This document shows, one piece after another, positions 1-14,831 of a DNA stretch of 14,831 nt. The stretch is from Thermofilaceae archaeon (GTDB lineage Archaea; Thermoproteota; Thermoprotei; Thermofilales; Thermofilaceae), in assembly GCA_038727095.1 (NCBI GenBank), contig JAVYWK010000038.1, positions 1-14,831 of the forward strand, given 5' to 3'. The position numbers and the translations under genes are program-made. The notes beneath the pieces were generated by a model that saw nothing but the letters and a program-made list of their open reading frames with translations, was not told the DNA's origin and searched no databases. The number at the start of each line of letters is the position of its first letter. The stretch's first letter is position 1.

Positions 1-1036
1 CATCGTACTCGAGCTTCTGAACCTCAACCTCGAGCTTCAGCCCAAGCCTAGGTGACGCGGCGATGGTGCGGTCGACGCGTTCAGCCAGGATGTAGCTCCG
101 GCGCAGCGCGGCTAGAACCCTCTCGATCCTCTTGAGAGTGCTTCGCTCGGGCTCGCCGCCCACCGCGACGCTGTCCACAACGGAGGCGAGGGGCCCCGCT
201 AGCGCCGCGATCGCGTACAACCCGCCACCGCTCAAGCTCTTCACCGTCGCAGCAGCATCCCCGAAGACGAACAGCCTGCCGCGCCCCAGGGCGCGGGGGT
301 AACCCCTCAGCACGTAACCACCCCTCAAACCCCCCTCGAGCTCCGCTTCAACGCCCGCCTGCTTCCTCAACAGCACAGCAGCGCGGCGAAGAAGACCCCA
401 CGCCTCCCGTCTTCCCGCTACAACGCCCAGCGAGCAGCGTTTCTCGTCAACCGGGGCCGCCCAGGCGAAGCCCCCCAGGAGCTTCGGCGAGTAGACTACG
501 TAGAGTGTGCTGCTGGGGAGCCCGGTCGCGCGCGCGGAGGCGTGGACCCCGAGCCTCTCCTCCACGTGCGGCGAAAGGTTGCACTGCCTCGCCAGAATCG
601 GCGGGTAGCCCTCAGCGATGACTGCCGCATCGTACACACGCTCGCCACCGCACCACCGCAGCCTCACGCAGTCCCTCAACGGCTCAGCACGGTGCACGCG
701 CGTTCTCTCCCTGAGCTCAACCCCCCTTGCCTCGAGGAGCTCAGCCAGCCTCTCTTCGTGAGCCCTCCTATCGATCTTGTACGCGAAGACCCCCCTCGAG
801 GTGATGGAGACCCTGAGAGCGAGCTCTGGCACGGCCAGCTCCATCGAATCGTACGCCTGCTCCACGAACCTCCACCCTTCGGGCAGCTTAGCCAGGGTGT
901 CCGCCGACACGATGCCGGGGCACCGCCCCCCGCGCAAGCCCGGCCTGCCGCTCTCAAAGACCACCACGTTACTTCTCAGGTTCAACGCGAGGAGAAGGCC
1001 GGCAACGCCTGCCCCAACTACCGCGACGTCACCCAT
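1..1036 (-). CDS. FAD-dependent oxidoreductase, geranylgeranyl reductase family (3' end runs off the window)
   Basis: Missing from the ORF track because its stop lies outside the window. ATG at 1036 gives MGDVAVVGAGVAGLLLA (Rossmann GxGxxG), then YKIDRRAHEE, GGFAWAAP and LFVFGDAAATVKSLSGGGL, the same frame reading EYD at the window edge. Overlaps the kptA stop by 8 nt. Confidence 0.88.
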   Translation of the reverse strand, partial: MGDVAVVGAGVAGLLLALNLRSNVVVFESGRPGLRGGRCPGIVSADTLAKLPEGWRFVEQAYDSMELAVPELALRVSITSRGVFAYKIDRRAHEERLAELLEARGVELRERTRVHRAEPLRDCVRLRWCGGERVYDAAVIAEGYPPILARQCNLSPHVEERLGVHASARATGLPSSTLYVVYSPKLLGGFAWAAPVDEKRCSLGVVAGRREAWGLLRRAAVLLRKQAGVEAELEGGLRGGYVLRGYPRALGRGRLFVFGDAAATVKSLSGGGLYAIAALAGPLASVVDSVAVGGEPERSTLKRIERVLAALRRSYILAERVDRTIAASPRLGLKLEVEVQKLEYD

Positions 1037-1712
1037 GCTGAGCCCCCTCCGGGCCACCCGTCGTTGGGGCTGAGTTCCTGCAAAGCCGGATGACATCCAC
1101 GATGGAATCGGGGGGTACGTAGGGCGCAACGTAGACGTGCTTGCCCGCATGGAAGAGCTTGACCCTCCCTTTCATCGTCTGAGGGTCGATGACCAGCACA
1201 ACAGGGTCGCTGTGGATCCTGGCTCTAGCCGCGGCATCCTCGAAGACGGCCGTGAGGTGGACGAACCTCCTCCTCATGGGCAGAATACCCCGCCTCATGA
1301 TCGAGTCGAGTTTGGATAGGGAAGTGCCGTGGTAGAGGAGAGCGTTCGGATACGCTTCCGGGTAACGGATCCTCACGGGAACGCTGTGACCGTAGCGGGC
1401 CCTAATCCTACCCCCTGAGATCTCGAAGCGACCCTTCGGGTCCGCCTGCGCAAGCGCCACGATGTGCTCTACGCGGACCCACTCGTACCCCTCCCTTTTC
1501 CTCACCGCCTCCGCCAACGCCTCCAGGCTCACGAACCCCTCCTTATCGAGCGTGAGGCCCAACTTCCCGGGTAAGTGCCGAAGCACCCCGCTGATCAGCT
1601 TGCTCAACCTAACCCTATCCGCGGCGCGTATCAGCAGCTCCGTTGCTACGCCGCAGTGCACGCTCTCCTCAACGGGAGCACCGCAGATACGGCACTTCCG
1701 CAGGTCCTTCAC
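1029..1712 (-). CDS. kptA: RNA 2'-phosphotransferase (Tpt1/KptA family)
   Basis: LSKLISGVLRH, DPKGRFE, IRARYGHS, LYHGTS and VHLT motifs. N-terminal CRIC...HCG putative Zn ribbon. GGAGG just upstream of the GTG start. Confidence 0.95.
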   Translation of the reverse strand: MKDLRKCRICGAPVEESVHCGVATELLIRAADRVRLSKLISGVLRHLPGKLGLTLDKEGFVSLEALAEAVRKREGYEWVRVEHIVALAQADPKGRFEISGGRIRARYGHSVPVRIRYPEAYPNALLYHGTSLSKLDSIMRRGILPMRRRFVHLTAVFEDAAARARIHSDPVVLVIDPQTMKGRVKLFHAGKHVYVAPYVPPDSIVDVIRLCRNSAPTTGGPEGAQHG

Positions 1713-1723
1713 CAGCCTCCAGC

Positions 1724-1748
1724 AAAGTTGAACTAAAGTTGTTTAAAA
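1724..1748. promoter_or_regulatory. Probable bidirectional archaeal TATA box between kptA and the peptidase
   Basis: TTTAAAA at 1742-1748 lies ~23 nt before GTG 1771 (+) and ~30 nt before GTG 1712 (-). AAAGTTG occurs at 1724-1730 and 1735-1741. Confidence 0.55.
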
Positions 1749-1770
1749 GGTGCCTTCCCGTGGTAGGTCC

Positions 1771-3609
1771 GTGGAGCGCGCTGACGCTACCGACGAGCTC
1801 GTCGAGCTGGAGGACCTCTCCAGCGCTCGGACTGCAGACGTTGTTCGCAGCTTCAACTGGGAGGTTGAAGAGATGCTAAGCGCTGAAGCCGCGCGCCACT
1901 ACGAGAGGTTGCGGGAGTACGCGTGCGCCCCCCGAGTCGTCAGCGCGGCTCTGCTGAGGGAGGGGGTGGCGTTGCTCTACAAGGGCCTCGAGGATGAAGT
2001 GGTGCTGCTCCGCCGGGATGGGGGGCGAGCGGTGCTGCTGAAGCCCCGCGAGGGCGAGGTCTTCACCTCGCTGAGCCGTGTCAAGGGCTCCAACGATTGG
2101 ATAGCGGTTCGAGCCTCCATCGAGGGATCCGATGAGGGGCGCACGTACATCATCGACGCAGGGACGGGAGTTATCCTCCACGCGATCGAAGGTGTTGCGC
2201 ACGGCTTCTGCAGCGTTGGCGGCTCACTGGTGTACGTTAGGAGCTACAGGAGGGTTCCGCCACCTGACGGCGGTGAAAGACCCACGGATCGGCTCGTCAC
2301 CCTCGAAGATGTCAGAGAGAGAGTGGTTTGGGGTTGCGGAGTCCTCGGCGCTGGCGAGTACATCGGGTATGTCGCCCCCTCCCCGGATTGCAGGATGCTC
2401 GCTCTCACGGTGCACCGCGGCTGGGCCCGCTCGAAGCTTTACTTGCTGAACGCTGGGTCGTGGGAGGGGGAGCTGGTCGAAGAGGGGGACTACCAGATCG
2501 AGTTGGCCGGCTGGTTGGGGAGTGAGCTAGCGTACGTTAGAGCCAGACCCGAGGGTGATGAGCTGCACATCGGCGGAGCGAGCATACGCCTTGAGAGGCC
2601 TGTTCAAGCGGCCCTAGCGTCGGGCTCGAGGCTCCTGCTCATCGACCTGATCGACGCCAGGCACAGGGTCAGGATCAACTGCGGTGAGGCGGGGAGCTGG
2701 GTGGAGGTTGAGCTGCCCGTCGAGCCCGTATCGGTCGTGAGCCTGGATGCGATGGACGGGCGCTTCCTGATCGTAGCTACAGGGTTTTCGCACAGGCACC
2801 TTGTGGCCCTCATCGATGGAGGGGTTAGAGTGCTGGAGGAGAGCGCGGCCGTGCAGGGCCTACTGGTTGAGGATATCTGGCTGCGCAGCGGCGGCGTCAG
2901 AGTGCACGGTTTCCTAGTGGCGAAGGGAGGCCGGCCCAAGGCGATCCTGCTATACGGCTACGGAGGCTTCGGTGTGAGCCTTGCGCCAGCCTACTCGGCG
3001 TTCTTCCACCACCTGCTCGAGCTCGGCTACGCAATCGCGGTTGTGAACGCTAGAGGGGGCCGGGAGGAGGGCGAGCAGTGGCACCGGGCGGGGATGCTCG
3101 AGGCCAAGCTGAACACATTCCAGGACTTCGCCGCTTTCGCTCGATTCTTCAAGAGCCTGGGCTTCAAGGTGGCCGGTTACGGCTCCAGCAACGGCGGTTT
3201 GACGGTGGCCGTTGTCGCCACGAAGTGGCCTGAGCTCCTTGACGCCGCGCTCGTGGGCTACCCGGTGCTCGACATGCTCAGATACCACCTGCTCTACGTC
3301 GGCCGCTACTGGATACCCGAGTACGGCGACCCCGACGACCCGAAGATGCGCGAGGTGCTTCTCAGCTACAGCCCCTACCACAACATTCCCAGGGGCAAGC
3401 GGATGCCCCCCACGCTCCTCTTCACCGGGTTCAACGACGACAGAGTTCACCCCGCTCACGCAATCAAGTTCGCTGTGAAAGCGAGGCAGCTGGGCCACCC
3501 CGTCTACCTGCGCGTTGAGACGAGGAGCGGGCACTCGGGGGCTCGAACGGAGATCAGGGCGCTCGAGGCAGCCTACCTTACGGCCTTTCTCGAGAGGTTC
3601 CTAGCGTAA
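1771..3609 (+). CDS. Prolyl oligopeptidase family serine peptidase (S9A)
   Basis: LYGYGGF, NARGGREEGEQWH, catalytic GSSNGG (Ser), DDRVHPAH (Asp) and SGH (His). Beta-propeller-sized N-terminal region. GTG 1771 is preferred over 1750 on TATA spacing; both are in frame. Confidence 0.93.
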   Translation: MERADATDELVELEDLSSARTADVVRSFNWEVEEMLSAEAARHYERLREYACAPRVVSAALLREGVALLYKGLEDEVVLLRRDGGRAVLLKPREGEVFTSLSRVKGSNDWIAVRASIEGSDEGRTYIIDAGTGVILHAIEGVAHGFCSVGGSLVYVRSYRRVPPPDGGERPTDRLVTLEDVRERVVWGCGVLGAGEYIGYVAPSPDCRMLALTVHRGWARSKLYLLNAGSWEGELVEEGDYQIELAGWLGSELAYVRARPEGDELHIGGASIRLERPVQAALASGSRLLLIDLIDARHRVRINCGEAGSWVEVELPVEPVSVVSLDAMDGRFLIVATGFSHRHLVALIDGGVRVLEESAAVQGLLVEDIWLRSGGVRVHGFLVAKGGRPKAILLYGYGGFGVSLAPAYSAFFHHLLELGYAIAVVNARGGREEGEQWHRAGMLEAKLNTFQDFAAFARFFKSLGFKVAGYGSSNGGLTVAVVATKWPELLDAALVGYPVLDMLRYHLLYVGRYWIPEYGDPDDPKMREVLLSYSPYHNIPRGKRMPPTLLFTGFNDDRVHPAHAIKFAVKARQLGHPVYLRVETRSGHSGARTEIRALEAAYLTAFLERFLA

Positions 3610-3640
3610 AGGATATTTCAGCGAGAAGGCGTGCAGCAGC

Positions 3641-4204
3641 GTGGGTAGGAAGGCTCTAGCCTTAGTGACGCTCGCTTTCGCGGCAGGGCTGTTAGCCGGA
3701 TTGAACGCACCCCGGGGGCTCGCCGACCAGATCATGGAGCTGGCGAAGGAGCTGGTCCAGCGCGTGTACACCGAAGACCCCTTCGAGCTCGCCCTCCGGA
3801 TACTCCTCAACAACGCGAGGGTCGTAGCCCTCCTCGCAGTCCTCAGCCCACTCGTCGTTGCCCCAGCCTTGGTGGTTTTCGCAAACGGCTTCATCCTTGG
3901 CGTCGCACTGGAGTTCGCAGCGGGCAGGGCCTCGTGGTGGGCGGCCATCGCGGCCGTGGCACCCCACGGAGTCCTCGAAATACCAGCGCTGCTCTACGCT
4001 GCAGCCGCCTGCACTTCCTTCGGCGTCGCGCTGTGGCGGAAGATCCTCGGCAGAAGGGGCACACCCTGGCGGAAGCTCCTAGCGCTACTGCTGAAACCCC
4101 TCGCGATTTCACTGCTCCTGCTTGCTGCAGCCGCGATCATCGAGGCCTTCGTAACGCCCGCCCTCCTCAAGCTGATCGTAGGGGCGAGGCCGCTACCAGC
4201 TTAA
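3641..4204 (+). CDS. Stage II sporulation protein M (SpoIIM)-like membrane protein
   Basis: Several hydrophobic segments with ILLNN, NGFILG, PHGVLEIPA and AAIIEAFVTP family motifs. Confidence 0.9.
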   Translation: MGRKALALVTLAFAAGLLAGLNAPRGLADQIMELAKELVQRVYTEDPFELALRILLNNARVVALLAVLSPLVVAPALVVFANGFILGVALEFAAGRASWWAAIAAVAPHGVLEIPALLYAAAACTSFGVALWRKILGRRGTPWRKLLALLLKPLAISLLLLAAAAIIEAFVTPALLKLIVGARPLPA

Positions 4205-4310
4205 CCCCCATACGGCTCAGCCTTAGCGGGAAGCTTCTCGCACATTCGCCCGGTTGAGCCGCGGGAGAGCCCAGCCAGGGTAGAGCCTGGGGAACAGCGA
4301 AGGGGGGAGA

Positions 4311-4330
4311 TTAAAGAAAAGGGGAAGTTT
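4311..4330 (-). terminator. Oligo-U archaeal terminator candidate
   Basis: Minus strand reads CTTCCCCTTTTCTTTAA about 20-40 nt after the TGA at 4350-4352. Confidence 0.4.
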
Positions 4331-4349
4331 GCGCGAGGATCAGCGGCTC

Positions 4350-4417
4350 TCAGTACGGTAATCCGTAGTGCTTGACCACGATTTCGGCTATCCCTAGTTT
4401 CTCAAGGATCCTTATGG
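4350..4417 (-). pseudogene. Probable C-terminal remnant of the acetamidase/formamidase gene
   Basis: Reads IRILEKLGIAEIVVKHYGLPY*, resembling from memory the C-terminus of archaeal acetamidase/formamidase proteins. Same strand as the N-terminal fragment at 7540-8054, and followed by a U-rich terminator. Confidence 0.6.
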
Positions 4418-4712
4418 TTCCGCGCCGGGTCATTCCCCCCTTCATGGGCTTTGGCCTCTGAGGGCCCGCCCCCCGGCCTCCCCAGCCCCGTTTCGGGGCC
4501 GTGGACGACCGGAGCGGGCGTCATGGGGTCGGCCGCTCAAGGGCGGCCTACTCGCCCGCCTTCCAGCGCACCGTCACCGGTGCGCCGAACGGCGGGGTCG
4601 GTATGCCCCTCGGTCTGCGCGCGGAAGCCCCCGGGCACTTGGCCGAGCGCGAAGCCCGGCCGCGTCCCGGGAACGGGGCCCGTGGGTTTCAGGGTGCGGG
4701 GATCCCGGGGGC
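4418..4712 (-). ncRNA. Candidate TnpB omegaRNA/reRNA (right end)
   Basis: Directly 3' of the tnpB stop. Stems at 4704-4712/4627-4635 (9 bp), 4641-4661, 4555-4596 (GUGA tetraloop), 4531-4548 and 4464-4519. Mismatches resolve as G-U pairs on the minus (tnpB sense) strand. Confidence 0.65.
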
Positions 4713-6170
4713 CTAGGCCCCAGGGGTTGGTGGTGCGGCGAACTTAGGTGGTGGCGCTGAGCCTAGGAGATCCGTGGGGTGGTTGCGCAACCACCCCCGA
4801 AGCTCGCTGACCAGCCACGGTAGCCCCCCAGCAACGGCGCTGAACGATGAAGCATAGTCTCGATTCCAGGCGATCCCGCATCGCGTACAGTGGAAGTAGC
4901 TCGGCCTCTTCCTCCTCTCCCCCTCGGGGAAGTAGGGCTCGCCCCGCTCCCCGCAGAGGGGGCAGTACTTCCCTGAGATGTGTACCTCTTTACAATAACC
5001 ACCCTCGTACCTCACCGTCACCCGCAGCCTCCTCGCGATCCTGAGGATCGCGTTCTGCCAAGGCTTCCCCTTCTGGCTCTCGGGGGAGGGCTTGTCCACA
5101 AGGACAATCACCCTCCCCCCGTACCTTCTCGCCAGGGCCCTGACAATTTCGGATAGTTTACGTTCTTGCGCCTCTACCCGGGCCTTGTGGGCTTTGTGAA
5201 TGGTGCGTACGATGTCTCTTGCGTTGCTCGGAAGGGGCGGCAGCTCCGGGAGGAGCTCCCGGAGCCTCTCGTAAGACTCGCGTAGGCGGGCGTAGGTAAG
5301 CGGCGACTGGCGCCCCCTGTGTACGTTGGTACTTAGTGCTGCAAAGCTTTGCAGCAGCTTTATCAGCCTCCATGATTTTCGTGAAAACTTGATCCTTTGG
5401 CGTAGAACCCTCTTCACCCCGTCGCTGACCTCGAAGGCGAGCATTGTGATCCCATGGCGGGCGTTGATGTCCACCCCCACGACCACGAACGGTCGTGGGA
5501 GGCGGACGTCCCTGAAGTCCGTGCATTCTTCGCGCACCACCACCCACCACCTCGGCGGGTTGCGGCGCGCCACCAGGCGAAGTTCACCGCTCTGGCGGAG
5601 GAAGAGGGTGAATACTGGCGGGGGAGCCAGCTCCAGCTCCCCCCTCAGCGCCTCGCAGAGGCTTTGGGGTAGCGGTACGATGATTGTCCAGATCCTTAGG
5701 ACGCAGTGGTCAAGATCGACGATACAGACTGCGCTGTGGGAACCGTACTCCCGCCCACCCCACCGGAACCGAACCGGCAAAGGTATCGGTGGAAGCCTCT
5801 CCGGCGGCGTCCGCTTCCCCGCCTTGAGGCGGTTAGAGAAGGCCGCTGTGCGCATCCTCTTCCATTCCTCTTTGTAGTACAGCAGTCCCTTCAAAACGCC
5901 CCCGCCCTCCAAAATCGCTTTAACAATCATAGTGTAAAGTTCTTTTAGTCTCTCCCGGAGTACCGCATTCGTTTCAATCCTAAAGACCCTGTAGCCCCCA
6001 GGGGCCTTCTTGTTTTTACGCGAGGCATGGGGGGGCCGCAGCGTCCCCTCCCGGGTTTCACCGGGCAGAGCCCGGATCCCCCCGGGAGAGGTGGGCGCAG
6101 AAGAGCCCTGGCGTACAGCCCTCCGCCCCCCCTCGGAGGTTCGGGGTCCCGACACCATCCGGACCCCCAT
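4713..6170 (-). CDS. tnpB: Divergent TnpB-like RNA-guided endonuclease (RuvC + Zn ribbon); start uncertain
   Basis: RuvC-I VVGVDIN, RuvC-II position VLVDKP, Zn ribbon CPLC...CTRC and RuvC-III NRDYA. The first ~48 codons lie in GC-rich hairpins and look non-protein-like, so the true start is probably near 6028 (out of frame) or 5930. Confidence 0.8.
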   Translation of the reverse strand: MGVRMVSGPRTSEGGRRAVRQGSSAPTSPGGIRALPGETREGTLRPPHASRKNKKAPGGYRVFRIETNAVLRERLKELYTMIVKAILEGGGVLKGLLYYKEEWKRMRTAAFSNRLKAGKRTPPERLPPIPLPVRFRWGGREYGSHSAVCIVDLDHCVLRIWTIIVPLPQSLCEALRGELELAPPPVFTLFLRQSGELRLVARRNPPRWWVVVREECTDFRDVRLPRPFVVVGVDINARHGITMLAFEVSDGVKRVLRQRIKFSRKSWRLIKLLQSFAALSTNVHRGRQSPLTYARLRESYERLRELLPELPPLPSNARDIVRTIHKAHKARVEAQERKLSEIVRALARRYGGRVIVLVDKPSPESQKGKPWQNAILRIARRLRVTVRYEGGYCKEVHISGKYCPLCGERGEPYFPEGERRKRPSYFHCTRCGIAWNRDYASSFSAVAGGLPWLVSELRGWLRNHPTDLLGSAPPPKFAAPPTPGA

Positions 6171-6275
6171 CCGCTCCCTCTGCTACACACCCCTCCGCGG
6201 GAGCTTCATCATGGGCGGAGGGATGCGGGGGGCCCGGACGGCCGAAACCCCAAACCCCCGCGGGAGGCGGCGCTG
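6116..6275 (-). other. ~160-nt rod-like hairpin upstream of tnpB (left end or 5' RNA)
   Basis: Nested stems 6270-6262/6123-6131, 6259-6247/6135-6147 (13 bp) and 6240-6228/6156-6168 (13 bp). Several pairs work only as G-U on the minus strand. The apex contains AUGAUGA. Confidence 0.7.
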
Positions 6276-6501
6276 AACCCGTCGGCAGCCCCAGCTACGT
6301 TGAGCGCGGTACTTCTCGGCAGCTTTGAGCGAGCTCGAGCAGCGTTGAGCAGCGCGGAAGTGGAGTCCGGCAGCCAAGCGGAGCATCAGAGTCGAAGCAT
6401 CGGAGTTAAGCGCGCGAGGTGAGGGAAGCAGCAGGAGCCGCAGCCTCAAACGAGCCGAAGGCGGTTGGAGCGGAACGGCCCCAATCCCGGGCAGCCTGTG
6501 A

Positions 6502-6990
6502 GCCCCGCGCGCCGGCGCGCCCCCCAGTACCGCTGGAAGCATTAACAGTGCGGTAGACCGCCCCCGGGGAGCAGGGGTGCGGCCCTTTACGCCGGCCCCC
6601 GCGCTAGGCGGCGACCCCCAGAGGATGGATGGGGGCCCCACGCCAGTGGGAGCGCAGCCCGGGGCCGGCCGTTATAGGCTGCGCCCCGCGAGGGCTAGAG
6701 GCCCAGCTTTGCGGGTTTAAGCCTGTATCCCTCCCCTCCAGCAGCCTGCCTGTAGGCTCTCGGCCTGCAGGCGGGCTGCCCCTCCACAGTTGTAGGGCGC
6801 TCGGCCGCTACAACTGCTTCACAGGCACCCCCCTACAAGGGGGACCCGCCTTTTTGGGGCGGAGGGTTGGAGAAGGGAGGGTTACAGGCTGATTAAAAGA
6901 CTGGGCCTCCAGAATCCCCCCAGTTGCAAGCCGCGCGCGGGGCGGGAAGCCCGCTTTAGCGTCCATCCGCTTCCAGTGCCGCTCTAGTGC
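6502..6990 (+). ncRNA. Unclassified large structured non-coding element
   Basis: Perfect 11-bp closing stem 6502-6512/6933-6943. Stems 6698-6706/6901-6909 and 6720-6740/6868-6890, a 17-bp hairpin 6741-6779 and a 9-bp hairpin 6787-6816. G-U pairs favour the + strand. No credible ORF. Confidence 0.55.
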
Positions 6991-7023
6991 CGCGATAGTG
7001 TCCTGCTGTCTTCGTGTTCTACC

Positions 7024-7093
7024 GCCCCCAAACCCCTCTTGTCCACCGAGCCTCAGCGGGGTTTGGGGGTTTTGTTTGCTCGGCCCGGTGGAC
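7024..7093. other. H-type pseudoknot candidate
   Basis: 7024-7036 pairs with 7058-7070 (13 bp). The loop segment 7041-7052 pairs with 7082-7093 (11 of 12). Confidence 0.5.
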
Positions 7094-7162
7094 GCACCTG
7101 TTAGGCTTATGGAGTGCATGTATTTATTCCTAACTCCAGTTTGACGCTGTGAGGGGGATGGG

Positions 7163-7387
7163 ATGTGCACCACGGCTTGCAGTCTGAGCTTCTTCACGCT
7201 GCCGGGTTGCACGGAGGGGTTCAGGGTGAGCTTGAGGTTGAGCAACATCACTGAGGCTCTTGAAGCGTTCATGATGGCTGGGTTGAGGCCGGGGAGCATT
7301 GCGTTCACGCGCGGGGAGGGGAGAGCGGTCTTAATCCAGCTGAGAGGGGGGTGGCTGAAGGCGTATGTAGCCGCAGCCCTAGAGTGA
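7163..7387 (+). CDS. Small hypothetical protein (74 aa)
   Basis: GAGGGGG SD-like sequence at 7151-7157, AT-rich TATTTATT at 7121-7128, host-like codons, and a pyrimidine-rich tract after the stop. No family recognised. Confidence 0.5.
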   Translation: MCTTACSLSFFTLPGCTEGFRVSLRLSNITEALEAFMMAGLRPGSIAFTRGEGRAVLIQLRGGWLKAYVAAALE

Positions 7388-7539
7388 GAGGAAGCGGGGT
7401 GCTTCATTCCATTTCTACTCTTCTTTCCCCGCTTGACCCCCAAAGCGCGGGGGAGCGGTGGGGCGCGGCAGGAAGGTGAAGAGGAGCAGCCAGAGGCGCG
7501 CGACCGAAGAAGACGGGAGCGCTTGAGCGAAAATATGAA

Positions 7540-8054
7540 CAAGTGGGCTCCCTCGGCGATCCTTCTGGCGAGCTCCCGGTTCACCGTAAGGCCCACCCTG
7601 CGGGCTTCGTCGAAGACCATCGTGTAACCGTGAACCATCCTGAAGGGCGACGCGGGGGACCCGCACCTCTTGCACCTCACAGCTTCCTCGCCGGTGCCGG
7701 AAACCTCGAACTCAGGCCAAGGCTCCCTGCAGACCGGGCACCTCTTCGCAACGTAGGGGTCGCCCACGAACGCTCCGTCCACGGGCCTATCGACGCCCGA
7801 CGAGGAGGCTTTGGAGAGAACCCTCAGGCTCTCGAAGCGCAGCACCACCGCGTCTCCGACCCTCGCCCCCTCAACGGCCACCGGCACGTTCACCTCGTGC
7901 CCATCCCTCAGCGTCGGGGTGAGCATCGGACCCCAGCAGCCGGGCGTCGTGATGAACCTGATCCTACCACCGTCGGCGACGGACCCAGCATTCTCGTGTG
8001 GGGACCTATGATGCCGTTTGTGTAAACATCGTTAAAAACCTCCGATTCAACCAT
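7540..8054 (-). pseudogene. Acetamidase/formamidase family protein, N-terminal part (frameshifted and truncated)
   Basis: GGTGA RBS and ATG 8054 give MVESEVFNDVYTNGIIGPHTRMLG. A 1-nt deletion at ~7981 is followed by VADGGRIRFITTPGCWGPMLTPTLRDGHEVNVPVAVEGARVGDAV, then CPVC/CKRC. Family-like sequence stops near 7540. Confidence 0.85.
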
Positions 8055-8106
8055 GCGCTTCACCAGAAGTTTAGGGTGCTGGTAAAAGAAGATTACCGTG
8101 ATGCTT

Positions 8107-8859
8107 CTAGGGCAGCTTAGCCACATCGACGGGTGCGCAGGGCACCGGGAGGACCAGCTTAACGCCTTCGCACTCGAGAGCCACCGGGTCCAGGTAGAAG
8201 TGGAAGGGCATCAGGTAATCGACGCCAGCCTCAACGGCGATGCGAACCGCGTCGCGGAGCGTCGAGTGGCCGTGCTCGTGCGCCAGCTCCTCGCTCGCCA
8301 ATCCTCCACCAACCTCGTGCACCAGCAGCTTGCAGCCCCTCGCCAGCTCGACTATCAATCGGCAGGGCCTCGTGTCACCGCTGAAAGCGACGGCCAAGCC
8401 GCCCACCTCCACCCTGAAGGCGAGGGAGGGAACGGTGTGGTCTGCAGCGACCGCGTAAACCCTCACCCCTCCCTCCTCAAAGGCGAGAGCTGGGGCAGCG
8501 GGAGGCTCGAGAAGGTTGAGCTCAAGCACCTCCAGGTAGTGCGGGATCCCAACCGAGGCGAAGAGCGAGCGCAAATCAATGTCGGAGGGGCCGATCACCC
8601 TCAACCTCGCACCAGAGCGCCTAGCGTGCATCGCGAGCGTCGGCAAACCCAGAGCATGGTCCCCGTGCTTGTGCGTGACGAGCACCAAGTCGAGATCCGT
8701 AACCTCAAACCCACACCTCCTCAGCGCAGCGTAAACCCCTTCGCCAGCGTCAACCAGCAGCATCAGCCCCCCAGCCTCCACCAGCAGCGAAGGAGGCCCC
8801 AACGCGGGGTCAGAAACCCAGCCCCCACAGCCCAGAGGCCTCACAATCAACTTGGCCAC
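8107..8859 (-). CDS. MBL-fold metallo-hydrolase, RNase Z-like
   Basis: LVDAGEG, THKHGDH (HxHxDH), ADHTVPS, FSGDTRP, LLVHE, HGHST and PFHF motifs. Confidence 0.9.
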   Translation of the reverse strand: MAKLIVRPLGCGGWVSDPALGPPSLLVEAGGLMLLVDAGEGVYAALRRCGFEVTDLDLVLVTHKHGDHALGLPTLAMHARRSGARLRVIGPSDIDLRSLFASVGIPHYLEVLELNLLEPPAAPALAFEEGGVRVYAVAADHTVPSLAFRVEVGGLAVAFSGDTRPCRLIVELARGCKLLVHEVGGGLASEELAHEHGHSTLRDAVRIAVEAGVDYLMPFHFYLDPVALECEGVKLVLPVPCAPVDVAKLP

Positions 8860-8879
8860 GAGCTCTCACCGCTCCAGCG

Positions 8880-8955
8880 TATAAGCGGCTTTCTATTTGC
8901 CATTTTTGCTGAAAGTCCTGAATTTAATTCAAAAATGGCGCAAAACATAAATACC
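8880..8955. promoter_or_regulatory. Divergent promoter region with palindromic operator candidates
   Basis: TTATA (-) at 8880-8884 and ATAAATA (+) at 8947-8953. Perfect inverted repeat GCCATTTTTG 8899-8908 / CAAAAATGGC 8930-8939. Palindrome TGAATT-T-AATTCA at 8919-8931. Confidence 0.6.
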
Positions 8956-8976
8956 TTATACCCTATAACCTTTTTG

Positions 8977-9150
8977 ATGAAGAGCTGGACCGAAACTATC
9001 AAAACTATATTGAGGCTGTACAAATGGAGACTTCTGGCACTTGCCTTAATGCTAGTACTTCTCACAATTACGAGAGATTACGTGATCGCCACTAAGTCCG
9101 CTGAGCCACCGCCAGGTAGCATTCCTACCCCAAATATAGATCCTCTATAA
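8977..9150 (+). CDS. 57-aa signal-peptide/single-TM small protein
   Basis: MKSWTETIKTILRLYKWRLLALALMLVLLTITRDYVIATKSAEPPPGSIPTPNIDPL. The ATG lies 24 nt after a TATA box (leaderless). It is the plausible coding tail of the shadow ORF 8098-9150. Confidence 0.65.
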   Translation: MKSWTETIKTILRLYKWRLLALALMLVLLTITRDYVIATKSAEPPPGSIPTPNIDPL

Positions 9151-9164
9151 GTTCTTAAATTTAG

Positions 9165-10148
9165 GTGGGAAGATTGATTCCTTTTTTTAAATGTGATGAG
9201 ATTTCATGGAATATTATAAAAGCTATTGAAACTTCCTTATCAATCACCGATATTTCCAAGAAAAGCAATGTAAATATTTCCACAGTCTCCAGGATTCTTT
9301 CTGAGATAAGGCAGGGAAGCAAAGGTGTAGCGGTACGTTTTGAGATAATTATGGAAAAGGCCGGTATTATTAATGTCGCAACTATAAGCAAAAGATACAT
9401 GAAGCGGCTTCCTTTTCTTCAATCTTTCAGGGTGCTTCGGCTTCTTGGCCGCGAACTTTACCTCTATACAGCCCTGATTCCCGGCGAAAAAATGATCAGC
9501 GAATGGCTTTCAAACTTTGAGGAAGGATCACTAACAGTAAGAGGATTAGAGCGCAGATTTTGGAGCCCCTCTTCTCCCTTGACGGTTTATAGTGGAGAAT
9601 TTGTTCAAGGTTGTCCTGAGCAAATAGCTACGGAGGAGCGTGATCCTCCAAAGCTACCCAAGGTAGAAGCTACAATGGATGAGATCGACGTATTGATCTA
9701 TGGTGAAAAATCTAAGTGGCCTTTCATCTCATTACGCGAGATAGCTAGAAGTAGTGAAAAGTTTGTGGGTAGAAAGGTTTCACATCAGGTGCTGAGTTGG
9801 CACTTCAGGAATCATTTACTTAAACTGTGGAATCGAAACAGGGTCTGGCTTTACGCCGATCTTAATAAGATACCGTACCGCCTGCTCTACTTAGAGGGGC
9901 GTGATGCGCCCGCCGTGGCTAGGGCTCTTGTTCAGCTACCCTGGTTCCACACGGCCTATATCGACTTTGACAGGGCTATCGTCTCGGGTCAGCCGCCCTG
10001 CGAATCGATGCTTCCACTTTACAAGCAGCTTAACGAGCTGGACGTGAATACGCTGGAGTTTATAATGGAGCCGAGCCTGATGAGGGTGGTCCCGATCTTC
10101 AACTTGCTAATGTCGATTACGAAGAAGCTGGAGGTGACGGCCGAATGA
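9165..10148 (+). CDS. Tandem winged-HTH (Lrp/AsnC-like) transcriptional regulator
   Basis: HTH SITDISKKSNVNISTVSRIL near the N-terminus. A second unit MDEIDVLI...SLREIA...VSHQVLSWHFRNHL starts the C-terminal half. Confidence 0.75.
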   Translation: MGRLIPFFKCDEISWNIIKAIETSLSITDISKKSNVNISTVSRILSEIRQGSKGVAVRFEIIMEKAGIINVATISKRYMKRLPFLQSFRVLRLLGRELYLYTALIPGEKMISEWLSNFEEGSLTVRGLERRFWSPSSPLTVYSGEFVQGCPEQIATEERDPPKLPKVEATMDEIDVLIYGEKSKWPFISLREIARSSEKFVGRKVSHQVLSWHFRNHLLKLWNRNRVWLYADLNKIPYRLLYLEGRDAPAVARALVQLPWFHTAYIDFDRAIVSGQPPCESMLPLYKQLNELDVNTLEFIMEPSLMRVVPIFNLLMSITKKLEVTAE

Positions 10149-10453
10149 GGTTCACGGAGCTGCTCGACAGGTTAGCGCATCCCACGGGCCTGCTGATAAG
10201 AAGGGCTTTCGAGAGGGAGGGTTTCGGTGACCCGGATCGGTTGGCGGTTGAAGCGCCGAGGAAGCTGCTGGACTATCTGTCGAAGCTGTTTGAGGATGAG
10301 AGGACGGCTAAGTTGTTCCTGTACTTGACGGGTGTGGCGCTGAGGAATCGGGTTGGCGTTGTCTCGGAGGAGGAGTGGCTGCACGCTTTCGAGTCCAACG
10401 ATGCTACTTACGTTAGGGGGTGGATGGAGAAGCTGGATGAGCTGCTGCGCTAG
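10145..10453 (+). CDS. Small helical hypothetical protein (possibly DUF3227-like)
   Basis: ATGA overlap with the regulator and a GGAGGTGA RBS. DPDRLAVEAPRKLLDYLSKLF loosely resembles crenarchaeal DUF3227-type proteins (from memory). Confidence 0.75.
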   Translation: MRFTELLDRLAHPTGLLIRRAFEREGFGDPDRLAVEAPRKLLDYLSKLFEDERTAKLFLYLTGVALRNRVGVVSEEEWLHAFESNDATYVRGWMEKLDELLR

Positions 10454-10821
10454 CCTCCCCCGCGCTCAACCCTCCTCACCCTCCTCGTCGCCACCAGCGT
10501 GGCGCCGCAGGGGCCCTCCAGTACCACCTGCCCGATCTCGACGGGCGCTTCAACCTCGAGGTGGGCTGTAGCCTTCACCACCTCTCTCACGCAGTCCTTC
10601 GGTACGGGCTTCCTCGTCACTACGGAGACAACGGGTAGGTCTCCGTTCCGCACCCTCACGACGGTCATCACGTGGCGCAGCGGCTCCGTCAGCTCCTGCC
10701 TCGCGTACTCCACTCCTCTCGCGCACCCGTAGCCCTCCACTTCCAGGCCCCCATCGGTCCTTTTCGCTCTGAGCGTGCAGCTGGCGGGGCAGAGGATGCA
10801 GATGAGCTCGACCTCACTCAC
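10450..10821 (-). CDS. DUF1667 CxxC small protein, glycerol-3-phosphate dehydrogenase cluster
   Basis: LICILCPASC, GYGCARGVEYARQE, P.RHVMTVV and APVEIGQV motifs. Last gene of the glycerol operon. Confidence 0.9.
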   Translation of the reverse strand: MSEVELICILCPASCTLRAKRTDGGLEVEGYGCARGVEYARQELTEPLRHVMTVVRVRNGDLPVVSVVTRKPVPKDCVREVVKATAHLEVEAPVEIGQVVLEGPCGATLVATRRVRRVERGGG

Positions 10822-12070
10822 GCGGGACCACCTCCAGCGTCACTCTACCGGCCTCCACCGCGGGCTTCAGCCTCGCCGGGTCGAGCTTCAATCTGATCAT
10901 CTCGGCCGGTCTGACGGCCACGGCGTAGCTCCTCACACCGGCCTCCGGCACTCTCACGAAAACCCCCTTCTCCGGCCTCTCGACCCTCGCGTACAAGGTG
11001 ACCTCCCGCTCTCCGCTCACGTAGTGGGGGACTGCGAGCCTGACGTTCCTGCCCCTCGTGACGGGGAGCCAGCGGGTCGGCGGCACGCCCCCCTCGACGA
11101 ACAGCTTCGCCCCCTCGGCGGCCCTCTCTCCCTGCTCCGCTGCGTAGTCCACGAGGTCGTTGATGACGAGCGCGTTCCCGGCCGCGAAGACGCCGGGCAC
11201 GCTGGTCTCCAGCAGCTCGTTGACCACCGGGCCTCCGGTGGCCGGGTCGATCGCGCAGCCGATCTTCTCCAGCAGCTCCACGTTGGGCCTCAAGCCCGCC
11301 GCCACCACGACGGTGTCGCAGGGGATCTCGAACTCGGTCCCCGGGATCGGCTTGAGCGCCTCATCGACTCTGGCCACGATGACCCTCTCGACCCTCCCCC
11401 TCCCGGCGACTTTGACCACGGCGTGGCTGAGGAGCAGCGGTATGCCGAAGTCGTGGAGGCACTGGACGACGTTCCTCATCAAGCCTCCGGGCCACGGCAT
11501 TATCTCGACGACCGCCCTCACGCGGGCCCCCTCGAGCGCGAACCTCCTCGCCATGATCAAGCCCACGTCCCCCGACCCCACGATCACGACCTCCCTCCCC
11601 GGGAGCACCCCGTAGAGGTCCATGAGGAGCTGCGCCTCCCCCGCCGTCATGACGCCCGCCGGCCTATCGCCGGTGACTCCGATCTCGAAGATCGTCCTCT
11701 CCCGCGCGCCCGTCGCGAAGATCACCGCCTTCGCTCTCACCCTGACCACTCCCGCCCGCGTAACGACGTTGACCACTTTCTCGTCGTAAGCCTCAACCTC
11801 GACCGAGTGGACGTAAGCCTTCAGCAGGCAGCTCACCCCACTCCTCTCCACCCTCTCCATCAACCGGTGAGCGAACTGGGCTCCCGTCATGTCCTCGCCG
11901 AAGTAGTGGAGGCCGAAGCCGGGGTGCACGCACTGCAGCGGGATCCCGCCGAGTGTCTCCCGTTCCTCGAGCAGAACCACCTCCATCCCGAGCTCCGCGG
12001 CTCTCGCGGCAGCCGCCATCCCAGCCGGCCCACCGCCCACGACGACAACGTCGCACTCCCGCTGGATCAC
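10814..12070 (-). CDS. NAD(P)/FAD-dependent oxidoreductase, partner of the GlpA-like subunit
   Basis: GGGPAG, GGIPLQCVHPGFG, ATGARER, GSGDVGLIMARR and ETSVPGVFAAGN. Start reassigned to GTG 12070 (GTGA overlap with the upstream stop). Confidence 0.92.
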   Translation of the reverse strand: MIQRECDVVVVGGGPAGMAAAARAAELGMEVVLLEERETLGGIPLQCVHPGFGLHYFGEDMTGAQFAHRLMERVERSGVSCLLKAYVHSVEVEAYDEKVVNVVTRAGVVRVRAKAVIFATGARERTIFEIGVTGDRPAGVMTAGEAQLLMDLYGVLPGREVVIVGSGDVGLIMARRFALEGARVRAVVEIMPWPGGLMRNVVQCLHDFGIPLLLSHAVVKVAGRGRVERVIVARVDEALKPIPGTEFEIPCDTVVVAAGLRPNVELLEKIGCAIDPATGGPVVNELLETSVPGVFAAGNALVINDLVDYAAEQGERAAEGAKLFVEGGVPPTRWLPVTRGRNVRLAVPHYVSGEREVTLYARVERPEKGVFVRVPEAGVRSYAVAVRPAEMIRLKLDPARLKPAVEAGRVTLEVVPRE

Positions 12071-13548
12071 GCGGCCCCACCCCTCAGGAGGGCTTTCACA
12101 TCCCCGTACCCGTAGGGGCCTGTGGCAACGGGCACCGCGTGCAGGGGCTGCCCCGTGAGCTCGGAAACTATCAGCGCAATCCTCCACCTGCAGAAGCTGC
12201 CCTGGCACCTACCCAACCCGGCGTAGGCTCTGAACTTGATCCCGTCGAGCGTGACGCGCGCCCCAATCCTCCTTATGCGCTCCACGGCCTCCAGGATCTC
12301 CGCCTTTGAAACCATCCTGCAGCCGCACACGATTTCGCCGTAGTCGGGGTTCTCCCTGGCGAGAGCATCGATCTCCTCCAAGCTGCGGCCCGCAACCCTC
12401 GTGATCCCGCGGCGGCGGGGGTTCCACCTCCGCTTCCTACGCAGCTCCACATCGTAGGTCTTAGCGATGAGCTCAACCACGTAACGCGCGATGGCGGGCG
12501 CCGCGGTGAGCCCCGGCGACCGTATGCCGGCGACGTTGACGAAGCCCCACGGGTCCTCGTACGCCCTTATCAACCACTCCCCGCCTGGGGGTTCCGGCCT
12601 TAAGCCCGCGAATGTTCTGATCACCCTGCTGCGGGGTGGGAGCTCCCGAAGGAGCCTTGAAGCCTCCCTCAGCACCAGCTCCACCCCACCCGCGGTCGTC
12701 GATGTGTCTTCCTTCGCCTCGTACGGGAGGTCCTCAGCGGTGGGCCCCAGCAGCAGGTTCCCGTGCACCGTCGTAAGCGCGTAAACTCCCTTCGTCACCG
12801 GCGTCGGGACGGTGTGGAGGATCCTCAACGGCTTCAGGGGCACGTTCTCGTCGAAGATCACGTACTCGCCCCTCCTCGGCCGGATCCTGAAGCCCTCCTC
12901 AACCCCGGCTGAACGCGAGATCTCGTCGGCGTAGAGGCCCGCGGCGTTCACCACAACGTCAGCCTCGATGAAGCCCCTGCTGGTTTCAACACCCTTCACT
13001 CCACCCCCCTCCACGACCACGCGCTCCACCTCGGTTTCCGTCAGCAGCCTAACCCCGTTCTCCACCGCGTTCTCCACGATAGCTACCACAGCTTCGAAGG
13101 GGGAGATGGTGCCGGCGGTGGGAGCATAAACCGCGCCAAGAGCTGAGTCGCTGGCGAGCGGCTCGAGGGCTTTCAGCTCGCGCCCGTAGACGGGCCTTAC
13201 GCCGGGCACTCCATTCACCCTCGCAAGCTCGATGTACTTCAACGCCTCCCACTCCTCCTCAGGCGTGGAGAACACCATCAGCTCTCCCGGCCAGCGAGCC
13301 GGGATTTCGAGCTCCTTAACCCACTCCCTCCAAAGGCGGTTCCCCTCTACGCAGAGCTTCGCGCGGAGCGGGTGGACCCTCGGATCCTCCTCGTGTCCGG
13401 GGTGGATGATCGAGGTGTTAGCCTTGCTAACTCCCCAGCCGACGTCCGGCATCCTCTCGATCAGGGTGACTTCGAAGCCCTCGTACGCGCTGAGCACCCT
13501 GGCGATGGAAGCACCTACTACGCCCGCGCCAACGATCGCGACCTTCAC
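12067..13548 (-). CDS. glpA: FAD-dependent glycerol-3-phosphate dehydrogenase (GlpA-like) with BFD-like [2Fe-2S] C-terminal domain
   Basis: GAGVVG, SKANTSIIHPG, FAGLRP, SPGLTAAPAIA and CGC...GRCQGSFC. Immediately downstream of glpK. Confidence 0.88.
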   Translation of the reverse strand: MKVAIVGAGVVGASIARVLSAYEGFEVTLIERMPDVGWGVSKANTSIIHPGHEEDPRVHPLRAKLCVEGNRLWREWVKELEIPARWPGELMVFSTPEEEWEALKYIELARVNGVPGVRPVYGRELKALEPLASDSALGAVYAPTAGTISPFEAVVAIVENAVENGVRLLTETEVERVVVEGGGVKGVETSRGFIEADVVVNAAGLYADEISRSAGVEEGFRIRPRRGEYVIFDENVPLKPLRILHTVPTPVTKGVYALTTVHGNLLLGPTAEDLPYEAKEDTSTTAGGVELVLREASRLLRELPPRSRVIRTFAGLRPEPPGGEWLIRAYEDPWGFVNVAGIRSPGLTAAPAIARYVVELIAKTYDVELRRKRRWNPRRRGITRVAGRSLEEIDALARENPDYGEIVCGCRMVSKAEILEAVERIRRIGARVTLDGIKFRAYAGLGRCQGSFCRWRIALIVSELTGQPLHAVPVATGPYGYGDVKALLRGGAA

Positions 13549-13556
13549 TCAACCAC

Positions 13557-14831
13557 CTAGTAGCCGTAGGCCCAGGGCACCTCCTTTGCCCAGCCGAGAG
13601 CCCTCTGGACGGCCGCTCTCCAGCCCCTGTAGAGGCGCTCTCGCGTCTCAGGGTCCATCCTCGGCTCAAACACGCGCTCAGCCCTCCAGTTCCTCCGCAC
13701 GTCGTCGAGGCTGCTCCAGAAGCCGACCGCGAGGCCGGCCAGGTAGGCTGCGCCGAGCGAAGTGGTCTCGAAGACCACCGGCCTCACGACCCTGACGTTC
13801 AGGATGTCGGCTTGGAACTGGAGGAGGAAGTCGCTCCTCGCGGCCCCGCCGTCGGCCTTGAGGACGGTGATCTCTCTGCCCGTGTCGGCCTTCATAGCCT
13901 CCACAACGTCCCTAGTGAGGTACGCGATGGCTTCCAGAGCCGCGCGGGCGATGTGCTTCCGCTCCGTCCCCCTCGTGATCCCGATGATCAAACCCCTCGC
14001 GTAGTGGTCCCAGTAGGGCGCGCCCAGCCCGACGAAGGCCGGGACGAAGTAGACTCCGCCCGTATCGGCCGCCGCCTCTGCGAGCGGGTTGATCTCGGCT
14101 GAAACCTCGATGATCTTGAGGCCGTCTCGCAGCCACTGTATCGCGGCGCCGGTGATGAAGATGCTCCCCTCCAGCGCGTACACGGCCCTGCGGGGCTCCA
14201 TCGAGTAGAAGACGGTTGTGAGCAACCCGTGCCTCGACGGCACGGGGCTCGCGCCCGTGTTCATCAGGAGGAAGTTCCCGGTCCCGTAGGTGCACTTCAC
14301 GTCACCCACGTCGAAGCCCGCCTGGCCGAAGAGAGCCGCCTGCTGGTCGCCCGCGTCCCCCGTCACAGGCACTGAGGCCCCGCCCAGGAGCGCTGAAACC
14401 TCGGGGCCCGTGTACCCGTACACCTCCCTATCGCTGGAGGGTCTGGGCAGTGGGAGCATCTCCTGCGGTATGCGGCCCTGGAGCTCGAGTAGTTCGCTGT
14501 CCCAGTCGAGCTTCCTGATGTTGAAGAGCATCGTCCTCGAAGCGTTGCTGTAATCGGTCACGTGCGCCCCACCGCGCTCGGGGGTCATGACGTCCCTGGA
14601 GCCGCGCGTCAGGTTCCACACGATCCACGTGTCGATCGTGCCGAACACGAGCTCCCCCTTCTCGGCCCTCTCCCGAGCCCCCGGGACGTTGTCTAGGATC
14701 CACCAGAGCTTCGTGCTGGAGAAGTAGCAGTCAGGGACGAGCCCGCTCTTCTCCCTGATCAACTCGAAGCAGCAATCCCTCAAGCGGTCGACCTGCGGAG
14801 CCGTCCTGCGATCCTGCCACACGATCGCGTT
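13557..14831 (-). CDS. glpK: Glycerol kinase (5' end outside the window)
   Basis: [69 protein letters not shown] and ADGGA. Confidence 0.97.

Follow-up and report, generated by a model that had tools for sequence, protein, structure and literature searches.

A likely non-autonomous tnpB-only IS200/IS605-like element with a leader hairpin and a conserved non-coding insert in a Thermofilaceae genome

Introduction

In the IS200/IS605 family, IS605 elements carry tnpA divergent from tnpB, and IS200 elements carry tnpA only. The tnpB-only (IS1341-type) elements have a single gene for a RuvC plus zinc-ribbon nuclease, and their sense strand is structured over or after the 3' end of tnpB up to the element end. 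They lack terminal inverted repeats, have a short conserved motif in the left-end flank, and exist in multiple copies with short tnpB-less derivatives. Most do not have their own transposase, as stated in PMC10691335. For IS200, PMC4513863 describes mRNA secondary structure that helps suppress transposition. A stable stem-loop covers the start of tnpA in its own leader, and transposase expression is limited by this structure.

We analyzed a window of 14,831 nucleotides from a Thermofilaceae archaeon and found an element that shares these features of tnpB-only elements, including the missing transposase. It differs from them in that its TnpB is barely recognizable by sequence and has an aspartate at RuvC-II across its clade, about 1.4 kb rather than a short left end lies upstream of tnpB, the ends of the family are far more conserved than the protein, and a Y1 TnpA was found in 0 of 7 hosts of the clade. 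As in the IS200 leader, a stem-loop covers a gene start, but here the gene is tnpB, the host is archaeal, and the predicted hairpin is much longer (~150 nt). A further gene, orfX, resembles tnpA of the IS605 and IS200 layouts in its left-end position, its divergent orientation from tnpB, and the existence of orfX-only elements sharing the same ends. Unlike tnpA, its product has a sliding-clamp fold rather than an HUH/Y1 fold, and its role in transposition is putative.

A preliminary description of the window had placed a solo, divergent TnpB and a 74-aa orphan ORF at 4418..7540, without a transposase, among four separate, non-coding and densely base-paired modules (modules 1 to 4: 4418-4712, 6116-6275, 6502-6990, and 7024-7093). 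It had proposed either a TnpB system with extra RNAs or a nest of related non-autonomous elements.

A single mobile element in a formamidase-like gene

The search of the window against its own genome with blastn identified a repeated unit at 4416-7556, which was refined to 4418-7550 using the uninterrupted host gene of the sister genome G014. The island is a single mobile element, not four modules around one gene, and the extent given in the preliminary description was nearly exact. The element stands in place of 726 bp of a formamidase-like gene, which has an intact orthologue in G014. Window positions 4160-4417 match positions 1-258 of this host-gene sequence (L039) with 99.2% identity and positions 7551-8600 match 985-2035 with 98.9% identity; the window contains nothing that corresponds to L039 259-984. 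Metagenome DNA contigs of three runs depart from the window sequence at 7551, and contigs of runs X1 and X5 depart from it at 4417.

A CYGARGG-like motif was found at five out of five left-end junctions in the genome, one of which has an empty site. The element sits next to the CCGAGG-like motif in the formamidase-like gene, with the 726 bp missing beside its right end. Because of this deletion, the insertion was not a simple one, and a target duplication, which IS200/IS605 elements do not make, is obscured. The 25 longest of 49 inverted repeats included no terminal inverted repeat, and the element ends are not inverted repeats of each other.

A second full copy of the element was located at C3:56393-59526 with 82% identity. 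Further copies in the genome include partial ones at contig ends and short tnpB-less derivatives at C21 and C1. The copies sit in differing flanks, and variant copies carry very different TnpBs; the ends are much better conserved than these proteins. The right end is hairpin-rich. The left end folds as its shuffles do (z -0.15 and -1.0), and typical subterminal imperfect hairpins, the sites that a Y1 TnpA recognizes, are not evident there.

The absence of a transposase noted earlier was confirmed: Pfam Y1_Tnp (PF01797) and Resolvase (PF00239) each gave 0 matches in the genome, which is 92% complete. A Y1 transposase was found in none of the seven genomes carrying this TnpB clade, two of which are single-contig and 99% complete. 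PF01797 matched one of 23 family genomes, G016, which is without this clade, and a serine recombinase (PF00239) was found in one of the seven clade-bearing genomes, G004. Neither enzyme was detected in the three genomes holding these element ends. As no known transposase is present, movement would have to depend on a factor supplied in trans. The missing Y1 TnpA, or serine recombinase as used by IS607, bears on autonomy and not on family membership.

Table 1 Features of the element and its insertion site, in window coordinates.
Feature	Coordinates	Strand	Basis
Whole mobile element, tnpB-only, IS200/IS605-like	4418..7550 (3133 bp)	- (working orientation)	Own-genome copies; G014 empty site
Host gene, 3' remnant including stop codon	4350..4417	-	L039 1-258 match
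Right end, candidate omegaRNA scaffold, conserved core of module 1 (4418-4712)	4418..4640	-	Copies, covariation, strand bias
tnpB, 485 aa	4713..6170	-	Alignments, AlphaFold, Foldseek
Leader hairpin, module 2	6120..6275	-	Folding, kept in copies
Variable purine-rich spacer, unstructured	6276..6479	.	61-75% identity with gaps between two full copies; z +1.5 and 0.05
Conserved non-coding insert, modules 3 and 4	6480..7147	.	Copies, folding, low divergence
Long composite hairpin / long imperfect inverted repeat, within insert	6676-6945		
Interleaved repeats, within insert	7025-7094		
TATA-like AT-rich box, within insert	7121-7128		By eye
Truncated orfX, 74-aa ORF (ORF74) from ATG at 7163	7148..7387	+	Homology from 7148
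Left end	7388..7550	-	Kept in copies C3a, C52, C21, C1
Putative target motif adjoining left end, last 6 host bases	7551-7556	CCTCGG on +, CCGAGG on tnpB strand	Host DNA by G014 empty site
Same host gene, 5' part, acetamidase/formamidase family	7551..7926	-	Pfam FmdA_AmdA E 2e-8; 98.9% to intact G014 gene from 7551 on

A divergent TnpB from a small Thermofilaceae clade

Alignments identified the RuvC-like residues D234, D359, and D438 and a CxxC...CxxC zinc ribbon in TnpB, with the GVDxN, VDxP, and NRD motifs and four invariant cysteines. The RuvC-II residue is D, not E, in the whole clade, and the N-terminus carries a low-complexity insertion of ~40 aa. The Pfam TNB match of the window protein was below threshold (21.6 bits against a cut-off of 26.3), a threshold that 11 of 23 scanned relatives passed, and NCBIfam gave no match for it. 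Yet the top 50 PDB matches listed by Foldseek for its AlphaFold model (pLDDT 70) were all Cas12, TnpB, or Fanzor, with a best E of 2.4e-7 and low TM scores of 0.18-0.34; 8exa and 8h1j (ISDra2 TnpB-reRNA complex) were among them. The family is small, with nine clusters and 79 profile matches among 1.84 billion representatives. The protein is a divergent nuclease of the TnpB/Cas12 fold from a small Thermofilaceae clade, in agreement with the solo, divergent TnpB described earlier, and it is probably active.

Structure of the right end and the tnpB leader

Folding was expressed as z-scores against dinucleotide shuffles. A 120-nt scan of the plus strand gave a mean z of -0.10 (sd 1.13, n=192) for windows outside the island, and two coding controls gave z of -1.3 to +0.7. 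The spacer, folded as 6276-6501, and the left end, 7388-7550, likewise served as controls and were at chance level. A control stretch inside tnpB, 5000-5294, gave z of -4.4 and -3.0. The dense base-pairing attributed to the four modules was found in modules 1, 2, and 3, and module 4 alone was at chance level. A search of the whole window against Rfam 15 (cmscan, E<=1) returned three weak matches, none of them in modules 2-4, and no curated RNA family, including group I introns as in IStrons. The only match inside the island was a 27-nt SorX-like hairpin at 4641-4667 (E 0.8, 19.8 bits vs 46.6).

Module 1 folds with z -5.1 on the minus strand, with 0 of 40 shuffles as good, and -2.2 on the plus strand. 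The right end has eight copies in the genome and, by blastn, 4 matches in G014 and 16 in G020. In an alignment of 12 right-end sequences, pairing is kept in 92.4% of the cells, and compensatory changes occur in 7 of 42 pairs. Out of 500 shuffles, none reached any of five measures, and slid controls pair in 34-49%. G.U accounts for 47 of 490 cells on the minus strand. RNA-library contigs, which are from relatives (90-99% identity) and may include DNA, span 4464-4604. The right end is a conserved, covarying, tnpB-strand-specific structure at the place where an omegaRNA scaffold sits. It is most likely the omegaRNA scaffold (4418-4640) that would guide the TnpB nuclease, with the guide coming from the flank below 4418, and it may double as a transposition end. 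Alternatively, the strand-specific structure could act in single-stranded DNA as a transposition signal.

Module 2 folds with z -7.1 on the minus strand and -4.3 on the plus strand (0 of 100 shuffles each). The 3' arm of this leader hairpin contains tnpB ATGs at 6170 and 6158. Module 2, which had been called non-coding, is therefore partly coding, with the ATG at 6168-6170 inside it; the description as non-coding stands for 6480-7147, where copies differ by indels of 1, 7, 8, and 11 nt. Copies C3a and C41 retain the hairpin, and 4 of 84 predicted pairs in three sequences are compensatory. Its homologue in the G020 elements is their left-end-proximal leader, and the TATA-like CATAAATAG of the G020 leader corresponds by eye to CATGATGAAG in the window. 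By analogy with IS200 tnpA, the conserved ~150-nt hairpin over the tnpB start probably holds translation low.

A conserved non-coding insert between the leader and orfX

The spacer and the insert together occupy ~0.87 kb (6276-7147) from the leader to the orfX stump, and the element has far more structured non-coding DNA than the usual tnpB element, as had been noted. Modules 3 and 4 form one contiguous conserved block, so the count of four separate modules does not hold. Module 3 folds with z -7.4 on the plus strand and -5.2 on the minus strand (0 of 100 shuffles each). The signal was located at 6676-6945 (z -6.9 and -8.7 for the 120-nt windows at 6661 and 6721), and 6476-6680 alone was at chance level (z +0.29). 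Module 4 alone gave z of -1.1 and -1.3 and was equalled by 14 of 100 shuffles, and the region 6676-7144 gave -6.5 and -6.05. Among 205 predicted pairs of the insert only one, 6796/6806, was compensatory. With covariation almost nil, an RNA role of the insert is only putative.

Copies of the insert in the genome were found at C3a (93%), C3b (91%), C25 (91%, partial), and C41 and C52 (both partial). The insert is linked to tnpB in all four copies with assembled context (C38, C3a, C3b, and C41) and missing from the short tnpB-less derivatives. It (6480-7150) was absent from all 22 other Thermofilaceae genomes searched and had no real match in any of 119 further genomes from the class, where one match of 22 nt had an E of 0.008. 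The insert-free genomes include one with a TnpB 69% identical to that of the window, whose elements have ~100-180 nt upstream of tnpB. The insert thus does not accompany this TnpB clade as a conserved partner.

The insert is more conserved than tnpB: copies whose TnpBs are 75%, 34%, and 31.5% identical to the window protein have inserts with 93%, 77%, and 91% identity, respectively. The Jukes-Cantor divergence of 6676-6945 is 0.035-0.042, compared with a dS of 0.33-0.39 in the adjacent ORF74, i.e. ~9x slower. Judged by these comparisons, the insert is under nucleotide-level constraint, which recent gene conversion could mimic. It has moved between three tnpB subfamilies with only 31-34% identity at the protein level, probably through recombination in the conserved sequences that flank it. 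It is specific to the lineage of this genome, and our best guess is that it functions as an expression module. It would supply the AT-rich, TATA-like box, recognized by eye, ~35 nt before the new ORF74 start, and may also stand in for a degenerate promoter of tnpB, which would then have a long structured leader. Four copies retain the AT-rich box and the ORF74 start, one with GTG.

RNA-library contigs of relatives (which may include DNA) span 6119-6719, not 6720-7550. In runs X2 and X5, metagenome contigs align with 6676-7098 and 6676-7144, the X5 match being flanked on both sides by non-window letters. A 21-nt pattern from the insert core was not matched exactly by any contig of the metagenome collection. 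The C25 copy, at a contig end, diverges exactly after 7144 and adjoins an ORF that lies next to a gene for a HerA/DUF87-like ATPase. It may represent the upstream end that the C41 copy lacks; the contigs break inside the repeat.

Alternative explanations

We consider it likely that 4418-7550 is a non-autonomous tnpB-only IS200/IS605 (OMEGA) insertion sequence on the minus strand, with a right-end guide RNA, a leader hairpin, and a constrained insert. The nest of related non-autonomous elements proposed earlier is not supported, as the right-end profile detects no extra end in the island and the insert is not multi-copy independently. A TnpB system with several dedicated RNAs, in which modules 2-4 work with the nuclease, would explain the company of insert and tnpB in all four resolvable copies, the absence of the insert from the tnpB-less derivatives, its higher conservation than tnpB, its folding far better than shuffles, and the RNA-library contigs over 6119-6719. 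This proposal of extra RNAs is very improbable in light of the distribution of the insert, which is missing from 22 of 22 family genomes and from the 119 of the class, even beside a 69%-identical TnpB. The sharing of one insert by TnpBs 31-34% identical also argues against a co-evolved protein-RNA pair. The single compensatory pair out of 205 is a further point against extra RNAs.

The insert, or its part 6676-7144, might instead be a remnant of a foreign mobile element, plasmid, or virus that split orfX and has no present function for the element. Such an origin would fit the sharp boundary at 7144-7147, where homology to orfX sets in and the frame is closed by a stop, the divergence of C25 right after 7144 beside an ATPase gene, the X2 and X5 contigs that match from 6676, with non-window letters on both sides in X5, and the long imperfect inverted repeat at 6676-6945. 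We regard it as unlikely, because the insert forms no independent multi-copy family in the genome, contains no right-end-like sequence, and has no relatives in the 119 class genomes or exact core matches in the metagenome contigs. Its divergence, ~9x below that of neighbouring synonymous sites, is unlike that of a dead relic, and C25 may simply belong to the C41 copy. Somewhat less credible still is that the block is neutral, its conservation reflecting recent gene conversion between copies and its folds being a by-product of G+C-rich inverted repeats. The shared flanks (leader and orfX) could act as recombination anchors, the mosaic identities point to recombination, and the near absence of covariation agrees with neutrality. 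However, the C3b tract, 6421-7387, includes ORF74, with a synonymous divergence of 0.37 against 0.042 in 6676-6945. Two such different values are not expected within one conversion tract, which argues against gene conversion alone, and z of -6 to -8.7 is far outside the window background.

ORF74 is the stump of a sliding-clamp-fold protein

Contrary to the earlier description, the 74-aa ORF is no orphan. Its homology is to the C-terminal ~80 residues of a ~204-aa protein, orfX, and it is closed upstream by an in-frame stop at 7142-7144. We found nine copies of orfX in the genome, with in-frame indels and dN/dS of 0.14-0.60, and 34 clusters in Thermofilaceae MAGs, where longer relatives are present. 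Complete orfX genes occur in tnpB-less siblings of the element, arranged as right end, orfX, left end. These siblings, the tnpB elements, and the short derivatives have both ends in common.

With its clamp fold and its place in the tnpA slot, orfX might be, or recruit, the missing mobility machinery; in that case selection would have kept ORF74 as one half of it under a new promoter, and the insert would be an expression module that keeps ORF74 and tnpB running. We consider this a doubtful and rather remote scenario. If it were true, orfX would represent a novel type of transposition protein, or a clamp through which the element hijacks replication.

The structural model shows that orfX is a protein of predicted sliding-clamp fold. 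The AlphaFold model of the relative P0102, which covers the C-terminal domain, has pLDDT 78.6 and pTM 0.73 and shows two beta-alpha-beta-beta-beta repeats in order; the window ORF74 spans just the second half of this clamp domain. No HUH motif was found in orfX. The predicted fold of the C-terminal domain matches those of sliding clamps and processivity factors (PCNA, DnaN beta clamp, T4 gp45, and herpesvirus UL42/UL44), with Foldseek TM scores of 0.5-0.62. It differs from these in having no sequence similarity to Pfam families or PDB chains, in its length of just ~204 aa, and in being borne by a mobile element; the window copy of the protein keeps only ~80 residues. In VIA-align, the top 38 chains had Z of 8.0-10.9, followed by a drop to ~4.5; 37 of them were clamps or processivity factors, and the chain at rank 38 was a de novo design protein (Z 8.0).

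Extent, copies and insertion site of the element

The window, an entire 14.8-kb contig from a Thermofilaceae genome with a G+C content of roughly 65%, contains a repeated unit at 4416-7556, found by a blastn search of 4200-7800 against the genome it comes from. In that genome there is a second full copy with 82% identity (C3:56393-59526) and a variant copy (C3:11961-14737). Pieces of the element were found at four contig ends (C34, C41, C25, and C52), and short forms of ~560 bp, consisting of just both ends and a small ORF, at C21:15904-16459 and C1:102324-101751. The copies differ in their flanking DNA. Comparison of the copies and a listing of inverted repeats showed that the two ends of the element are not inverted repeats of each other. 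One metagenome run also contains a short form, seen as a 4487-to-7220 joint, and a joint '6914 to 4415' is present in the RNA library X17.

The host gene interrupted by the window copy is uninterrupted in the sister genome G014. Window positions 4160-4417 correspond to bases 1-258 of that gene (99.2% identity), and 7551-8600 to bases 985-2035 of its locus (98.9% identity). From these match breakpoints, the element spans 4418-7550 (3133 bp) and replaces 726 bp of the host gene. Contigs from three hot-spring DNA runs depart from the window sequence at 7551, and those of two of these runs (X1 and X5) depart from it at 4417. In the formamidase-like host gene (4350-4417 and 7551-7926), the missing 726 bp (259-984 of locus L039 on contig C66 of G014) lie exactly beside the right end of the element. 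This suggests either an adjacent deletion, after or with insertion, or recombination between two insertions.

A 372-aa ORF at 6808-7926 (-) was rejected as a gene because it is the 5' part of the host gene reading on into the element; within ORF74, a 74-aa ORF on the opposite strand, it is an antisense frame with shared third positions. The island gave no usable Rfam match at E<=1 and no tRNAs in a tRNA scan. A pattern search for related loci, built from the TnpB alignment, returned 45 matches, none of them confirmed.

Annotated features in and around the element
Feature	Position	Strand	Basis
Host gene flanking the element, acetamidase/formamidase family	both sides of window copy	-	Pfam
tnpB, 485 aa	4713-6170	-	sub-threshold Pfam TNB
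Leader hairpin, ~150 nt	6120-6275	-	fold z -7.1 vs -4.3 on other strand
ORF without Pfam match, low-G+C region	8098-9150	+	Pfam
ORF with weak HTH_23 match, low-G+C region	9165-10148	+	Pfam

A divergent TnpB from a small Thermofilaceae family

The window TnpB has no NCBIfam match, and the Pfam TNB cut-off was passed by 11 of 23 TnpB relatives scanned. A profile search with the family gave 79 matches in 1.84 billion representatives. Among 5.8 billion sequences the family forms nine clusters, all from Thermofilum or Thermofilaceae MAGs. Seven of the 23 Thermofilaceae genomes have the clade, several of them in multiple copies (6, 16, and 13 matches in G020, G018, and G013, respectively). The genome of the window encodes four full tnpB genes, the other three products being 75%, 34%, and 31.5% identical to the window TnpB.

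In the AlphaFold model (pLDDT 70), residues 1-59 are disordered. The top 50 Foldseek matches listed for this model were exclusively Cas12, TnpB, and Fanzor chains, with a best E of 2.4e-7 and low TM values (0.18-0.34). The alignments contain the motifs GVDxN, a nearly invariant VDxP, NRD, and four invariant cysteines. The aspartate of VDxP stands where TnpB proteins usually have a glutamate. The window TnpB is probably active as a nuclease.

A strong hairpin at 6040-6095 (-) lies inside a low-complexity insertion of ~40 aa in the TnpB N-terminus; this region is conserved in the C3a and C41 copies and in the MAG protein P0008, and is disordered in the model. Within the coding region, folding of 5000-5294 is likewise more stable than that of shuffles (z -4.4 on the plus strand and -3.0 on the minus strand).

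Structured ends of the element

The preliminary description had proposed four separate structured non-coding modules around tnpB. The one at 4418-4712 proved to be structured, conserved, and covarying, but it is the right end of the element rather than a separate module. The last ~220 nt 3' of tnpB are retained at eight places in the genome of the window, and also in G014 and G020, even beside TnpBs that are only 33-40% identical; no extra right-end copies were found within the island. In an alignment of 12 right ends on the tnpB strand, 42 pairs form seven helices, 92.4% of cells pair, and seven pairs show compensatory changes. None of 500 shuffles reached any of five measures, and slid controls paired at 34-49%.

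The right end occupies the position and strand of an omegaRNA scaffold and is therefore a candidate guide scaffold. The same structure may serve a single-stranded DNA role in transposition. Folding is far above shuffles on the tnpB strand only (z -5.1 vs -2.2 on the opposite strand), and G.U accounts for 47 of 490 cells on that strand. RNA-library contigs of relatives that span 4464-4604 lend the scaffold reading weak support.

In G020, the six loci L049-L054 encode TnpBs 33-40% identical to that of the window and retain a right end that the profile recognises at E 1e-33 to 1e-50. With the reference copy L013 as query, the 120 nt next to their left ends show 87-96% identity. The element ends are much better conserved than the tnpB gene. 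A left-end boundary and target-motif consensus could not be drawn from G020, since its six copies stop at different points.

A second proposed module, at 6116-6275, is likewise structured; it holds the start of tnpB, with ATGs at 6170 and 6158 in the 3' arm of the hairpin, and is the tnpB leader. C3a and C41 retain the hairpin, and 4 of its 84 pairs are compensatory. Visual comparison indicates homology with the short leader next to the left end in G020 elements; there, a TATA-like CATAAATAG lies ~45 nt upstream of the ATG, and the window equivalent is CATGATGAAG. By analogy with IS200 (PMC4513863), we infer that the hairpin may mask translation of tnpB.

A constrained non-coding insert

The remaining two proposed modules (6502-6990 and 7024-7093) are not separate, both being parts of one insert. 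The G020 elements have merely ~100-180 nt from the left end to tnpB, and 6276-7147 is extra in the window. Indels that are not multiples of three and the lack of Pfam matches indicate that 6480-7147 is non-coding. ORFs at 6183-6641 (-), 6027-6422 (+), and 6629-6892 (+) were considered as hidden coding sequence and rejected on the same two grounds. The insert adjoins three tnpB subfamilies at 77-93% identity. Outside the genome of the window it was found in none of 22 family genomes, and 119 class genomes gave no real match; the insert is therefore no conserved partner of the TnpB clade. An exact-pattern scan of metagenome contigs for a 21-nt insert core, which diverged copies would escape, also gave no matches.

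Folding far exceeded shuffles for 6502-6990 (z -7.4 and -5.2) and for 6676-7144 (z -6.5 and -6.05). Most of this signal comes from a composite hairpin at 6676-6945, while 6476-6680 and 7024-7093, each alone, fold at chance. Covariation is nearly nil, with one compensatory pair (6796/6806) among 205. Divergence between copies at 6676-6945 is 0.035-0.042, compared with 0.33-0.39 at synonymous sites of the adjacent ORF74, which argues for constraint on this hairpin despite the scant covariation. In all, ~0.7 kb of non-coding sequence has been kept better than neighbouring coding sequences.

A conserved AT-rich box lies at 7121-7128, ~35 nt upstream of the ORF74 ATG, and the insert ends at 7144-7147. 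Our best guess is that the insert is a promoter and leader module; if so, it would show elements rebuilding their expression after damage. The RNA library X17 has no contig over 6720-7550, and its elements are relatives that possibly do not have the insert, so this gap is uninformative about transcription.

Interleaved complementary pairs occur at 7025-7039/7055-7069 and ~7042-7052/7079-7094, where no copy varies; these segments may fold as a pseudoknot or as alternative hairpins. The insert copy at the end of contig C25 (979-3019 of L037, G000:C25:24000-27312) adjoins a 112-aa ORF and lies beside a gene for a 583-aa HerA/DUF87-like P-loop ATPase. A plasmid- or virus-like region may have integrated here.

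A clamp-fold companion gene and mobility of the family

ORF74, previously described as an orphan, belongs to a family. Nine relatives in its own genome differ by in-frame indels and show dN/dS of 0.14-0.60, and a further 34 clusters come from MAGs. Comparison with longer relatives showed that it is the C-terminal ~80 residues of a 196-205-aa protein, here called orfX, which Thermofilum MAGs encode intact and in several copies. In a tblastn search of the island with the longer relatives, homology was found from 7148 only, with no N-terminal half elsewhere. An ESM Atlas search with ORF74 was uninformative (best score 0.82). The predicted structure of a 130-aa relative (P0102; pLDDT 78.6) has a sliding-clamp domain fold. 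The top 38 chains in VIA-align had Z of 8.0-10.9 and comprised 37 clamps or processivity factors and one de novo design, after which Z fell to ~4.5; Foldseek TM against clamps was 0.5-0.62.

The genomes with orfX fragments and those with the right end are the same three of 23. Elements that lack tnpB and carry orfX between the right and left ends recur, and one in G020 has an intact 204-aa gene. This ~1-kb element (866-1890 of L058, G020:C1:396850-400170) ends in a left-end-like tail, and both of its ends are common to the tnpB elements of G020 (74-94% identity). In this layout, orfX takes the position that tnpA has in IS605 and IS200.

As the preliminary description had noted for the island, a transposase is missing: none of the seven genomes with the TnpB clade has a Y1 transposase, and one has a serine recombinase. 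TnpBs that are ~31-40% identical have the same ends, and sibling elements hold the clamp-fold gene in place of tnpB. This points to a trans-acting mobility factor for the TnpB/orfX element family. Involvement of orfX in movement, if true, would be new transposon biology.

As a rule, tnpB elements are solo and carry a guide RNA at the right end (PMC10691335), and the core of the island is ordinary. Three things set the island apart: a non-coding insert under constraint, a companion gene with a clamp fold, and hosts that have no known transposase. A full-text literature search found no paper on TnpB together with Thermofilum. In a separate search on TnpB elements and sliding clamps, none of the matches listed (10 of 89), judged by title and the start of the abstract, described a clamp-like gene in TnpB-type elements.

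Cas12 descends from TnpB elements, which also supply compact genome editors, and the wider question is how very many transposase-less TnpB copies persist and move. The family is tractable: its divergent thermophilic TnpB comes with a candidate for the guide scaffold and one for the target motif (CCGAGG), making the nuclease directly testable.

Other features of the window

The G+C content falls to 0.37-0.45 at 8850-9750, compared with ~0.65 elsewhere in the window, and this region is possibly foreign DNA. A weak C/D-box-like Rfam match to snoZ6 at 14147-14214 (+) reaches 21.4 bits, where the gathering score is 35 (E 0.51); it overlaps a long ORF, on the same or the opposite strand.

What the first reader, a model, noticed from the sequence alone, without database searches (positions are those of the whole stretch)
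6502..6990. ~490-nt multi-domain structured RNA candidate with long-range pairings
Seen: an 11-bp perfect closing stem (6502-6512/6933-6943) encloses many hairpins, including ccc-GCGA-ggg (GNRA loop) at ~6685-6694. It also encloses a ~210-nt arm closed by 6698-6706/6901-6909 and 6720-6740/6868-6890. The 3' tail pairs back to three distant sites: 6961-6968 with 6623-6630, 6969-6978 with 6531-6540, and 6984-6990 with 6601-6607. Each has one G-U pair that works only on the + strand. CCCCCCAGT is directly repeated just inside both ends (6520-6528, 6916-6924). I could not match it to SRP, RNase P, rRNA or group I/II intron cores. Inference: a new large ncRNA, ribozyme or mobile RNA/ssDNA element, on the strand opposite tnpB.
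Basis: partly seen in the sequence, partly recalled or inferred. Interest (0 to 1): 0.75.

Follow-up and report, generated by a model that had tools for sequence, protein, structure and literature searches.

The report
Structured non-coding block in archaeal transposon
The flagged stretch is a real, conserved, hairpin-rich non-coding block carried inside a TnpB-type transposon of a hot-spring archaeon, but it matches no known RNA family, its strand is unresolved, and there is no evidence that it is a ribozyme.

Summary
The region folds far better than shuffles on both strands (z -7.4 plus, -5.2 minus).

The signal comes almost entirely from one ~240-nt arm, 6688-6927 (z -8.7 on both strands), with a smaller share from 6574-6687. 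The three "tail" pairings and the 9-nt direct repeat are at chance level. One tail pairing is broken in the other copies.

The block (6478-7144) lies inside a 3.1-kb TnpB-only insertion sequence (4416-7550) of a Thermofilaceae archaeon. It sits between a TATA-like box and tnpB. It is non-coding, since no indel is a multiple of three.

Its identity between W and copy C3b is 91-95%. That matches the putative guide-RNA end and exceeds tnpB itself at 79%. Paired positions vary less often than unpaired ones (p = 0.002).

It occurs only in this genome. I found no homolog in Rfam, 119 other class genomes, plasmids, phages or metagenome scans.

The strand is unresolved, and the "plus-strand only" argument fails.

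My best reading (0.4) is that it is part of the long tnpB leader on the minus strand. Just downstream, a hairpin with 11 compensatory pairs sequesters the tnpB ribosome-binding site and start codon.

No RNA data exist.

The parts
4416..4712 (-). Right end of the insertion sequence, downstream of tnpB; putative guide-RNA (omega-RNA) scaffold
   Evidence: The repeat boundary lies at 4415/4416 in own-genome copies and in relative L020. GC is 76% against 56.6% for the genome. Minus-strand fold z is -3.67. Identity to copy C3b is 88.6% overall and 93-94% in the terminal 200 nt. No Rfam family matches.
4713..6170 (-). tnpB-like gene, 485-aa ORF
   Evidence: Pfam gives a weak Cas12f1-like TNB hit (E 2.4e-4, below cut-off). 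Nine homologs were found, most named Thermofilum or Thermofilaceae MAG proteins. The alignment shows invariant GVDxN, YEG and NRD motifs plus CxxC...CxxC.
6121..6270 (-). Long hairpin enclosing the tnpB ribosome-binding-like GAGGGAG (6180-6174) and AUG (6170-6168)
   Evidence: The minus strand gives -116.7 kcal/mol (z -6.25) and the plus strand -92.3 (z -3.85). The consensus of four own-genome lineages has 51 pairs, 11 of them compensatory; GGGAGC pairs with GCUCCC and GGAU with AUCC.
6271..6477 (.). Poorly conserved spacer
   Evidence: For 6171-6477, identity to C3b is 67.4% and fold z is about 0 on either strand. A 10-nt tandem repeat lies at 6319-6354.
6478..7144 (.). Conserved non-coding structured block (the finding, with corrected bounds)
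   Evidence: Identity to C3b is 90.7-95.5% and to C3a about 90%. Indels among copies are 1, 2, 7, 8 and 11 nt, never a multiple of 3. The right end at 7144 is fixed by the C25 junction and a metagenome loose end. There is no match outside this genome.
6574..6687 (.). Domain B: 114-nt hairpin with imperfect arms of about 26 nt
   Evidence: z is -2.9 (plus) and -2.1 (minus). It is kept in the consensus folds of both strands.
6688..6927 (.). Domain C: long stem with arms of about 43 nt closing a junction of three hairpins; it carries most of the structure signal
   Evidence: z is -8.7 on both strands at 37 C, and -6.7 / -8.0 at 85 C. One compensatory pair, 6796/6806 G-C to A-T, occurs in C3b. Covariance model R1 of 6736-6872 hits only this genome.
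6975..7000 (.). 11-nt tandem repeat (AGTGCCGCGAT, 2.4 copies) with copy-number variation
   Evidence: Tandem Repeats Finder. An 11-nt deletion occurs in copy C25 and in contigs of runs X1, X5 and X9.
7024..7078 (+). 13-bp G+C-rich hairpin followed by TTTTGTTTG (terminator-like on the plus strand only)
   Evidence: At 85 C, 7020-7080 gives z -5.3 on plus and -2.4 on minus. The stretch from GGGGTTTGGGGG to GGACGCACC is invariant in 4 copies (W, C3b, C3a, C25), and C52, whose contig starts inside it, matches over the part it holds.
7121..7128 (.). A/T-rich TATA-like box (TATTTATT on plus, AATAAATA on minus), 16 nt inside the block's right end
   Evidence: Its hexamers TAAATA (18 vs 6) and ATAAAT (10 vs 2) are enriched at -40 to -25 upstream of 835 long ORFs of this genome. 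It is retained in the C25 copy, whose flank differs.
7149..7550 (+). Gene fragment X (7151-7384, the C-terminal third of a 215-aa hypothetical protein family) plus the outer left end of the composite element
   Evidence: tblastn and protein searches. The outer boundary at 7550/7551 comes from own-genome copies and from empty-site-like loose ends in X1, X2 and X5.

Best explanation
The block (6478-7144) is a lineage-specific, non-coding, strongly base-paired part of the left-end and leader region of a non-autonomous TnpB (IS200/IS605-type, tnpB-only) insertion sequence in a Thermofilaceae archaeon.

Most likely it is transcribed on the minus strand, the tnpB sense strand, from the TATA-like box at 7128-7121. 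It would then form the first ~650 nt of a ~950-nt tnpB leader. This leader continues into the hairpin at 6270-6121, which locks up the ribosome-binding-like GAGGGAG and the AUG.

In this reading the block acts in cis. It would give a compact, heat-stable 5' domain that, together with the start hairpin, keeps TnpB translation low and insulates the element. The hairpin plus T-run at 7024-7078 would stop outward (plus-strand) transcription.

Shown:
- The transposon context.
- Non-coding status.
- Excess structure.
- Conservation equal to the putative guide-RNA end.
- Lower variability of paired positions.
- The covarying start hairpin on the minus strand.

Inferred:
- The promoter and the transcript extent.
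- The strand of the block.
- Any regulatory effect.
For: Context:
- The block lies in a repeat spanning 4416-7550, with a full copy at 82% (C3b) and partial copies.
- In 3 of 3 copies where both sides are visible (W, C3b, C3a), it sits between the TATA-like box and a tnpB gene.
- A fourth copy (C41, cut by a contig end) also abuts tnpB.

Conservation:
- W vs C3b identity is 90.7-95.5% in the block, 79.1% in the tnpB core, 67.4% in the spacer and 88.6% in the right end.
- Three tnpB lineages (77%, 40% and 35% aa identity) share the block at 77-93% DNA identity.
- In 6574-6927, variable columns are 21 of 272 paired against 17 of 82 unpaired, Fisher p = 0.0019.

Evidence for a leadered minus-strand mRNA:
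- The start hairpin has 51 pairs, 11 of them compensatory, across four lineages.
- That hairpin is 24 kcal/mol more stable on minus than on plus.

Other points favouring minus:
- Between 6171 and 7142 the minus strand has no T-run longer than 4. The plus strand has T5 (6851-6855) and TTTTGTTTG.
- At 85 C the whole block is 5-9 kcal/mol more stable on minus in 3 of 3 copies.
- The C25 copy keeps the TATA-like box next to an unrelated flank.
Against: - No RNA data exist, so no transcript, start or end has been seen.
- The terminator-like hairpin plus T-run reads on the plus strand.
- The inner part of domain C and the tail are more stable on plus in 3 of 3 copies. In domain C, single-sided changes keep pairing on plus in 5 pairs against 1 on minus.
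- The closest relative element (L020, 69% aa) has a TATA box about 30 nt before its ATG and no such block. So tnpB does not need the block.
- Weaker A/T-rich sites nearer tnpB could be the real tnpB promoter, which would leave the block upstream of the mRNA. These are CTTAAC at 6411-6406, and TTTAAG in C3b.
- Only 1 fully compensatory pair occurs in the block among three copies.
- Overall, single-sided changes split 10 (plus) to 9 (minus). Long selection on one RNA strand would not give this.
Confidence: 0.4

Rival explanations
1. Selfish or neutral palindromic DNA. The block is a recent product of nested inverted duplications or a decayed nested hairpin element. It looks conserved only because transposon copies in this genome recently exchanged their left parts by recombination or gene conversion. 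It would have no RNA function.
For: - Both strands fold about equally.
- Single-sided changes split 10 / 9 / about 10 between plus-only, minus-only and neither.
- Only 1 compensatory pair was found.
- The arms are long imperfect inverted repeats: about 43 nt in domain C and about 26 nt in domain B.
- The block is confined to one genome. It is absent from 22 of 22 other family genomes by blastn, from 119 of 119 other class genomes by covariance model, and from the upstream flanks of relatives' tnpB loci.
- tnpB lineages of only 35-40% aa identity share it at about 90% (C3a) and 77-83% (C41, partial) DNA identity. That requires recent exchange between elements.
Against: - Paired columns vary 2.7-fold less often than unpaired ones within the block, p = 0.0019. 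Conversion alone does not predict this.
- The block is as conserved as the putative guide-RNA end and sharply more than the adjoining spacer.
- No separate copies of any sub-hairpin exist elsewhere in the genome.
- No terminal-repeat or target-duplication signature was found at its edges (read by eye).
Confidence: 0.3
2. One reading: a stand-alone plus-strand non-coding RNA of about 150-600 nt that ends at the 7024-7078 hairpin and T-run. It would be antisense to the tnpB leader and act as an antisense regulator or another trans-acting RNA.
For: - The terminator-like hairpin followed by TTTTGTTTG occurs on plus only, with z -5.3 at 85 C.
- The 37 C z-score is better on plus.
- Inner domain C and the tail are more stable on plus in 3 of 3 copies.
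- A promoter-like TTAAAAG (6893-6899, plus) lies about 30 nt before the most conserved stretch, 6928-7148, which is 95.5% identical to C3b.
Against: - There is no A/T-rich box in the 60 nt upstream of 6478 in W, and that stretch is variable or deleted among copies.
- A T5 run at 6851-6855 lies inside the proposed long RNA.
- The tail pairings used to argue for the strand are at chance level and not conserved.
- The closing stem is kept in the minus consensus, not the plus one.
- At 85 C the minus strand is favoured for the whole block.
Confidence: 0.25
3. A member of a known structured RNA class: a group I intron of the IStron type, a group II intron, an IscB/IsrB-type upstream guide RNA, an archaeal bulge-helix-bulge intron, or RNase P, SRP or a small ribozyme.
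For: Only the general setting fits: a large structured RNA-like region next to a tnpB gene. This is the arrangement in IStrons (abstracts seen in the listing).
Against: - Rfam release 15 gave 0 matches at gathering score over the window.
- Permissive scans of 6000-8200 and 6470-7110 gave only hits of 11-19 bits at E 0.9-10, to miRNA, snoRNA and other unrelated models.
- A relaxed bulge-helix-bulge scan found 91 (plus) and 85 (minus) motifs, against 55-83 in 10 mononucleotide shuffles of the plus strand. None lies at the block's edges.
Confidence: 0.03

Closest known systems
IS200 tnpA 5' untranslated region: a stem-loop that hides the ribosome-binding site, a left-end hairpin against read-through, and the antisense RNA art200 (recalled from the literature, not read here)
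   Same: A structured left-end and leader region in an IS200/IS605-type element. Here a hairpin with 11 compensatory pairs sequesters the SD-like motif and the AUG of tnpB, and a strong hairpin lies near the left end.
   Different: The gene is tnpB, not tnpA, and the host is a hyperthermophilic archaeon. The structured region is about 650 nt longer than any such leader I know of. No transcript has been seen.
IStrons: a group I intron fused to an IS605-type element with tnpB (abstracts seen in the listing: bioRxiv 10.1101/2023.11.20.567912, PMC4227781, PMC13521648)
   Same: A large structured non-coding region occupies the 5' part of a tnpB-bearing IS605-type element.
   Different: There is no match to the group I intron model or any other Rfam model. 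I know of no archaeal example.
Guide (omega) RNAs of TnpB at the right end, and of IscB/IsrB upstream of the gene (recalled; circular archaeal omega RNAs from the abstract and outline of PMC12558985)
   Same: A G+C-rich, structured, highly conserved non-coding segment of the same kind of transposon. The block is as conserved as this element's own right end.
   Different: The block lies upstream of tnpB, about 300 nt from the gene and about 2.7 kb from the right end. The element already has a structured right end where a TnpB guide RNA is expected. The protein is TnpB-like, not IscB-like.
Miniature inverted-repeat elements (MITEs)
   Same: Domain C is a ~240-nt unit with long imperfect inverted arms that folds as one hairpin on either strand.
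   Different: There are no free-standing copies. All 5 places in the genome are copies of the block in its transposon setting. No target-site duplication was found.

Membership tests
IS200/IS605-type tnpB-only insertion sequence (context of the block) | TnpB-like nuclease with a RuvC-like D-E-D triad and a zinc ribbon | tested here: met
   D of GVDxN, E of YEG, D of NRD and CxxC...CxxC are invariant in a 10-sequence alignment. The Pfam TNB hit is weak: 21.6 bits against a 26.3 cut-off.
IS200/IS605-type tnpB-only insertion sequence (context of the block) | Multi-copy element with discrete ends and no target duplication, flanked by a short conserved motif on the left | tested here: met
   The ends are 4416 and 7550 in own-genome copies. 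The flank reads C(C/T)GA(G/A) in 5 of 5 copies with different flanks. Empty-site-like loose ends occur at 7551 in 3 of 4 runs laid.
IS200/IS605-type tnpB-only insertion sequence (context of the block) | Y1 (HUH) TnpA transposase in the element or genome | tested here: not met
   PF01797 gave 0 matches in the 92%-complete genome, while the control rang in 6 of 14 genomes. The element is at best non-autonomous.
IS200/IS605-type tnpB-only insertion sequence (context of the block) | Guide-RNA scaffold at the 3' end of tnpB up to the right end | tested here: inconclusive
   The right end is G+C-rich (76%), structured (z -3.67) and conserved. There is no Rfam match and no RNA data.
Any Rfam family (group I/II introns, HEARO, RNase P, SRP, ribozymes, riboswitches) | Covariance-model score at or above the family's gathering score | tested here: not met
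   0 matches at gathering score. The best permissive hits were 11-19 bits at E 0.9-10.
Archaeal bulge-helix-bulge intron | Helix, 3-nt bulge, 4-bp helix, 3-nt bulge, helix joining the two boundaries | tested here: not met
   Relaxed motif counts were 91 and 85, against 55-83 in 10 mononucleotide shuffles of the plus strand. None lies at the block's edges, and the closing stem has a 4-nt bulge on one side only.
MITE or nested mobile element | Dispersed independent copies with terminal inverted repeats and target-site duplication | tested here: not met
   Only 5 places match in the genome, all with the same neighbours where these are visible. No duplication was found at the edges.
Structured functional RNA in general | Compensatory base changes in homologs | tested here: inconclusive
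   For the block, 1 compensated pair was found out of 203 (plus) or 205 (minus) predicted pairs in 3 copies of 91-93% identity. There is too little divergence to judge. For the neighbouring start hairpin, 11 of 51 pairs are compensated.
Intrinsic-terminator-like element | G+C-rich hairpin directly followed by a T-run | tested here: met
   7024-7036/7058-7070 form 13 bp, followed by TTTTGTTTG on plus. Whether it terminates archaeal transcription cannot be tested here.

The most novel reading that the evidence does not exclude
The block encodes a new class of transposon-borne structured RNA in hyperthermophilic archaea. Domain C would be its core. It would be kept by selection as strongly as the guide RNA and passed between three unrelated tnpB lineages because it benefits the transposon. 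It might act as a trans-acting or processed RNA that controls TnpB, the guide RNA or transposon maintenance.
Probability: 0.15. Interest if true: 0.75.

Novelty: new variant of a known kind. Interest (0 to 1): 0.4.

Why it matters
TnpB elements are the ancestors of Cas12, and how their nuclease is kept in check is an active question. In bacteria the known answers include leaders, antisense RNAs, introns and small repressors.

This archaeal element shows two things:
- A start-codon-sequestering hairpin with clear covariation in a tnpB leader.
- An unusually large, heat-stable, conserved non-coding block upstream of it, shared by three tnpB lineages in one genome.

If the block is an RNA with a function, it would be a new accessory RNA of these transposons. 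If not, it is an example of how palindromic DNA spreads among transposon copies by recombination.

Tried and rejected
Searches for homologs of the block, all negative:
- blastn in 22 other family genomes.
- nhmmer against the flanks of tnpB loci of relatives and 2 metagenome loci.
- Exact-pattern scans of metagenome, genome and viral collections, 0 hits each.
- Covariance model R1 in 23 family genomes. Two chance-level hits at E 0.24 and 0.30 were dropped as noise.
- R1 in 120 class genomes.
- blastn against plasmids and phages.
- The search for related loci with protein X in genome contigs found no relative.

Readings I rejected:
- A coding reading. No open frame is shared by the copies, and indels are not multiples of three.
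- A bulge-helix-bulge intron. Motif counts are at chance level.
- Similarity of the block to the right end or to tnpB. Only 9-13-nt chance matches were found.
- A structured leader as a general feature of relatives. Upstream 300-nt windows of 12 loci were mostly unstructured. The window's own 300-nt pieces also score weakly (z 0.9 to -2.9, 15 shuffles), which shows that the signal is long-range. The leader of L042 gives z -0.58.
- A global alignment of the window's leader with L042. Only the start region aligned.

Expression: no RNA holder was listed among 19 runs. The four runs laid were DNA contigs only. They repeated variants already seen in the genome's own copies and gave no usable new covariation. 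A joint 6234->6522 in two runs has a 28-letter side and was not trusted.

Protein X: no Pfam or NCBIfam family, and the Atlas gave no informative hit (best 0.82).

Literature:
- 'TnpB, archaea, Thermofilum' found 0 papers.
- The IStron search listed 12 of 81 papers; I read only the listing and abstract starts.
- For PMC12558985 I read the abstract and outline only.
- No supplements were seen.

Because of the latter, the 3.4-kb contig of homolog P0006 could not be fetched. P0006 shares the window's N-terminal extension, so its contig may hold another copy of the block.

Full report
**Where the window comes from.** The window is contig C38 of a 1.86-Mb, 52-contig, 92%-complete genome. The genome carries an archaeal 16S rRNA. 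The closest homologs of its tnpB-like protein are named Thermofilum sp. or Thermofilaceae MAG proteins. Genome G+C is 56.6%. This is therefore a hot-spring crenarchaeon, and bacterial promoter and terminator rules do not apply directly.

**Checking the observation.** The 489-nt stretch folds better than every one of 100 dinucleotide shuffles on both strands: plus -289.3 kcal/mol (z -7.38) and minus -288.9 (z -5.21).

Dissecting the region shows where the excess structure lies:
- 6688-6927: a long stem with ~43-nt arms closing three hairpins, z -8.7 on both strands.
- Its inner part 6741-6866: z -6.9 / -6.0.
- 6574-6687: z -2.9 / -2.1.
- The 5' part, the 3' tail, the spacer 6171-6477 and the outer left end: all near chance.

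- An 11-bp perfect stem or longer arises in 12 of 100 shuffles.
- The tail makes 20 helices of 7 bp or more with the body, against 16.6 on average for 300 shuffled tails (22% reach 20).
- A 10-bp helix is the average best for a shuffled tail.
- One tail pairing is abolished by a 2-nt deletion in two other copies.

**What surrounds it.** The tnpB-like gene is the 485-aa ORF 4713-6170 on the minus strand. The ORF 6808-7926 is not tnpB. Its only family hit, acetamidase/formamidase, lies beyond 7550.

blastn against the genome shows a repeated element spanning 4416-7550. The copies are:
- A full copy on C3 (C3b, 82%).
- Partial copies on C3 (C3a), C25, C41, C52 and C34.
- Two ~0.55-kb derivatives that keep only the two ends (C21, C1).

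The left flank reads C(C/T)GA(G/A) in five copies with different neighbours. Contigs of 3 of 4 hot-spring runs show a different sequence joined at 7551, as an uninterrupted site would.

No Y1 transposase gene was found in the genome. The element is therefore a tnpB-only, IS200/IS605-like, apparently non-autonomous insertion sequence. Its right end (4416-4712) is 76% G+C, structured (z -3.67) and conserved, as expected for the guide-RNA scaffold.

**The block itself.** The conserved block runs from 6478 to 7144.
- Its right end is exact. The C25 copy and a metagenome contig diverge after 7144.
- From about 7149, the window continues with the C-terminal third of a 215-aa hypothetical protein family, 'X'.
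- The block is non-coding. No frame is shared by the copies, and the indels among copies are 1, 2, 7, 8 and 11 nt.
- W vs C3b identity is 90.7-95.5% in the block, 79.1% in the tnpB core, 67.4% in the spacer, 60.6% in the outer left end and 88.6% in the right end.
- Within 6574-6927, paired columns vary in 21 of 272 cases and unpaired ones in 17 of 82, Fisher p = 0.0019.

The block is linked to three tnpB lineages in this genome. Their proteins are 77%, 40% and 35% identical to the window's. The block DNA is 93%, 83% (C41, partial) and 91% identical. This requires recent exchange of the left part between elements.

**No relatives.** The block has no match in any of the following:
- Rfam.
- 22 other family genomes by blastn.
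- The flanks of relatives' tnpB loci by nhmmer.
- 119 other genomes of the class with a covariance model of 6736-6872.
- Plasmids and phages.
- Three exact-pattern scans.

The closest relative element (L020, 69% aa) is homologous only from 5892 to 4415. It has a TATA box about 30 nt before its ATG. Elements of another relative (G018) carry protein ORFs in the same place.

Eighteen hot-spring DNA runs from 7 studies hold parts of the block. The four I laid show the same variants as the genome's own copies.

**Which strand?** This could not be settled. Points that do not separate the strands:
- Energies are nearly equal at 37 C.
- The consensus fold of three copies is -306.6 on plus and -313.9 on minus, with one compensated pair each.
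- Single-sided substitutions keep pairing only on plus in 10 pairs and only on minus in 9.

Points for minus:
- At 85 C the minus strand is 5-9 kcal/mol better for the whole block in 3 of 3 copies.
- Minus has no T-run above 4, whereas plus has a T5 inside the block.
- A TATA-like box lies at the block's far end in every copy, including C25. Its hexamers are enriched in this genome's promoters.

Points for plus:
- The inner domain C and the tail favour plus in 3 of 3 copies.
- A textbook hairpin plus T-run lies at 7024-7078.
- A TTAAAAG lies about 30 nt upstream of the most conserved 3' part.

**A firmer result next door.** Folding the minus strand from 7100 to 6100 revealed a ~60-bp hairpin. 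It pairs 6270-6228 with 6168-6123, the first 45 nt of the tnpB ORF.
- On minus it has -116.7 kcal/mol (z -6.25). On plus it has -92.3 (z -3.85), because many pairs are G-U.
- In four own-genome lineages the consensus has 51 pairs, 11 of them with changes on both sides.
- The consensus pairs the SD-like GGGAGC with GCUCCC, and the GGAU of the start codon with AUCC.

So tnpB is translated from a leadered minus-strand mRNA whose initiation region is sequestered. This is analogous to what I recall for the IS200 tnpA leader, a recollection not checked against a paper here. It shows that minus-strand RNA upstream of tnpB is under selection. It does not show how far upstream the transcript starts.

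**Verdict.** The finding is a real, conserved, orphan structured non-coding block of a TnpB transposon, with corrected bounds and a structural core at 6688-6927.
- Best reading (0.4): it is part of the long tnpB leader and left end on the minus strand, acting in cis together with the start hairpin.
- Rivals: neutral palindromic DNA spread by recombination among copies (0.3); a plus-strand or antisense RNA (0.25); a known RNA class (0.03).
- There is no evidence for catalysis, for the proposed long-range tail contacts, or for the plus-strand assignment.
- Strand-specific transcript mapping would decide the matter.

Noticed in passing
window 6121-6270 (minus strand): A ~60-bp hairpin pairs the leader with the first ~45 nt of the tnpB ORF and sequesters GAGGGAG (6180-6174) and the AUG (6170). 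It has 11 compensatory pairs among 51 in four own-genome lineages and is 24 kcal/mol more stable on the minus strand than on the plus strand.
   Followed up: yes
window 7151-7384 (+); also G000 C25:15867-16244, C10:29140-29475, C1:19312-19737: The 74-aa ORF is the C-terminal third of a 215-aa hypothetical protein family (P0010-P0012, from Thermofilum and Thermosphaera MAGs) with no Pfam domain. Only fragments or interrupted copies were seen in this genome (11 matches) and in same-genus genome G014 (10 matches). In 4 copies (W, C3a, C3b, C52) homology to X begins at the same codon, about 137, and in W, C3a and C3b the block directly precedes it.
   Followed up: partly
window 7551-7926 (minus strand): The ORF 6808-7926 matches acetamidase/formamidase only in residues 2-125, that is, outside the transposon. 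The insertion appears to have cut this gene. Contigs of 3 of 4 hot-spring runs carry a different sequence joined at 7551. The other half of the gene is not in the window.
   Followed up: partly
G000 C21:15904-16459 and C1:101751-102324: These are ~0.55-kb derivatives made only of the right end (window 4417-4586) joined to the X fragment and outer left end (window 7190-7552). They look like miniature non-autonomous copies.
   Followed up: partly
whole genome G000: No Y1 (HUH) TnpA transposase gene was found, although there are at least four tnpB lineages and several copies. What mobilises these elements is open.
   Followed up: partly
window 6975-7000: An 11-nt tandem repeat (AGTGCCGCGAT, 2.4 copies). 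One unit is missing in copy C25 and in contigs of runs X1, X5 and X9.
   Followed up: partly
window 6045-6170 and homolog P0006: The first ~42 codons of the tnpB ORF form a low-complexity extension that doubles as the 3' arm of the start hairpin. They are shared at high identity with C3b, C41 and the MAG protein P0006, but not with the closest relative L020. This fits the exchange of the transposon's left part between lineages.
   Followed up: partly
L029 (G018) 180-1285, oriented with tnpB on +: Elements of a related complete genome also carry ~1.1 kb upstream of tnpB inside the repeat. There it holds two open frames (122 aa on the same strand, 147 aa on the opposite strand) and a TATA box before tnpB.
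   Followed up: no
window 4558-4600 (minus strand): There is a weak sub-threshold match to the Rfam HgcC family (15.7 bits, E 0.24) in the right end. HgcC is a hyperthermophile G+C-rich RNA family. This is a lead only.
   Followed up: no
window 6183-6641 (minus strand): A 152-aa open frame upstream of tnpB is in the same frame as tnpB, separated from it by one stop codon and four codons. It is not conserved among copies, so I treated it as a by-product of high G+C.
   Followed up: partly
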